DNA of 64,000 nt from positions 124,001 to 188,000 of the IMG/VR virus record IMGVR_UViG_3300030339_000003, one strand, 5' to 3'. Shown here piece after piece: positions 1 to 64,000 of the stretch (positions are counted from its first letter, which is position 1; each line of letters starts with the position of its first letter). The position numbers and the translations under genes are program-made. Under the pieces are notes generated by a model. It was not told the DNA's origin, searched no databases, and saw only the letters and a list, made by a program, of their open reading frames with translations.

Positions 1-365
1 ATTGTGTTTGGTGTATAACCTGCCAAAGACATTTCACACAAAGATTCATCAAGTATGGCATTAGCATACGGATAATGCTTTAACAAACGATCAGTATTAA
101 CATCGCCTAACACGCTCGCAAACCATGCTACTGCAAGAGGATTAGCAACCACGCTGAAACGTTCATCGAATTCACTTTGAGCGACGACTACTTCTTTTTT
201 CTCAAGGCGGTCATGAATAACACGAACCAGCCAAGCAATGTTTTCTTTATGGTTATGCATAGAAAGTTCTTTGAGTGGTTTAAACCATTCGATGTTAACC
301 AGTTTGTCCATGTCTAATGTGGAAGAAGCATATGGTTCTAATTTAAACATTGTTCTTTTACCCAT
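1..365 (-). CDS. hypothetical protein, 5' part (runs off the window)
   Basis: Open minus-strand frame MGKRTMFKLEPYASSTLDMDKLVNIEW... from ATG 365 (or 350) to the window edge; lies just downstream of a terminator-like hairpin. Confidence 0.7.
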   Translation of the reverse strand, partial: MGKRTMFKLEPYASSTLDMDKLVNIEWFKPLKELSMHNHKENIAWLVRVIHDRLEKKEVVVAQSEFDERFSVVANPLAVAWFASVLGDVNTDRLLKHYPYANAILDESLCEMSLAGYTPNT

Positions 366-372
366 GAAGTAA

Positions 373-399
373 ATATTTCCGCCTTTCGACGGAAATATT
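373..399 (-). terminator. intrinsic terminator-like hairpin
   Basis: ATATTTCCG/CGGAAATAT inverted repeat after the stop of the 406 ORF. Confidence 0.6.
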
Positions 400-405
400 A
401 ATTAG

Positions 406-1056
406 TTAAAATTCTTTATCTTCAGTTTTGTAATCGCGTCTGTATTCGCCAGTTGGGCTGGTGATGTCCAGATATTGATTTGCCAGATGATCATTGACAG
501 CTGCCCAAGTCTTGTGCACGTTAACACGTTCACGGAAACTCAGACGACCACCAATTGAATCATGGAAGTGCGTATGAAGCCAGCGATCTTTTTCATCACG
601 TTCTTCTTTACGCGCTACACCATCATTAGCTTGACGGAAGAAATAGTTCTCACGCCCTATGCCATGGTTGTGCGGGCTAAGATCGCCACCATAACCTTCA
701 ATGATTTCATCATCATACAACTTACGAACATTTGGGTTCGCCATGATATATTCGCGCATCAAACCTTCGGCATTTTGCAAACCAGAGATTGTACCCAAAT
801 AACCTACTTCGAAACGACCCACGTATTCGCCCTGACTATCACCTAACAGACGCGCAGAATATTCCCATAACCGAGAACTTACAAATTGTGTAAATTCCTG
901 ATTAAGTTGCGTAGCTTTTTCAGCGATCCATCCAGTTAAACCAGAAGGAACATGTTCATTTTGATTTCCAACATATTGCTGATAAGCTCCAATACTTTGT
1001 TCTGTTTGGGAACCTGCTGCGGCGAAAGCGAATATATCACTACTGTTTAGCGACAT
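406..1056 (-). CDS. conserved-type hypothetical protein downstream of nvRNAP beta'
   Basis: ORF track; AGGAG upstream favours a start at 1056/1062 rather than 1083. Confidence 0.75.
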   Translation of the reverse strand: MSLNSSDIFAFAAAGSQTEQSIGAYQQYVGNQNEHVPSGLTGWIAEKATQLNQEFTQFVSSRLWEYSARLLGDSQGEYVGRFEVGYLGTISGLQNAEGLMREYIMANPNVRKLYDDEIIEGYGGDLSPHNHGIGRENYFFRQANDGVARKEERDEKDRWLHTHFHDSIGGRLSFRERVNVHKTWAAVNDHLANQYLDITSPTGEYRRDYKTEDKEF

Positions 1057-2695
1057 CTTCATCCAACTCCTTTTTGATTGCATTCATAAACATGTTCAAG
1101 TTCATTAAATGCGTGGACGGTAGACCTGCTAGATTACTTACTTTGAATGGGATGTTCTTATCCAAAGTTTGATGATGCCCAAAGGAACCATATGCTTTTG
1201 CTTTTGATTCATTATCTAAATGAATACGGATAGGCATTTGGTCACCATCGAAGTCAGCATTATAAGACGCACAAGCCAATATGCTAATCTTCAACGACTC
1301 ATCATCTAAACTACGGTTTACACTTACCCAGAAAGACTTAATGCTCAAATATTCGTTTGATGGGTTTCGATGTGATTCCCCTAAGATCTTTCTTTCTTTT
1401 TCCATGCGGGCTAAGAAGTCATCAATGATCGGATCTACCGTATACATTGACACGTTCAAATGACGCATAGCTTTTAATGGTGTAAACCCGCGACGATACA
1501 ACATACTTGTCAAATGCACAGACAGCATCGAAACGGCTAACTTCCACGGGATAACAATTTCATTTGGATCTACCAGGCCAGTGATTGACGTAATAACACG
1601 ACGACCAGTTACCGGTAAGTTACCCGAACAAATATGTTTACGACTGATAGCTTTTTTATGGAAGATGCTGCGCTTATTCAGTTTCTTCACATACATATCA
1701 GTCAACTCGATTAACTTACGACCTACAAGGCTTTGGTTAGAAGCAAGTTCACGAGGAGTCAACGGACTGAATTCAGTAGACTTCTTACAACCAGCAATGG
1801 TGTAATAAATCTGTTTGGTTTCGAGCTGACCTTCTACACCCCAAGTACCGCGTTCATTCGTTTCCAAGATGGTCGAATAACGACTCGGCACTTTGATGTA
1901 ATGACAAAAAGCTTTATCTTTAAATTTGGTCCAAAATTCCCAAGCGTCAGCTGCTAGTTCTTTTAATCCTGTAAACTTAGAACCTGGGCCCATGATCAAA
2001 TACTGCATGAGGCGATCAGCGTTCTGGTAAAAGCCATTAATACTGATGTCAGTGATATCCAAATCTTTTAACATGTTCAGTAAAATGATTTCTGTCATGG
2101 ATCCTTTTTTCTTGAATTCACGACGATAAGTGGAATCAATGAAATAACGAGCAACGATTACTTTAGGCGAGCCTTGCTTGTTAATACTGATTGATGTAAA
2201 GAAAGTGTTATAAAAAGAATGACTAATAAAAGCATCCACACCTTCCGGACATTTAATCCACAAACCTACTTCATGTTGTTTATCGTAATGTACTTCTACG
2301 GTATTACCACAGTGACGACAAACAGTACCGCTATTGATGAGATGATTGCCGTGTAACTTACCACAGCTCGGACTACATTGCGCAACAGGCTTAAACGTAT
2401 TACCCACAAATTCTAAACGCGTTAACTGTGACAAACGTTCACGGTCTTCTTCGATGTTAATATCAAAATCGTTTAAATAGATGGGCGTGTTGTTTGCGGT
2501 GTCATGCAAGAAATCATAGTCATCAAAATCAGGATAGAGTGGCCGTATAAGTTCCATGTCATCTTGCAGACGTCCAGGAATACGTGCAGCATATTCATGA
2601 AACTTTGCAATTGGGTTAGGGTCGACCAAATTCTCGGAGGTTAGAATAGAAATAACTTCTGATAGCTCTTTGGTAGGAGTAGGATAAATAGACAT
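1040..2695 (-). CDS. non-virion RNA polymerase beta' N-terminal subunit (phiKZ gp55-like)
   Basis: Catalytic YNADFDGDQ motif, N-terminal Zn ribbon (CSPSCG...CRHC), RNP motif, adjacent to chimallin as in phiKZ gp54-gp55; GGAG RBS before ATG 2695. Confidence 0.93.
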   Translation of the reverse strand: MSIYPTPTKELSEVISILTSENLVDPNPIAKFHEYAARIPGRLQDDMELIRPLYPDFDDYDFLHDTANNTPIYLNDFDINIEEDRERLSQLTRLEFVGNTFKPVAQCSPSCGKLHGNHLINSGTVCRHCGNTVEVHYDKQHEVGLWIKCPEGVDAFISHSFYNTFFTSISINKQGSPKVIVARYFIDSTYRREFKKKGSMTEIILLNMLKDLDITDISINGFYQNADRLMQYLIMGPGSKFTGLKELAADAWEFWTKFKDKAFCHYIKVPSRYSTILETNERGTWGVEGQLETKQIYYTIAGCKKSTEFSPLTPRELASNQSLVGRKLIELTDMYVKKLNKRSIFHKKAISRKHICSGNLPVTGRRVITSITGLVDPNEIVIPWKLAVSMLSVHLTSMLYRRGFTPLKAMRHLNVSMYTVDPIIDDFLARMEKERKILGESHRNPSNEYLSIKSFWVSVNRSLDDESLKISILACASYNADFDGDQMPIRIHLDNESKAKAYGSFGHHQTLDKNIPFKVSNLAGLPSTHLMNLNMFMNAIKKELDEDVAKQ

Positions 2696-2729
2696 TAGCT
2701 CCACCTAATAAAAATAAAAAGCAGTAGTA

Positions 2730-2759
2730 TAAAGGCTGGAGGATAACCCCCAGCCTTTA
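2730..2759 (-). terminator. intrinsic terminator after chmA
   Basis: TAAAGGCTGG/CCAGCCTTTA hairpin, T-tract downstream on minus strand. Confidence 0.7.
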
Positions 2760-2785
2760 CGGTTTTAACTACACTTAACGATTAC

Positions 2786-4732
2786 TTAGATGCTGAAGAA
2801 ATCGTAGTTACCGCCGCCTTGACCATTAACGTCAGAGCCCGCTGCGAAATCAACTGCCAGCGTTGCGCCAGGTGCAAAGATTGCCTGGTTGTTCATGAAG
2901 CTACCGATCAGTGAGCTGGTGTTCAGTGTACCGATACCAGAGAACACTTTACCGATAGTTGCCATGAAGCGAGGATCCATAACACCAACACGACCGAACC
3001 CTGTGATATTGACATCAGTCAGGTTCAGGTTTTCAACCAGCATTACGCGCAGACGCTGTTGACGTGAACGTTCGTTTTCACGGCTGTCTTGATGATAGAT
3101 AGTACGCATGAAGTTCTCAGCGTGCAGGATACCATTAGGACCAGCCATGTGGCTAACTGCCATTTCGTCCAGTTCACGCAGGTTGAAGTATTCGCCGTTG
3201 AAGCAAGCGGTACCGTCAATGATGAGCTGAGGAATGGTGTGGTAAACCGGGTCAGTTGCTTTCCATACGGAATCAGCGCTTGATACATGAGCGGTGAAAG
3301 CGTTGGTGGTGATAGCATCAGCTGCAGTCAGAATGGTTTTGATTGCTGCTGCTTTACGGTCCGGTGTACCCAGGTCGACGATCAGTTTGGTCAGCGCAGA
3401 GTTGATGTTGCCTGGCAGAACCGGAACTGTGAAGATTGCTGATTGCATGATGTGGAAACGAATCCACTGGTTAACCGCATCAATGTCCAGGCTAGCTTTG
3501 CTATCCAGTTTGACGGAGTTAGTACCGACGATACGTTGAACGTTGTTGTCGCGAACGTATTTGTCCAGACGTGGTTCCAGAGAAGCCAGGCTACCACGAA
3601 CACCGCATTTAGGACGACGCAGAACGTCACCGAATGCATAACGGTTGTTAGAACACATCAGGACAAACAGACCCATCAGCCATGGAACGATACCACCATT
3701 CGAGTTCATCTGCGGACCGGCTACTGCGCAATCCAGAGAGATCGATGGACGGTAAGGTTTCCAGCCATCCGGAGTCATACCTTCGTTAAACATTGGACGA
3801 CCCTGGGTGCGACGCAGAACGTTAATGTGGTCCTGATAACCGTAAGGAATCAGAGACACGTTAGCGTAAACGCGGCAAACTTCGCGTGGCGCATTTTCAG
3901 GGTTGTTGCTGTTTTGGTTTTGACCGTTGGTGGTGATAACCTGAACTTCCATGTTGGACGGCAACAGAACACCATTGTCACCCAGCTTGGCAGTTACTGG
4001 CAGAATACGCGCATCTGCAGTTTGGTTAGGACCGTACGGAGATTTACCATGGAACACGTTCGGCAGTTGTTTGCCACGAGCACCGGCTTCAGCTGTCATC
4101 TGCGCCATGACGGAAGTTTCCCATTCACGGTCGATGTACTGAGTGATGCGTTCTACCAGTTGCTTTTCGTCGTTACGAACGTCGAAGTAGCTTTCCAGTG
4201 GAACGATGCCGTGGCCGATTTGAACGATGTTCAGATCATGACCTTGGTTCTGACGCAGGGAGTTTTCCAGCGCCAGTGTCAAATTACGACCGATGTACGC
4301 AGAAGGTGTACGAGGTACAGATACACGTTGCTGATTCGCGGCATACATCTGAACTTCTTCAAAGTCAACGATCTGATCTTTGGAGTGGAACAGGAATGGT
4401 GCGAAATAAATCGTACGACCGATTTTGGTCCAGAGCAGCAGGCCAGGCAGCACTGGTGAGATATTGGCATCGATAATATCCAGGTTCGGAACGATACCGG
4501 CTTTAGCGGTGTTGAGGCGATCTGCTTTACGACCTTCGAACAATTTCTTCAGACTTTCAGAAGCCAGGTTGATTTCACGGATATTACGGCCCGCGAAAGA
4601 ACTTGAAGTCTGAGTCATCAGCTCCATCATTTCTAACAGATCATTTGAACCACCGGCAGCAGTTTTATTTGCATTGTTGCCTTTAGCTTGTTCGTCCGCG
4701 CCCCAAGAAGTGTTATCGCTATTTACGCCCAT
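2786..4732 (-). CDS. chmA: chimallin, phage nucleus shell protein (phiKZ gp54 / 201phi2-1 gp105-like)
   Basis: ~650 aa, between the DNA polymerase block and nvRNAP beta' (invariant synteny in Chimalliviridae), highly expressed codon bias, own TATATTAC promoter, flexible N/C tails. Confidence 0.85.
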   Translation of the reverse strand: MGVNSDNTSWGADEQAKGNNANKTAAGGSNDLLEMMELMTQTSSSFAGRNIREINLASESLKKLFEGRKADRLNTAKAGIVPNLDIIDANISPVLPGLLLWTKIGRTIYFAPFLFHSKDQIVDFEEVQMYAANQQRVSVPRTPSAYIGRNLTLALENSLRQNQGHDLNIVQIGHGIVPLESYFDVRNDEKQLVERITQYIDREWETSVMAQMTAEAGARGKQLPNVFHGKSPYGPNQTADARILPVTAKLGDNGVLLPSNMEVQVITTNGQNQNSNNPENAPREVCRVYANVSLIPYGYQDHINVLRRTQGRPMFNEGMTPDGWKPYRPSISLDCAVAGPQMNSNGGIVPWLMGLFVLMCSNNRYAFGDVLRRPKCGVRGSLASLEPRLDKYVRDNNVQRIVGTNSVKLDSKASLDIDAVNQWIRFHIMQSAIFTVPVLPGNINSALTKLIVDLGTPDRKAAAIKTILTAADAITTNAFTAHVSSADSVWKATDPVYHTIPQLIIDGTACFNGEYFNLRELDEMAVSHMAGPNGILHAENFMRTIYHQDSRENERSRQQRLRVMLVENLNLTDVNITGFGRVGVMDPRFMATIGKVFSGIGTLNTSSLIGSFMNNQAIFAPGATLAVDFAAGSDVNGQGGGNYDFFSI

Positions 4733-4836
4733 TTTAAACTCCATTGTTTTACAATTGTTTGATTATTTGATATTACATTCGAATGTATTACATATAGATA
4801 CTATCGCAATTAAATAATATTTATTGTTTATACACT

Positions 4837-4856
4837 TAAGTAATATAGACTTGAAA
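4837..4856 (-). promoter_or_regulatory. early (virion RNAP) promoter, TATATTAC motif, for chmA
   Basis: Minus strand TTTCAAGTCTATATTACTTA; TATATTAC is the reported phiKZ early promoter core. Confidence 0.8.
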
Positions 4857-4997
4857 TATATTTGGGTTCAGCAAAAATACTATGTGAATGGTAAAAATTG
4901 CGTACGTCCCCAAATGTCAATGCAGATATCTGCATTAGTTTACATATAATTATACCATATAGTAAATAAATATTTATTTGTTTACAAGGATGCCTTT

Positions 4998-6095
4998 ATG
5001 AAATCCCTGTTACTTGATTTGATTAATACTCCTACTCAAACTAAGTCGTATCCTTTAATGGGTAATATAAACCGGATTAGCCAATATAACATCGATAAGC
5101 AGTTCCGTTTTATTTTATCTATGCCTTATAATCAGGAAAACCAAAACGTCTTAGTTGGGTTGTTACAAAACCTCAGTATCGATCCTGAGTGGGAATTGGA
5201 TTACGTGGTTGCTTATAGCCGTTTACGTTCTGGTTCGTTATGTTCAGCGTTTAATGTGAATAGTCAAAGTAAAAATGCGACTGCTACTAAAAACGTTGTC
5301 TATTATAATGGTTGTGACGAAACGTTATGTCTATTAGAAACAGATAAGGTTTACGACCCCGCAGTAACTTACAGTGACTTAAAACCACTTGTTCCTTTAT
5401 ACACCTCATTTGCGCTCTATACTTATAACCCTCCAGTAGAAAGATACAAACAAGAACAACTTAATTTAAAAGACCAATATGCTATCCTCGGATTAAATAT
5501 CGTTGAACTCGCTATTGGTTGGTGGTTGTTCATGAAAGACCCTGCTTTTGAAGGACTGGGTATTCACGCATATATTGCTAAAGTCGTTACTCCACGGTTT
5601 GGAATACTGTCTAACGAATTAGCTTTGTTTAACGGCGTGTATGACTACTACGTCAATCAATCAAGTAACACTGACTTATTGCTTACCGAATCTGTTGTGT
5701 TCAACACCATGTCTTACATGGACGGTATTAGCAAGTATGTGAGTTATCTGATTGATACTTTAAAAGATGCTCCGTTAAAATCTCATCTGCATTTGTATCC
5801 TTACTTTGAAGGTCGTTTAATCCCTCATTTATCTTTTTTGTTTAATACTGATGCTTATAAAGGAAAGTATTACGAAAACGTTATTTGGTGTTTAGAAGCA
5901 AGTGCGATTAAGTATTTGTCTTTGTACTTTGCTATTATTAACGATCAAGGTAAGAAAGCAGGTGGTGAACGTTCTATGTGTTTACAAACGATTCCTTTAA
6001 TCATTAATCGTTATAACCACATTAAGAATGTTAAATTACGCGAACATTTGCTGGTTCAATTGAAACAGTTACTTGACTTAGCTAAAATAAATTAA
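4998..6095 (+). CDS. conserved-type hypothetical protein (phiKZ gp52-like position)
   Basis: 365-aa ORF with AAGGA RBS; lone plus-strand gene between chmA and DNA polymerase. Confidence 0.7.
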   Translation: MKSLLLDLINTPTQTKSYPLMGNINRISQYNIDKQFRFILSMPYNQENQNVLVGLLQNLSIDPEWELDYVVAYSRLRSGSLCSAFNVNSQSKNATATKNVVYYNGCDETLCLLETDKVYDPAVTYSDLKPLVPLYTSFALYTYNPPVERYKQEQLNLKDQYAILGLNIVELAIGWWLFMKDPAFEGLGIHAYIAKVVTPRFGILSNELALFNGVYDYYVNQSSNTDLLLTESVVFNTMSYMDGISKYVSYLIDTLKDAPLKSHLHLYPYFEGRLIPHLSFLFNTDAYKGKYYENVIWCLEASAIKYLSLYFAIINDQGKKAGGERSMCLQTIPLIINRYNHIKNVKLREHLLVQLKQLLDLAKIN

Positions 6096-6098
6096 CTA

Positions 6099-6128
6099 CT
6101 AACTAAGGGGCTTGCGCCCCTTAGTTAG
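6099..6128. terminator. bidirectional terminator between convergent genes
   Basis: CTAACTAAGGGG/CCCCTTAGTTAG inverted repeat. Confidence 0.75.
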
Positions 6129-6131
6129 GTA

Positions 6132-8213
6132 TTAGTGTTCATCTGACACTAAACGCGTTATGTTTTTGTTCATCATATAAAGACCAGCAGATTCCAATAC
6201 CGCATACACCGATTTCAAGTTCTGTTTTACAATTCGTCTAATATCAGTACCCTTAATGATTTCAGAAGGGATAGTCTTGATACTTAACAAGTTATCGACA
6301 GGAACATAAAACGTGGTGAGCTTATCTTTGCCTAATGATTCTAAATGTGATTTTAAACGTTGTGATATTTCGGAATCGCCTAATAAAGCAAAGTAATCCG
6401 CTAAACGTGCTTTACTGGTTAAATCAGTTGATACCTTAACACCCACATAAGGAATAGGTGGAGCTGCACCGTATTTGTCAGCAAACACTTTTTCCCACAA
6501 CACGTGGTATTGATAAACAGATATTTCTGGGTCACTATAAACGTCTGCAGCTTTAATAGTTGATTTGCTCAACCAACTCCAATCACCTACCGCAACACCA
6601 TCAATGATTAATCTTTCCAGTTCTGCTATGTTGTGCAACAGAATAGAAGGATCCATTTTGGTTTTGTAATAAATAGCATCTAAGATATCACGCATGAGTT
6701 TGTGCGCAAAGTCTTTAATCATAATTGCTACTTTAGACGAACGTAAGTGAACACCTTTGATTTCCATCTTAGGTTTGGAGTTAATGACACCTTCTTGAAT
6801 CAATTGAGTCGCATAATAGTGTTTTGACATCGGAGTAGTAACATATGAACCGAATAAGTATTCGTTCTTCATATTTAAGTTATACAAGTTCGCGTCAGAC
6901 ACGTTCATGTTTTTACTTAACTGCGCATGCTGATGTACTGCCATCATACGGATGAAGTAAGTCAATACACCGTTAAGTTTAATCATTTGATCTGGGTCGT
7001 TACCATAAAGGTCGGTAACATCATCCGCACTATAAATGGATGAGTCAGTATCAGATGTCAATACTGCTTCACGAACCATTTCAGTAACGCTATAAACATC
7101 ATTGATAGCAGTCTTCGTTTTAAAGAACACTTCAATGAAATCGTACCATTTCTTTTCAACTTCTAAATGGATTGCGTTTAATGCGTTGATTTCTGCTTTA
7201 GATGGATCGTTACCCAGTTTGGTAATACACAACGTGTAATAGTCGCCATTGGCTGGCGCCGGATAATCTTCGGCTTTGGCATCTTTAGGCAACTTAGGCA
7301 TTTGCATCCAGTCGTCTAAATACGCTTTAATAACCGGTCGGTTAGTTGAGAACAAACCAGTTAAGTCACCAATACACAAGATCGCAGTTAATTCATCAGG
7401 ACGCAACATACCCACAAACGATTCAATCTTTTCGTATTGATCTTTGTTTGTAGAATAATAGTTAGTGCAACGTTTAACCATTGCCATAACGTGTTCAGCT
7501 GTTGCGTGAACCATGTTAAGTTTATTCATTACTTCATTTAACTTAACAAAGTTTGTCGATTTCAATACCGATATAAAGTGTTGTATTGTTTTCTTATAGT
7601 TGATAAACAATCGGTTACCATTAAGTAAACGTTCATTCATCAAGTTAACTGTGGACGTTACCGTGCGACAAATACTCGTTAACGATGTATGCCCGGACTT
7701 ATTACGAATTGGTGTACCGTTTGACGACATTGCTCCTGATTGAGCATTGTTAAAGATCTTTAAAGCATTCTGTACTTCGTTAAAGGTTTTGTAACCGTAG
7801 TCGTCATGCGCGATACTGGCTTCTTTACGTAACCCTTTATACTTCTTGCGATCTCCAATCCATTTCTTGGTACCAATCGCATTTACAGAAGGTGTTTCGT
7901 CATAGTTGGTATATCCAACAAATGATGGTGATAAGTGCAGATTCTTTTCTTGCACTTCTTCGAAAAATTGGCTTGCCGGTTTAATTTCTACTACACGATC
8001 GCCATACTTGTTCTTTTCTAATACCTGAAATTTAATTTCTTTAAAGCCATTTTTGCCAGGTTCAAAAACTTTTCTCACCCAAGGTAAGAGTTCCGCTTCT
8101 GATTTATTATAAATCTTAGAAAAGTAAAATGCGATTTGCGAATGATAGAAATTTCTGAAGTCTCGGTTAGCTGTGTACTTTGCGTCAATAAAAGGATTAA
8201 CAAGTGTAGACAC
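6132..8213 (-). CDS. family B DNA polymerase, polymerase-domain subunit (phiKZ gp50-like)
   Basis: Motif B-like QNALKIFNNAQSG, motif C-like LTSDTDSSI, KHYYA...KGV; synteny. Confidence 0.88.
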   Translation of the reverse strand: MSTLVNPFIDAKYTANRDFRNFYHSQIAFYFSKIYNKSEAELLPWVRKVFEPGKNGFKEIKFQVLEKNKYGDRVVEIKPASQFFEEVQEKNLHLSPSFVGYTNYDETPSVNAIGTKKWIGDRKKYKGLRKEASIAHDDYGYKTFNEVQNALKIFNNAQSGAMSSNGTPIRNKSGHTSLTSICRTVTSTVNLMNERLLNGNRLFINYKKTIQHFISVLKSTNFVKLNEVMNKLNMVHATAEHVMAMVKRCTNYYSTNKDQYEKIESFVGMLRPDELTAILCIGDLTGLFSTNRPVIKAYLDDWMQMPKLPKDAKAEDYPAPANGDYYTLCITKLGNDPSKAEINALNAIHLEVEKKWYDFIEVFFKTKTAINDVYSVTEMVREAVLTSDTDSSIYSADDVTDLYGNDPDQMIKLNGVLTYFIRMMAVHQHAQLSKNMNVSDANLYNLNMKNEYLFGSYVTTPMSKHYYATQLIQEGVINSKPKMEIKGVHLRSSKVAIMIKDFAHKLMRDILDAIYYKTKMDPSILLHNIAELERLIIDGVAVGDWSWLSKSTIKAADVYSDPEISVYQYHVLWEKVFADKYGAAPPIPYVGVKVSTDLTSKARLADYFALLGDSEISQRLKSHLESLGKDKLTTFYVPVDNLLSIKTIPSEIIKGTDIRRIVKQNLKSVYAVLESAGLYMMNKNITRLVSDEH

Positions 8214-8291
8214 GTTATACCTCAGAAATGAAAAAAAAAGAAATAAGTTAATGTACAGTTCCCTATTATGGGAACTGTAGCATTTTTATAA

Positions 8292-8708
8292 TTAGGATGG
8301 GGAAGTATCTTTGCTAAAGAAGGAAGCGCCTAAGTTGTTCAGCGTGTTTTCGATAGTCGGACGCATGTATTCTTGGAAATTGGTGATCACATACGTTTCT
8401 TGTTTGTTCTGGATTGATTTCCAGGTGGAGTCCAACACCCACGGAATACCCACAACCCTTTGATTGCCATTTGCATCCGCATAAGCAAAGTAATCGTATT
8501 TGGCCGGGTTATCAATGTTGTCAACTTTATCTTTAAAGTACTGATAAAAGTTGGCGTGCTTGGAATTGATATCAGGTGATAATTGGACCGCTAACGCATA
8601 ATCCATCACACCCGACGTCAGTGTTACTCCGGTGCGTTTACCGCCATCAATGGTATCGTTGACCAAAGAAAAGTCAACGGTATCACCTTTGGTAATCGTA
8701 ATCGTCAT
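8292..8708 (-). CDS. conserved-type hypothetical protein (phiKZ gp49-like position)
   Basis: ORF track; ATGA overlap with upstream gene; terminator hairpin 8254-8279 follows. Confidence 0.75.
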   Translation of the reverse strand: MTITITKGDTVDFSLVNDTIDGGKRTGVTLTSGVMDYALAVQLSPDINSKHANFYQYFKDKVDNIDNPAKYDYFAYADANGNQRVVGIPWVLDSTWKSIQNKQETYVITNFQEYMRPTIENTLNNLGASFFSKDTSPS

Positions 8709-9034
8709 ACATTCATCTCATAGGTTATTAACGGCAACGTAAAATCAACACCGTTAAGATGGAAAACGAAAGGTGTGTTAAATGAAAGTCGAGCATGAAC
8801 AGAATGTTTTTTGTTCAGCATGACTACTGCACCTTCCATGATAGTTTCGTAAAGCGGAGTCACGATACCTTCAGTTTCTGCCAGTTCAATAGATGTGTTT
8901 AATAACTCATAAGCGTTTTTGCCGTCGTAACACTGTAACGGCAAATCGTTTTCAGAAGCTAAGGAATCTAATTGTTGTATTAATTTGGCATACGTTGCTC
9001 GTGAAGTGTTTGTATAAGAAAGACCCCACACCAT
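8705..9034 (-). CDS. hypothetical protein
   Basis: ORF in tightly packed operon. Confidence 0.7.
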   Translation of the reverse strand: MVWGLSYTNTSRATYAKLIQQLDSLASENDLPLQCYDGKNAYELLNTSIELAETEGIVTPLYETIMEGAVVMLNKKHSVHARLSFNTPFVFHLNGVDFTLPLITYEMNV

Positions 9035-9037
9035 GTT

Positions 9038-9340
9038 TTATTTTCCTACTTTGAAATATACATGCGCCTTGTTACCCATGATTTTGATATCTTGAACTTC
9101 CAAATTGCCATGGTCGTTTTTCATGCGGTAAAGTTGCAAGTCCATGTTTTTAAAGTCCTGCTCCAGCATCTCCTGACACTTAGGAATGCCGTTGTGGAGC
9201 TTTTCGTATTTGCTGTTAGTATTATCAGGCAATACGTTTTTAATGCCGTGCGCGTTAAACAAAGCACGATAATGAAACACAAAGTTATCGAGATCAGTGT
9301 TCAACGGAAAATTGATAACGGTTGAAATAACGTTATTCAT
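9038..9340 (-). CDS. small hypothetical protein (putative paralog array)
   Basis: ORF in tightly packed operon, GGAG RBS. Confidence 0.7.
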   Translation of the reverse strand: MNNVISTVINFPLNTDLDNFVFHYRALFNAHGIKNVLPDNTNSKYEKLHNGIPKCQEMLEQDFKNMDLQLYRMKNDHGNLEVQDIKIMGNKAHVYFKVGK

Positions 9341-9644
9341 TGATATGTACTCCGGCAGTTGTTACGCGATAATTAATAACGTCAGTGGTTTTCAAAACAA
9401 TTGCTATTTGATTTTTCAATGACATTAAATGAGGTTTGATGGCGAGTGTAACCATGGCGACGCCTAGATCATCCCCCATATAGTTTTTTAATGCTAAGTC
9501 AACATCGTCAGGCTTTTCACTTAACAATGCCGTCACAATAGATGTAGCCAATCCGGTAGACATTGCCATGCCGTCATGGTGTTGGGCATTTATTGCGTTA
9601 ATAAGTTGGTGCATCGGTATAAATTGTTTCTTTATTTTATCCAT
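9333..9644 (-). CDS. small hypothetical protein (putative paralog array)
   Basis: ORF; visible similarity to 9632..9937. Confidence 0.75.
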   Translation of the reverse strand: MDKIKKQFIPMHQLINAINAQHHDGMAMSTGLATSIVTALLSEKPDDVDLALKNYMGDDLGVAMVTLAIKPHLMSLKNQIAIVLKTTDVINYRVTTAGVHINE

Positions 9645-9937
9645 AATAACAATCCTGTATTTGTCACGTCAAAGTCAATTAAATTAGGTTTGACATTTTG
9701 GACGTGATAATGTAAACTTTTAATTTCTTTATGTACGAGTAAATGCAACTTTCTTGTTGTTTCTGGATTACCGCATAATGCAGTCAATTTCGGCAAAGGG
9801 TCATCAATATTGTTTTCTATTAAATCACCTACGTAGGACCGTATAAACCATTGACCCCATTCGCACCATTCTCCATCTGGCACATTAGCATTAATCTTTT
9901 CAATTAATTTGTATGCAAACAGATATTGTAATTTCAT
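9632..9937 (-). CDS. small hypothetical protein (putative paralog array)
   Basis: ORF; visible similarity to 9333..9644. Confidence 0.75.
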   Translation of the reverse strand: MKLQYLFAYKLIEKINANVPDGEWCEWGQWFIRSYVGDLIENNIDDPLPKLTALCGNPETTRKLHLLVHKEIKSLHYHVQNVKPNLIDFDVTNTGLLLWIK

Positions 9938-10332
9938 AATGTTGCCTTAGGATACGACACAATCCATTGATTATGGGTAATAAAGGAAACACGTATTGGG
10001 CGATCAAAATAGTTTATACCTAGAAACCCCAATATGATATCGCGTATTTTTAATAAGATCTCGTCTACAATTTCTAAACGATCTTCTTCAAAATAAGCAT
10101 GGCGAAAAGATTTGGTTGTGTATTGTTGTTTAACGTAAGTCTTATTACGATAATAACACAATTCATTTGCAACTGATTGATAAACCCCAGGAAGAAAGAA
10201 AGATGAAGATAATTCGTGATAATGCTGTGGCGTATGATTATTGACCAGGTCAGTTACGGTATAGTCAATTGACCGTAAATCTACCATGAAACTGATTAAT
10301 GGTTCATTTTGATTTTGGGATTTGTTTATCAT
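9934..10332 (-). CDS. small hypothetical protein (putative paralog array)
   Basis: ORF overlapping both neighbours. Confidence 0.7.
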   Translation of the reverse strand: MINKSQNQNEPLISFMVDLRSIDYTVTDLVNNHTPQHYHELSSSFFLPGVYQSVANELCYYRNKTYVKQQYTTKSFRHAYFEEDRLEIVDEILLKIRDIILGFLGINYFDRPIRVSFITHNQWIVSYPKATL

Positions 10333-10813
10333 ATTCAGCGAGTTCTTCAGACGAAGGGTTATCTATGATATCTTCGCCAGTAATAGTTGTGCCCTCATAA
10401 AGTTCTTCTTCTTCTTGAATGCTGGCAATTGTCTTATCAAGATCCATTGCGAATTCAAGGATTTGATAAACTTTACCAATAGAACGCACAGAAGCTTTTA
10501 CTTTACAACGAGGGTCCCATCCTGACTTTAACATGGCTGCGATCATCTTATCGTATTCACGAGTCACATGTTCGATAGCCCCTTCCCAAAACGCATCGGA
10601 CGTTACCATATCAATCAAAGCATCTTTGTGATACCCAGCAGAGTCGCCACTGTTATACATGTCTTCCAATAAACAAAACAATCGGACAGTCATGGAATCA
10701 CTAAAATGCTCATTAATTTCCATACCAGGTTCTTTAACTTTGTTTTCAGCCTTATTATAAAACCAAAACATTTTACTGTAATATGCGAGATCAATACTGT
10801 GGATCGGTAACAT
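10304..10813 (-). CDS. hypothetical protein with acidic C-terminus
   Basis: 169-aa ORF in operon. Confidence 0.75.
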   Translation of the reverse strand: MLPIHSIDLAYYSKMFWFYNKAENKVKEPGMEINEHFSDSMTVRLFCLLEDMYNSGDSAGYHKDALIDMVTSDAFWEGAIEHVTREYDKMIAAMLKSGWDPRCKVKASVRSIGKVYQILEFAMDLDKTIASIQEEEELYEGTTITGEDIIDNPSSEELAEYDKQIPKSK

Positions 10814-10838
10814 TTACTTTGCCCTTATGTAAGCCTAA

Positions 10839-11132
10839 TTAATAAAGAAACGTAACGCCAATTTGTGTTAAAGAAACTTTAACTTTGACGATTACATCAC
10901 TTGGAATTCCCAAAGTTAACGTCTCGAGAACACTAACTATTCTATTTTTCTTAATGTGTTCTTCAGCAGTCAGCGGTCGGTGATTACTAAACTCGATAAT
11001 TTCATAACCCAAATCTTCAATTGCATGACATACAATAAAAAGAGCTGTATCAAATTCTGAGGAGTGCATTGATGAAGACATACTTTTGTGTATACCCAAT
11101 GTCTTTAAATCAATAGCAAAGCATTTAGCCAC
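10839..11132 (-). CDS. small hypothetical protein (putative paralog array)
   Basis: GTG start with AAGGAG RBS. Confidence 0.7.
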   Translation of the reverse strand: MAKCFAIDLKTLGIHKSMSSSMHSSEFDTALFIVCHAIEDLGYEIIEFSNHRPLTAEEHIKKNRIVSVLETLTLGIPSDVIVKVKVSLTQIGVTFLY

Positions 11133-11161
11133 GTTAAAGCTCCTTAAAAATAAAAAGATTA

Positions 11162-11191
11162 ATACTACTAGGGCGTTAGCCCTAGTAGTAT
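11162..11191 (-). terminator. terminator after phuZ
   Basis: ATACTACTAGGGC/GCCCTAGTAGTAT hairpin, T-tract on minus strand. Confidence 0.75.
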
Positions 11192-11214
11192 ATTTAATTT
11201 AGTTAACTTTAATT

Positions 11215-12198
11215 TTAGAAGCAGCTACCGTCTTCGTTAGCATCATCGCTGAAGTCGTCTTGCTTAACAAAAGTAGAACGAGAGTTCTGTGACGATTTTT
11301 CCAGTTCGTCCAGTTCATGTTTTACTTTTTCTACTGCTTCGCCGTGATCCAGGGTCAACACGATAGTACTGTCGGATGGTGGGTTGTTATCAAGGTTGAT
11401 AATACCCGTTGCACGATAACCTGCGCCTTCAAAAATGGTCTTCACGTTTTCACGGCTGTCATGCAGCGAGCAATACGCTACTGGCGGTTTGCCGGTAAAA
11501 TCGGCCAGATACTTTTCGTTGAAGAAATTGATTTCAGACAGCGCTGGCGGCAGGCCGGTAACTTTTGAGTATTGAAGCAAATTAACGATGTCTTCAAAGT
11601 CCAGACCTTCGTTTGATTCGGTCAGGAACAGAGAAAGGTAATTGATTTCGTTGACGGCTTCTTTGTTTACTTCGCCCCAGGTTTTATCAGACGTGTTGTT
11701 AACGCGAATGAACGGGATGACTTTGCCCAGGTAGCGTTGTTGAGTTTGGTTAGCGTAAGACTGCAACACTTTAACCGAGTTACGACGTTCTACCAGTGAG
11801 CTGAAATCAGATACCAGAACCAGAACAGCCGGAACACCTTTGCTGATCAGATAACGCATTGTTGCTAACGTCAGACCAGAACCAGAACCGCCCGCACCAG
11901 AACCAATGACAATAACAAATTTGCCAGGTTTATGTTTACGGAAAGTTTCGCCGATGAATGGAGACATATGCTCGTAGTTGAGCGTGATATCTTTACCACT
12001 ACCCTGCGCTTTTTCGCCAGGAGCGCGAGTTGAATTCATGTGTTCCAGTGGGAACATATTATCGGTCGGGTTGGAATCAGAAGTATCCAGTGCCAGATAA
12101 GATGCTTCTTTAATGATTTTAGTACCAGGCATAGCCAGCAGATCTTTACCAATGTTAATACCAGTACCGCCGCAAAGTACGATCTGTAATTCTGACAT
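11215..12198 (-). CDS. phuZ: PhuZ tubulin (phage spindle)
   Basis: GGTGINIG, GSGK and GSGAGGSGSG tubulin/FtsZ signature loops, GLDFED T7-loop-like segment, acidic C-tail, 327 aa. Confidence 0.93.
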   Translation of the reverse strand: MSELQIVLCGGTGINIGKDLLAMPGTKIIKEASYLALDTSDSNPTDNMFPLEHMNSTRAPGEKAQGSGKDITLNYEHMSPFIGETFRKHKPGKFVIVIGSGAGGSGSGLTLATMRYLISKGVPAVLVLVSDFSSLVERRNSVKVLQSYANQTQQRYLGKVIPFIRVNNTSDKTWGEVNKEAVNEINYLSLFLTESNEGLDFEDIVNLLQYSKVTGLPPALSEINFFNEKYLADFTGKPPVAYCSLHDSRENVKTIFEGAGYRATGIINLDNNPPSDSTIVLTLDHGEAVEKVKHELDELEKSSQNSRSTFVKQDDFSDDANEDGSCF

Positions 12199-12269
12199 GT
12201 TACTACTCCATTGTTGTTTAAAGGACTTACTTATACAATTAAGAAAAGATTATGAATACAACTAACACC

Positions 12270-12289
12270 TAAGTAATATAGGTCTGAAA
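12270..12289 (-). promoter_or_regulatory. early promoter (TATATTAC) for phuZ
   Basis: Minus strand TTTCAGACCTATATTACTTA. Confidence 0.8.
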
Positions 12290-12330
12290 TTATAACGCTT
12301 ACTTAAAAATACAAAAAAATAAATAGGTGT

Positions 12331-12358
12331 TAGTCTAACCGCCTCAGCGGTTAGACTA
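12331..12358 (-). terminator. terminator closing the RNA island
   Basis: TAGTCTAACCGC/GCGGTTAGACTA perfect stem, T-rich tract on minus strand. Confidence 0.75.
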
Positions 12359-12362
12359 TTAA

Positions 12363-13319
12363 ATCCCCAGAAGGTTCATTGTATTCGGAATCCTAGGATG
12401 GCGCAATGCCAATCAATATATTTCTTACGGCGTAGCGGCCGAGGATGCGCTGGTTTTAATACTTCCGAACTGGGGATGAGTTCATTGGAAGATTCGGTAT
12501 ATGTTAAACCTTTAATGGTAGCTACCACAAGATTAAACATCGTAAGTTGGGTTAGAAAGAATTTACCGGTTGAGGGTAAACGTAATATAAGAAACATTGT
12601 TACCCTCCATTTGGAATATCATTTAGAGTGAAGCATTGTGTACAAGTCAAGAGCATATCACATCGGAGGCTGCCCGATGTACGCTTCATTGGCTTACTGT
12701 TATAGCCCGTTAATCTTCCATAACGCGACGCGTCGCAACAAGAAGTTCTTTAACCGGCATGTGTGGCTCTTATTGGTACCGGATATACCGGCGGTGGTGT
12801 CCACGAGCTACCAACGTGTCTCGTCGGTGTGCTTACACAATACCCACTCTAAATGATACTAAAGCAGGTCAACTATCCTTGTTGACCTTTACTTTTATTA
12901 CAGGCTGTTTACGACAAGGCAAAAGAACGCTCACGCTGACAGGGATGAGGTTCGGTAAGTATTTGATTTACTTAACGAACATCACTTTACATAAAGGTTG
13001 ATATTGCAGTGAGAAATTATTAGTGTCTGCTAGGGGCATAGGGGTGAAAGTCCCGTTCCCATTTTCTATTCTTGTTGTTCCCACACAGACCGATGGGCAA
13101 GCAGTTTTCACTTCGGGAGAAGCAAACTTTTATCGTTGCAACGCGATAAATCTTTAATAAGGTGTAAGGTATTCAATAACTTTATCGAGTTTGGTTGTCA
13201 ATAGACGTTTCAATTAAAAACTGAGTTTCAGTTACTGGTACCTTACATAAAGAGTATTTGCAAAACAGATCGACGGTTAACAATGCGAGGTGACACCCTT
13301 AATGATCTGTTTCACAAAT
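12363..13319. ncRNA. putative large structured non-coding RNA or RNA cluster (unassigned)
   Basis: No convincing CDS; nested long-range helices, e.g. 12617-12630/12845-12858 (14 bp perfect), 12635-42/12834-41, 12363-70/12470-77, 13163-71/13239-47, 13263-71/13304-12. Confidence 0.6.
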
Positions 13320-13320
13320 T

Positions 13321-13430
13321 TGGTAGGAAGTGAAGGATTCGAACCTCCGCGCTGTCCAGTATAGCCGTGGCCATACCTTCAAGCGACAACACTTATTATG
13401 TTGGGGCTTCGGCCTCTCGCCCAACTTCCT
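13321..13430 (-). tRNA. atypical 110-nt tRNA-like RNA with very long variable arm (anticodon position ATA)
   Basis: Acceptor AGGAAGT/ACTTCCT-A-CCA, D arm GGC/GCC, CAACA-TAATAAG-TGTTG, 38-nt variable region, T arm GGAGG-TTCGAAT-CCTTC. Confidence 0.75.
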
Positions 13431-13434
13431 ATAA

Positions 13435-13521
13435 TAGTGACCAAGGTTGGAGTCGAACCAACGTACACACTTTGGTGTAACTCTATTTAAGAGTAAGATG
13501 AGCCGTTCTCTTTTCTTGATC
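13435..13521 (-). tRNA. degenerate tRNA-like RNA / pseudo-tRNA
   Basis: Acceptor GATCAAG/CTTGGTC, T arm GTTGG-TTCGACT-CCAAC, variable-arm hairpin TACAC/GTGTA, aberrant anticodon arm, ends A-CTA. Confidence 0.6.
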
Positions 13522-13531
13522 TGAATTAGTA

Positions 13532-13921
13532 TTATGACTCGACAAGTGAACTAATAAACAAAAGTTGTTTACCAATTAACTTCACTTCTGACCAGCCTTT
13601 TTCAATAGCAAGTTTAATAACCAAATTAATAAGTTCTGGTTTAATGGCTTCTTTGTTGCAGTCCATTAAAGGGGTTACATTTCCCAACTTATCATACACT
13701 GGCCAGTCTGGTTTATAATAAGACTTAATAAGTTTTAAAACACCATCGCTACTCATTAAATAAGTAGGATCGTTTTTAGTTCTTTCCCCAGCATCCGGCA
13801 AACTAACTATTTTTTGTTTAAAATAGTTAAATGGAGTGGGATCACCTGGACCCGCTAAATGTTCATTAACGCGTGGAGGTTCGGCTGGATAAGGCTGATT
13901 TAATATTAACTCGTCTTTCAT
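13532..13921 (-). CDS. hypothetical protein embedded in the tRNA/ncRNA island
   Basis: 129-aa ORF with GAGG RBS. Confidence 0.7.
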   Translation of the reverse strand: MKDELILNQPYPAEPPRVNEHLAGPGDPTPFNYFKQKIVSLPDAGERTKNDPTYLMSSDGVLKLIKSYYKPDWPVYDKLGNVTPLMDCNKEAIKPELINLVIKLAIEKGWSEVKLIGKQLLFISSLVES

Positions 13922-13992
13922 TTTTTACTTCCTCATGGATTGTGCATCAAAAACCAAAATGGTAGATGCGGATCTTCATGACTTTATGAAGT

Positions 13993-14077
13993 TGGTACGA
14001 GGGATGGGAATCGAACCCACATGATCGAAATCGAGGGATTTTAAATCCCTTGCGTCTACCTATTTCGCCACCCTCGC
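13993..14077 (-). tRNA. tRNA-Leu(UAA)
   Basis: Full cloverleaf GCGAGGG...AGGGA-TT TAA AA-TCCCT, type II variable arm, TTCGATT loop, A discriminator, encoded CCA. Confidence 0.96.
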
Positions 14078-14084
14078 GTTTATT

Positions 14085-14345
14085 AGACACCGGCTCGCTC
14101 TGTGATGAACTCACGTCACTTAAAATACTCCCTGCCGGAATGGGGAATCGCGTTGGTCACAGATATAGTCGCGTACTAAACCGTTCTCAACGTTCTTGTA
14201 TAAGGTGACGCCCCTACGAATCCCACGTAGCTTATAAGCGCCCATAAGTCAAAATCAACACTTCGCACAATGGCCTGGTTGGTTCCTACTCATTTAGGGC
14301 TTACGGTCGTCTTCTGGTTCCCAATGGAACACTGCGACAGGCATC
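14085..14345. ncRNA. putative structured RNA between tRNA-Leu and tRNA-Asn
   Basis: ORF-free, GC-richer than flanks, several stems (14099-105/14157-63, 14273-77/14338-42, 14317-21/14326-30). Confidence 0.4.
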
Positions 14346-14351
14346 ATAATT

Positions 14352-14427
14352 TGGCGACCCTAGCAGGACTCGAACCTGCGACATATGGATTAACAGTCCA
14401 CCGTTCTACCAACTGAACTATAAGGTC
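14352..14427 (-). tRNA. tRNA-Asn(GUU)
   Basis: 76-nt cloverleaf GACCTTA...GTGGA-CT GTT AA-TCCAT...TTCGAGT...G-CCA. Confidence 0.96.
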
Positions 14428-14434
14428 TTAATTC

Positions 14435-14797
14435 TTATTTCGGTTCTGTCTTACTATCCAGCTCTGGACGCTTTTGAGCTAAAACATAATATGCAAATGT
14501 GGATTTAACCCATCCGCCTTCACCGATTTCACGAACGTAGTAATCCAAGGTCGGATCTTCTGCTTCCGCTTTGTTTAATTCTGCAACCAGCTGATCATAA
14601 CCACCGATATGTTTATCATCGATATAGATCTGCGGGACTGTCGTTACTGGTTTGCCGGCAAGTAAAGATAATTCTTCTTTACCCATCTTAGCTTGAACGA
14701 TGTCAATATAATCGAATTCCATTGACAACTCTAGCATCAGAGCTTTGGCTTTGTCACAGTAAGGACAATTGGGTTTACCATAAATCACAACTTTCAT
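14435..14797 (-). CDS. glutaredoxin with C-terminal extension
   Basis: CPYC active site, TVPQIYIDDKHIGGY motif; start reassigned to MKVVIY. Confidence 0.92.
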   Translation of the reverse strand: MKVVIYGKPNCPYCDKAKALMLELSMEFDYIDIVQAKMGKEELSLLAGKPVTTVPQIYIDDKHIGGYDQLVAELNKAEAEDPTLDYYVREIGEGGWVKSTFAYYVLAQKRPELDSKTEPK

Positions 14798-14861
14798 GTT
14801 AAACTCTTTTTGTTGGTTACCACGGAGAAACATAATATATTTAACCATGGTAATAAATTAT

Positions 14862-14906
14862 TAAAAAAACAGGCGAGACGCAAGCACAGGGTTACACGTC
14901 TCGCCT
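14862..14906 (-). terminator. intrinsic terminator with large loop
   Basis: AGGCGAGACG/CGTCTCGCCT 10-bp stem followed by GTTTTTTT on minus strand. Confidence 0.75.
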
Positions 14907-14977
14907 TATCAACCCAAGTTGGGATGCAAGACAATGGAGATAACTTACAAGTAAGATGGAAGGGCGATTCCAAATTA

Positions 14978-15640
14978 CTACATAGAATGTAATGCCCATT
15001 TTAAGAAGTCCGGCAAAGTCAAATAAATATAGTGTTCTTTACTTTGGTATTCAATCAATATTTTGTTTTTCTTTAGATCAACAAACATTTGATTATGCAT
15101 CTTACGGTATGCTTCTGGTTTGATGAAACCCAACGTTACTGATTTTGCGGCTGTGGAGAAGAAAGAAGGTTTGGGATCTTCAAAGTATTGATGTACTGTA
15201 ATGGCGCATTCTTGAACACCAATGTTGCGTGATTCATGCGCACCAATTGTTTTATTTGAAACTTCTCCATTGATCTTGAATATGGAAACAGCCTTTGGAA
15301 GTTTTAAAGTAATCATGCTGGCAATGTGGGTATAGATCAAAGATCGTTTAATCAATGCAGCATGACTGGGAGTAATTTCAAACTCTTTACAATCCGTAAT
15401 AAACTTTTTGAATGTAGGTAATTCAACCTTTACACGAATTGCTGTAATCAGACGCATGCTGTCTGGGCACATTGGGTCAATGTCCATATCTTGCATGTCG
15501 TAAATAATTTGACCATTAGAAATGGTGTATTCGGGAATATAGTCAAAGAACTTATCTTCTTTTGGAGTAATAGGTCTTTGAGCACGCAGAATAGCCAGAT
15601 CAACGATACGTGCTACGTCGTCATCGAATTCTTCAGTCAT
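14978..15640 (-). CDS. hypothetical protein
   Basis: ORF; AGGTG RBS before ATG 15640. Confidence 0.75.
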   Translation of the reverse strand: MTEEFDDDVARIVDLAILRAQRPITPKEDKFFDYIPEYTISNGQIIYDMQDMDIDPMCPDSMRLITAIRVKVELPTFKKFITDCKEFEITPSHAALIKRSLIYTHIASMITLKLPKAVSIFKINGEVSNKTIGAHESRNIGVQECAITVHQYFEDPKPSFFSTAAKSVTLGFIKPEAYRKMHNQMFVDLKKNKILIEYQSKEHYIYLTLPDFLKWALHSM

Positions 15641-15704
15641 GGTAGTCACCTAAAAAATAAACATAAAAAAGAATCAGAAGGGGTTACCTTCTGACTCATA
15701 ATAT

Positions 15705-16205
15705 TTACAGGTATTTAATTTCTTCAAGGTAAGAATTAGCAATAGCTACCGGTGTCAATACTTTCACCGTGTAACCCGCTGATGTATGCGTCAAGAACGT
15801 ATTACGGGTGTAATCACTCTTTTCTTTGATGATATAACAGATCATGTGGAACAATGCATTTAACCAAGCATCGTCTTTTACTTTGCTAGGAATAATGCGG
15901 CAACCGTGCGTAACGCCAAATTTATTACGGGTAATGACGTCAATAGACTTATCGCGCAGCAGAACAATCGTGCTGGTGTTTAATTCTTCTTCACGGGTAA
16001 ATGCATAGATTTCTTTTACGTCGGGCAGTGGAGCGTCTTCACGCACTTTAATCATGCTGGCAACGAAATCAAATCCACCTGGGAAATTATTACTGTTCAT
16101 TGCTAGAATAGGGGCTACGTTATTCGTAGCAATGCAGTTGTTCATAAATACTTCAATGAACATATTAACTTGTTGACGATGCGCTTTAGTGTCAGCTGGT
16201 GACAT
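15705..16205 (-). CDS. hypothetical protein
   Basis: 166-aa ORF flanked by terminator hairpins. Confidence 0.75.
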   Translation of the reverse strand: MSPADTKAHRQQVNMFIEVFMNNCIATNNVAPILAMNSNNFPGGFDFVASMIKVREDAPLPDVKEIYAFTREEELNTSTIVLLRDKSIDVITRNKFGVTHGCRIIPSKVKDDAWLNALFHMICYIIKEKSDYTRNTFLTHTSAGYTVKVLTPVAIANSYLEEIKYL

Positions 16206-16326
16206 ATCTTTAACCCTTATTAAAAATAATTAAAATAAACGATACAACTTATAAGTGTTTTGGTAAAAAATTAAATACTGCTAACTACCGTACCCTAGGG
16301 TACGGTAGTTATACGCCGATCAGATA

Positions 16327-16947
16327 TTACGCTGTTTGTTTAGCGATTTCATCAGTTGCATGCTTGAGCGCAGCTTTGACGATGCTATCCAGGTTTTTGT
16401 TGGCTTTTTCGATCAGATCTTTTTGGGATTGAGTTTGTTCTACAGGCTTGATGTCAGCCGGCACAACTTCAGGGAATGCCCAGGTCTGAATTTCACCGCC
16501 GGTCCATGGATCGAGTTTGATGCACAGTTTGAGAACGTCTTCTGCTTTCTTACCGATAGCCAGGTAAGCATTAGCGATTGATGAACCGCTGCCGATGCTG
16601 AACAGAGTTTCGCCAGGCAGGTTGGTGAATTGGGTATTTGCTTTATCGCCGCGGCCATCAACATAGAAGATCGTGTTGTCGTCAGCAATGGCGATACAAT
16701 CAGTCCACGCAGACCATTTACCTTTGGTTTCAAAATCGATGCCTTTTTCCAGATGCATTTTCAGCTCAGCCAAACCAGCCAGATCGCCAGCGATGCCGAT
16801 AGCCAAAATACGTTTGCCATAGATGGACCAACGTTTGCCTTCTTCCGGAGTATACAGCTTTTGAATTGGGTTCGGATTGATCGCGTCACCCAGAGTCATC
16901 TGAGAATCGGAAGCCAGAACGCCTTTAGCCCAAACAATTGTAGTCAT
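16327..16947 (-). CDS. HslV/proteasome-beta-like N-terminal threonine hydrolase
   Basis: MTTIV...LASDSQ (Thr1 nucleophile), GIAGD, SIGSGS, KLDPWTGG motifs parallel HslV TTIV..AGDGQ / GFAG / AIGSGG. Confidence 0.8.
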   Translation of the reverse strand: MTTIVWAKGVLASDSQMTLGDAINPNPIQKLYTPEEGKRWSIYGKRILAIGIAGDLAGLAELKMHLEKGIDFETKGKWSAWTDCIAIADDNTIFYVDGRGDKANTQFTNLPGETLFSIGSGSSIANAYLAIGKKAEDVLKLCIKLDPWTGGEIQTWAFPEVVPADIKPVEQTQSQKDLIEKANKNLDSIVKAALKHATDEIAKQTA

Positions 16948-17007
16948 CTTTTATATCCTGTGATTTGTTAAATTTACGGTTTATATTACAAAAGTATTAT
17001 ACTGCAG

Positions 17008-17682
17008 TTAAAAAATCATTGCAGCAACTGGAACGAGGTCTAATGCTTTGGAATCTAAAGCATTATCTAAACGGTATATAATACCTGTTGCAGTCAACAC
17101 GGCTAACTGCGTTTTTGTTTCGCTTAAAGGTTTGCTTTTAGGAACACGAACAAGTGTGCCCACATAACCTAATCCCATTAAACGTTCGATACCTGGATAT
17201 TCTTTTTTATCAATTTCTGTTACAAACCAGGTACGCATCTTTTTGTTATCGCCTAGCAGAACATTGCCAGGTTCATCCAAATCAGATTGGTCGAACTGAT
17301 AAGTAATGCCTCGGGTCGCCAATTGATCGTGCAGGTCTAAACACGTTTGCAAATCAATAGCCGTTTGCAGGCCAAAGTTACTTGCAGCGTAAGTAGTGCC
17401 TATAACTTCGTTAGGACGCGTCTTAATAGCGCCAAGAGCGCGCGTATGCATTGCGACTTCGATACCTTTGCCATGTAAGTTAACAAATGGCGTGAAAGGC
17501 CGCAGACGACGTTTTAGGTACAACTCATTGGTAACGATAATACGGCCCGCGTAGTTGTTATAACGTTCATCGTGCTTCAATACCGTATCGAAATCGGAAT
17601 GAGTCAATTGAAACGTATCATCCAATTTAGCGCCGACTGGAACTAATGATCCCATCTGAAGCATGGATTTACGTATTTGCAT
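17008..17682 (-). CDS. hypothetical protein
   Basis: ORF; start at MQIRKS supported by AAGGA and a TATATTAC at 17729-17736. Confidence 0.7.
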   Translation of the reverse strand: MQIRKSMLQMGSLVPVGAKLDDTFQLTHSDFDTVLKHDERYNNYAGRIIVTNELYLKRRLRPFTPFVNLHGKGIEVAMHTRALGAIKTRPNEVIGTTYAASNFGLQTAIDLQTCLDLHDQLATRGITYQFDQSDLDEPGNVLLGDNKKMRTWFVTEIDKKEYPGIERLMGLGYVGTLVRVPKSKPLSETKTQLAVLTATGIIYRLDNALDSKALDLVPVAAMIF

Positions 17683-17746
17683 TGCGAAGTTTCCTTTTGG
17701 TTTAATATGATTGAGGTTATACAACTGAGTAATATAGTGTTGAGAT

Positions 17747-18157
17747 CTATTTGACGATGCTGATACCGAGGTAATCAAAAGACTTATCGATACTTAAACG
17801 ATTAAGTATTTGAATTTCTTTATTAAACAAATGCGCTTTAACGTATTCAGAAGCTGTTGGTCCCAAGCGTTCTAAACGTGACGTCCATTTACCGCATTCG
17901 TAATCAAAGATTTTAACTTTGTCTGTACTGAGTTCTGTACCGCGATCCAGCATTTCTTTATTAATGGCGTTAAAATACAAATCGTATTCTTCATCATTAA
18001 AAGCGTGCTTGGGGGTAAGGTCAGTAATTAAAACAAACTTATTGCCTGTGTGGTTATTAATAAATGTAAACGTGTAGCAACTTAAAGCGTAATTGTAAAA
18101 TTGATAGATTAAGCGTTCATCCGTGCAAGCCTTGGTAGCTATCATGACTAACTCCAA
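17747..18157 (-). CDS. hypothetical protein
   Basis: ORF; true start probably ATG 18146 after GGAG. Confidence 0.7.
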   Translation of the reverse strand: MELVMIATKACTDERLIYQFYNYALSCYTFTFINNHTGNKFVLITDLTPKHAFNDEEYDLYFNAINKEMLDRGTELSTDKVKIFDYECGKWTSRLERLGPTASEYVKAHLFNKEIQILNRLSIDKSFDYLGISIVK

Positions 18158-18277
18158 AAAATAAAAGATTGATATACTACCTTAAAGAACGGTTAGGCTC
18201 TTTAAGGTAGTTGTAGTAAAGAAAGACTCGTAAATTCCGATAAGCTTACGACTCGTCCTTCTGGACATGTCGTGTTC

Positions 18278-18583
18278 TTAGTTTGTCACTACCGTTACCA
18301 GACATAACCCCATCACCCATTGATAAAGACGAGTAATGAAATCAGCTTTGGTTTTAGCTTCTTTGACTTTAACAGATTCTAAATAACGTTCAGCTGCAAG
18401 TAAAGTTGTGACTGTGCGACGACTTAACAATTTAGCTTCAACCAAACTTAAGTGTACTTGATCGTGTTCTTTGATTAAAGATTTTAATTCCTTAATCAAA
18501 CCTTCAGCACGAATGTCATTACGTTGTTCTAATTCTAATACTACGCTGATCATGTTAATAACAATTACAGTATGTGAAGTCAT
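18278..18583 (-). CDS. hypothetical early protein
   Basis: ORF with AGGA RBS, directly below early promoter 18641-18660. Confidence 0.7.
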   Translation of the reverse strand: MTSHTVIVINMISVVLELEQRNDIRAEGLIKELKSLIKEHDQVHLSLVEAKLLSRRTVTTLLAAERYLESVKVKEAKTKADFITRLYQWVMGLCLVTVVTN

Positions 18584-18640
18584 GATATATATTCCTGGTT
18601 TAAAATAATTCAAAAGGTTAAACATTATTGTTTATACTCT

Positions 18641-18660
18641 TAGGTAATATAGGTCTGAAA
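18641..18660 (-). promoter_or_regulatory. early promoter (TATATTAC)
   Basis: Minus strand TTTCAGACCTATATTACCTA. Confidence 0.8.
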
Positions 18661-18705
18661 GTAATTGTAATGTAAATGAGAAAACAAAAAAATAAATAAG
18701 TTATA

Positions 18706-18733
18706 TTACTCCTACCCGCAAGGGTAGGAGTAA
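18706..18733 (-). terminator. repeated ACTCCTACCC-N4-GGGTAGGAGT terminator
   Basis: Perfect stem; same stem at 21207, 43594, 46116. Confidence 0.8.
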
Positions 18734-18740
18734 GTATTAA

Positions 18741-19400
18741 TTAACGGATGACGACTTTATTCAAATTACTGGAGACGTCTTCATTTGTTTGCAAAAGAAA
18801 CAAACGATTGGCAGTATGGATATTAGTCCAATATGTTTCTGGATCCCCAAAGTGTTTTGAAAGTTTTAAACAAAAGATTAAAACATCATCGATTAACACA
18901 TCACTTTTGAGAAAATAATTTAAACTGCTTGCCGTACTTCGAAGAATATTGTTTTCTAAAAGATATGCTTTTAAATCACTGACTTCTGGTAGGCGTGCCA
19001 TTAATGCTTCTTCAAGAGAAAGAGGAACCTGCGACTGTAAAGATTTTTGACAAATCTTTAATATGTCCGCGGAACTGGTAACTAAATGAATCCCTGGATG
19101 GAAAACAGCAATCCATTTTTCTAATGAATCTACATTGCCGTCCAGACATCCTTTACGTGGTGCTACGGCTGAACGCGTTTGAATCATAGATTCCTTTACC
19201 CAGATGTCCGGATAGTTCATTAAAACGCTGCGGGTTTTAGAAACCTGATCATCACCAAAATCAATGAAAAAGATGTGGTTCTGATTTTTTTCATCGGTGT
19301 GGAAATATCCGACCATTAATTTCTTTACGCCAAAACGCTGTTTAATCTGTTGAGCGCTTAGTGCGGGGATATAAAAATCATTAGAGTTTAATGCAGTCAT
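18741..19400 (-). CDS. hypothetical protein
   Basis: 219-aa ORF with AGGA RBS. Confidence 0.75.
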   Translation of the reverse strand: MTALNSNDFYIPALSAQQIKQRFGVKKLMVGYFHTDEKNQNHIFFIDFGDDQVSKTRSVLMNYPDIWVKESMIQTRSAVAPRKGCLDGNVDSLEKWIAVFHPGIHLVTSSADILKICQKSLQSQVPLSLEEALMARLPEVSDLKAYLLENNILRSTASSLNYFLKSDVLIDDVLIFCLKLSKHFGDPETYWTNIHTANRLFLLQTNEDVSSNLNKVVIR

Positions 19401-19409
19401 TACACTTCC

Positions 19410-19685
19410 TTATTTAAATGTTGCGCGTAATTGATTATAACGCGGTGTATCAATGAGACTGAGGGATTTAACCTCAAGGTTGTAACGCAGCGCTACCGAG
19501 TAGCCTACGTCGTTTAAAGCGTCAGGATATCGTTCACTCACAGCTTTCAATGCTGTATCACACAAAAACGATTTAGTATAACGGGTTGTCAATGCTTTTT
19601 CGAATTTAACAACTAAGATTACCCCGTGTTCATTCATCACTTCTAACTTTGAAGTCATCAATGATCTAATGTTAAAATGCCACAT
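19410..19685 (-). CDS. hypothetical protein
   Basis: 91-aa ORF with RBS. Confidence 0.65.
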   Translation of the reverse strand: MWHFNIRSLMTSKLEVMNEHGVILVVKFEKALTTRYTKSFLCDTALKAVSERYPDALNDVGYSVALRYNLEVKSLSLIDTPRYNQLRATFK

Positions 19686-19831
19686 AACTCATTCCTTTTA
19701 AACGTTATTAAGCTTACGTAAAACTACGGAATACTTTTAAGTAAAATCAATAATGCTACCTTACCCCTTTTCGGAGGTAAGGTATTATGTTGTCGTCATA
19801 CAGCCACCCTTTTTAGTTCCTTAAAAAGAGT

Positions 19832-20188
19832 TTAATTTAGTAACCAAGTGACAATGCGGATAAACCCACCAGCCGCATTACCAATGAAAGCAACAAACAC
19901 TAACCCAAGTCCGATGGAGTTATATTTGTCCCAGCGCATTTCAACTTTGAGCTTTTCTTCAACCAATTCCGTTAACACGCGTAAATCAATCGTGTCACGT
20001 TCGTCTTGGTGGTTAACAACCCAGATCAAATGGTTGCTTAACTTATGACATGCGTCGCGCTTAGTGCGGCTAAAGCTGTTATAGGCGATATCACTTAATG
20101 CTACTTGAGCTTTAGCTAAACGATCAAACAATTCAGTACGCTCTACGTTTATTTCTACGTTCTTTACTTCAGTGATCACGGTCGTCAT
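19832..20188 (-). CDS. hypothetical protein with C-terminal membrane segment
   Basis: SIGLGLVFVAFIGNAAGGFIRIVTWLL hydrophobic tail; promoter-like TACATTAT at 20257-64. Confidence 0.7.
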   Translation of the reverse strand: MTTVITEVKNVEINVERTELFDRLAKAQVALSDIAYNSFSRTKRDACHKLSNHLIWVVNHQDERDTIDLRVLTELVEEKLKVEMRWDKYNSIGLGLVFVAFIGNAAGGFIRIVTWLLN

Positions 20189-20323
20189 TCTAAGGTTCCT
20201 TTTATTAAACAGACATCAACACTTAAAACATTAACATACATTGTTAACTCGTTCTAATAATGTAGATCTATTTTTAAATGTATTTTAATATCGCCAAAGG
20301 GTATTACCCCCTCAGCGCATACC

Positions 20324-20863
20324 TTAGTTTGCGTTACCAAAATCAATGGTTTTATAAACAACATCGGTTCCTGGTTTAAATACGTAACCTAAACCTTTTA
20401 ACCAGTCAGCAAATTCAACGAAGAACATTTCAGTGGCTTCGTATTCTTCCGGAGTGTGTCGGCGCATCCACCACGTTGTTTCCCCGAGCTTAAAGCTGAA
20501 ACTATTGTCGTCACGGATATTACCGACGAAGTTATATCCTGCGTTTTCCAATGGCCAACCTACCGCAGTGATCTCTCTTTCGAAATCCCAGGCAATATCA
20601 AAGAACAACTCAAACCCCATACCGATCTTGTTCTTCAACTTAACAGCATACGCCGTACGCTTATTAAGATCAATCATCATTGCTGAAGCGTCACTGGTCA
20701 GTACTAACAAGTAATCAATCACTAACCCATTAGCAATCTCTGCTTTCAACGTTGTTTCAGTACCGTCGCGGTAACCGTCCTCATTACGAATGGATACGCT
20801 CGTCATCTTGCTGGCTTCCCATTCCCCCCGTTGTACGCCGTAACGTAACCCTACAATAGTCAT
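20324..20863 (-). CDS. hypothetical protein
   Basis: 179-aa ORF with AGGGGA RBS. Confidence 0.75.
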   Translation of the reverse strand: MTIVGLRYGVQRGEWEASKMTSVSIRNEDGYRDGTETTLKAEIANGLVIDYLLVLTSDASAMMIDLNKRTAYAVKLKNKIGMGFELFFDIAWDFEREITAVGWPLENAGYNFVGNIRDDNSFSFKLGETTWWMRRHTPEEYEATEMFFVEFADWLKGLGYVFKPGTDVVYKTIDFGNAN

Positions 20864-21240
20864 TTCTTTCCCCTTGGTTAATAAAGACTTTATTTACTAT
20901 CACACATAAAACCCTACCCCTTACTCCCTTATGGAAGTAAGTAGGCTTATATTATTTTGTTTTAACTATAGTTAAGCGTATCCCACCGTATTGATGCTGT
21001 GCAAGCTATCGTCCGTTGCACTCCCTATAGCAACAGCATCTTAACCGTTCACTCCTTACAGTCATTCACTCTATTGATGGTGTATATACTTAGTATATTA
21101 ATAAGTATTCAAAACCCCCTTACTTTCCATTCCAACCAAGGCTTACTATCCGAAGACAGTAAACATAATATACTAATACCGAGTGAAAAAATAATAAACA
21201 GTAAATACTCCTACCCATTATGGGTAGGAGTGCGGTTAAG

Positions 21241-21774
21241 TTAAACGATTGATAATGTACGTGTAGTCAGTACCCAGATTGCATGTACGTCTTTAGCTGT
21301 GACCGATTCAGGATCAAAGTCTTTCAAGATGTTTTTAATACGATCGATTTCGGCATTGACTGCATACACTTGAATCATGTCAGGCATTGAACAATCTTCT
21401 TTACCCAGCAGTTTATCGCGTAGCGCAGTTAGTGCGGCCAGGTATGTTTCGTATCTGACCTGATAACGCTCTTGTCTGAACTGAATGTTTATATTGCAAA
21501 GATGCAGAATGTTGTATACCCGAACCAAATAATCACCAACTGTAGGTTGTCCATCCGTTATTGGTGAGGCTTTCCATTCCGCAATTTCATTCTTTAAGCT
21601 AACGGCATCATTTACGATGTCAAGATAGCCGGTTTGAATGATATCATGCGCAATAGCTTTATCTAATTGAATAAGCAGATTATCGATACGCACTTCCAAT
21701 GATGCCACTTTCCAATCATCAACGATCTGATTTACCGTTTTCAATTCTTCAATCTTAGAAACAGTTAAAGCCAT
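21241..21774 (-). CDS. hypothetical helical protein
   Basis: ORF, AAGGA RBS, terminator 21207-21231 follows. Confidence 0.75.
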   Translation of the reverse strand: MALTVSKIEELKTVNQIVDDWKVASLEVRIDNLLIQLDKAIAHDIIQTGYLDIVNDAVSLKNEIAEWKASPITDGQPTVGDYLVRVYNILHLCNINIQFRQERYQVRYETYLAALTALRDKLLGKEDCSMPDMIQVYAVNAEIDRIKNILKDFDPESVTAKDVHAIWVLTTRTLSIV

Positions 21775-21797
21775 TTTTTTAATTCCTTAAAGTTTAA

Positions 21798-22007
21798 TTA
21801 ATGAAAGGTATAGTAAGCGATGTTGGCAATAATAAATAACACCATTATAACCATACTTGCATAGATCTCGCGCCTTAATTCACGCCGAGGTATTATGTAG
21901 TGCGAAGGGCATTTCTTCATACGTTTATAAAGGCTTAATATATCCGCAGCAGTCATGCCCATCCAGAAATTACCAAAACATAGCAGAATGAAATCAATTA
22001 AGTTCAT
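21798..22007 (-). CDS. small membrane protein (two hydrophobic segments)
   Basis: ATGA overlap with upstream gene; hydrophobic N and C segments around a basic loop. Confidence 0.65.
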   Translation of the reverse strand: MNLIDFILLCFGNFWMGMTAADILSLYKRMKKCPSHYIIPRRELRREIYASMVIMVLFIIANIAYYTFH

Positions 22008-22474
22008 GATTCAACTGCTGCTTTTTGTTCAGACAATGCCGAGTATTCGTTCACCAGGAAATCAACCAGTTCATCTAAGCTAAAGATGAAACGCTTTCTT
22101 TCACCATGCACAACTTTCCATTTGTCGAAGGTATCCATTACACCGTCTTCAACGCCTTCACGCGCAACACAATTACCGTTTGCACCAAAGCTACATGCTA
22201 CAAAATCAGACGGCAACACTTTATACCCAAACAAATGATTACGACTAAAGAACATTACTTCGTCATAATCAGGATGGTCGATATAACGGAAACTGAATGA
22301 ATGCGACGTAATAGTGGCGTGACTACGAATTGAGCCATACATATTAAAAAAGTCAATCACTTCAGTTTCAGTCAGCACTTCACCTCGCTGATGTGTTTTA
22401 GCCGGGTTACGCAGATCATGGTGATAGTGCGCACTTAACATCGCAATATCCAATGGTGAAACTTGGTTGTTCAT
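22004..22474 (-). CDS. hypothetical protein
   Basis: ORF, ATGA overlaps. Confidence 0.7.
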   Translation of the reverse strand: MNNQVSPLDIAMLSAHYHHDLRNPAKTHQRGEVLTETEVIDFFNMYGSIRSHATITSHSFSFRYIDHPDYDEVMFFSRNHLFGYKVLPSDFVACSFGANGNCVAREGVEDGVMDTFDKWKVVHGERKRFIFSLDELVDFLVNEYSALSEQKAAVES

Positions 22475-23121
22475 TTTTGAATGGCCTTGTTTTCAATTTT
22501 GTTATTGGTATTAGGAAACATCTGAGTCAGATCTTGATCGCGCTGCGCGTTTTGTTCTTTAGCGATCTTTTGATCCACATTCCATTTGGTGTGATTGTGG
22601 TGAATGTTCCACCAAAAATCAGAAGTGGTCCCAAAATGGATACCCAGTCTTGCGCAGACATAATACGTCCACAGATCGTCATTGATCATGCGATGTAACA
22701 ATGCTGGAATCATTCCCATTTTAACAGCCAGGTCATCCACTTCTTCTTTAGTCTTGATTCCGTATTCTTCACGGAGTATTTCAGACAAAGAAGTCGGGCA
22801 ACGTGTTTCATCTGGTTGAATAACTTCCACTGGGTTCCTGCGGATATTCAGCATGAAATGTGCCAGTGCCAGTTTTTCTTGACCCAAAGGTAGCACTTCA
22901 AGTATACCACCGGAGCCTTCACCATCATACTGGTACTTCACTTGCAAGCTGGAGTCGTCTGCCGTTTCATATTTAACATGCGCAATAATGTCCATTGCAT
23001 CACCATCATCTACAGGATGATTGTCAGCATTGACGACGTCAATAACAATGGTTTGTTTGGTGGTTTCGTTATGCAAACAAATCGCATTATCACGTACAGC
23101 AAACTTAGAAACCTTAATCAT
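22471..23121 (-). CDS. protein with C-terminal HigA/VapI-like HTH domain
   Basis: PTSLSEILREEY...DLAVKMG...RLGIHFGTTSDFWWN resembles HigA HPGEILREE...LA..LG...RL...FGTS.EFWLN. Confidence 0.7.
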   Translation of the reverse strand: MIKVSKFAVRDNAICLHNETTKQTIVIDVVNADNHPVDDGDAMDIIAHVKYETADDSSLQVKYQYDGEGSGGILEVLPLGQEKLALAHFMLNIRRNPVEVIQPDETRCPTSLSEILREEYGIKTKEEVDDLAVKMGMIPALLHRMINDDLWTYYVCARLGIHFGTTSDFWWNIHHNHTKWNVDQKIAKEQNAQRDQDLTQMFPNTNNKIENKAIQK

Positions 23122-23123
23122 GA

Positions 23124-24155
23124 TTATTCCTTACCCTTTCCAATAATGTATGGATCGATATGACTTCCACCGACAATAGTGATATCAGACAAATAAACAC
23201 GCCCGACCAAATAGAATTTACCACGCACAGTGACATTATCCAAATACCAATTTTTGCCTGAATCTGATTGTGGGAAATCTTTTTCTAAGCAACTACAATC
23301 GATAACCGAAACACCTTTCAACGTTAAAGATTTGAGTTTGCTGAGTTCACCAATCATGAAAGCAATATTTTCTTTATTATTGCCTACTAGTTTTAGTACG
23401 CCACCATTAACCAAGTCGGTGACTTCGTAACCTTTTTGGCCTTGTGGGTTAGTAAAGAACTTGGTACGATAGTTCTTGGAAGTATAAGGCTGTGTTTTTC
23501 CAGCGCCTTCAACAACATAGAAGCTAAACCCTTTTTGTCTAAAATCCTTTTGTGGCGGAATAGGTTGATCGCTCAATGGAATAAATCCAGCACTTGATAA
23601 ATGAAGGCCGTGCGATTTTACCCAGTTTTCAATTTGTTCTTCCGTCCAAATATCGCTATCTCGTTTAGCGCTGATAGGTTCTACGTTATTTCCCATCAAA
23701 GGAATACGATCGATGGAATTCAAAATGATTTTTTGCATCGGTTGTTCACATACACCAGCAAGATTACCATTATCAGCGCTCCGCTGTTTTAATGCTTCTA
23801 GATCACCATCAAACAACCAGAATGTTTTAATTGGAAGATGGTTATCTAAATTTGATAATCCCCCATTCTTTACATCTTTAAAATATTTGTAAAAATTGAC
23901 CAGTTGGTTTTCGTCAATATTAGAAACGTCCAGATTATCAAACGCTATTTCGACTGTGTCATTAAACCTACACAACAAAGTTTTGTGTTTACCAGAATAA
24001 CGGTAAATGCGGCAATGAATAAATCCCAAATCCATTACCTCTTTAAAAATAGCCATGGCAAATTCCGTGTTAACACGCTGAAAATCAAATGACATTGGAC
24101 CGTTTAAATGAATAATGCCAGCAGTTTCAGTTTTGATAATAAAAGTACGAATCAT
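23124..24155 (-). CDS. hypothetical protein
   Basis: 343-aa ORF in operon. Confidence 0.75.
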   Translation of the reverse strand: MIRTFIIKTETAGIIHLNGPMSFDFQRVNTEFAMAIFKEVMDLGFIHCRIYRYSGKHKTLLCRFNDTVEIAFDNLDVSNIDENQLVNFYKYFKDVKNGGLSNLDNHLPIKTFWLFDGDLEALKQRSADNGNLAGVCEQPMQKIILNSIDRIPLMGNNVEPISAKRDSDIWTEEQIENWVKSHGLHLSSAGFIPLSDQPIPPQKDFRQKGFSFYVVEGAGKTQPYTSKNYRTKFFTNPQGQKGYEVTDLVNGGVLKLVGNNKENIAFMIGELSKLKSLTLKGVSVIDCSCLEKDFPQSDSGKNWYLDNVTVRGKFYLVGRVYLSDITIVGGSHIDPYIIGKGKE

Positions 24156-24184
24156 TTTCTTTACCCTTTTAAATTAAAATTAAA

Positions 24185-24655
24185 TTACATGTTTAGACGA
24201 TCTTCGTAATCTTCTAAATCGGAATCATTGTCATATTCAGATAAACTCGAACGTTCTTCTTCAGCCTCGAAATCCATTCGAGCCTCTTCGTTATCATTAG
24301 CAATACGCGCCAAATGTTTTTCACCTTTTGCACATATATCACAGATGATAAATGACTCATCACCTTGCAAAGGATTAAATCCATACCACGTATATTCGTG
24401 GGTTTCTTTTGCTAACTTAGTTTGGCGGCAATCACGACAAACCACCTCTTCGTTATCTTCAGCTTCATTTTGAGTAGCTACACAAGCAGCACAAAGAATA
24501 GTGCGCTCACAACCAAAGCTGTCGTTCTCAGCAACCCAACCACGTGCTAATGACGGATCTGATTCAACGTGTTCACAACATCCAGCGTCTTGATGTGTTT
24601 CGACATATTTAACTGCTGAATTAGGTTGAATCATTCCTTTAGTAAACCAGTTCAT
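24185..24655 (-). CDS. Cys-rich putative zinc-finger protein with acidic tail
   Basis: CCEH, CAAC, CRDC, CDIC motifs. Confidence 0.7.
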   Translation of the reverse strand: MNWFTKGMIQPNSAVKYVETHQDAGCCEHVESDPSLARGWVAENDSFGCERTILCAACVATQNEAEDNEEVVCRDCRQTKLAKETHEYTWYGFNPLQGDESFIICDICAKGEKHLARIANDNEEARMDFEAEEERSSLSEYDNDSDLEDYEDRLNM

Positions 24656-24762
24656 ATATTAACCCTCTAATACAAAACGTTTATAAATAAAGCCAAGCTA
24701 TTTGACACAAGGCGATAATACCCACACAAACCAAAATAACCCAAAGCGGACCTTTTAGTTCT

Positions 24763-25677
24763 TCAGGAATTTTCATTCAGTTCCCCGAACGTTTCTTTGA
24801 AATCAGGACGAGCAGAATACCACGCAGCTTTAGTTGCGGTACAAGCCGTTGTATAAATTTCATAGAAAGGGTTAGTTCCTTCATGTTTGATTAAATGAAC
24901 ATTGTCCGGGGAAGCTTTAAATTCTTTATCTAATGAATCAAAGAATGTTCTGATTTTTAACCAGTGGCCAAGTTCAAGCCCTGTGTCTTTGATAAGCGAT
25001 AAATTGTAATTCGTTAAAGAGTTTGTATCTCCATTTGCTTCCGCAAATACAAATTGACCAACAATAACAAAATTAGGTTCTGGCAAACTTTGAACCTGAT
25101 CCAATAATTGTTTAACCATATTAACTTGTTTTAATGCAGTCAGTTGAATGATAGTGCTTAAAAACTGTTTCTGCGATTCAAGTGTTCTGTAAATAAATTC
25201 TTTATTATCTTCCTCGATATGTCGTCCATTTAAATGAACCCATATTTTTTCTAAAGCAAGTTGCAGGCCACCTAATTCTGTATTATTAAAATTTTTATTA
25301 GCCATAAGCCCAGTAACAGCTTCTTTTGCATTATTGATAATTTCAACAATATAACTCATCGGTCTTTTACTGCTAAGTTCCATTTGATTAAAATAAAATG
25401 AGAAAACTTCAGCGTAAGCAAGATAGCCTTTATTGGCATCATAAGTCAATCGACCATTGATAAAATCAATAACGTAAATATCTCCTTTGGCATTTAAAAT
25501 AGTGTCATGATCAAACGGGAGATCGGCTTTATCACCAGTAGGTGAATTTTCAGCTTTAATTAATCTTAACCAATTACCATTTAGAAAGGACAAACTATGA
25601 TAATTTGCGTTTGAGGCGGACACTGCACGTTTGAATACACGCTTAACTGCAATAACTTCACCTAAAGAATTTGACAT
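24763..25677 (-). CDS. hypothetical early protein
   Basis: 304-aa ORF, GGAG RBS, promoter variant at 25720-25739. Confidence 0.75.
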   Translation of the reverse strand: MSNSLGEVIAVKRVFKRAVSASNANYHSLSFLNGNWLRLIKAENSPTGDKADLPFDHDTILNAKGDIYVIDFINGRLTYDANKGYLAYAEVFSFYFNQMELSSKRPMSYIVEIINNAKEAVTGLMANKNFNNTELGGLQLALEKIWVHLNGRHIEEDNKEFIYRTLESQKQFLSTIIQLTALKQVNMVKQLLDQVQSLPEPNFVIVGQFVFAEANGDTNSLTNYNLSLIKDTGLELGHWLKIRTFFDSLDKEFKASPDNVHLIKHEGTNPFYEIYTTACTATKAAWYSARPDFKETFGELNENS

Positions 25678-25719
25678 TTCATTTACTCCAATTGTTTAAT
25701 AAAAGATTAGTTTAACACT

Positions 25720-25739
25720 TAGATAATGTAGAGCTGAAA
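25720..25739 (-). promoter_or_regulatory. early promoter variant (TACATTAT core)
   Basis: TTTCAGCTCTACATTATCTA aligns with the consensus TTTCAnnnCTATATTACyTA. Confidence 0.6.
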
Positions 25740-25804
25740 TTTATTACATTACTCTTATTAAAAAATATAAAATCCTATGAAGCGTATAAACTGAGGATAA
25801 TGTA

Positions 25805-26647
25805 ATGAGTTGTGTTGACCACGCCATTAACATGGTAGAGAACTCTGACATCGATCAGTATTTATTGGAACTGGCATTCCACAATCCTAACGCCAATTTC
25901 TTAGGTAACTGGTACGATACGGTAGATCAAAATACAGTAGCACAAGGTATTCGTGAAAAAGTAATTCATGGGTTGGTCTTACCTTCTTGTAAGATCAATG
26001 GTGGTAAAACAGAAATGATCGACTTGTACGGTTCGCGTACACGCGATATGGGTAATGGCTGTATCGAAGTTAAGGTTCCTACATTCGTTACAGGCGGGCG
26101 ACACATTGTCTTAGTACAAGAAGTCTACTTAGGTTCTTTAAACTCCATATCGGGTGTCCTGGGACTTAACTCGACGAATGCTGCATGCGGACAAGGTATC
26201 ATGAATGAAATGATGATGAACTTGACCGATACCATGCAATCATCCCGCGCCATCCCACAAACGTATACCAATATTCATATGAACGGCAATAACTCATTTG
26301 TTATTTTTGGTATGACTAATCCATTGTTCTCCATGTGCGCTAAAATGATTTTAGAATACGATGATAACTTAACTGCTATTCACCCACGCTGCTGGGATGC
26401 ATTTGGTGACCTTTGTATCTTAGCCACTAAGAACTATATTTGGCGTACATGTAAACGTCCTGCTGAAGAAGCGGTTCGTCGTTCAGGTGTTCCATTAGAA
26501 GGTATCCGCGATGATATCTCTGAATACCGCGATGCGTGGAAAGAGTACCGTGAATTGTTTTCTGGGCTGTGGACTAAGTTAATGTCTCACTCCGACACTC
26601 AGAAGAAAATGAACGCCATTCAGTCTATCACACAACGAAGAATGTAA
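25805..26647 (+). CDS. conserved-type jumbo-phage protein, possibly virion
   Basis: 280-aa ORF, GAGG RBS, TATG late-promoter-like motif ~28 nt upstream. Confidence 0.7.
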   Translation: MSCVDHAINMVENSDIDQYLLELAFHNPNANFLGNWYDTVDQNTVAQGIREKVIHGLVLPSCKINGGKTEMIDLYGSRTRDMGNGCIEVKVPTFVTGGRHIVLVQEVYLGSLNSISGVLGLNSTNAACGQGIMNEMMMNLTDTMQSSRAIPQTYTNIHMNGNNSFVIFGMTNPLFSMCAKMILEYDDNLTAIHPRCWDAFGDLCILATKNYIWRTCKRPAEEAVRRSGVPLEGIRDDISEYRDAWKEYRELFSGLWTKLMSHSDTQKKMNAIQSITQRRM

Positions 26648-26721
26648 TCATAGGTTGTTAGCTGATCAATGATTTTTATATAAAAATCTTAATTACATTG
26701 AGGTGGGGATAACCTGCCTCA

Positions 26722-27594
26722 ATGAGTTTATTTCTTAAAGAGGTTATGATGAATCAAGTTAACACCATGCACGTCGATCGTATCCTTTTGGGGTTCAGTG
26801 ATTATTTTTTAGATAACACAAGTTTTGAAGCACGACACGCCGCTAGCCAATTATTCTTACATGGAAATGCTAATCCTTTAGACGTCTCTTATAGTCGAGG
26901 GTTCGGTGGTAGTTTTGAAACGCGGTTAAACTATTTCTTTAATTGGTTCGAACACTTCTTTAAGAAATATACTGTTCCATTTAAAGTTGATAATAAACAA
27001 GTGATTAATATTAAACATCCTTTACGTGGAATACGCAATCTCATCACCATGAGTGACTACACTGGACACGTTAATAATTTGGTTGGGGTTAATTCTTTCT
27101 TTTCACCCAAACATGATGATTACATAACTGTGCAAAAATCTTTAAGTACATTATCCTTTAATGGGGTAGAAACAATATTCATTAATAATTCCTTTACTTG
27201 CCTAGATAATTTTAAAGAAGATTTAACGTACTTTATTAATTTATTACGTAAAGAAATCAATGGTGCTTTGTTATCACCCACAGCTACGTTGACATTCAGT
27301 TCTAATTATGAACAATTGATTGGTTTAATTAAACAAACCAACAACGTTAAAGAATGGCCTAAATTATCTGTAAATGAAAAAGAATTAACGTTGGCAAATC
27401 TTCCAGACATCATTGTCAAATGGAAAGACGCATACAGTTCAAATTTAATGACGTTTAAAAATGAACTCTTACCTTTCTTGGTTAGCTATATTGAATTACT
27501 GGGTTTCATTCACCACGTTAGCCAATCATTAATAAATAAGCAAATCAATTGCTTAAATATCTTCGAGAAACTTTATTATGAACAAAGCGTTTGA
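26722..27594 (+). CDS. hypothetical protein (AT-rich)
   Basis: ORF; start may be a later ATG (~26746-26749) after GAGG. Confidence 0.7.
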   Translation: MSLFLKEVMMNQVNTMHVDRILLGFSDYFLDNTSFEARHAASQLFLHGNANPLDVSYSRGFGGSFETRLNYFFNWFEHFFKKYTVPFKVDNKQVINIKHPLRGIRNLITMSDYTGHVNNLVGVNSFFSPKHDDYITVQKSLSTLSFNGVETIFINNSFTCLDNFKEDLTYFINLLRKEINGALLSPTATLTFSSNYEQLIGLIKQTNNVKEWPKLSVNEKELTLANLPDIIVKWKDAYSSNLMTFKNELLPFLVSYIELLGFIHHVSQSLINKQINCLNIFEKLYYEQSV

Positions 27595-28909
27595 ACCAGA
27601 ACACAGTTTATTTATTGAACCTGTAAGTGGGTTCGAAGCATTCTTAGATCAATACTCCGGGTTGGAAGCTTATAACGTCCCTAACTCTGGTATCTTATTT
27701 CAAATCTTCTTTGAACAAGACGATGGAGAATACGACGCTAAGTGGGCGCGTGCTTTAAACCATTACGTGTTTAACTTTACCACACGTAAACAAGGTATGA
27801 CCGATTACATGGAGTTCTTTGGTTCGCCTTATTTAGGTTTGCAAAAGATCGTCTTTACTACAGCAGACCGCAACCAATGGTTTACTGAAATCTTTGATGC
27901 TGACGAAGATACGATCTATGACAAAATGCTGGCTTCTAAAGTGGTTAAGAAAGAATGGAACACAGTGTCTGACGTATTCAATATGTCAATCTGTTATCTG
28001 ATGTGCCAAGCGTACAATTCCAAGAAACTCAACCCTAAGGAAAAACATCAAGCATTAAAAGACTTAGTGTGTATGTATCACTACAAATGCTTGACCAGTA
28101 TTTTGTCTAATGACTATCCATTCCTGGCGCGTAAAGAAGTGGCTATTGAGACGTATAACCGCTTGTCATTGAAATACGACATTAAGCGTTATGAATCATG
28201 GATGGCATTGATTGAAGCCCGTGCTGAGTTCATCATTGATCCTAAAACGGGTATCCACTTTGATACGTTCACAACCATGCGTAACGATGCTAAAGTCGTA
28301 TACATGATCGGTGACATACAAGACCGTTTGCGTGGTGTCATTAATGACATTAACAAAGTGTTCCATGACGTTAAGAACAAAATTGATATCATTAGTATCG
28401 AAGGTTCGACCGTAAAAATGGAAGACGGCATCACTATCAAGAACGTGGCCAAAGAAGTCCCTCAATATAAAAACTATATTGAACAAGTACTGACTTCTGA
28501 AAACGCTTTCTACAAAAACGAATTGATTCAATACGCGTGCAAAATTGCTGAATTTGGCGCAGAAGATAAATTGTCTTATATCGTCCGTGCTTTCCCTGGG
28601 ATTTATAATTCCAAGAAAGGTAATGAACCAGCAGTTAAGTTTGTTGAAGAATTAACGATTCACCTGTTTGAGTACATACGTTTAAACAATATCAACAAGA
28701 CTCATATTGTCGATATGGCCCGCAAAATGAAAGGCGCGTATAATTCTCCGCGTTCTGTTAACGAAACTGTGTTGTATCTGCGTGCTTTTGGTGATGAGCT
28801 TGTTACTTCCCAAACTGGCATCAAAACACCAAGCAGCATTATTTCACTGCGTACAGCATTCCTTGTGTATATGTGCCTCCGAATTATCGCGAGGGACTAC
28901 TATCAATAG
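27578..28909 (+). CDS. conserved-type jumbo-phage protein, possible head protein
   Basis: 443-aa ORF; N-terminal SGFE/SGLE resemble prohead-protease S/A/G-X-E sites. Confidence 0.65.
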   Translation: MNKAFEPEHSLFIEPVSGFEAFLDQYSGLEAYNVPNSGILFQIFFEQDDGEYDAKWARALNHYVFNFTTRKQGMTDYMEFFGSPYLGLQKIVFTTADRNQWFTEIFDADEDTIYDKMLASKVVKKEWNTVSDVFNMSICYLMCQAYNSKKLNPKEKHQALKDLVCMYHYKCLTSILSNDYPFLARKEVAIETYNRLSLKYDIKRYESWMALIEARAEFIIDPKTGIHFDTFTTMRNDAKVVYMIGDIQDRLRGVINDINKVFHDVKNKIDIISIEGSTVKMEDGITIKNVAKEVPQYKNYIEQVLTSENAFYKNELIQYACKIAEFGAEDKLSYIVRAFPGIYNSKKGNEPAVKFVEELTIHLFEYIRLNNINKTHIVDMARKMKGAYNSPRSVNETVLYLRAFGDELVTSQTGIKTPSSIISLRTAFLVYMCLRIIARDYYQ

Positions 28910-28918
28910 GGGAATGTA

Positions 28919-29533
28919 ATGACCACAGAAACTAAACTTGATCTGTTCATCAAAGATGTAATGGGTGATGTGAAAAAAGAATCAATTGATGAACTGAAAG
29001 ACTTCTTTATCAATACAGACATTGAAAACTTAAGTGCGCTGTATTGGATCCGCAAACTGCATATTGATCAACCGTATTATAATGTCGTTGAACTGTTCCG
29101 AGCATTAATGGCCAAAGAAGTCCGGCACGTGCAACAGTTTACCGATGCGGGGGCAAGGCGACGCGTCTATTCGCATATCTCGAAGTCTGAGATCAGTGAT
29201 GAAAAGGAAGTGTCGCTTTACGTCAAAAGTGCAAACGGGGAAGAAGAAGAATGGATTCCTACTGCAGTAGTCATTAACCAAGGGAAGTGGGTATCGATAC
29301 CACGACCAGATCAGTACGTTGGTTATGGTATTGCGTTGGAAGCTTTACAAGCTGGTTTCTGTGATTACATACGTTGTGAAGACTGGGCTGATCAAACTCT
29401 TTATCTTGAAATAGATAAACGTACTGACAGTACCATGGAACAACGCTTGGTTACCTTAAATGACCAAACTATCTTTACTCCTTCGATGACCTCTATGTTT
29501 AGTCGTCGTTGGATTATGATTAATTTAAAATAA
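28919..29533 (+). CDS. protein with C-terminal DUF2829 (Tad2-like) domain
   Basis: YGIALEALQAG...IRCEDW...LYL...FTPSMTSMFSRRW matches the DUF2829 pattern F..AL..LK.G..V.R..W...W.PS..D....DW. Confidence 0.55.
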   Translation: MTTETKLDLFIKDVMGDVKKESIDELKDFFINTDIENLSALYWIRKLHIDQPYYNVVELFRALMAKEVRHVQQFTDAGARRRVYSHISKSEISDEKEVSLYVKSANGEEEEWIPTAVVINQGKWVSIPRPDQYVGYGIALEALQAGFCDYIRCEDWADQTLYLEIDKRTDSTMEQRLVTLNDQTIFTPSMTSMFSRRWIMINLK

Positions 29534-29547
29534 AAGGACTCACACAC

Positions 29548-29691
29548 ATGAAAAAGGGTATTACCAAAAGACGCATGACCGCGCAAAAGGTCAAAGGTAT
29601 TAACTTGTTCAAACGTTTGCTGGTTAAGAACAATGTTAATCTGAATCGTTCTGATAGTCCCGTGACTGAGGTGGCTAAAGATGGGGAGTAA
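29548..29691 (+). CDS. small basic protein (47 aa)
   Basis: MKKGITKRRMTAQKVKG..., AAGGA RBS; below the ORF-track cutoff. Confidence 0.55.
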   Translation: MKKGITKRRMTAQKVKGINLFKRLLVKNNVNLNRSDSPVTEVAKDGE

Positions 29692-29797
29692 CTATAACCC
29701 GCGTAACCGTAAACGCCGTTACGAGTCCATCGAAGAACGCGCTGCGCGTACATGGCTTAAACTTCTGAAAAGGAGTGGCAAATGTATATCGTCGTAG
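29681..29797 (+). CDS. small basic protein (38 aa)
   Basis: MGSNYNPRNRKRRYESIEERAARTWLKLLKRSGKCISS, GAGG RBS, fills the operon gap. Confidence 0.45.
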   Translation: MGSNYNPRNRKRRYESIEERAARTWLKLLKRSGKCISS

Positions 29798-30324
29798 AAG
29801 GTCATGACCTGGCAGGAAAGGGTGTGTTTATCAATAAGCTTAAAACGCTTTACGGTAGACACAAAGGCGAACCTTTAATTGTTACTGAACCGTATATGGG
29901 TCATCCTACCGGCGTCGCCATACGTCAGTTCCTAGCAGAAAAACATACTAACAGCGAAGAACTTTATCGCCTGTATCGTGAAAACCGTAACTACCTGTGG
30001 TTAGACGTCATACGCCCGGCGTTACAACAAGGTAAAATGGTTATTAGCGATCGTAACTATTTAAGCTCAATGGTGTATCAGGAAAAGATGGGCATGATGA
30101 ATGTCATGAACCACAATACCGAAAACATTCCTGATATGCTTTACCTCATCACTACCGACCATGAAACTTATCTTGAACGTTTAAAGAAAAAGAAAGGTTT
30201 GGAAGTCATTGAAAAAGCATTGGCTAAGAAAGAAAACTTCGACCATTTAGTTCGTCGTTATTCTGAAGCAGCTAAACTCATTGATCGTTTAACCCGTACG
30301 ATGGTTATTAACGTTAAAGGGTAA
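29782..30324 (+). CDS. tmk: thymidylate (dTMP) kinase
   Basis: VVEGHDLAGK P-loop, TEP, ISDRNYLSSMVYQ motif. Confidence 0.92.
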   Translation: MYIVVEGHDLAGKGVFINKLKTLYGRHKGEPLIVTEPYMGHPTGVAIRQFLAEKHTNSEELYRLYRENRNYLWLDVIRPALQQGKMVISDRNYLSSMVYQEKMGMMNVMNHNTENIPDMLYLITTDHETYLERLKKKKGLEVIEKALAKKENFDHLVRRYSEAAKLIDRLTRTMVINVKG

Positions 30325-30326
30325 TA

Positions 30327-30716
30327 ATGGATACGTCTTTTTATGCAGACCCGACTTTAAATATTTATGGTCAAATAGCAGCAAGAACTTTAATCATTAG
30401 CCGTTTAGCTGGTGTTCTTTTTCAGATAGAAGCTGATTTAAAATTGCACCGCATAACGGAAAATAAAGAATCGCATAATCCAGTTATTACTCAAATTGGT
30501 GATGTCGATTATGTTACCGGTTATTTTGTTGACACCGAATTTTACCCATCTTTAAATCATCCTTTATTTGAAAAGTGGGCAACTGAACAATTAATGGTTG
30601 AATCGTCTCGTTTGAAAACACCGTTCGAGCATATCGATATCATGTTCATGCCGGGCAACATTCGTTTAGCGATAGTGTTAAAAGAACCTGTTCATAAATC
30701 TTTAATCAAAGCATAA
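30327..30716 (+). CDS. hypothetical protein
   Basis: 129-aa ORF in operon. Confidence 0.7.
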   Translation: MDTSFYADPTLNIYGQIAARTLIISRLAGVLFQIEADLKLHRITENKESHNPVITQIGDVDYVTGYFVDTEFYPSLNHPLFEKWATEQLMVESSRLKTPFEHIDIMFMPGNIRLAIVLKEPVHKSLIKA

Positions 30717-30720
30717 TACC

Positions 30721-30756
30721 AACTACTACTACTCCCTTGCGGGAGTAGTAGTAGTT
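30721..30756. terminator. bidirectional terminator
   Basis: 16-bp perfect stem AACTACTACTACTCCC-TTGC-GGGAGTAGTAGTAGTT between convergent genes. Confidence 0.8.
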
Positions 30757-30767
30757 ATATGGTTTTA

Positions 30768-31772
30768 TTAGTTTTTAGGAGCGCGAATAAAATAAACGCC
30801 ATCACAAATGTCTTTCTTGATATTTGCCAGCCAATCACTGATATCTAACAAACACCAACAATTGTAATCCGAACGCAATAACCGCATTAATATTTTGGTG
30901 CATTCAGTTTGTTTATCTTCACTAATACTGGAAATTTTTGATTGGAACACACTATTCAGCGTTTCTTTAGTTGCACCATTTTCTATATTAACTTTAGGAA
31001 ATGTCCGCGTTTTAACAATGGCTTCCTCAACCAATTTACAAATATGTGTAATTTGATTGTTCGCTAGATCTTTTAAGTTTTCAATAGTAACGTTATCAAA
31101 GTTAGGTGCAGCATTAAATTTCTCTACCGCTTTGTTTATTGGTTCCAAAGCAGTAGTCATTGCATCAGTACTAATTACTTTAATACCGGCCCAATGTTTG
31201 ATTTCCTCAAACCCATCTATTAACTTAACGGTAGGAACATAAGAAGAAGTGATCGACTCTATACGTGTTCCAAACTCAATATTACATTTACGCAATCTTC
31301 TATAAAGATCATCTAAACGATGTGGGACTAAAACCATTTCGACTTCTTTTTCAGGCTCCTGTTTATCAGGTTCAGCAATCCGCTTAATTGATTTAATTTT
31401 CAGTTTACCTGATTTCTTTTGCTCGGCCGTAGGCTCATGCACTTTAGGCGCGGCAGCTTCTGGTTTCAATTCACTTACCACAACCGAAGTTATTTTTGTT
31501 TCTTCTGGTTTAATGATCGGAATAGTTTTAATGCCTTTTTCTTTAGTTGCTTTACCCGTGCTTTCTTTGCCGGAAAATAAGCCAGCAAACCAAGCGCAAA
31601 ATTGTTTAATTTTTTCCATAATAGAAGCAATTAAACCTTCCGATCCATTAATATCTTTCAGATTACATGCACCGTTAGAAAACATGAGTCCTTGAACATA
31701 ACGCATCGAGTAAGACTCATTACCTTCAATAAGGTCATCCATGCCCTTATTAATTTGTAACTCATTCATCAA
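30768..31772 (-). CDS. putative internal head protein
   Basis: GNES and GSEG followed by amphipathic IMEKIKQFCAWFAGLF, typical of phiKZ-like protease-processed head proteins. Confidence 0.6.
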   Translation of the reverse strand: MMNELQINKGMDDLIEGNESYSMRYVQGLMFSNGACNLKDINGSEGLIASIMEKIKQFCAWFAGLFSGKESTGKATKEKGIKTIPIIKPEETKITSVVVSELKPEAAAPKVHEPTAEQKKSGKLKIKSIKRIAEPDKQEPEKEVEMVLVPHRLDDLYRRLRKCNIEFGTRIESITSSYVPTVKLIDGFEEIKHWAGIKVISTDAMTTALEPINKAVEKFNAAPNFDNVTIENLKDLANNQITHICKLVEEAIVKTRTFPKVNIENGATKETLNSVFQSKISSISEDKQTECTKILMRLLRSDYNCWCLLDISDWLANIKKDICDGVYFIRAPKN

Positions 31773-31824
31773 TAACCTCTTTAAATAATACGTTGGGTGG
31801 CATAAAATTTACCACCCACGTTGT

Positions 31825-34800
31825 TTATGCCGCTCTACGTTGTTTACCTAACCGCTGACTACGTTCAACCTTAGCTTGTTCAATGATACTGTCCACCGTT
31901 CTTACACGTTTATTATCCTTAGGCAACAAGCGCGTCAGCTTATTGATTTCGTATTCTAAACGAGAAGCAAGCAAGTTGTCATTTGTCTTCACGTATTCTT
32001 CAGTTAACTTAATAACACGTAAACGAATCGCATCAATGAATTCAATAACTTTAGGATTATCAAATACCGTTGTTGCGTTTTCTGCAACCAAGTTACGAGT
32101 ACGCGTCAATTCAATCCCAGAAGGAATACCAAAGATTGATTTGTTAACACGTTTAATAAACCAGAACGTTAACAGCCAACTAATGACTAAGTCATCGTGT
32201 CCATCAGTGTCATGGTCAATACGGTCGTGTTTGATTTTCAATGCAATAAGTTCATCAATTAACTTATCGTAGTGAATACCAGCACCCGTTACTCCTACAG
32301 CTTCTTTAACTAAACCATAAAGATCTTTACGTGTTTGAGCATTGGTAACAAAACCAAACATCTCTTTAAAGCGCAGATAAAACTCTTTAGTACGACTGCC
32401 TGGACGAACTCGTTTAACTTCTTCGAATTCTTTTGCATAACGGACTGGGTCATAATAAATGCGGTTAAACATTTTCTTAAACGGATCCATACCTCTGGAC
32501 CACATAGTCGTCAACAGGTTGTCAACCATATGGTGCGCATAGTTACGCTCAATAACCAAAATACTGTTATTGATAGAAGTCAGCAAGTCCATAATAATGC
32601 TTTCAACGTCATCCAAGAAGGCTAAAGGATAACGACCTACCGCAATGGTATCACCGGACACCATAGAACGCACCACAACGGTACAGGCATCTTTATTGAT
32701 CGCAGACGATGTATCACATCCAATTAAGAAGTAGTCGTTGTGTTCAGGCTTACAGGCTTCCATGAGTTGTTCTTTGGTAATAAAGAAATCCATGTACAAA
32801 TTGGAATCTTTATATTCCTTAGACCACAATGCATCGCTTTTGTTTTCACTGAGCTTTTCACGGGTTAAGTCATCGAACAGACGATCTTCACCGTCTTCCA
32901 CCCACATTAACAGCAAGTCAATCTTAGCCTTACTTAAAGACAAACCTAATTCGTTAATGATCTTAGCAACCCAGTTTTTATTCTTACCTAATTTCAGATA
33001 GTTATAAATCATGGATATGGAAGGAGATGCGGTGTTAATATCTTTCACACCCATTGGAGCACGCTTAATGACTTTGTAAACCAAATGAGATTCACTGTAA
33101 CAGTCAAAGAAAGTTTCACGCCATTCAGTTGCATCCATAACCTTTTTATACATATACGCACCGCTTGGATGCTTAATGGTATTTGGGGTTGTGATGTAGT
33201 TGATGCCGTAAGGTAATCCTTTCTTACGCATGTTCTCCATTTCAGTCAGTGCAGAAGGCGTACAACCATCGACGATAGCCATGATATAACTGATATAACC
33301 AGGTTCGTCAAAGTTAGTAGTACCAACGGTTAAACCACGACCCAAGTCACCCGCAGCGGCTTCTGATTGCTGTGGAACGGATATGGTTAATACGTTAGCT
33401 TTACCTTCACCAAAAGCTCGATAGGTTAAGTAAGTCCCTGAGTCTTTGTCTTTGTATGTGGTGTTAACCAAATACTTAGGCATTTGTGTGCGAATGTTTT
33501 TGATGGCTTCAATGAACTGTGCCCGGTTATCTGATTTCAGTGTAATCAGATGCGTCTTATAAGAACGCCCCATGATGTACGTTAACCAGAAGTCAATAAC
33601 TTGAACACTTACTGTGTTGTGTGTAACGATAAAGTCATCGGTCACATAAGTCGAGTCATCGTTATTTACTTCAATACAAACACATTCACGATCACCCGAA
33701 TATAATACCGACTCAACAAACAGTTTGTTAGGGTAAGCAGGAATATCCTTCACATCTTTAAAAGCAAAGTAAGGAATAGCTTCCGGTAAAGTAATAACGA
33801 GTTTATTAATCTTTTCAATAAACTTAGCGGTACCACCTAATGAACGTACCAAGTATTGAACTTGACGCATAAACGGAGTGTTCTTGGTTTTAACAATAAC
33901 ACCGTCAGTTCCTAACGCACCTTGCGCATCCAGAATACCGTGCAGTAATTCCATGCGCGTACTGATACTAGAATCCAGTAAGTTTAATGGAACGCCAACG
34001 TCATTGTTGATAACAAATGCACTGTTATCTTTCTTAACAATCCCTAATCCATTTGACATTACCACAACGTTATAAGTATCAGGAGAATCCCGGTCTAATA
34101 ACGCCTGTAAAGCTTCCAGAGACGATTCATTTACACCAGGCAAGCAAATACACACGGATTCATTTAAAGCGCCTGACAGAGCCCCAAACAAGTAAGCATT
34201 TTTATCGTTAACTTTATTAGTGTTATCGACATTTTGGATTAGCGGTATTTGGATTGGGTCTTTAGTGTAGTCTTCACGTTTAAGTAAATCCAGGAAATAA
34301 GCTGTTGTTGTTTCACTCCATGATTCAACACCACAATCTCGGTTAGTGCGATAACGCCACATATGTTCAGGACAAGCACGCGTCTTACGACCATCACTCA
34401 TCTTAACTTCATATGTACGTTTAAAGCCTTGATAATGTAAGCCGTTAATTAATGCTTCTTTACCGTGTGGATCGATAATCGTGTCACCTGTTTTAAGGTC
34501 ACCAATTTCTTTCCATATTGGGTCGTAAGGCTTTAAAGGTTTAACACGAACCTTGGCACGTTTATCTTGTGCTTTTCCTTGCTGACGAGGCATGATGTTG
34601 TACGTAGTAATGTGGTTTAAATAAGTCCAAATAAAAGACACATTACCGCGGTTAGCCATAAAGGGTTGGTCTTCTTTCAGATGAACCACTTCACGTAAAT
34701 GATACCAGAAGTTTTCACGGTTCTCTTTAGTAATCCAAATCTTTTGTTCGTTGGTTAAATTCGCTTCATCTCGAGGATTGACACCCATCAGCATTGGGTT

Positions 34801-35118
34801 ATTCAATTGCAAAATAAACGCGTAGTTTTTAATACCCTGTAAACGAAACAATTCCGCTGTACGTTTAAAGCTCATGTTCTTTGTGGTGATATCAGGCTGA
34901 GCTTGATAACGATAAAAGTCTTTTAAGAAACGTACCGTCTTAATACCACTTAAAGAATCTTCCCGGAAGTGCTGTAGAATTACCTCATCTTGGGACTTTT
35001 TGCTGGTATCGATTTCTTCCTTTAAGTCATCAACAAAGTATTTAGGCAGTTCTTCAATACCTAAGAAGCGTTGCAAATCCTTAGCAACTTTAAGTTCATC
35101 AAGTAGTGCTGGTTCCAT
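31825..35118 (-). CDS. terL: terminase large subunit with intein (phiKZ gp25-like)
   Basis: Walker A PRQQGK/T split by intein, GRGLT..FDE Walker B, ITTP motif, nuclease IGCDTS and HDD motifs. Confidence 0.92.
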   Translation of the reverse strand: MEPALLDELKVAKDLQRFLGIEELPKYFVDDLKEEIDTSKKSQDEVILQHFREDSLSGIKTVRFLKDFYRYQAQPDITTKNMSFKRTAELFRLQGIKNYAFILQLNNPMLMGVNPRDEANLTNEQKIWITKENRENFWYHLREVVHLKEDQPFMANRGNVSFIWTYLNHITTYNIMPRQQGKAQDKRAKVRVKPLKPYDPIWKEIGDLKTGDTIIDPHGKEALINGLHYQGFKRTYEVKMSDGRKTRACPEHMWRYRTNRDCGVESWSETTTAYFLDLLKREDYTKDPIQIPLIQNVDNTNKVNDKNAYLFGALSGALNESVCICLPGVNESSLEALQALLDRDSPDTYNVVVMSNGLGIVKKDNSAFVINNDVGVPLNLLDSSISTRMELLHGILDAQGALGTDGVIVKTKNTPFMRQVQYLVRSLGGTAKFIEKINKLVITLPEAIPYFAFKDVKDIPAYPNKLFVESVLYSGDRECVCIEVNNDDSTYVTDDFIVTHNTVSVQVIDFWLTYIMGRSYKTHLITLKSDNRAQFIEAIKNIRTQMPKYLVNTTYKDKDSGTYLTYRAFGEGKANVLTISVPQQSEAAAGDLGRGLTVGTTNFDEPGYISYIMAIVDGCTPSALTEMENMRKKGLPYGINYITTPNTIKHPSGAYMYKKVMDATEWRETFFDCYSESHLVYKVIKRAPMGVKDINTASPSISMIYNYLKLGKNKNWVAKIINELGLSLSKAKIDLLLMWVEDGEDRLFDDLTREKLSENKSDALWSKEYKDSNLYMDFFITKEQLMEACKPEHNDYFLIGCDTSSAINKDACTVVVRSMVSGDTIAVGRYPLAFLDDVESIIMDLLTSINNSILVIERNYAHHMVDNLLTTMWSRGMDPFKKMFNRIYYDPVRYAKEFEEVKRVRPGSRTKEFYLRFKEMFGFVTNAQTRKDLYGLVKEAVGVTGAGIHYDKLIDELIALKIKHDRIDHDTDGHDDLVISWLLTFWFIKRVNKSIFGIPSGIELTRTRNLVAENATTVFDNPKVIEFIDAIRLRVIKLTEEYVKTNDNLLASRLEYEINKLTRLLPKDNKRVRTVDSIIEQAKVERSQRLGKQRRAA
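33616..34572 (-). mobile_element. class-3-type intein (319 aa) with degenerate LAGLIDADG domain
   Basis: Starts Ala (AQDK), block B ACPEHMW, block F ECVCIEV, block G IVTHN/T; AYLFGAL and LLHGILDAQG motifs. Confidence 0.88.
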
Positions 35119-35170
35119 ACGTCACCCATATAGATAAAAGAGCTATGGCGTACGCCATAGCTCTGGGTTT

Positions 35171-36892
35171 TTATGCAGTTGTGTCAATAACAACACCTGT
35201 CATAGCGAGTTGTGCTTCATTACCTGTACCGTCTTCTTTAACCCAGCACAAGAACCCTGTTTGACCATTAACTAAGTTAATACCCACGTTCAAGTTCTTA
35301 TTCCAGTTAGCCAAAGTAATCGGCCACTTACGTCCATCAGCCAACATAAAGTAGAGCTTAGTAGGCGTAGGTGCTTTTTCTTCATTCCATTTATCGAATG
35401 AAGGAATGACAGACCAGTACAATGCAGTCAACCAATCAGCTTGATTCGTAAAGCCGTTAGTTAAATTAATTGTAGTGCCGGTATTGTTATTAACCGTTTT
35501 GGCAAACAGTGAATCATAAACCGCAGAAGCACCTTCGTACTGCACACCCCAACGACGACCCGGACCGTTCACGTTATTGTAAAGTACAATCGTGGTGGTT
35601 TGTTTATAGATCGTTGAGTTGTAAGACGAACTCACATCTCTTAACGTCAAGAGGAACGTTAATGTTTGGAGCGTGTTATAGGTGCTTGGTTTGAATACCG
35701 GAGAACTTTCACTGATACGTACTTTGCCAGTGACGTCTACGAATTCTTTACGGTCTAAGTTATAGAAGAAATGTTTTAATGACCAAATACTACCTTGTGA
35801 TTCCCAATACGGGAAGGTATAGATCTTCGGCGCATAAGCACCTTGAACGTTACCCGCAACGATATCGTAAACGCGTGTCTTACGACCGTTCACACCTGGG
35901 TTAGCGATATAGAACTGTTCATCATCAGCCAGTGTATAAACCAACGTCAATTCCGCACGTTGCCCTGGATAAGAAGGACGGAATTCATCTGTGCCGAGTA
36001 ATTGGAATTGATCACCATTAACCACACGCTCATCAATGTCACCGTTACTGTAGTGAACAGCAGCGCTAAACACAATACCTGATAAAGGTGTAGTGATAGG
36101 GAGAACAATTTTGTCCGGAGCATTCGCATCAGTAAACCATGGGCTTACTAACTCAATGTCTTTCACATAACGAACACCCAATTCACGATTACGTAAATAA
36201 GAGTTCTGTTGAATGACAATACGCTGAGAAGGTAAAATAGGCTGTTCGCCATTAAAGAATACCAGTGTCGCACGTGTACCGTTAACCAGCATGTCACTAC
36301 CCAACGTTACGCTGAATTCACTCGTAACATAAATCATTTTGTTGGTGTAGTTATTAATGGCAGCAAGTTCTACCGGGATCTTGTTAGAGATCAAATTACT
36401 GGATGCATCGTAAACCGCACTAATGATTTTAGCGCCATTATCGATATCCAGGTTTTCACCCAAGAACAAATACGCGTGTGTTGCACCGGGACGCATGATG
36501 GTCGAATCGATAGAGGCACGAGGAGGACGAACTGAATAGTCAATCCCCATAATACCTTCACCCGCCAATGGCCCGCCTTTTGTACCAAAAATAACATCTT
36601 GGTCTTCCGTGGTATCTGATTCTTCAGTTACCAATGCGCACGGTTTTAATTCTGATTTGTTCTGGTAAACTTTATAAACGTAATACCATTGCAATTCAGA
36701 ATCGTTCAAACTCCAAACCAGCCAACCTTCTTTAGGTACGACATATTTAGAGATGTCATCAGCAGGCATGGTATCTGGATCCCACACGTCACCGATAAAC
36801 ACAATGTTACGACGCAAACCTTGCCCGATGGTAGTAATATCATTAGCACCGGCAGCAAGTATGTTGCTTGTACTAGGAGAGTCATCAAACAT
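35171..36892 (-). CDS. virion structural protein (phiKZ gp26-like position)
   Basis: Synteny between terminase and sheath; beta-rich; start at MFDDSP after GAGG. Confidence 0.7.
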   Translation of the reverse strand: MFDDSPSTSNILAAGANDITTIGQGLRRNIVFIGDVWDPDTMPADDISKYVVPKEGWLVWSLNDSELQWYYVYKVYQNKSELKPCALVTEESDTTEDQDVIFGTKGGPLAGEGIMGIDYSVRPPRASIDSTIMRPGATHAYLFLGENLDIDNGAKIISAVYDASSNLISNKIPVELAAINNYTNKMIYVTSEFSVTLGSDMLVNGTRATLVFFNGEQPILPSQRIVIQQNSYLRNRELGVRYVKDIELVSPWFTDANAPDKIVLPITTPLSGIVFSAAVHYSNGDIDERVVNGDQFQLLGTDEFRPSYPGQRAELTLVYTLADDEQFYIANPGVNGRKTRVYDIVAGNVQGAYAPKIYTFPYWESQGSIWSLKHFFYNLDRKEFVDVTGKVRISESSPVFKPSTYNTLQTLTFLLTLRDVSSSYNSTIYKQTTTIVLYNNVNGPGRRWGVQYEGASAVYDSLFAKTVNNNTGTTINLTNGFTNQADWLTALYWSVIPSFDKWNEEKAPTPTKLYFMLADGRKWPITLANWNKNLNVGINLVNGQTGFLCWVKEDGTGNEAQLAMTGVVIDTTA

Positions 36893-39497
36893 GTTGAGCA
36901 ACCTCGAAATAACCTTCAATACTTAACACATTATTGAGGTAAAGTTTATTAACTTGTTTTAAGAAAGTAAATTGGTCACTGGTGACAGTCAACTTACCGA
37001 TGTTCGCGAAAGGCAAGATACCGAAATAACGTAAATCAAACTTTAACGTAATCGGGTCGTATGGTAACCACCATTTATACAACTGCACCAATTCACTGAC
37101 TGTTTGGTCGGGGTATAATTCATCAGTAGAAGGTTTAGTCGGTACCGTCAATACACCGTTTACAATTGCATTAGCAACCACATTCATAAACGGACTATAC
37201 ATCAGATATTTTTCACGCATGTTAAAGTCAACACTAATCGTCGGCTTAACCGCATACAGTGTTAGATAATCCGACACACGTTTATCTGTTGCACGACCGG
37301 CATCATACAAATAATGTTGGTCGTAGTCTTTGGCATAGTTTACCGGAGCATAGGTATGTTTAACCATGTACGGAAAACCATTTAACGGATTGTTGTAATC
37401 GTTAGGATCATTTAATTCAGATGTATTAAGTTCACCGGGTAACATCAAACGGCCATTAATAACGATGCGCGTAACACGGTCTTCACGGACATTATAACGT
37501 TTACCGTTTCCGATTACCCCACCTTCCATATAACCAAGTTCGACTTCGGTCTTAGGTTGAGTAGGATCGCTCCATTGGCCATAACAACGAACCACAACAG
37601 TTTGCGCGCCTTCGACAATGTGTTGACGGTTGTTAATAAAGATACGGCGGTCTTTAAATAACCAATCCACTTTATCAATCAATGTTTTACCATTCATGAT
37701 AACATCAATTTGCGCAAAGCTAATGGCTAGGTTCCCAGTAACTTTGGCATAAAGATCATCAAGACTAAAAGCCAGAGAGTGATCGATATGATCGATAGAC
37801 AAAGTATGGCAGAGATACACGTCGTTATAAACGATAACACCGCGTTGGTTAACTTTGTCGAGTTTATCCCAAACCAATAAGCCAGACGCATCAATATGGT
37901 ATACATCAGTTCCAGTAACATCTTTTAATGCCCCCGTAAGTTGATTAAGGACAATGCTGTAAGAACTGGTATAAACCCGGAACTCAGCTTTGTTAGTGAG
38001 TTGCAGATTTAAATTCGTTACATCATAATGAATGTTACGTGATGGTTGACCATAAATAAATTCAACCTTTGCACAACCAGTATACTTAGGCGTGATAGTT
38101 GGTTTATTTAAGATACCGTAGAAACCTAACAAATAACCATCAGCGTCGTATTCCCACACTGTACTGTCCCCGACAAATGTAACAGGAACGTCAATAGTGG
38201 TACGACCTTCGGCGACGACTCCGCTAATTGGAGATGCCGACATAGCCAATGTTTCGGCATTATAACCTAATGCTTGGTTAACGAGTTCTGTATTAATGCC
38301 ATCGTGTTTGGCACGTACATACGTCATTACCGGGCCGCCTTCTAATTCGTTAGCAGTCCATTCAGGCATAACCGAACGATCACCCGTCATTGCTTTAACA
38401 ATGTTGGTATCATCCATACGGTAAAGATATTTAATACGCTGTGATTCCCACGGCCATTGTAACGTCCACTTTGTATCACGTTCTAAAACCATGACACGCA
38501 ATGTTTGATCGTCACTAAGTTCAGGCAAACTACCGCGCTGCACTTCGATTTGATCAATAGCAATGGCCACATCAACATGAGTTAATTGACGAATTGCCTT
38601 AACGCTATTACGGTGGAAGTAAACCCCTTTACCGTTACCGTCGACCAAGTAATAATCATTGTCGTCAAAATAACGGAAAGTAAAGTCACCATCTTTAGGG
38701 GGATGTAAAATGAATTTACGCTTAGCATCTAAATCACTGTAAAAATCATTCAGTGTTTTATAGCTGTAATAAAGAACGCGTTTAATGGTAGGGTCATGCC
38801 ATATTTCAACCACATCCCCTGTGACTAATTGACTAGTAGGAGGGATAGCAGGAACCTTATAACCGTTAACAAACACACCCGTATAACCTGGACGAGATTT
38901 AATCACACTGAGACGGGTAGCGAACACGCCCAGTTCAGTTGGGTTTTCATACGTCATCGATTCAAAGACATAGGGGTTGCCAGTGTCTGCCATTGCGTTA
39001 GTTGACTTGGTAATATCCAAATCAGTCGAATAACAACGGAAGTGCATATCGTCAACAGGTAACACGTCAAAGTTATTAATGTGTTCAAACGCAATTAACA
39101 CTAACCCATCTTGTGTGCACAAGATCCAAGTCTTGGTACGCGGGTATTGACGACCTAATGTATTATAGAAGTCAACTTGAACACCACGGCGCTTTGCCAT
39201 AACAGAAGCATTAATCCATTTGTTGATTGGATTACGCGTTTTAAACAAATAGGCAAAGTTCCACATACCTGGATGAGTACCACCGGCAGTAAAGACATGA
39301 AAGCGGCGATTCCATAACGGAGTCATACGCCAAGCACCCATGTAATTAAAGTTACCGATAGCGCCTACGTCAGTAGTAATACGTTTAATACTGACTTGGA
39401 ATTGTTTATCGTTTTCGGGATTACCCCACAAAGCTTTACCCGCATAATTAACCAACGGGTTGTCATCACTTACACCACGTACGATTTCAGTTGGCAT
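36885..39497 (-). CDS. virion structural/baseplate protein (phiKZ gp27-like position)
   Basis: 870 aa, synteny. Confidence 0.7.
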   Translation of the reverse strand: MPTEIVRGVSDDNPLVNYAGKALWGNPENDKQFQVSIKRITTDVGAIGNFNYMGAWRMTPLWNRRFHVFTAGGTHPGMWNFAYLFKTRNPINKWINASVMAKRRGVQVDFYNTLGRQYPRTKTWILCTQDGLVLIAFEHINNFDVLPVDDMHFRCYSTDLDITKSTNAMADTGNPYVFESMTYENPTELGVFATRLSVIKSRPGYTGVFVNGYKVPAIPPTSQLVTGDVVEIWHDPTIKRVLYYSYKTLNDFYSDLDAKRKFILHPPKDGDFTFRYFDDNDYYLVDGNGKGVYFHRNSVKAIRQLTHVDVAIAIDQIEVQRGSLPELSDDQTLRVMVLERDTKWTLQWPWESQRIKYLYRMDDTNIVKAMTGDRSVMPEWTANELEGGPVMTYVRAKHDGINTELVNQALGYNAETLAMSASPISGVVAEGRTTIDVPVTFVGDSTVWEYDADGYLLGFYGILNKPTITPKYTGCAKVEFIYGQPSRNIHYDVTNLNLQLTNKAEFRVYTSSYSIVLNQLTGALKDVTGTDVYHIDASGLLVWDKLDKVNQRGVIVYNDVYLCHTLSIDHIDHSLAFSLDDLYAKVTGNLAISFAQIDVIMNGKTLIDKVDWLFKDRRIFINNRQHIVEGAQTVVVRCYGQWSDPTQPKTEVELGYMEGGVIGNGKRYNVREDRVTRIVINGRLMLPGELNTSELNDPNDYNNPLNGFPYMVKHTYAPVNYAKDYDQHYLYDAGRATDKRVSDYLTLYAVKPTISVDFNMREKYLMYSPFMNVVANAIVNGVLTVPTKPSTDELYPDQTVSELVQLYKWWLPYDPITLKFDLRYFGILPFANIGKLTVTSDQFTFLKQVNKLYLNNVLSIEGYFEVAQHV

Positions 39498-39506
39498 AAC
39501 ACACCT

Positions 39507-40391
39507 TTAAATGACAGGTGAAAGATCGTAGTTGTAGGAAATGTTACGAATGAAATCATCAACCAGATCGCGGTTATATTTAGGATCTAATTGAAGACCT
39601 AATGCTGTTTTGTTATATGCTTTGTTGGTTACCGCAGCATAAATAAAACCACACATCAAGAATGGACTTTCAAGCATAACACTGACTACTTTACCACCTA
39701 CACCGATATAGGTTAAACGACTGGTCATCGCAATGAAATCAGCCAAGAACAAGTTCTTTAATTTGAATAAGGTAGGTTCTTCTTTGATCGCATTTACTAA
39801 CGCAACGACATCTTTCAGATAACCAATATCATCAATAATCATCTGACTTGTATCGCGATTAATGCCAAACGCAGATTTGATGGCATTAGAAGAAACAAAT
39901 GAATGCTCATCACTGTCGTGTTCAAACACACAGTTAACGTAATGCCCGAGCACAATACGCAATGTTAAAGCTTCATTAGTATCCAGTCCATAACGGGTAG
40001 ATAACAATTGAGCTAATGCTCCGCCCACACCTTTAACACAAATAAACTTACTTGAGTTGAGTGTGGATGTCTGACCCATCGCGTAGTCTTGTTGCATATA
40101 AGCTGTCAAACGAATAATGTTTAATTCAGTCTCGTTAACAACTTTATCTTTAGTATTACGGAACTGACGTTCATCATAAACTGTTTGAGTGGTGTTGTCA
40201 TAACCTTTAAAAGTAATTGGAAGCGGAAAACGAGGAAGTCCCGTATCGTTACTATTAGTGATAGTAAACACCCCGGCTTTGGTTGTCGGCAACAAGTCAC
40301 GACGTAAAGCCAGCGTTTTTATGATTTCTTCAACATGATCTTTTACTTTTAAAGGCTTTCCGATTAGGGTATCGTAACCGTTAATAATCAT
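39507..40391 (-). CDS. virion-associated protein (phiKZ gp28-like position)
   Basis: ~295 aa, AGGAG RBS, synteny. Confidence 0.65.
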   Translation of the reverse strand: MIINGYDTLIGKPLKVKDHVEEIIKTLALRRDLLPTTKAGVFTITNSNDTGLPRFPLPITFKGYDNTTQTVYDERQFRNTKDKVVNETELNIIRLTAYMQQDYAMGQTSTLNSSKFICVKGVGGALAQLLSTRYGLDTNEALTLRIVLGHYVNCVFEHDSDEHSFVSSNAIKSAFGINRDTSQMIIDDIGYLKDVVALVNAIKEEPTLFKLKNLFLADFIAMTSRLTYIGVGGKVVSVMLESPFLMCGFIYAAVTNKAYNKTALGLQLDPKYNRDLVDDFIRNISYNYDLSPVI

Positions 40392-40519
40392 TGCCAAAAC
40401 TCCTTAATTAATTCTATGAGCCGAAAACAGTACGATAGAAGGGCTGGTATAGCTTTCACATACGATTGTGACGGCACGTCGACGCTAAATTTTGATCAAA
40501 TCCTCATGAGGAATTTTAC

Positions 40520-42655
40520 ATGGTAAGTACGGTAGCTATCGTCCCCGGCAAAGTTGAGCTGAACGGTATCCGTGATATTAGTATCCCGGATTATCAACCA
40601 GTTGCACCTTCCACGCCGATATCTTTGCCTGTCATCCATATGGTGACACCAAAAGGCGAATTAGGGACTCAGTTCATTCCAACGTCTCAGTTCAAACTTC
40701 GCTTCGGCGATGTGTTTGACGATACAACTCTTTATTATAACCCTAACTCAGTTCTGCTGAAACAGCTGACTCTGGGTGGACAAGCGCGTACTGGTATCCG
40801 TCGTCTGACTGCCAACACCGTTGTTTCTCGTATTCCATTGAGCGCATATGTTCAACAGCGCCCAGTGACTTCTTACGAGCGCGATTCAACTGGCAAGTTT
40901 AAGATTGATGCTAACGGCGACCGCATTCCTACTGGTACCGTAGATGGCCTTTATATCACCATCAAAGTCGATGACTCTGCTGTCGGTAAAGCGCCAGGCG
41001 AATTGACTGTACGTGAAATTGCAGGCGCTAACGAAGGTGATCCGTCAACTCACGTTTACCCGCTGTTTGAATTGCCAGCAGGTATTGGTGATGCGTATAA
41101 CAAAAATGGTATCCAGTTCGGTAGCCGTTCTAACGCAATAAACCAGCAGAACGTTGCAGCATTCGTCCGCGCAACAGGCGTTTATCCGTTTACCCTGCGC
41201 ATGTTCGAATCTTCTAATGCTGGCGTTCGTAGCTACGCATCTACCATTAATCAGGGTGATACTGCTTCATTGACGTTGTTTGAAACAACTTACAACAACA
41301 CCAAGTATTCCCTGAAACGTGGTGTTCAGCAGTTTACTGACCGTAAGACCAGCAATCTGGTTGACACGATCCCTACTCCGTTTACCGCACCGATTGTTTA
41401 TCAGGACAACTTAGACCTGATCGCACAGCTGCTGTATTCAGTAGAAAAACCTCTGAACACTAATCTGGTTGATACCGGTATTTATTCGTATCGTCAGATG
41501 AACCCGTTCACTTGCGTCGACCACACCGGTGTTCCTTATTACGGTATCGCAACAGATGATATCGTGACCTGGGATATGACCTATGCGGTAATGTCTCAAT
41601 TTGGTATTTCTCCATTCTTAACTGAAACCGGCGAAATGCCTGACTTCGTAACCAAGACTGTGCTGAACGACCCGTTTGGTATTTTGACTGGCGTTGAAGT
41701 TCCGATGACTGCTAAACAAGCCTGGCAGATCAATGACCAACTGACCCTGGCCGATATGGTAACTTATACCGCTTCTGCAGAAATGCAAAACGTTATGGTT
41801 AACCGTCAGTCTATGTGGTGGGACGTTGGTTACTCCATGGACACCAAAGAAAAAGCAGCTGAGCTGTTGAGTGCACGTAAAGATATCTACGTTCATTTCT
41901 GCGCAACTGTATTTGAACCGGGTGTACCTAACCTGATCGAAGACATTTATTCTCGTCTGTCACTGATCACTTCCAATGCTCGTCTGTATCCTGAGTCCGA
42001 TGTTTGGGGTACTGCTGCTCTGCGTTTCTCTGTCAACAAAATTGAAGCGATTCCGAACAGCGAAGACAACGATTGGCCAATGTCCGGTAACCTGGATCTG
42101 GCAATGAAGTGGGCTCAAGCAGGCGGTAATGATACCGGTATCTTCCGTGTGTCTATGTCTCCTGACCATGGCGATTATCGTATCCTCGATACCATGCATT
42201 CTCCAAACATCACGTTTGAAGAAGATTTGATCGGTGCTGTTGGTCTGGAACTCGGTGGTATCACACTGCGTCCATACGACACTGGCGTTTACTTCCGTCC
42301 AGCGTTACCAACTGGTTATGCTACTTCAGTTGACTCTGTGCTGAAAGATCAGGTTCCTGCAATCATCTGTATTGCCATCGAAAAGATTGCGCAATCCAAA
42401 TGGGGCCTGGTGTGTGGCGATTCTACTATCACTTCTGATAACTACGCGTCTATTGTTAAAGATGCAATCGAAATCGATGTGCGTGATAATTTGGGCGGCT
42501 ATGTGAAAGTTAACGTAGTGACTTCTTACAACGAAACAGAAGTAGGTGGTCTGGCTAAGTTGAAAGTCATTGCGTATTGCTATTTCAATAAAGCTAAATA
42601 CATGATGGAATTCGATCTGTTCGCGGATAACATCAATAACTACACTGCGGCTTAA
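40520..42655 (+). CDS. contractile tail sheath protein (phiKZ gp29-like)
   Basis: 711 aa, strong expression codon bias, N-terminal PG...GIRD.S, divergent from the gp28-like gene as in phiKZ. Confidence 0.85.
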   Translation: MVSTVAIVPGKVELNGIRDISIPDYQPVAPSTPISLPVIHMVTPKGELGTQFIPTSQFKLRFGDVFDDTTLYYNPNSVLLKQLTLGGQARTGIRRLTANTVVSRIPLSAYVQQRPVTSYERDSTGKFKIDANGDRIPTGTVDGLYITIKVDDSAVGKAPGELTVREIAGANEGDPSTHVYPLFELPAGIGDAYNKNGIQFGSRSNAINQQNVAAFVRATGVYPFTLRMFESSNAGVRSYASTINQGDTASLTLFETTYNNTKYSLKRGVQQFTDRKTSNLVDTIPTPFTAPIVYQDNLDLIAQLLYSVEKPLNTNLVDTGIYSYRQMNPFTCVDHTGVPYYGIATDDIVTWDMTYAVMSQFGISPFLTETGEMPDFVTKTVLNDPFGILTGVEVPMTAKQAWQINDQLTLADMVTYTASAEMQNVMVNRQSMWWDVGYSMDTKEKAAELLSARKDIYVHFCATVFEPGVPNLIEDIYSRLSLITSNARLYPESDVWGTAALRFSVNKIEAIPNSEDNDWPMSGNLDLAMKWAQAGGNDTGIFRVSMSPDHGDYRILDTMHSPNITFEEDLIGAVGLELGGITLRPYDTGVYFRPALPTGYATSVDSVLKDQVPAIICIAIEKIAQSKWGLVCGDSTITSDNYASIVKDAIEIDVRDNLGGYVKVNVVTSYNETEVGGLAKLKVIAYCYFNKAKYMMEFDLFADNINNYTAA

Positions 42656-42668
42656 TTAAGGAATCGTA

Positions 42669-43568
42669 ATGGCTGATAGTAACTATATCCACCGTACGAA
42701 CGAGACACTGCTCGGTAAAAGTGATCCGTTTGTACAGGGCATGGGACTGGAAAACCGTCCTGTTGTTAACCCCGCTTTAGGCGGGGTAGGTTCTTACACG
42801 CACAACGTGTTCGAATACCTGAACGTGCAACCGCACATCCAGCAGCAAGCTTATTGCATCGTGTTGTCAACGCCTAACCTGTTCAGCAAATTGCCGGCGG
42901 GTACTCGTTTACACTCAATGTGTAAAGCATTCTTCGAAAACCGTTCTCTGAAATTCGAAGGCTTGTCAGATCGTACTGAATTCGAATACGCTGACGTTAC
43001 CTGGACTGGTCACAAGTTGTCCTTCCCTACTGGTGCAACGCGTACGCTGGGTGCTGTTACGCACTCTACCTATGATATCGAAGGTGAAGCATTCCGCTTC
43101 CTGTTCGAAGCATGGGGTAACTGGTGTATCATCAACTCTGATACTCAGATGGCAAACGCTGTAACACTGGCTGACCCAGGCGACATGCTGCTCGATGACA
43201 TTTCCGTGTCTTGTATCTATTTCGATACTACACGTAACGGTCGTGACATTTCTTCTGCCCAGTTAATGGTCGGTATGATGCCACGTTCTAAAGTGAACAT
43301 CGAAATGCGTCGTGACAAAAACGAAGCTGGCAACATGCGTAATATCGATATGGAGTTCACCGGTCTGGTTGAATCCAATACGTACGCTGTTAAACAGATC
43401 GCGCGTTCGTTCCTGGCACGTATGCCTTGGTTCAACCCATCTGGTCAGCAAGCTCCATCTGCGTTTATGAACCGTACCGCAATCCTGGAATCTATCACTG
43501 ATACCGGCTTGCTGGAAACCATGTCTCTGCAGAAAGCTAAAATTGTTTCTCCAACATACATCGGTTAA
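42669..43568 (+). CDS. tail tube protein (phiKZ gp30-like)
   Basis: 299 aa directly after sheath, C-terminal MEFTG motif, high-expression codon bias. Confidence 0.8.
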   Translation: MADSNYIHRTNETLLGKSDPFVQGMGLENRPVVNPALGGVGSYTHNVFEYLNVQPHIQQQAYCIVLSTPNLFSKLPAGTRLHSMCKAFFENRSLKFEGLSDRTEFEYADVTWTGHKLSFPTGATRTLGAVTHSTYDIEGEAFRFLFEAWGNWCIINSDTQMANAVTLADPGDMLLDDISVSCIYFDTTRNGRDISSAQLMVGMMPRSKVNIEMRRDKNEAGNMRNIDMEFTGLVESNTYAVKQIARSFLARMPWFNPSGQQAPSAFMNRTAILESITDTGLLETMSLQKAKIVSPTYIG

Positions 43569-43590
43569 ACAAAAAAAAATAAAGATAACA

Positions 43591-43620
43591 ATAACTCCTA
43601 CCCGTGAGGGTAGGAGTTAT
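43591..43620. terminator. bidirectional terminator (repeat family)
   Basis: ATAACTCCTACCC-GTGA-GGGTAGGAGTTAT. Confidence 0.8.
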
Positions 43621-43638
43621 ATATTGTTTATGTATTTA

Positions 43639-43719
43639 TTAATTACAGAACTTATTGACGAATTTTCTAACATAATAAACAATGACCGCTGCCAAAATTA
43701 ATATCAAAATTATTTTCAT
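43639..43719 (-). CDS. 26-aa single-pass membrane microprotein
   Basis: MKIILILILAAVIVYYVRKFVNKFCN, AAGGTG RBS. Confidence 0.5.
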   Translation of the reverse strand: MKIILILILAAVIVYYVRKFVNKFCN

Positions 43720-43752
43720 TTAACACCTTTCTTATTATAGGGTAAGAGTAAA

Positions 43753-44283
43753 TTACACGCTGCGATATAGCGGAGCTTTTAAAGGCAAGTATTTCGCAGT
43801 GGGCATGTTTTCGTGGATATACATAATACTTTTTAATGCATATCTATTATTGCGCATACAACGTAAAATAGCACGATGATGAGCAGGTACTTTAAACAAG
43901 GGAACTTCTTCCAAGTCTAATGTGTAGTAATACAACAAAGTAGCGCGTAATAATTCTAACGCCTCTTTGCCTTTTGCCGCATAGTGTTTAGAAATCTCCA
44001 CACTGTGTAGCCAATTCAATATTTGATTCGTTGTCATCTCAACAGGAACCACAAAACTAAAGTGATCGAAATTCTTTAGGATGGTAGGTTTCTTAATAGA
44101 ATCAGAACGCCTCAGTACAGCACGACGTTTACTGAATCCATGTTGATAGTGTAAAACAATGGATGCATTTAAGTAAGTAACACTGACGCGGAAAGGTTTC
44201 CACACAATCATAACAACAGTGTACAATACCAAAAATGTGTAAATACCGATCAAACACAGATTGATAACATCATCGTAATACAT
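43753..44283 (-). CDS. membrane-anchored early protein
   Basis: N-terminal TM helix; TATATTAC at 44330-44337 upstream. Confidence 0.7.
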   Translation of the reverse strand: MYYDDVINLCLIGIYTFLVLYTVVMIVWKPFRVSVTYLNASIVLHYQHGFSKRRAVLRRSDSIKKPTILKNFDHFSFVVPVEMTTNQILNWLHSVEISKHYAAKGKEALELLRATLLYYYTLDLEEVPLFKVPAHHRAILRCMRNNRYALKSIMYIHENMPTAKYLPLKAPLYRSV

Positions 44284-44326
44284 GGCACATATCCTTATAA
44301 AGTTTAACAGCTAAGTTTACTACTCC

Positions 44327-44346
44327 TAAGTAATATAGATTTAAAA
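44327..44346 (-). promoter_or_regulatory. early promoter (TATATTAC)
   Basis: Minus strand TTTAAATCTATATTACTTA. Confidence 0.75.
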
Positions 44347-44390
44347 CGTTATGTAATCTAAATTCCCCACCCTCTCAGGCAGGGAATCAG

Positions 44391-45440
44391 TTACTTAGGT
44401 AAGTGAGCAAGTGCGTGTCCCAACAATGATAATACGTCATCTAGATCTGCATAAGCCGAATTAATAGAGATCTTAGAATGAGGAGAAATCAAATCACTAT
44501 TGATGACTGTGGTGTAACCAATACCGTTAGGTGTTTTAAGAAGACCCACGTAGGTATTAGCTTCTTTGATTTGAACAGCCGCATTAAAGTAATTGGTACC
44601 CACTAATAAGTCTTGATCAATACCAACGTGAATATAGTGATTCTTTTCCAAATTAGGATTATCGATAATAACACGAACTAATTTTTGTAAAGCATTTTGA
44701 ACTGAAATTAAGAACTCTTCCAGTAATGCTGAACGTTGACGGTCATATGGGTGGCTACCATCTATTAGGTCCCGAACCATTAAACGATGCCAACCAAAAC
44801 GTAACACTAAAACGTGTTCGCGTTGCTCTTTGTAATCCCGAGCTTTCAGGTTAACACTGATAGGGGTAAATGACGACTCTAAGGTACCTACATTTGTTTT
44901 ATTTACCATACCGCGATAATACGCCGACGATAGTTGTAAATCACGAGCATAGTCCTTAGGTTCAACAATCGCACCATGGAACTGCCAGTTTTCAATTGTC
45001 TCTTTAATTGAATCTAACCAATTCAAGAAACGCATGACTTCACTAAGCGACCGCGTGTTCATTAAGAACATCTTGGTATTTTTGTATACTAATGTAACTT
45101 GAGTACGACTAATTTCAAAACGCAATGAAGCAAAGCCAGTTTCACCAATAACACGCACCCATTTTTTAGCTCGAGGGTTTGATTGTTTGATGTCTTGCAG
45201 TGAACCAATGATATTGCTCATTTCGCCCAGTACGTTAATGTCTGGGTTAATGAACGAATTATCACGATAGTTACGAATAACCATTTTAACTTGATGGAAA
45301 GGAATGGCTGTTTCGCCAACAGGCGTTACACGTTCGAGCAGTAAACTGAATACTGTTTCTGCGTCGTTATCTATGAGATATCTGTATTCCGCATGCGGAA
45401 CAATATCTGGATAATCGTTATAGTCCATACATTCATCCAT
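44391..45440 (-). CDS. hypothetical protein
   Basis: ORF; the track's 45491 start runs through a terminator hairpin, so 45440/45428 is preferred. Confidence 0.75.
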   Translation of the reverse strand: MDECMDYNDYPDIVPHAEYRYLIDNDAETVFSLLLERVTPVGETAIPFHQVKMVIRNYRDNSFINPDINVLGEMSNIIGSLQDIKQSNPRAKKWVRVIGETGFASLRFEISRTQVTLVYKNTKMFLMNTRSLSEVMRFLNWLDSIKETIENWQFHGAIVEPKDYARDLQLSSAYYRGMVNKTNVGTLESSFTPISVNLKARDYKEQREHVLVLRFGWHRLMVRDLIDGSHPYDRQRSALLEEFLISVQNALQKLVRVIIDNPNLEKNHYIHVGIDQDLLVGTNYFNAAVQIKEANTYVGLLKTPNGIGYTTVINSDLISPHSKISINSAYADLDDVLSLLGHALAHLPK

Positions 45441-45504
45441 TACAAAAAAATAAATAAATATTACAGGGATCCTAAGACCCCTGTAATTCATTATTAAAGT
45501 TTAC

Positions 45505-45945
45505 TTAACCGAACAGCTTGGCAGCGGCTTCGCTGTTAGAATTTGACATTTGTTCACGGTAGTTGTTCAGGTCATCGGAATAGTTATAATCGATTGACGT
45601 GATTGCTTGACCGTACAGTGTGTTATCGCCGACTTCCTGTTTCAGGAAATGCTGGCTCTGAATTTGTGCGTACCCCAAATCGAGCGTTGAATCGAAACTG
45701 ATATTTTCATTATTTTCATCGAAAGCTGAGCGCGCCAATTGCGCGGTAGCTTGTTCAGACTGCGCCACCAGGTTGTTCAGGAAATTAAGGTGAACACCCA
45801 GAGAATCCTGAGTCACTTCTTCATTGAAGATTTCTGGTCCGGCCTGGAAAGTCGCATGCGAAGTAACATTGTTAACGTCTGCACCAGCAACTAATGCAGT
45901 AACGCCATTTTCCATAATTTCATCAAAATTGGTATTCAAAGACAT
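45505..45945 (-). CDS. highly acidic early protein
   Basis: 146 aa, ~21 D/E vs 4 K/R; early promoter upstream, terminator downstream. Confidence 0.75.
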   Translation of the reverse strand: MSLNTNFDEIMENGVTALVAGADVNNVTSHATFQAGPEIFNEEVTQDSLGVHLNFLNNLVAQSEQATAQLARSAFDENNENISFDSTLDLGYAQIQSQHFLKQEVGDNTLYGQAITSIDYNYSDDLNNYREQMSNSNSEAAAKLFG

Positions 45946-46035
45946 GAGGATTTCCTTTAGATTAACGGTTGAATTAATAAAGACAAAACAGAGGTAGCAG
46001 TCGCATCCTCTTGAACTCTTGTTCGTTGTGTCACC

Positions 46036-46055
46036 TAAGTAATATAGGTTTGAAA
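46036..46055 (-). promoter_or_regulatory. early promoter (TATATTAC)
   Basis: Minus strand TTTCAAACCTATATTACTTA. Confidence 0.8.
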
Positions 46056-46111
46056 TTAGTTTAGACTAACAAATATATTGTCAAGTTAAAAAATAAATAT
46101 AAAAGAATATA

Positions 46112-46143
46112 TACTACTCCTACCCGCAAGGGTAGGAGTAGTA
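46112..46143 (-). terminator. terminator (repeat family)
   Basis: TACTACTCCTACCC-GCAA-GGGTAGGAGTAGTA. Confidence 0.8.
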
Positions 46144-46156
46144 GGATTACTGTAGT

Positions 46157-46597
46157 TTAAGGACGGAAAATGCCTTTAGTCAAACGTTTACTATTCAGAT
46201 GATTGACTACAGAAGTAGGATCACATAAATAAGCATGTTTGGCTGTATCGCTAAAAACAACAAACGATGAAACATTAGCCAACCCATTGTGTTCCACGAT
46301 AACCGAATATTGTACAGTATCGTTTAGCACGTCAAGTGAATCAATGCTACCGCCTTTATCCTTTTCGATGTTAGCCAAACCCGTTTCAGTAATTGGGTTA
46401 CTGACATCGGCAATAATGACATTACTACTGTCAACAGCTTTTACGTTCACATCAGTACCAGAACGCGCTGCGACTACAGTGCCACCATCTGCCAGTTTAC
46501 ATTGAAAAAGAATACCCTCTGCAGCATTAGCACTAAAAACTGTCAACATGTACAGCGCTACAACGCTAACTAATGTACAAAGGAATTGCTTTACCAT
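46157..46597 (-). CDS. secreted/periplasmic protein with signal peptide
   Basis: MVKQFLCTLVSVVALYMLTVFSANA-A signal peptide, two mature Cys; GGAG RBS. Confidence 0.7.
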   Translation of the reverse strand: MVKQFLCTLVSVVALYMLTVFSANAAEGILFQCKLADGGTVVAARSGTDVNVKAVDSSNVIIADVSNPITETGLANIEKDKGGSIDSLDVLNDTVQYSVIVEHNGLANVSSFVVFSDTAKHAYLCDPTSVVNHLNSKRLTKGIFRP

Positions 46598-46673
46598 GTG
46601 ATACTCCATTTTAAATCATGAAAGGAAAAAGATTAAAGCGATAAAATCTACCAACGCACCAAACTTACGTTCT

Positions 46674-47363
46674 TTATTGGATATTGGCGGCATCGCTTTC
46701 GGTAAGCGTTCTGATAACGGTTTGCAAGGCATCGAAGAAATCGGTTCCGTCTTCGTAGCCGGTGTGGATGTGGTTGAGGCATGCATTAACAAGCTCCTCA
46801 CGCTTTTCGAGATACGGATATCCGCTTAAAGCTAACACCGTATCTTCGCAGGTAAATGACCAGTCTTCAGGAGTAACAATGTCACCCGTCATACTGCCTA
46901 AGAACCATGTTAAAGCTTCTGCGCGAGTTTCGAGATCTTGTGCAGGCAGCAATGCAAAGTCTACCAAGTACGGATCAAAACAGACCAGTTCGGTCATAAC
47001 CGCTTTGAAAAGATTTGCATTGTTATCGTACTGTCGATGTGACAACAGTGAAATAACAGCTTTGCGATGGTCGACGCTCAAAGTGAAAGCACGCTTAGCA
47101 AAGAGGCTAAGGTTAGGATGCTTGCTTTCAATAAACATTTGAACGACTTGCAGTGCATAGTCCGAGATAGCGGTGAGCTTCCCGGCGTCATTACCCAGCT
47201 TCCGTGCGATCATGTGTCCTTCGGATTGGAGATCAATAGCGCGATCCCAAATCTTTTCGGATTCATCAAAAATTGAACGAATCAGATTACCGTTACCAAT
47301 GGCGTTACCCAAACCAATGAAATACCCGGCCATCAATTGTTTGTTCAAGTTCAGATCTTGCAT
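46674..47363 (-). CDS. hypothetical early protein
   Basis: ORF, AAGGA RBS at MQDLNL, promoter 47468-47487. Confidence 0.75.
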   Translation of the reverse strand: MQDLNLNKQLMAGYFIGLGNAIGNGNLIRSIFDESEKIWDRAIDLQSEGHMIARKLGNDAGKLTAISDYALQVVQMFIESKHPNLSLFAKRAFTLSVDHRKAVISLLSHRQYDNNANLFKAVMTELVCFDPYLVDFALLPAQDLETRAEALTWFLGSMTGDIVTPEDWSFTCEDTVLALSGYPYLEKREELVNACLNHIHTGYEDGTDFFDALQTVIRTLTESDAANIQ

Positions 47364-47467
47364 ATATTGTCCTTTACCTAAGTTGATTAAATTGACTAAG
47401 TTAATTGTCCACAATATACTTAATCGTGTAACATTTCATTCACATAGAAATAAATGTTGGACACTCT

Positions 47468-47487
47468 TAAGTAATATAGACTTATAA
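47468..47487 (-). promoter_or_regulatory. early promoter (TATATTAC)
   Basis: Minus strand TTATAAGTCTATATTACTTA. Confidence 0.75.
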
Positions 47488-47543
47488 TTATTTATAATCT
47501 AAAAGAGAAGTTAAGTTGCGGGCTACCGCAACTTAACCATTAT

Positions 47544-48398
47544 TTAAAAGATACTCAGCGGGTTAGCACGCACTAATGTGTGTTTGGTATTACGGGTAGC
47601 AGCCAAACGTTGCATCATTGCTTCTAAGCCAGTAAATGATTCCATACCGGCGTAGCGCTCCATTACTTTAGGGTTAGAACGAATACGTTCCCAGCTGTCC
47701 AACAGATCTTCGGTTTCTACAACAAATTCAGATTCTTTATCGTAGATATCCATACCGTTGTTTGCTGCTGCTAAGAATTGTTCACAACCCGCAGTAAGGT
47801 GTTTACACGCAGTATGTTCGCCAGGTTCCCAAACCAAATCAACACCAGTGAAGTATTCGATTTGACGGTCTTTCCCTTTTACCTGAGGAGCAGTAACAGT
47901 ACGCATACTTAACGCAGTATTGATATCAGGATTCGTTAATGAGTCCTGAGCAATTTGCTTATGAGTACCAAACGGAATAACTTCTGCTTGTAACTGCACC
48001 GGGTCATAACGACCGCCCATCATGTTGAAGTGGATCTTACGGATGTGTAATGCGACGTTATCATCCATAATAGTACGGAGACGCATAATCCATTCGAATT
48101 CTTCAGTAATAGGTGTACGGCAAACTACACCATTAACCTTTTCAAAATAGAAAGGTTTAGGGTGCCCCAGTTCTGCATAAACTTCGCCACGTGCAACACG
48201 ACGGTGTAAATCAGAATTAGGATTCATACATTCCATTACATAATCATTGACCACGTAACGGTGACCTAAACGTAACGGAGCATTTAACATCCCCGCATTC
48301 ATAAGGTAATACCCGGTATCATCCATGGGTGACAAAGCACCCTTCTTACCAGTTTGGGCTAACAAGGTATTACCGAATGTTAAAGTATTAGTCGACAT
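47544..48398 (-). CDS. prohead (head maturation) protease (phiKZ gp175-like)
   Basis: ELGHP His motif, ALSMR Ser motif, VDLVWEPG; C-terminal AGCE/AGME/TGLE autocleavage-like sites; synteny. Confidence 0.88.
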   Translation of the reverse strand: MSTNTLTFGNTLLAQTGKKGALSPMDDTGYYLMNAGMLNAPLRLGHRYVVNDYVMECMNPNSDLHRRVARGEVYAELGHPKPFYFEKVNGVVCRTPITEEFEWIMRLRTIMDDNVALHIRKIHFNMMGGRYDPVQLQAEVIPFGTHKQIAQDSLTNPDINTALSMRTVTAPQVKGKDRQIEYFTGVDLVWEPGEHTACKHLTAGCEQFLAAANNGMDIYDKESEFVVETEDLLDSWERIRSNPKVMERYAGMESFTGLEAMMQRLAATRNTKHTLVRANPLSIF

Positions 48399-49122
48399 CA
48401 GTCGGTATCCCTCTAATCAGACGGTCTAAATTAGACACTTTATCGGCAGGCTTAATAATTGCTGATAACAGGTTGTCCGCTAAATAACCACCCATGATCT
48501 TACTGAACGAATCATTAATCAACATGGATGGGTTATTCAGACCTACGATAACTGGCTCTCTGCCTTCTTTCATCGCTTTACTACCACGATAAGGTTTTTC
48601 CAAGTCATCCGGGTCACGGTAAATAATGGATGCCAATACACGCATAACGTGAGGACTGGAACCCACTGCTTTACCTATTTCAGAGCGCGCTGAATCGAAA
48701 AGAGAACTGTGTGCTTTATAATCCATATACCAAGGTATTTTGGCATAGTTCACAAATTCCATGAAATAGAAATAAGGAACGTTTGGATCTATAGATGCTT
48801 GAATGTTTTCAAAGACAATATCGCCTTCACGAAACACCATGCAAATATATTTGTCGCCTTTAACACTAACATCACGCATTTCACTTGGGAACATACGCAT
48901 TGGAAGCATAGACGTCCAGCACATATAACACTCATCAGGAATAACAAAACCTAATACCGGCAATACCGAAACGTAGTCAATAACTTCCGCCATTTTGTTT
49001 TGTATAAACCGTTGAGGGAAATATACATTCAATTCACGATTGGCAACTACTGAACCGTCATCCAGAACAGTAATTGCCTTACGCACTTTATTCGGGTCTT
49101 TCACCAAATCAGTGAGTTCCAT
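48388..49122 (-). CDS. conserved-type protein (phiKZ gp176-like position)
   Basis: Synteny, 244 aa. Confidence 0.7.
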   Translation of the reverse strand: MELTDLVKDPNKVRKAITVLDDGSVVANRELNVYFPQRFIQNKMAEVIDYVSVLPVLGFVIPDECYMCWTSMLPMRMFPSEMRDVSVKGDKYICMVFREGDIVFENIQASIDPNVPYFYFMEFVNYAKIPWYMDYKAHSSLFDSARSEIGKAVGSSPHVMRVLASIIYRDPDDLEKPYRGSKAMKEGREPVIVGLNNPSMLINDSFSKIMGGYLADNLLSAIIKPADKVSNLDRLIRGIPTDVD

Positions 49123-49134
49123 AATTGGTCCGCG

Positions 49135-50649
49135 TTATTTATTGGTAAACAGCATGTTAACTAAATAGTTAATTACTGCAACGTGTAGGACTTTACGCTG
49201 GTCAACTTCAGTTGCCGTGTGGTGACTGTGAACGCCGACTTCACGCAAGATCTGACTAGCGTCTTTACAGCCAATGCCATCTAAGAAATTGTTAACTAAA
49301 CCGCATTCTTCAATAGCAACAGAAACGTGTTTGTTTTCACGCGCTACAGTGTAATTGATGCTTTCGCCGTAATTAACAGGTAACACTTTTGTAATCAATG
49401 CATCAATGTTACCCGCGTAAACAGTTTTAACAACTTCATCCAGTTCCGGAGAATGTTCAACAAAATGGATAATGGCTTTACGAATCGCGTCGTTCAAAAC
49501 GGAAGAACGTTCTTTTCCGACAACTTCGTTAAGAGCATTAACAATATTGTTATAACCTTTACGAGCAGAACTAAAATCAGCAAAATAACCACGAGCTTCT
49601 GCACCATTCAGACCCACATATTTAGTCCAGAAATACGCAGTAACAATTTCAGACATAGTGATCTTTGATTCGACACACATGTCAACACCAGTTGTGTTAT
49701 AGAACACATTGGCTTTTGCTTTAACGCGTTTGAATGGACGAACACCAGCAACAGGAGCAACTTCACGAATGCTACCGTCAGTCAGTTCAACAACACGTAA
49801 TGGAGAATCAGCCAGCGTAGAAGCGGCGACCTTCAATTCAATCAATGCTTCGGTATAGGCGTCAAACAAAGTACCCACTAAAGCACGATACGCTTCCAGA
49901 GAACCTGCAGTCAGACCTTCGAACGGTTCATCTGTCTTTGCCATTTTAGCTAAGAAAATGTACTGAACGAAAATGGTATCCATGCGTGTAATACGTGGCT
50001 GAGTAAAGTCAATAGATTCTTTCTCGTAATCGACTGCAAACGGTAAAGAATAGAAATTTGACATACTGGACAGCGCGTCTGTCAAATCAACGTTTGATGA
50101 CATCAACAGCTTTTTGATTTCTGGATTATCAATATCCAACCAATCAATGATCTTACGCGAATCCCAACGTGCAAATGTAACTTTCGGGAAATTCGTTTTG
50201 CGGTAATCTGCAAAGCTTAAAGATGGGTTAGACTTTGCAGTCGGGTAATACAGTGAGCTAAAGAATGGATGATCGGTTTTAACAAATTCCAGTTCCAGGT
50301 CATCTGATAAGAAGTTATTCAGACTGCCACAGAAATCGTTTTCAAACACCGGATATAAACGTTCTTCGAGCAACGTCGCAAAAGGTTTGGCGTAAGCGCG
50401 AATTTGGTCAAAGATAGTACGAACTTTTTCTGATAAAATATCTGTTACGTTCTCAAACGTATTCAGATAATCACCATTGGTCGCAGAGTTCTGTGTTACG
50501 ACCGCACGATAGTTGTCGCTAGTGATTGGAAGAGCGCCACCTAATTGATCGTTTAACGCAATAACCACCGGACTAAGACGTGGGGTGATATCTTTATCAG
50601 TTGATACTGCCAATGTTTCAGCAATAGCAAGGTTTGTTGTATTGATCAT
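49135..50649 (-). CDS. conserved-type protein (phiKZ gp177-like position)
   Basis: Synteny, 504 aa. Confidence 0.7.
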   Translation of the reverse strand: MINTTNLAIAETLAVSTDKDITPRLSPVVIALNDQLGGALPITSDNYRAVVTQNSATNGDYLNTFENVTDILSEKVRTIFDQIRAYAKPFATLLEERLYPVFENDFCGSLNNFLSDDLELEFVKTDHPFFSSLYYPTAKSNPSLSFADYRKTNFPKVTFARWDSRKIIDWLDIDNPEIKKLLMSSNVDLTDALSSMSNFYSLPFAVDYEKESIDFTQPRITRMDTIFVQYIFLAKMAKTDEPFEGLTAGSLEAYRALVGTLFDAYTEALIELKVAASTLADSPLRVVELTDGSIREVAPVAGVRPFKRVKAKANVFYNTTGVDMCVESKITMSEIVTAYFWTKYVGLNGAEARGYFADFSSARKGYNNIVNALNEVVGKERSSVLNDAIRKAIIHFVEHSPELDEVVKTVYAGNIDALITKVLPVNYGESINYTVARENKHVSVAIEECGLVNNFLDGIGCKDASQILREVGVHSHHTATEVDQRKVLHVAVINYLVNMLFTNK

Positions 50650-50658
50650 TATCAGCCC

Positions 50659-50829
50659 TTATTCTTCAGCAGTTAAATGACGGTTGATAGCCTTGCTGAT
50701 CTTTTCATCTTTGATCGCAGGTTCCAAAGGCGCCATGAATTCAAGGCCGATTTTCTTAATGGTGGCGTTGACTACGGCTTCAATGTTTGCAATGCTGATG
50801 ACATTACCAACGAATACATCATTGTCCAT
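50659..50829 (-). CDS. 56-aa hypothetical protein
   Basis: MDNDVFVGNVISIANIEAVVNATIKKIG..., TAATG-coupled to the endolysin stop; below the ORF-track cutoff. Confidence 0.6.
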   Translation of the reverse strand: MDNDVFVGNVISIANIEAVVNATIKKIGLEFMAPLEPAIKDEKISKAINRHLTAEE

Positions 50830-51698
50830 TATTTAGTTCTCCGGTTAACGAGTTGCATACCTTCAAAATAAGACGCGTAAATACGCTGACTGATTTCGCC
50901 AATGGTGATGAGGTTATCTTTATTGACGTCAAGCCCGGCGTTCTGAGTATAACCCGTTTGACCTTTAGTAAAGATCACTTCATTTGGATTATGCCCAATA
51001 GCTTTAGGATAGAAGACGCTCAGATAGAAATCATCAAGACGAGTAAATTTACCGTACTGTTTCATACGCATTTCAAAATACTTGAATACGTATTGCAATT
51101 GGTCACGTTGGCTCAGACCTTTCAGGAAGGCCAAGGTTACGCCCATGTCAGAAGCAGCACCTTTCATGAACTGAATCAGGCCGTAAGCTTCAGCACCCGC
51201 CATATTTTGTTTAGCAGGGTCAAACGTACCAGCCGACTCAAAGCCCATAATACCCATACAACAATGAGCGCCACGCCAACCTAAACCAACTGTCGGTTTA
51301 TCAGCCCAGTCTTTAACGTCCTGAGTAAATTCAACAGGAACACGTTTAGACCAACAAATATCCCATTCCGGTAATTTGTTATCTGCACGGTATTCTTTGT
51401 TGATAGTGTAGAAGGCAAAGGATGTACCGTCGCCATAAAGACCATCGGCTGTACCAGAGTAAAGACCCAATACTTTTAACGCTGTTTGTAAGTCTTTCAA
51501 AATGCCGTCTGGAGTAAGGGTGCCGAACAGGCCACCCGGAACAGTTACATTACGTTTCTTAGCGGCTAACGCTAATAACATGTTAGCCGCTTTAATGCTA
51601 CCGCCACCCCAAACGCCATCAATGGCACCTGCATATAAACGTGATTCGCTCAAGCCTACTTGCAGATCTTTAATTGCATTGATGCCGCTGTTAATCAT
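50829..51698 (-). CDS. modular endolysin: peptidoglycan-binding repeats + lysozyme/transglycosylase-like domain
   Basis: LQ..L...LY.G..DG.WG/YG repeats; FESAGTFDP (catalytic Glu) and YGLIQF motifs. Confidence 0.85.
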   Translation of the reverse strand: MINSGINAIKDLQVGLSESRLYAGAIDGVWGGGSIKAANMLLALAAKKRNVTVPGGLFGTLTPDGILKDLQTALKVLGLYSGTADGLYGDGTSFAFYTINKEYRADNKLPEWDICWSKRVPVEFTQDVKDWADKPTVGLGWRGAHCCMGIMGFESAGTFDPAKQNMAGAEAYGLIQFMKGAASDMGVTLAFLKGLSQRDQLQYVFKYFEMRMKQYGKFTRLDDFYLSVFYPKAIGHNPNEVIFTKGQTGYTQNAGLDVNKDNLITIGEISQRIYASYFEGMQLVNRRTK

Positions 51699-51701
51699 AA
51701 A

Positions 51702-54700
51702 TTACTTCCCTCTATAAATGCTAATAAATTTATCTTTAACCGCATAACTAAATTCAGTAACAACGGCTTTGTTACGTAAACTTATTACCATACGTTTAAA
51801 CATGGATTTGAAACTGAACTTTAATGGTACAGGACGACCGTCTTCGGTAAACATTTGTTTGTCAGTAATGTGACCTAACGTACCTTTCATCTGGTTACCA
51901 AATACATATTTATTTGAAATCGCCCCAGTGCCTGTAGTTTCGATAACGATATTGATGCGGACGCTGCCATATGGAATACTGGCTTTCTTAACGTTGATAC
52001 CTGTACCGATACGTACGCTGTCAGGTCCTTTGCCCAGTAACTTACTTAAGCCACGTTGCTTCTTATCATGTTCACGAACCAATGCCTTAATTGATTCAGA
52101 CATATCTTCTTCCGCTGCATTATAAGCAACTTCGATTGCAATGACTTTACCATGATAATGAGACTTGATTTGTTTGATGCCGTACTTATTAGCTTCACTC
52201 AGGATATCGTCTTCCGTCATATATTCATCAATATAGGCTTCGGAGATTTCGCATAAAATCGAGTCGTACTCAACACTATCCCCAATTTTGCGTTTAAAGC
52301 GAACAGATTTGTCTGAATCAACAAGGAATTCATTGTCCTTAGGTAATGGTGTAATGAATTCCTCAGCCAGACCACGATAGAACTCCATGGAGTCTTCATA
52401 GACTGTCTGGTCTTCAATAAACAACGCGCGTGTCATACGACCCGTTTTAAGGGACACCTGGCCAGGGTTGTAAATATCAGGAGCAAACCATTCTTCATCG
52501 TACGCCAATACACGACCTACAGGGAATTTATCCCCAGCAGACAATGACGTAACTAATGTGTGACGATAAAGATCACCGTCAGCTTTACCTAAACGCAAAC
52601 CTAATTGACAACTATCGGTGGTACCGTCTTCATAAGTGACCGTAATACCATCTTTAGTTATCGCCGTAACCGTACCCGCTTTCTTAGCAACCTTAGAATA
52701 GATATCATCTAAACGGTGAGCTGCTGTAACATCACCACCTGTACGGATAATGTTGGGGGTATAGTTCTTTGCAGATATTGCATGACTTGACTGTATGGAA
52801 GAGAACGATGAACGTTTAGGGTCATCAAGCAAACCACCATAACGTAAACTACCGATAGAACTTAAAAGCTGAGCACCTTTACTTTGTTCTTTGGTGTCAA
52901 TACCACCACGGAAGTCTTCGATGCGTGGGTCCGATGTTAAGAAAGCACTAAAGCCAACTTTACCGGAGTCTTTGTTAGCCTCAGATATTACGCCTTTGTA
53001 AGACTTAAGTTGTCCACGTGTGCGTTTCAACATCGTTTGTTCGTCACGACCTTTGAACCCACCAAAGGTTACATCTTCCTGACTTTTCAAAGCATGGAAC
53101 GGAGACATTTCTTTGACATCACCTTTGGACGAGTCCGTAATGATATTAGTAATGACCGCCTCAGGGTTTAAATCAAATGTCTGATTACCCGTCTTAGGCT
53201 TGCTTTGGAATTGCCTATTAGACTTACACAGCTCAGAATAGATGTGACTAACAAAACGCTCGTAACCGATAACTAATTGTTCTTCAATTTCTACTTCATG
53301 GCGAGTATGGTCATTAACCAACATCTTAACCGCATCAATCAAAAGGTAATGGAACGTTGTACTGTAACCCATCCCCTTTAAACGTTCTTTGGTGATTGGG
53401 TCAATAAACAGATCGAACATGTTTTTCATTTCGTTGAAATGATTAGGCCGCACTTTAGGGTCACCCATTAAAGGAACCCAAATGCCACGCTTGTTCAAAT
53501 CTGCACGACTGAAGTTAATCATGTTGTTTAACTTAGTCATCCCACCAAAGACTAATGCTGTCAAACGATCGCGTTTGTTAAAGATTAAACGCTCGTCATT
53601 AAAGTCTAACGAATACTCGTCTTTATCCAGTTTATAACGTTGACCAGAAGGAATAGTGCGATAGCGTGCTTTCAGAACTTTTAACAGTTCATCAATACCG
53701 AAGTAATAACACAACACAACACCAGCAGGGAAACGATAACCGCCAATATTAATTACAGAATACTCGACTGGCATCTTAGCCATATCGATACCTAACAGGT
53801 CTTCAAAAGCACCTAAGGTTTCTGTACCCACACTGATGTTACCGTATTCATCAACACACATGGCTTTGCCACGATATGTCCCCACAACCCAGTTATCCGG
53901 CTTATTCAAGTTCTTCCATTCAGGATGTTGCTCGATTAAACCGTGGGTATCGAAATCAAAATCTAATGTGCTTTCTTTATAAGGAACCACAATGGTTTTA
54001 AATTTGCGACTTAACATGGTGACGTAACGAGGACTGACGACAGAACGATCGACCAAGTTACCGATAGAGATAAACAATTTCTTTTGACGTGCTAACAACT
54101 GAATACGTTTAATCAATTCATTACCGTAATTATCAGCAACAAATTCACTACGTGTAATGTTAACTTTCTTATCGTAATAAGAAGTCAATACCACACGGTC
54201 TTCAGCGATCTTACGAATGGGCTTTTCGATACGTTGGAATTGGAAATAAGATTTCACACCATCGACCAAAAACATCCCATTGTCGTCAACTGTAGGGAAA
54301 CGGAATACACGCACAGCGGCTTTACCATTAACCGGCATCAGCTGGACTTTAATAACTTGGTAAGAGCCTTCGATATCTTCTACTTGGTCAATTTGGTAAT
54401 CGGCCAAAATAATGCCTGTATTCTGAATGTTCAGAACAGCAGCAGCGATATCTTTATGCATGAACTTTTTAGGGTAATCGTTACGTAACGAAACAACACG
54501 TTGACGTAATAAGGTTTCATCCAATATGGTAGTAAAATCACCACGAATGTCACCACCAATGTCTTTCAGTTCTTCCGGAGTAATCTTAATGAAGTCTTCC
54601 AACGATTGACCATTAGGCATTCCGATGGTTTTATAAGACTCTGCTTTCTTTTCGTAATACTGTTGTTGTTTAACAGTAAGTGAACCTTCTTTAGCCAGTT

Positions 54701-56054
54701 CACGCAAAGCAAGCTTAATACCGGATTCAGGAGTATCAAAGATATCACGTTGAGTTGCAATAGCTTCGCTCACTAACATAGGTTCTAACAACGCATCATC
54801 AATTGGACTTAACCAGTTTAATGCGTCTTCATCACCTAAGGTATCTGCTGTTCCTTCTCCTTCTCCAGTTTTTGGAATAACAGGGTTTCCTGTTCCCTCA
54901 GTTCCATTGCTTGTCGGAACAGATGTGCTTCCTTTACTGCTACTGGTTCCGGTGTCAGTCCGAGGAACCTCTTTAGGCTTGCTGAAAAGATCAGTAATAG
55001 AACGAGGACTAGTATCGTCCTCCCCATTGACATCTTCGCCAGCTTCGACTTCGTCAGATGGTATTTGTACTTGTCCTTCTCCTCCAGCTGAGTCTTCAGT
55101 CTTTTCCGTTCCTCCAGCCAGTCCTCTATTATCTTGTTCTTGGTCATCGGTAATTTCCGGGGTATTGACATGTTGCGTGTTATTAACAAAGTTAATCAAT
55201 AACAAATAGAAACGTTTAACCGCAACAGTAATTTTGGCTTCAGTGTCTTGTAGTGGTTTATACCACGACATCAACATACCTAAGTTAATGATTATTGTAC
55301 GACTACCTGTTACAAACATAAGGTGAACTTTATCTAAGACGTTAGGATCCAGTTTACCAAACAATGATTGTTCAGTGTTACCAGATAAATACATCCACAA
55401 GTCCATCAGCCAATAACAGTTCTCAGCTTTAGTAGCGTGCAAGAAACTATTATCAGGAACAGGTAATCCTTCAACAAAGCTCTTTTCATAACGCACAATG
55501 TCAGCTGTTAATAATTTCCAGCCTGGCATGTTCAATGGTAAATCAATACGAATAAATTGATTACGCATTGGGTGGTTGTGCCCGGTTTCATTAACGCAGC
55601 TAAACAACATGTTCCAGTCGTTATAAGCTTTAAAGAAGTTAATGTATTTATTCGGACTGTATTTCCACCCACGTTGTGCCAAGGCATGGTTTTGTACAAC
55701 TAACCGCGAATCTTTATTATAAACAGCAGAAAGATCACGCATCCATTTATAGTTGTAATGTTTGTTACGATAGAACTTAATTACCGGCGTACTGTTAAAA
55801 GTAACAGGATGACCTTTACCCAAAATGGGAGTGAACCCGAATTGGAAGTCAATATACGTTTCACCTGGGTAATTACTGATAAAGGTTTCTTTAACGCCAG
55901 GACCTTCGTCTTGTTCATGCTTAGGCATATAGTGAATCAAACTACCACGCGGTAAAATGATATCACTAACAGGATGATTGCGTGGAGCCATAATGTCTTG
56001 CTTTTTACGTAAGACGTAGGCTTTGAAGAATTCAGCGTAAGTATAAAGTCTCAT
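51702..56054 (-). CDS. virion RNA polymerase beta subunit (phiKZ gp178-like)
   Basis: 1450 aa; DSGKVG, YEDS and GNQMKG beta-like motifs; synteny. Confidence 0.9.
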   Translation of the reverse strand: MRLYTYAEFFKAYVLRKKQDIMAPRNHPVSDIILPRGSLIHYMPKHEQDEGPGVKETFISNYPGETYIDFQFGFTPILGKGHPVTFNSTPVIKFYRNKHYNYKWMRDLSAVYNKDSRLVVQNHALAQRGWKYSPNKYINFFKAYNDWNMLFSCVNETGHNHPMRNQFIRIDLPLNMPGWKLLTADIVRYEKSFVEGLPVPDNSFLHATKAENCYWLMDLWMYLSGNTEQSLFGKLDPNVLDKVHLMFVTGSRTIIINLGMLMSWYKPLQDTEAKITVAVKRFYLLLINFVNNTQHVNTPEITDDQEQDNRGLAGGTEKTEDSAGGEGQVQIPSDEVEAGEDVNGEDDTSPRSITDLFSKPKEVPRTDTGTSSSKGSTSVPTSNGTEGTGNPVIPKTGEGEGTADTLGDEDALNWLSPIDDALLEPMLVSEAIATQRDIFDTPESGIKLALRELAKEGSLTVKQQQYYEKKAESYKTIGMPNGQSLEDFIKITPEELKDIGGDIRGDFTTILDETLLRQRVVSLRNDYPKKFMHKDIAAAVLNIQNTGIILADYQIDQVEDIEGSYQVIKVQLMPVNGKAAVRVFRFPTVDDNGMFLVDGVKSYFQFQRIEKPIRKIAEDRVVLTSYYDKKVNITRSEFVADNYGNELIKRIQLLARQKKLFISIGNLVDRSVVSPRYVTMLSRKFKTIVVPYKESTLDFDFDTHGLIEQHPEWKNLNKPDNWVVGTYRGKAMCVDEYGNISVGTETLGAFEDLLGIDMAKMPVEYSVINIGGYRFPAGVVLCYYFGIDELLKVLKARYRTIPSGQRYKLDKDEYSLDFNDERLIFNKRDRLTALVFGGMTKLNNMINFSRADLNKRGIWVPLMGDPKVRPNHFNEMKNMFDLFIDPITKERLKGMGYSTTFHYLLIDAVKMLVNDHTRHEVEIEEQLVIGYERFVSHIYSELCKSNRQFQSKPKTGNQTFDLNPEAVITNIITDSSKGDVKEMSPFHALKSQEDVTFGGFKGRDEQTMLKRTRGQLKSYKGVISEANKDSGKVGFSAFLTSDPRIEDFRGGIDTKEQSKGAQLLSSIGSLRYGGLLDDPKRSSFSSIQSSHAISAKNYTPNIIRTGGDVTAAHRLDDIYSKVAKKAGTVTAITKDGITVTYEDGTTDSCQLGLRLGKADGDLYRHTLVTSLSAGDKFPVGRVLAYDEEWFAPDIYNPGQVSLKTGRMTRALFIEDQTVYEDSMEFYRGLAEEFITPLPKDNEFLVDSDKSVRFKRKIGDSVEYDSILCEISEAYIDEYMTEDDILSEANKYGIKQIKSHYHGKVIAIEVAYNAAEEDMSESIKALVREHDKKQRGLSKLLGKGPDSVRIGTGINVKKASIPYGSVRINIVIETTGTGAISNKYVFGNQMKGTLGHITDKQMFTEDGRPVPLKFSFKSMFKRMVISLRNKAVVTEFSYAVKDKFISIYRGK

Positions 56055-57667
56055 TTATTTAACCCACTGGTCGCCGCTTTCAATAAGAACGAAACTGGTT
56101 CACTGAAAGGATCATATAAGAAATCGCCTGAACCACTGATGTAGTATTCACGTTTGTTGAAAAGTTCTCTGATTTCATCTTTAGAGTCTTCACTACAAAT
56201 AGAGTTAGTTGTTAACTGGTCACCATCATGGTCGGCATCGAGCGGAGCTGTACGGGTCGGGTCTACACTCAGTGAATCGAAGTAATCTGGCTTATCTGTT
56301 TTGTGCGGGTAATGTAACAGTGTGTCAGTGGGTTCCCAATACTCGTTTAATACAACGCGCTGCTTAGCATTTAACATTGTTTTTAAGTTTACCATCGACG
56401 GGTAAATAGAACCAATCCCGATGATAGGGTAACGCGTTTGTTGGATAAAGGATTCCATGATAGGACGCGCACAATAAATATAAAACATTTCAATGTATGT
56501 CAAAGGTGTAACGTATTTACGGTCACGTCCTTCTGGCAAGTCGTTAATATCAAACAATACACTGACTTCTTTACCGTCATCATAAACTAAACCTAAGTAA
56601 CAACCATTTACGGTAATTACGCGGTTACGCACACTGGGTTCTTTAAACCCGTTAAACATTTTAATCAAGCCTTCGGTGGTTGTCCATTTGTCCAACACAC
56701 TTGGATTCAATTCTTCATAGGTATAGCTTAACGTTTTAGGGTCAATCAATTTCACGTTTGCAGAACCCATGGTGAAAACTTGTTCAATAAAGTTTTTCAT
56801 TAAAGCATGGATACACACATACTGGAAATTCATTAATCCTTGGTACAACCCGATATCTGAAGAATTTGGGTTTACGCCATCATCATCATCTAAACGTTGA
56901 CGACTGACTTTACGTGCTGTGATGATATTACGAACACCACCAATAATACCACGCGTACCAATCTTACGTTGAATGAAACCACCTTTACCATCTAACAGAT
57001 CAAAGACATAATCGTCGATGGTGTTCATTGCAGATTGTAATCCCCAGCGAACATTGTCATATAAAGGGTTAGCTTCATCACCAGGCGAGATATTTTGTAC
57101 TGCGCGGGTTTTAAACATTAACTTACGATACAGTTCATTGATCTCGGGTTCAGTCACTTTACCAGAAGGTGAGAACTCGATGTCGCGTAAGCCAGCTGGC
57201 GGAACGATGATGCGATGATGTAGGGCAATGTCCTTATAATCGTTTACAACCTGTATACGCTGTTTACGACGCGAGGATTGATTAAGTTTAGGATCGATCA
57301 CACCGAAGTATTGCATAAAGAATGAAAAACCGGTTTGACCATCCAAAACGTTGGATTTTATGAAATCCTTTTCGACAGGATCCCACACAGCATATACTGC
57401 GCCTTTAATAATTCCGGCGTATAGTGCTTTTAGTTTGATCAAGGAATCAAAGTAAGTGGGGTTAAAGATAGGAAGGTAAGTGCGAATAAACGCTTCCGTA
57501 GTATCACGCGTATCAGTGCCGACGCGACCAAAGATTTCAACAGAAAACAATCCATCTGGATTAAAGTTTTGGGTCATGCCCTCAAAACTGTCTGTAGAAG
57601 AAACCTCTTTATACAGTCCTGGTACAACAGTATTGGGATCCAATAAAGAAATTTTAGTGGGTTTCAT
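56051..57667 (-). CDS. virion RNA polymerase beta' N-subunit (phiKZ gp180-like)
   Basis: DGLFSVEIFG, VPPAGLR, DGKGGFI, TRYP and catalytic DADHDGD motifs. Confidence 0.93.
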   Translation of the reverse strand: MKPTKISLLDPNTVVPGLYKEVSSTDSFEGMTQNFNPDGLFSVEIFGRVGTDTRDTTEAFIRTYLPIFNPTYFDSLIKLKALYAGIIKGAVYAVWDPVEKDFIKSNVLDGQTGFSFFMQYFGVIDPKLNQSSRRKQRIQVVNDYKDIALHHRIIVPPAGLRDIEFSPSGKVTEPEINELYRKLMFKTRAVQNISPGDEANPLYDNVRWGLQSAMNTIDDYVFDLLDGKGGFIQRKIGTRGIIGGVRNIITARKVSRQRLDDDDGVNPNSSDIGLYQGLMNFQYVCIHALMKNFIEQVFTMGSANVKLIDPKTLSYTYEELNPSVLDKWTTTEGLIKMFNGFKEPSVRNRVITVNGCYLGLVYDDGKEVSVLFDINDLPEGRDRKYVTPLTYIEMFYIYCARPIMESFIQQTRYPIIGIGSIYPSMVNLKTMLNAKQRVVLNEYWEPTDTLLHYPHKTDKPDYFDSLSVDPTRTAPLDADHDGDQLTTNSICSEDSKDEIRELFNKREYYISGSGDFLYDPFSEPVSFLLKAATSGLNK

Positions 57668-57692
57668 TTGATATTCCTGAAAGAGGGTTCAC

Positions 57693-60600
57693 ATGAGTGA
57701 CAATTGGAATGACGATCCTTTTAATGGCGATATCGATTTTGATTCTGATTTTGATTCCGACAAGAAAGGATCGAAGTTAAAATCATTCGCTATAGGATTT
57801 CTAGGAGGTGCAAAAGACGCCCTCGTAGGATCAACCGACGCCAAGATTAAAACAGTTAAAATGGCCCTTCCGGCATCGTTCCACGGGACATTTGAATTCA
57901 TTAACGATACACGTCGTTTAGTCAGTCAAGTCACTGACGAATTCAAAAAGAACACCGCTGGTTCAATGCAAGATATCCAGCAGATTATGGAAGGCCGCAA
58001 AGGACGCATTAATGATTCGACTGGTGGTGTCATTTCTAGCCAGTTGGATAAGTTCAGCCAATACGACTTTAGTACTTGGAATACAGGAGGGACAACCACT
58101 TCTGAATCCACAGGTCAGCAAGACACGACTGATGAAGAAGTTAATGAGCTAATTGGTGTAACAAAACAAACATCATTACTTACACTCGGCGGATTAAAAC
58201 AATTAGGCGGTGATCTCACTAACGCCATTGTATCAGCTGGCGCAGCACAATCATCTGCATTAACCGGTATTAACGTTGGATTAGTCAAGTCTAACGCTTA
58301 TTTGAAAAACTTAGTCGACTATCAAATTAAAGTTCAAGCTAAGAACGATGCGATGAAAATTAATTTGTTAGCTCGCATGCATTTAACTAATGCTAAGTTC
58401 TACAAATTCGTTGAAGCTTCCAACCACATGATGATGAAAGAATTCAGAGACATCGCTAAGTTTAGCAAAATGCCTGACTTCCAGAAAATGTCAATGACTG
58501 ATGAAGTCAAGAAACGTATTCGTGGTACGTTCTTTGACACCGTCCGTGGCGGCATGGGTGGTATCGGTGGACTGGTTAATGACCGTGTAGGTAAATACGC
58601 ACGTGACAACGGTTATAACGCGTTAAGTAACATAACCTCATCTCTTGCTATGGCTAAGGATATGACCGGCGGTATGTCGTCTCAGGACCTCATGCAGATG
58701 TTCGGTGGCATGGTAGGTGGTGGCGCTATTGATATGCTTCCACGTATGATGAACGGACCTATGGCTGCTAAGTTGAAACAACGCTTTAGTAAAGCCAATC
58801 CGGCCATGGCCAGACGCATGGGTAAGAACTGGGGCAAATTGACAACTCGTGGCAATCAGCTCAGCTATGGTTTACAAAACATGGAAGGGATGTTTAATAC
58901 GCTGTCACAAAACTACCAGGGCGGTCACTTCTTTGATGAGGACGAAGGAACTTACGAGGACTATGTTGCAGCTTTACCTCCAGACCAAACACCAATGTCT
59001 AAACGCAAATGGTCTATGTCTAAGTGGGGCAAATCTGCGGCTAATAAAGGGTTAGGTGCTATTTTAGATCAAACTTACGGTTCTGGTAAAACCAAATACG
59101 AACTCAAGAAACGTACACTGTCTGATAACCCGGAACAACACATCTGGACTCGTCAGTCCGATCGTACGTTAAATGAAATCATTCCTGCATTGATTACCCA
59201 AACAAACTTGTCTTTAGAGATGATGCGTACGGGTAATAACAATTTAAAACCAATGCGTTATGATTGGACTAAAGGCCAGTTTATTAACCCTAATCAGGCT
59301 AAGGCTTTAGTTACTCGCGACATCTATGGTGAGAACGCTTTAGGCTCTGCAGTTTATAGTGCGAAGTCTGCGGCAGGCACCATCGATAAAGAAAACCAAT
59401 TATCTAAAAGTGCGAAAGATACTTTAGCGTTACAACTTGCTAAGAACTCGCATGCTAAATTAGATTTCTCTCCTTACCATTTATTGAACTTAGAAAAAGA
59501 CGGTATTGATCCAAAGATCGCTAAAGAAATCCGTGAGATGACTTTAAAGAACTTTGGTATTACGACCGATAATCTTAATCAGTTCACAAATGGCACTGAC
59601 CGTGACCGTGCTAAGTTATTAGCCTTCATGCCAGGCAAAGGTGCCGCATTAGCAAACGAAGCGTTACCGATGGTTAAGGACATCCGTCGTGGACTTTCTG
59701 ATTCTAGCGCGATGATCGACCAATACCGTAATTCTGGTCATTATGACACATTACGCGAAGCAGGTATTATTACTACTGATAAAAATGGTCGTGAAGAAAT
59801 CGATGAACAGAAAATGTGGGATATGTTCAAGCTTCAACAGAACGATCCTAACTTTAATAAAAAGCTTACACAGCAGTACGCCAAGAAAGGTCGTAAACCA
59901 GGTGCGACTGTTAACCGTCCAGGAGTATTAGGCGGAGACGCTGGTGAAGCCCCAGACTTTGGTGAATTGACCGAAACAGTAAGTCAACTGAATACCAACA
60001 TCAAAGGGTTAGGCGCAGGCGGTTTAGGCGGTTCTGCTAACAGTGACACCGGAGCTTATTTTAATAAGTTATCTGGGCAAATGGACACACTGATTGGGAT
60101 CCAAACTAGCCACACTGAAATTTTCCAAAAGCTTTTAGAAAAACAACCAACTATTATCCGCTCTAAACGTGCGAAAGCCGAAGAAGAGCAAGGTAAGAAA
60201 ACACTGATGGATCGTATTAAAAGTATTTCACCACGAAATATCTTTAATAAAGGTGTTGAGACGTTGTTAAACAATGAACCACTTATTTTGGGTGGGTTAA
60301 TTGGTGGTCTGGGTGCGTACGCTTTACATGACCCTAAGACTGCCGCATTGTTAGGCGCCGGTGCATTAGCCATGGGTGCTTATTCTAAAGTCCGTTCACT
60401 AAACGCAGCTCGCTTTGCAGAACAAGAAGATCTGTATGAGAACCCGGGTGACGAAGAACCATTGTTACGGGGTGAGCGTTTAAAACGCGGGGATTACTTT
60501 GACAGCGCTACACGTAAAGTATTAAAGACTTGGAGTGACGTAACTGGCGCCATCATTGATCGTACCGGCAATATCGTTGCTTCTGTTAAACAGTTAGGTG

Positions 60601-63600
60601 GTAAGCTGTTTGGTAAAGACGGTCGTGCAGTTATGTTGAAAGGGTTAAACAAACTTAAAGCTTTAGGCTTGAAAGTGTTTAATGCCTTTGACCCGATTGG
60701 TCGTACCAAGAAAGCCTTTAATAAACTGGCTACTCGCTTTAATCAAATGGATGTATATAAAGCGGGTGAAAAGACACCTATCTTGATCGGTAAGAAATTC
60801 GATACAGGTTTTTACTACAAGCATGATGCTGACGGTAAACCTGTGATGTTAAAAGGTTGGAACGAAATTGATGGCCCTGTCTATACCAAAGACGGTGAAT
60901 GTATTGTTACTCAAGATGATTTTGATCGTGGGTTGCGTACATCTATTGGGGTATCGATTAACCGCTTGGGTTCTATGTCTAAAACAGCCGGTATCTTTGG
61001 TATGGATCTCTTAGGGAAACTTAAAGATAAAACCATTGCTGGCGGTAAGAAAGCATACGACAAAGGTAAGGAATTCGTTAAAGCCGATTATACACCAATC
61101 GTAAGTTCTGTTGACCGTATCTATTACCTGTTGTGCTCTAAGTTTGGTATCGAGCCCGCAACATTAACTAACGAAGAAAAACTCCAAGTTGTTAATGCAG
61201 CAGGTAGCGGTAAGAAACTCTTTGAACATCCGAAAGATCCTGCTGAACGTTTGAATTCATTGGAAGATGAAAAACGTCAGAAAGCCGCTAAGAAGGAAGA
61301 AAAGGTTAAGGACTCTATCATTAATATCGCTGATTCATTAGGTGGTATGAATAAGGGTGAGAAAAAGAAAGAGAAGAAAACAGGATTCCTTGGCTTGCTC
61401 ATGGGCGGACTTGGAATGATTAAAGGCTTAGCTGAAAAGATCTTTGGTAAAACAATCATTAATGGTTTCACCACGCTCTTTAAGTTTGCCGGCATGGGTC
61501 TGTCTGTGTTACCAAAAATCGGTGGCGGCATCATGTCCATCGCTAAGTTCTTTACGGGTGGTAAGGAAGAAGCTAACCCGCTCGAAGAACTGTTAGGCGG
61601 TTTAGGCGGCGGAGATGACGAAGAAGAAGAAGGTAATGGACGCCGTCGTAATCGTCGTGACCGTAACCGTGGCGGTGAAGAAGGAGATGAGGACACCCGC
61701 ACTGGTCGTCGCAGGAATAGGCGCCGTAACAGACGTCGCAATGGTCGAGGTGGACGCGGAGGGAATGGACCGACTCCAGGTAATCCGCCACCAGCACCAG
61801 ATGAAATAAATGATCGTGCCAACCCAAATAGACGTAACCGTAACAGACGTCGTCGTCGTGGACCAGGCCCGGGGCCTACACCTCCTCCATCTCCACCACC
61901 ATCAAGAGGTCGTCGTTTATTAAACCGCTTTAAGAAAGTCCCTAAAAAGATTGGTATTGGTGGTTTATTAACGTCAGGTGCTTTAATGGCAGGCGGTGCA
62001 TTGGCCGGTAACCTCATGGACAGTGAAACGCTGGAAACTGCAGGTAACGTGGCTGGTCTGTATTCGTTAGCTTCTACAGTAGCGGGTGCGGCTGGCATTG
62101 ATATCGGTATCGGTGCGTTGGCCTCAGGCGCAATGACGGGTCTTGGTATGGCCGGTTCTGGCTTAGCAGCCGCAGGTACCGCAATAGCGGGTATTATCTC
62201 GGCTCCAGTATTAATTGGTGCTGCGGTAATAGGTGGTTTAGGTTTAGCGGGTTATGGTTTGTACAAATGGTACACCAAAGGAAAATACCGCCAAGTTGAT
62301 ATTCGTTTTGCACAATACGGTATTAAAGATGTAGATAGTGACTTAGGTAAGAAAATCTTTGCTATTGAAAGTATGCTTACCAAACACGTCATTGTTAATA
62401 ATGGTGGTGCGTCATTTACAACCGATACACCTATCCAAGAAATCTTTAAAGCGTTGTCTGTAGACTCAGAAGGAAAACAGTCTGCAGAAATTGGTAACGT
62501 GTTCAGTTGGTTTAACGGACGTTTCAAACCCGTCTTCTTAACGTATATGTCTTGTTTAGACACCTTGAAAATTAAGTCACTTGAGGAATACGATAAGTTA
62601 ACCGACAAGCGCGCGTATGATATCGCTTACCAAGCAACGCAGGCTATCGTGGGCATGCCTTCTCAGCCGTACACCATTACTCCAAACATTGATTCTAAAA
62701 TTGAATTGATGGGTAAAGATGAAACGACTGCGGAAGTAGGTCAGTACTTGGAAGAACTGAAGAAATACACATTAAAAGACAAAGAAGGTGCTAAGGTCCG
62801 AGATGTGATGGTTCAAACCGAGTCGATGAGTAAGTTGGCCAGTGAAAAATCAATGCTCGAAGAAAAGCTTAAACATAAGTCTTTCTGGGGCGGCGGTGGC
62901 ACAACATCTTACCTTGAATCCCAAGATGCTGAAAACCGTATTAAAGAAATCGATAAAGAAACCAAAGCTTTGTCTGACGCCTATGGTCCAGGTAAAGTAG
63001 CTGGTAACGTCGATGTTAAAGACCTTATTCCTGAAACCGGAATATTGGAAGCTTTCACTGCAGTACGTATGAACGCCTATGGTACGTCTTTAACATCAGG
63101 GGCAGAATACGGCGCAGCAGTAAATGCGGGATGGAAGTTTGAAGCATTAGCACGATTAGAAAGACGTTGTGAATCCTTAATCCAAGTGATTGGTAAAGAT
63201 GTTCGGTTTGTCGGTAAGACCGGTGAATTGTTCCAGGAATTCAAAGCAGCTTTCCGTGTTAAAGACAGCAAAGCAAATGATTGGTGTTTGTGGTTCCGTG
63301 ACCGTTTCTTACCGGTCCTGATGACTTACATGCGTCAGTACAATGCTTATGGCCATGGACGTCCTGGCGCTAACTGGAAGGCTTTGACAGCTACAGCTAA
63401 GTACCAGATCGCACTAGCCATTGTTGACTCACGTTCGCAAACTGATAAGAAACAATTTATTCCAGTTTGGAACGTAGCAGTCAGTCCGTTTGAAGGTGGT
63501 TACTCTATACCTAAGACGGGCGAAGTCGACAAGCTAATGAACTCCATGGAGGAATTGTCTAATCAGGCAAAACTCCGTAACCCTGTATTGGAAGCAAGCA

Positions 63601-64000
63601 AAACCAGCTCATTGCAAGGCGTTAATGCAAACACTGCTCACGCAGTTGGTGGTGGTGTTACTGACAAGCTATCTGGAAGTGGGGCACCAGGTACTCGTTT
63701 AGATCTAGCTTCTCAACAAAGCTTCTACATTAACCCTCCGACGACCAACTATGCACCGCTAGGCGGCAACACTGATCTTAACCAAGTGGATCTGTCTGGT
63801 GTTAAACCTTCTGCTGCGGGTAACGATACAGGTGTTACTGTACCGCGTGCTGCTGCCGAACAGTTAATCATTAAGGAAATGATTGCTGAAGGATTTACGG
63901 ATCCTCGGGCTATTGCAGAAATGTTGGCGTTAACTAACTACGAATCACAAGGTTATACCCAAACCACTGAGAACATGCGTTACCGTGACCCTGCTCGTTT
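57693..64000 (+). CDS. large tail protein with lysozyme-like domain (phiKZ gp181-like / tape-measure-like), 3' truncated
   Basis: MSDNWNDDPF... stays in one frame at every point checked up to the window end (>2100 codons); divergent from the gp180-like gene; hydrophobic Gly/Ala segments; last residues AEMLALTNYESQGY...ENMRY resemble the GH19/lysozyme ES motif; absent from the track, consistent with no stop in the window. Confidence 0.82.
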   Translation, partial: MSDNWNDDPFNGDIDFDSDFDSDKKGSKLKSFAIGFLGGAKDALVGSTDAKIKTVKMALPASFHGTFEFINDTRRLVSQVTDEFKKNTAGSMQDIQQIMEGRKGRINDSTGGVISSQLDKFSQYDFSTWNTGGTTTSESTGQQDTTDEEVNELIGVTKQTSLLTLGGLKQLGGDLTNAIVSAGAAQSSALTGINVGLVKSNAYLKNLVDYQIKVQAKNDAMKINLLARMHLTNAKFYKFVEASNHMMMKEFRDIAKFSKMPDFQKMSMTDEVKKRIRGTFFDTVRGGMGGIGGLVNDRVGKYARDNGYNALSNITSSLAMAKDMTGGMSSQDLMQMFGGMVGGGAIDMLPRMMNGPMAAKLKQRFSKANPAMARRMGKNWGKLTTRGNQLSYGLQNMEGMFNTLSQNYQGGHFFDEDEGTYEDYVAALPPDQTPMSKRKWSMSKWGKSAANKGLGAILDQTYGSGKTKYELKKRTLSDNPEQHIWTRQSDRTLNEIIPALITQTNLSLEMMRTGNNNLKPMRYDWTKGQFINPNQAKALVTRDIYGENALGSAVYSAKSAAGTIDKENQLSKSAKDTLALQLAKNSHAKLDFSPYHLLNLEKDGIDPKIAKEIREMTLKNFGITTDNLNQFTNGTDRDRAKLLAFMPGKGAALANEALPMVKDIRRGLSDSSAMIDQYRNSGHYDTLREAGIITTDKNGREEIDEQKMWDMFKLQQNDPNFNKKLTQQYAKKGRKPGATVNRPGVLGGDAGEAPDFGELTETVSQLNTNIKGLGAGGLGGSANSDTGAYFNKLSGQMDTLIGIQTSHTEIFQKLLEKQPTIIRSKRAKAEEEQGKKTLMDRIKSISPRNIFNKGVETLLNNEPLILGGLIGGLGAYALHDPKTAALLGAGALAMGAYSKVRSLNAARFAEQEDLYENPGDEEPLLRGERLKRGDYFDSATRKVLKTWSDVTGAIIDRTGNIVASVKQLGGKLFGKDGRAVMLKGLNKLKALGLKVFNAFDPIGRTKKAFNKLATRFNQMDVYKAGEKTPILIGKKFDTGFYYKHDADGKPVMLKGWNEIDGPVYTKDGECIVTQDDFDRGLRTSIGVSINRLGSMSKTAGIFGMDLLGKLKDKTIAGGKKAYDKGKEFVKADYTPIVSSVDRIYYLLCSKFGIEPATLTNEEKLQVVNAAGSGKKLFEHPKDPAERLNSLEDEKRQKAAKKEEKVKDSIINIADSLGGMNKGEKKKEKKTGFLGLLMGGLGMIKGLAEKIFGKTIINGFTTLFKFAGMGLSVLPKIGGGIMSIAKFFTGGKEEANPLEELLGGLGGGDDEEEEGNGRRRNRRDRNRGGEEGDEDTRTGRRRNRRRNRRRNGRGGRGGNGPTPGNPPPAPDEINDRANPNRRNRNRRRRRGPGPGPTPPPSPPPSRGRRLLNRFKKVPKKIGIGGLLTSGALMAGGALAGNLMDSETLETAGNVAGLYSLASTVAGAAGIDIGIGALASGAMTGLGMAGSGLAAAGTAIAGIISAPVLIGAAVIGGLGLAGYGLYKWYTKGKYRQVDIRFAQYGIKDVDSDLGKKIFAIESMLTKHVIVNNGGASFTTDTPIQEIFKALSVDSEGKQSAEIGNVFSWFNGRFKPVFLTYMSCLDTLKIKSLEEYDKLTDKRAYDIAYQATQAIVGMPSQPYTITPNIDSKIELMGKDETTAEVGQYLEELKKYTLKDKEGAKVRDVMVQTESMSKLASEKSMLEEKLKHKSFWGGGGTTSYLESQDAENRIKEIDKETKALSDAYGPGKVAGNVDVKDLIPETGILEAFTAVRMNAYGTSLTSGAEYGAAVNAGWKFEALARLERRCESLIQVIGKDVRFVGKTGELFQEFKAAFRVKDSKANDWCLWFRDRFLPVLMTYMRQYNAYGHGRPGANWKALTATAKYQIALAIVDSRSQTDKKQFIPVWNVAVSPFEGGYSIPKTGEVDKLMNSMEELSNQAKLRNPVLEASKTSSLQGVNANTAHAVGGGVTDKLSGSGAPGTRLDLASQQSFYINPPTTNYAPLGGNTDLNQVDLSGVKPSAAGNDTGVTVPRAAAEQLIIKEMIAEGFTDPRAIAEMLALTNYESQGYTQTTENMRYRDPAR

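What the first reader, a model, noticed from the sequence alone, without database searches (positions are those of the whole stretch)
13435..13521. Second aberrant tRNA-like RNA in tandem
Only 4 nt from the 110-nt RNA. It has a perfect T arm, paired acceptor, D-like stem AAGA/TCTT and variable hairpin, but a collapsed anticodon arm (ACTCT-TAAAT-AGAGT), A at position 8 and a CTA end. Two neighbours both altered at the anticodon loop suggest elbow-preserving mimics or RNase P/Z processing signals rather than chance decay.
Basis: partly seen in the sequence, partly recalled or inferred. Interest (0 to 1): 0.6.

Follow-up and report, generated by a model that had tools for sequence, protein, structure and literature searches.

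The report
Non-decoding tRNA-like gene in jumbo phage
A jumbo phage from peat carries, at the end of its small tRNA gene cluster, an 87-base gene that folds like a tRNA but has no working anticodon loop. This resembles the two small RNAs of unknown function in phage T4's tRNA cluster, and whether it does anything is still unproven.

Summary
On the minus strand, 13521 to 13435 folds into a cloverleaf with a 7-bp acceptor stem, a perfect T arm, a variable hairpin, GG in the D loop and an anticodon arm collapsed to 5 bp plus the pentaloop UAAAU. Position 8 is A, the 3' end is CTA, and the 110-nt neighbour starts 4 nt further on. This is not chance. In the whole 231-kb phage only four sites combine a T arm with a fully paired acceptor stem: two real tRNAs and these two elements, all within 1.1 kb on one strand. 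Rfam's tRNA model scores it 23.5 bits, below the cut-off of 29. The host genome is a PhuZ-encoding (chimallivirus-like) jumbo phage from peat metagenomes. A related phage variant carries the element 87/87 identical while the adjacent gene differs at 10.5% of bases. A closer relative lacks the whole block. Block boundaries fall exactly at the 3' ends of the tRNA-like genes. I found no normal tRNA orthologue, no divergent copy and no RNA data. My best reading is a tRNA-derived, non-decoding RNA kept for its shape, cut out of the operon transcript like a tRNA. The closest parallel is T4 RNA C and RNA D. A well-preserved pseudogene remains a serious rival. Interest is moderate to low.

The parts
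13435..13521 (-). The 87-nt tRNA-like element (the finding), here called el87. Sub-parts in window coordinates: acceptor 5' strand 13515-13521; A8 A9 13513-13514; D arm 13495-13512; collapsed anticodon arm 13480-13494 (pentaloop TAAAT 13485-13489); variable hairpin 13463-13479; T arm 13446-13462; acceptor 3' strand 13439-13445; discriminator A 13438; CTA 13435-13437.
   Evidence: Sequence. RNAfold cloverleaf. cmscan tRNA 23.5 bits. Genome-wide T-arm and acceptor scan. 87/87 identity in L012, L013 and L014.
13431..13434 (-). 4-nt spacer (TTAT on the minus strand) between the two tRNA-like elements.
   Evidence: Sequence.
13321..13430 (-). The 110-nt tRNA-like neighbour, here called el110. It derives from tRNA-Ser(GCT). 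It has a 6-bp anticodon stem with pentaloop AAUAA, a 38-nt variable arm, A73 and an encoded CCA.
   Evidence: Fold. Alignment to tRNA-Ser(GCT) of relatives, z 6.2-6.9, with compensatory pairs 3-70 and 4-69. Absent from L012 and L002.
13532..13921 (-). ORF129, a gene of unknown function with a strong ribosome-binding site. Its stop codon lies 10 nt upstream of the element. It is gained and lost together with the element.
   Evidence: ORF list. Eleven homologues with invariant motifs. Homologues lie directly after tRNA genes in L015-L017. No Pfam family.
13993..14077 (-). tRNA-Leu(TAA), a genuine tRNA with encoded CCA. The ORF129 and el87 block begins immediately after its CCA.
   Evidence: ARAGORN and Rfam, 57.1 bits. 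Compensatory acceptor changes in L012.
14352..14427 (-). tRNA-Asn(GTT), a genuine tRNA and the first gene of the cluster.
   Evidence: ARAGORN and Rfam, 73.8 bits.
13256..13319 (-). Conserved 16-bp hairpin that always directly follows the last tRNA or tRNA-like gene: el110 in the window, el87 in L012 and tRNA-Leu in L002.
   Evidence: Fold. Inverted repeat I3. Alignments in which wobble pairs change to Watson-Crick pairs.

Best explanation
The element is a tRNA-derived gene that no longer decodes but is kept as a folded RNA module in the phage's small tRNA operon.

The gene order on the minus strand is tRNA-Asn, tRNA-Leu, ORF129, el87, el110, hairpin.

Shown here:
- It has the acceptor/T-arm minihelix and a D loop with GG, the parts that tRNA-processing enzymes read.
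- Its anticodon arm is a closed 5-bp stem with a 5-nt loop, and it lacks U8 and A14. It therefore cannot present an anticodon in the normal way.
- It is invariant between two phage variants.
- It is gained and lost as a block with ORF129, with block boundaries at tRNA 3' ends.

Inferred, not shown:
- The cluster is transcribed as one precursor.
- Host RNase P cuts at the 5' side of each cloverleaf. This would free the ORF129 message 10 nt after its stop codon and separate el87 from el110.
- 3' trimming removes the CUA and UUAU tail, possibly followed by CCA addition.
- The product is a stable RNA of about 84 nt.

Its role would then be transcript punctuation and 3'-end definition, with any trans-acting function on top of that. 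This is the same layout as phage T4: segB, tRNA-Arg, RNA D, RNA C.
For: - Cloverleaf minimum-energy fold with about 25 intact pairs.
- Perfect T loop TTCGACT and a 7/7 acceptor stem, one of only four such sites in 231 kb, all clustered and on the same strand.
- tRNA-model score of 23.5 bits, carried by the acceptor and T arms, with the anticodon arm deleted in the alignment.
- 87/87 identity in L012-L014. By comparison ORF129 DNA is 89.5% identical, tRNA-Leu 90.6% and the 261 nt upstream about 94.6%. From those rates, the chance of no change in 87 nt is about 0.001-0.008.
- A 151-nt wetland contig (run X12) matches 13435-13527 with one difference and does not align on either side.
- Three independent block junctions fall exactly at tRNA or tRNA-like 3' ends in front of the same hairpin.
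- The neighbour el110 shows compensatory divergence from tRNA-Ser(GCT) and the same kind of pentaloop.
- T4 has the same gene order with 1-nt and 6-nt spacers, and its RNA C has a canonical T arm.
- T4 RNA C and RNA D are expressed RNAs of unknown role (PMC3014915; PMC9697503).
- No ORF of 50 aa or more overlaps the element.
Against: - No covariation is available, because all copies are identical.
- There is no transcript, end-mapping or CCA evidence. Only DNA runs hold the sequence.
- The close relative L002 (PhuZ 99% identical) lacks ORF129, el87 and el110, so the element is dispensable.
- With U8, A14 and nucleotide 26 missing, and with a D arm that is unpaired in the centroid structure, the L-shape itself is uncertain.
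- The flanking 71-nt spacer is also nearly invariant (70/71), so the 87/87 identity may partly reflect a recently shared recombination tract.
- Relatives show plain tRNA decay at this locus.
Confidence: 0.42

Rival explanations
1. It is a tRNA pseudogene. A former type-II tRNA (long variable arm, A73) was inactivated by small deletions in the anticodon arm. It is now drifting without function and persists only because it is young or hitch-hikes with ORF129.
For: - The score is below the Rfam cut-off and default ARAGORN does not call it.
- The anticodon arm is 3 nt short, U8, A14 and C75 are altered, and it is the only one of the four genes without an encoded CCA.
- Relatives show clear tRNA decay at the same locus: tRNA-Leu broken by an HNH-type ORF in L003, a tRNA-Trp-like gene with a 6-nt loop in L015, and a tRNA 3' fragment in L002 and L012.
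- The element is absent from L002.
Against: - No stem pair is broken, although at least three normally invariant unpaired positions have changed. If paired sites had drifted at a similar rate, several mismatches would be expected (my own rough estimate, about 1e-4).
- There are no differences in 87 nt against a variant with 5-10% local divergence.
- No normal orthologue was found in any collection.
Confidence: 0.3
2. It is a trans-acting tRNA mimic. The processed RNA would bind or titrate a host factor that recognises the acceptor/T-arm or elbow of tRNA. Candidates are a tRNA-targeting defence nuclease, a processing or modification enzyme, or a factor linked to the phage nucleus. The dead anticodon arm would keep it out of translation.
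For: - It shares all the structural evidence of the best explanation.
- Two unrelated tRNA-derived elements (el87 against el110, alignment z 1.0) both ended up with closed A/U pentaloops.
- The element appears in a third sequence context in the wetland contig.
- Homologous loci in relatives carry accessory and anti-defence genes, for example a Tad2-like gene in L016 and L017.
Against: - There is no partner protein. ORF129 has no recognisable family and its predicted model is poor, with pLDDT 53.
- The genome has no Ro/TROVE protein and no CCA-adding enzyme.
- A decoy for an anticodon nuclease would be expected to keep the anticodon loop.
- The idea is purely inferential.
Confidence: 0.15
3. 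It is a working but unusual decoder. One version is the ARAGORN reading, tRNA(AAA) with the 7-nt loop UUAAAUA, perhaps charged through type-II and A73 identity. Another is a frameshift or suppressor tRNA.
For: ARAGORN at -ps80 draws a 7-nt loop with U33 and anticodon AAA.
Against: - That fold needs a T.T mismatch in the anticodon stem and a D stem made of G.U, A.C and G.U.
- Position 37 would be U, and U8 and A14 are missing.
- A34 is not used for Phe in bacteria (established knowledge).
- The -ps80 setting gives about 0.5 false calls per kb.
- The energetically preferred fold closes the loop to 5 nt.
- ORFs read normally in table 11, so nothing suggests recoding.
Confidence: 0.03
4. It acts only as DNA, as a recombination or homing landmark. 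The T-arm and the CCA/CTA-AATTTG junction would serve as microhomology for exchanging gene cassettes between co-infecting phages, with no role for the RNA.
For: - Three block junctions lie exactly at tRNA-like 3' ends.
- tRNA-Leu and el110 share TACCAA at the junction that would produce the L002 arrangement.
- HNH-type genes are active at this locus in relatives.
- T4 has the homing endonuclease gene segB inside its tRNA cluster.
Against: - A DNA landmark does not need five perfectly paired helices or a perfect T loop.
- The junction between el87 and the hairpin has almost no microhomology.
Confidence: 0.07

Closest known systems
Phage T4 small stable RNAs RNA C (species 1, 139 nt) and RNA D (species 2, 119 nt)
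   Same: - Two tandem small RNA genes lie at the distal end of a phage tRNA cluster, separated by 1-6 nt and preceded by an ORF embedded in the cluster.
- RNA C has a canonical T arm and a terminal stem resembling an acceptor stem.
- They are expressed, and their function is still unknown (PMC3014915; PMC9697503).
- From my own recollection of the 1970s literature, not checked here: species 1 RNA matures through RNase P and has a CCA end.
   Different: - There is no sequence similarity (el87 against RNA C, z 1.0).
- el87 is far closer to a tRNA: a full five-arm cloverleaf of 87 nt scoring 23.5 bits. RNA C matches only the tRNA-Sec model, at 17.5 bits.
- RNA D shows no tRNA features.
- The phage families differ (Straboviridae against a PhuZ-encoding jumbo phage).
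Canonical bacterial or phage type-II tRNA (Leu, Ser, Tyr)
   Same: 7-bp acceptor stem, T arm with TTCGA, G18 G19 and A21 in the D loop, a long variable hairpin, A73, and a position in a tRNA cluster on the same strand.
   Different: - The anticodon arm is 15 nt where a tRNA has 17 plus nucleotide 26, and it closes to a pentaloop.
- Positions 8 and 14 are A and G where a tRNA has U8 and A14.
- The D stem is almost entirely A-U.
- The 3' end is CTA where the neighbouring genes have CCA.
- The score is below the Rfam cut-off.
Pseudo-tRNAs and tRNA-like regulators, for example Bacillus cereus tRNA-Other (PMC3399842, listed)
   Same: A tRNA-shaped gene that is predicted not to function in translation yet may have a cellular role.
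   Different: That one is chromosomal, and its role was shown by deletion. I found no homology to it, and no functional data exist here. I read only that paper's abstract.
Bacterial Y RNA-like YrlA, and the tRNA-like domain of tmRNA
   Same: Non-decoding RNAs that mimic the acceptor, T-arm and D-loop part of a tRNA.
   Different: - There is no Ro/TROVE gene in the genome and no YrlA or tmRNA hit on the element.
- There is no Ro-binding stem and no G3-U70 pair.
- The ends of el87 form a plain acceptor stem.

Membership tests
tRNA (Rfam RF00005) | Score at or above the curated gathering threshold of 29 bits | tested here: not met
   23.5 bits. The alignment deletes the anticodon arm. There is no match at gathering thresholds.
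tRNA (Rfam RF00005) | 7-bp acceptor stem and a 5-bp T stem with a T-loop of the TTCRANY type | tested here: met
   GATCAAG/CTTGGTC and GTTGG-TTCGACT-CCAAC.
tRNA (Rfam RF00005) | 5-bp anticodon stem with a 7-nt loop, U33 and a purine at position 37 | tested here: not met
   The preferred fold is 5 bp plus the 5-nt loop UAAAU. The only 7-nt alternative has U37, a T.T mismatch and a ruined D stem.
tRNA (Rfam RF00005) | Core tertiary nucleotides U8 and A14 (G18, G19 and A21 are also expected) | tested here: not met
   Positions 8 and 14 are A and G. G18, G19 and A21 are present.
tRNA pseudogene (decayed copy of a working tRNA) | Orthologues or paralogues that are normal tRNAs | tested here: not met
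   - No related tRNA in 17 syntenic or homologous loci.
- None in the phage collection.
- None by IMG/VR patterns.
- JGI metagenomes gave only the same phage.
- These pattern searches see only near-identical copies.
tRNA pseudogene (decayed copy of a working tRNA) | Uncompensated mutations in the stems | tested here: not met
   All acceptor, anticodon, variable and T pairs are intact, with one G-U pair.
T4-type small stable RNAs of a tRNA cluster (RNA C and RNA D) | Position at the distal end of a phage tRNA cluster, in tandem, on the same strand, a few nt apart | tested here: met
   Window order compared with the T4 annotation.
T4-type small stable RNAs of a tRNA cluster (RNA C and RNA D) | Sequence homology to T4 rnaC or rnaD | tested here: not met
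   Global alignment z 1.0. No hit in the phage collection.
T4-type small stable RNAs of a tRNA cluster (RNA C and RNA D) | Accumulates as a discrete stable RNA during infection | not testable with these tools
   Only DNA metagenome runs hold the sequence.
Y RNA-like (YrlA) with Ro/Rsr | A Ro/TROVE protein partner and a match to the YrlA model | tested here: not met
   PF05731 is absent from the genome. No YrlA hit on the element.
tmRNA tRNA-like domain | tmRNA detection and the G3-U70 alanine identity pair | tested here: not met
   ARAGORN with -m found no tmRNA. Pair 3-70 is U-G, not G-U.

The most novel reading that the evidence does not exclude
el87, with el110, would represent a class of self-contained tRNA-derived modules in nucleus-forming jumbo phages. 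In these modules the anticodon loop has been deliberately closed to an A/U pentaloop while the acceptor/T-arm and elbow are kept. They would move as cassettes that insert exactly at tRNA 3' ends. The processed RNAs would act in trans as tRNA mimics, for example by titrating a host tRNA-directed defence or processing factor. That would also give a testable function for the long-unexplained T4 RNA C and RNA D type of gene.
Probability: 0.12. Interest if true: 0.75.

Novelty: new member of a known kind. Interest (0 to 1): 0.35.

Why it matters
Phage tRNA clusters often contain tRNA-shaped genes that annotation tools drop or label as pseudogenes. The two T4 examples have had no assigned function for fifty years. 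This element is a clean case. Every helix is intact, the decoding part is gone, it is invariant between variants, and it sits on a small gene block that is present or absent among very close relatives. If it is expressed and processed, it would show that such elements are kept for their shape, either as processing punctuation or as mimics. It would also offer a natural presence/absence series for testing that idea: the window, L012 and L002. If it is not expressed, it is an ordinary young pseudogene.

Tried and rejected
**Searches for homologues, all empty or uninformative**
- blastn of the region and of the element alone against 50,697 phage records gave only generic T-arm matches of 25-33 nt.
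- Five exact or gapped patterns were run in IMG/VR. Three el87 patterns gave nothing. A T-arm and acceptor pattern found unrelated tRNA-Arg(CCT) genes and two chance hits. An el110 pattern gave chance hits only.
- The single JGI metagenome scan returned two contigs of the same phage.
- The search for related loci with PhuZ in IMG/VR found nothing.
- The genome search does not draw relatives for a virus record.

**Expression**
- No RNA run holds the sequence. They showed no joints.

**ORF129**
- There is no Pfam family. The PHROG matches are partial and of unknown function.
- The AlphaFold model from 11 sequences has pLDDT 53, so I did not run a fold search.

**Other checks**
- The sigma-70 promoter and terminator scan shows nothing at the cluster, and it is not appropriate for phages with their own RNA polymerases.
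- The motif GGKGYCACCT is not enriched.
- The ARAGORN intron mode reading of el110 as tRNA-Ser(ACT) with a 10-nt intron is rejected as an artefact of relaxed search.
- The T4 genome review (PMC150520) is not held.

**Limits and rules**
- No alternative genetic code was used.
- The large representative protein search and the complex prediction were not needed.

Full report
**Setting**

The window is bases 124001-188000 of a 231,366-bp IMG/VR virus record with direct terminal repeats. It encodes a PhuZ tubulin (11215-12198, minus strand; PHROG E 2.5e-67), a tail sheath protein and a large terminase. The nearest isolates share only about 39% PhuZ identity: Erwinia phages RisingSun and Joad, Shewanella phage FishSpeaker and Pseudomonas phage EL. 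This is therefore an uncultured, chimallivirus-like jumbo phage. Public runs that hold the sequence are peat and wetland metagenomes, all DNA.

Genes around the finding are all on the minus strand, in this order:

| Feature | Coordinates |
|---|---|
| glutaredoxin-like gene | 14435-14848 |
| tRNA-Asn(GTT) | 14352-14427 |
| tRNA-Leu(TAA) | 13993-14077 |
| ORF129 | 13532-13921 |
| the 87-nt element (el87) | 13435-13521 |
| the 110-nt element (el110) | 13321-13430 |
| a 16-bp hairpin | 13256-13319 |
| about 650 nt without a long ORF | |
| a 73-codon ORF | 12376-12597 |
| PhuZ | 11215-12198 |

- a 7-bp acceptor stem with one G-U pair;
- A8 and A9;
- the D stem AAGA/TCTT around a 10-nt loop with GG;
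- the anticodon arm ACTCT-TAAAT-AGAGT;
- a variable hairpin;
- a perfect T arm;
- discriminator A, followed by CTA;
- 4 nt (TTAT) before el110.

RNAfold returns the cloverleaf as its minimum-energy structure (z -2.3). The D arm is its weakest part. Rfam's tRNA model matches the element end to end at 23.5 bits, below the cut-off of 29, with the anticodon arm treated as a deletion. Default ARAGORN does not call it. At -ps80 ARAGORN proposes tRNA-Phe(AAA) with a 7-nt loop, but only by accepting a T.T mismatch and an almost unpaired D stem. That setting also produces about one false call per 2 kb.

Chance is excluded by a genome-wide scan. Ten sites in 231 kb (both strands) have a paired 5-bp stem around a TTCRANY loop. 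Only four of these also have a 7/7 acceptor stem at tRNA distance. They are the two tRNAs and the two tRNA-like elements, all within 1.1 kb on one strand. No ORF of 50 codons or more overlaps the element.

**Relatives**

PhuZ homologues led to syntenic contigs, and ORF129 homologues led to more. Three arrangements exist among very close relatives:
- In L002 (PhuZ 99% identical), tRNA-Leu is followed directly by the hairpin sequence AATTTGTGAAACAGATC.
- In L012, L013 and L014 (ORF129 88% identical at the protein level), tRNA-Leu is followed by ORF129 and el87, and then the same hairpin. There is no el110.
- In the window, el110 is present as well.

Every junction therefore lies exactly behind the CCA or CTA of a tRNA or tRNA-like gene and in front of the same hairpin. 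tRNA-Leu and el110 share TACCAA at the junction, so deletion through microhomology is as plausible as insertion.

The el87 copy in L012-L014 is 87/87 identical. Over the same alignment:
- ORF129 DNA is 89.5% identical.
- tRNA-Leu is 90.6% identical, with compensatory acceptor-stem changes.
- The 261 nt upstream of el87 are about 94.6% identical.

At those rates the chance of no change in 87 nt is roughly 0.001-0.008. This is my calculation from the positions printed in that call. The caveat is that the 71-nt spacer before ORF129 is also 70/71 identical.

A 151-nt wetland contig (run X12) matches 13435-13527 with one difference and does not align on either side. I could not read its flanks.

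More distant relatives carry ORF129 homologues directly after tRNA genes but have no el87. No other copy or normal-tRNA orthologue turned up in the phage collection, IMG/VR or JGI metagenomes. By global alignment el87 is no closer to any tRNA of the set than tRNAs generally are to one another (z at most 3.6). It is not a paralogue of el110 (z 1.0).

**The neighbour**

el110 is specifically related to the tRNA-Ser(GCT) that relatives carry next to tRNA-Asn (z 6.2-6.9). Acceptor pairs 3-70 and 4-69 have changed on both sides. Its variable arm has grown from 18 to 38 nt with perfect pairing. Its anticodon arm is replaced by a 6-bp stem with the pentaloop AAUAA. That is divergence under structural constraint, not decay. 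It makes the parallel state of el87 (pentaloop UAAAU) less likely to be an accident.

**Evidence for decay at this locus**

- In L003, tRNA-Leu is interrupted by an 870-bp insert that carries a weakly HNH-like ORF, with loss of 18 nt of the tRNA.
- L015 has a tRNA-Trp-like gene with a 6-nt loop.
- L002 and L012 hold a tRNA 3' fragment scoring 21.4 bits.
- L002 shows that the phage can do without the ORF129, el87 and el110 block.

**Interpretation**

Decoding is very unlikely. The arm is 3 nt short, the stable fold closes the loop to five bases, U8 and A14 are absent, and the only 7-nt reading gives an AAA anticodon with U37.

Against plain decay, about 25 stem pairs are intact while at least three normally invariant single-stranded positions (8, 14, 75) differ from the tRNA norm. 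Had paired sites drifted at a comparable rate, several broken pairs would be expected. This is a rough estimate of my own and assumes a canonical ancestor.

I therefore favour a tRNA-derived RNA kept for its fold. The mechanism I commit to is inferred from how bacterial and T4 tRNA precursors are matured (established knowledge):
1. The cluster is transcribed as one precursor.
2. RNase P cuts 5' of each cloverleaf. This ends the ORF129 message 10 nt after its stop codon and separates el87 from el110.
3. The 3' tail CUA-UUAU is trimmed.

Nothing in this chain has been observed here.

**Comparison with what is known**

The closest analogue is phage T4. Its annotation shows segB, tRNA-Arg, rnaD (119 nt) and rnaC (139 nt), with 1-nt and 6-nt spacers. 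rnaC carries a canonical T arm and weakly matches the tRNA-Sec model at 17.5 bits. Reviews still list both RNAs as being of unknown role (PMC3014915; PMC9697503). There is no sequence homology to el87, so the resemblance is one of layout and kind, not of family.

Y RNA-like and tmRNA-like readings fail. The genome has no TROVE gene and no CCA-adding enzyme, there are no model hits, and pair 3-70 is U-G.

**Verdict**

I class it as a new, lineage-restricted member of the known kind 'non-decoding tRNA-like genes in phage tRNA clusters'. My confidence in the favoured explanation is about 0.42, against about 0.30 for the pseudogene. Interest is 0.35.

Noticed in passing
window 12615-12860 (minus strand): A multi-branched RNA candidate of about 245 nt, closed by a stem of about 27 bp that includes a perfect 14-nt inverted repeat (12617-12630 / 12845-12858). 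Minimum free energy is -93.8 kcal/mol, z -5.97, and 0 of 200 shuffles fold as well. It has no Rfam match. It is 92-94% conserved in L002 and L012, with a few pairs changed on both sides. It lies just upstream of the 73-codon ORF and PhuZ.
   Followed up: partly
window 13321-13430 (minus strand): The 110-nt neighbour derives from tRNA-Ser(GCT), which relatives carry next to tRNA-Asn. It has compensatory acceptor changes, a 38-nt perfectly paired variable arm, the pentaloop AAUAA in place of the anticodon loop, A73 instead of G73, and an encoded CCA. It is absent from L012 and L002.
   Followed up: partly
window 13256-13319 (minus strand); L012:1176-1240; L002:4620-4684: A 16-bp hairpin always directly follows the last tRNA or tRNA-like gene, whichever that is. 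Differences between the genomes turn wobble pairs into Watson-Crick pairs. No T-run follows it, so it may be a processing site or a phage-specific terminator.
   Followed up: partly
L003:1799-2744: In a relative with 71% PhuZ identity, tRNA-Leu(TAA) is split by about 870 bp that carry a 243-aa ORF with a weak HNH_3 match. Eighteen nt of the tRNA (3' side of the D stem through the anticodon) are lost. A TATATTAC motif sits just upstream of the inserted ORF.
   Followed up: partly
L015:214-288: A tRNA-Trp-like gene has the 6-nt loop CACAAA where its L016 counterpart has CTCCAAA, and it lacks an encoded CCA. This is another tRNA with an altered anticodon loop, directly upstream of an ORF129 homologue.
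   Followed up: no
L012:1742-1850 and L002:4951-5060: A tRNA 3' fragment (T arm plus acceptor 3' strand, 21.4 bits) is followed about 15 nt later by a stretch that looks like a tRNA 5' half with a D arm (TAGCTCATAGCGGTCTAGAGCA). This is either rearranged tRNA debris or a permuted arrangement. The window has no counterpart.
   Followed up: no
window, whole (for example 12273-12280 and 12582-12589, minus strand): TATATTAC occurs 11 times against 3.4 expected, and 0 of 100 shuffles reach 11. Nine copies are on the minus (coding) strand, including one upstream of PhuZ. None lies in the tRNA cluster at 13300-14450. I recall this as the early-promoter motif of phiKZ-type phages but did not check that here.
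   Followed up: no
window 13532-13921 (minus strand); L015, L016, L017: ORF129 belongs to a small family with no annotated function and with invariant motifs (PD.GERT.NDP.YLMSS..LKLIK and GW.EVKLIGKQL.F). Its members always lie directly downstream of tRNA genes and near a glutaredoxin gene. A Tad2-like gene is nearby in L016 and L017.
   Followed up: partly
window 14078-14351 (minus strand): The 274-nt spacer between tRNA-Asn and tRNA-Leu has no ORF yet is 96% conserved in L012 and 93% in L002. It may hold another RNA or a regulatory region.
   Followed up: no
window 31825-35118 (minus strand): The 1097-aa ORF has large-terminase matches at residues 34-182 and 197-418, plus weak primase and helicase-loader matches. 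It is much longer than usual terminases, so it may carry an inserted or fused domain.
   Followed up: no
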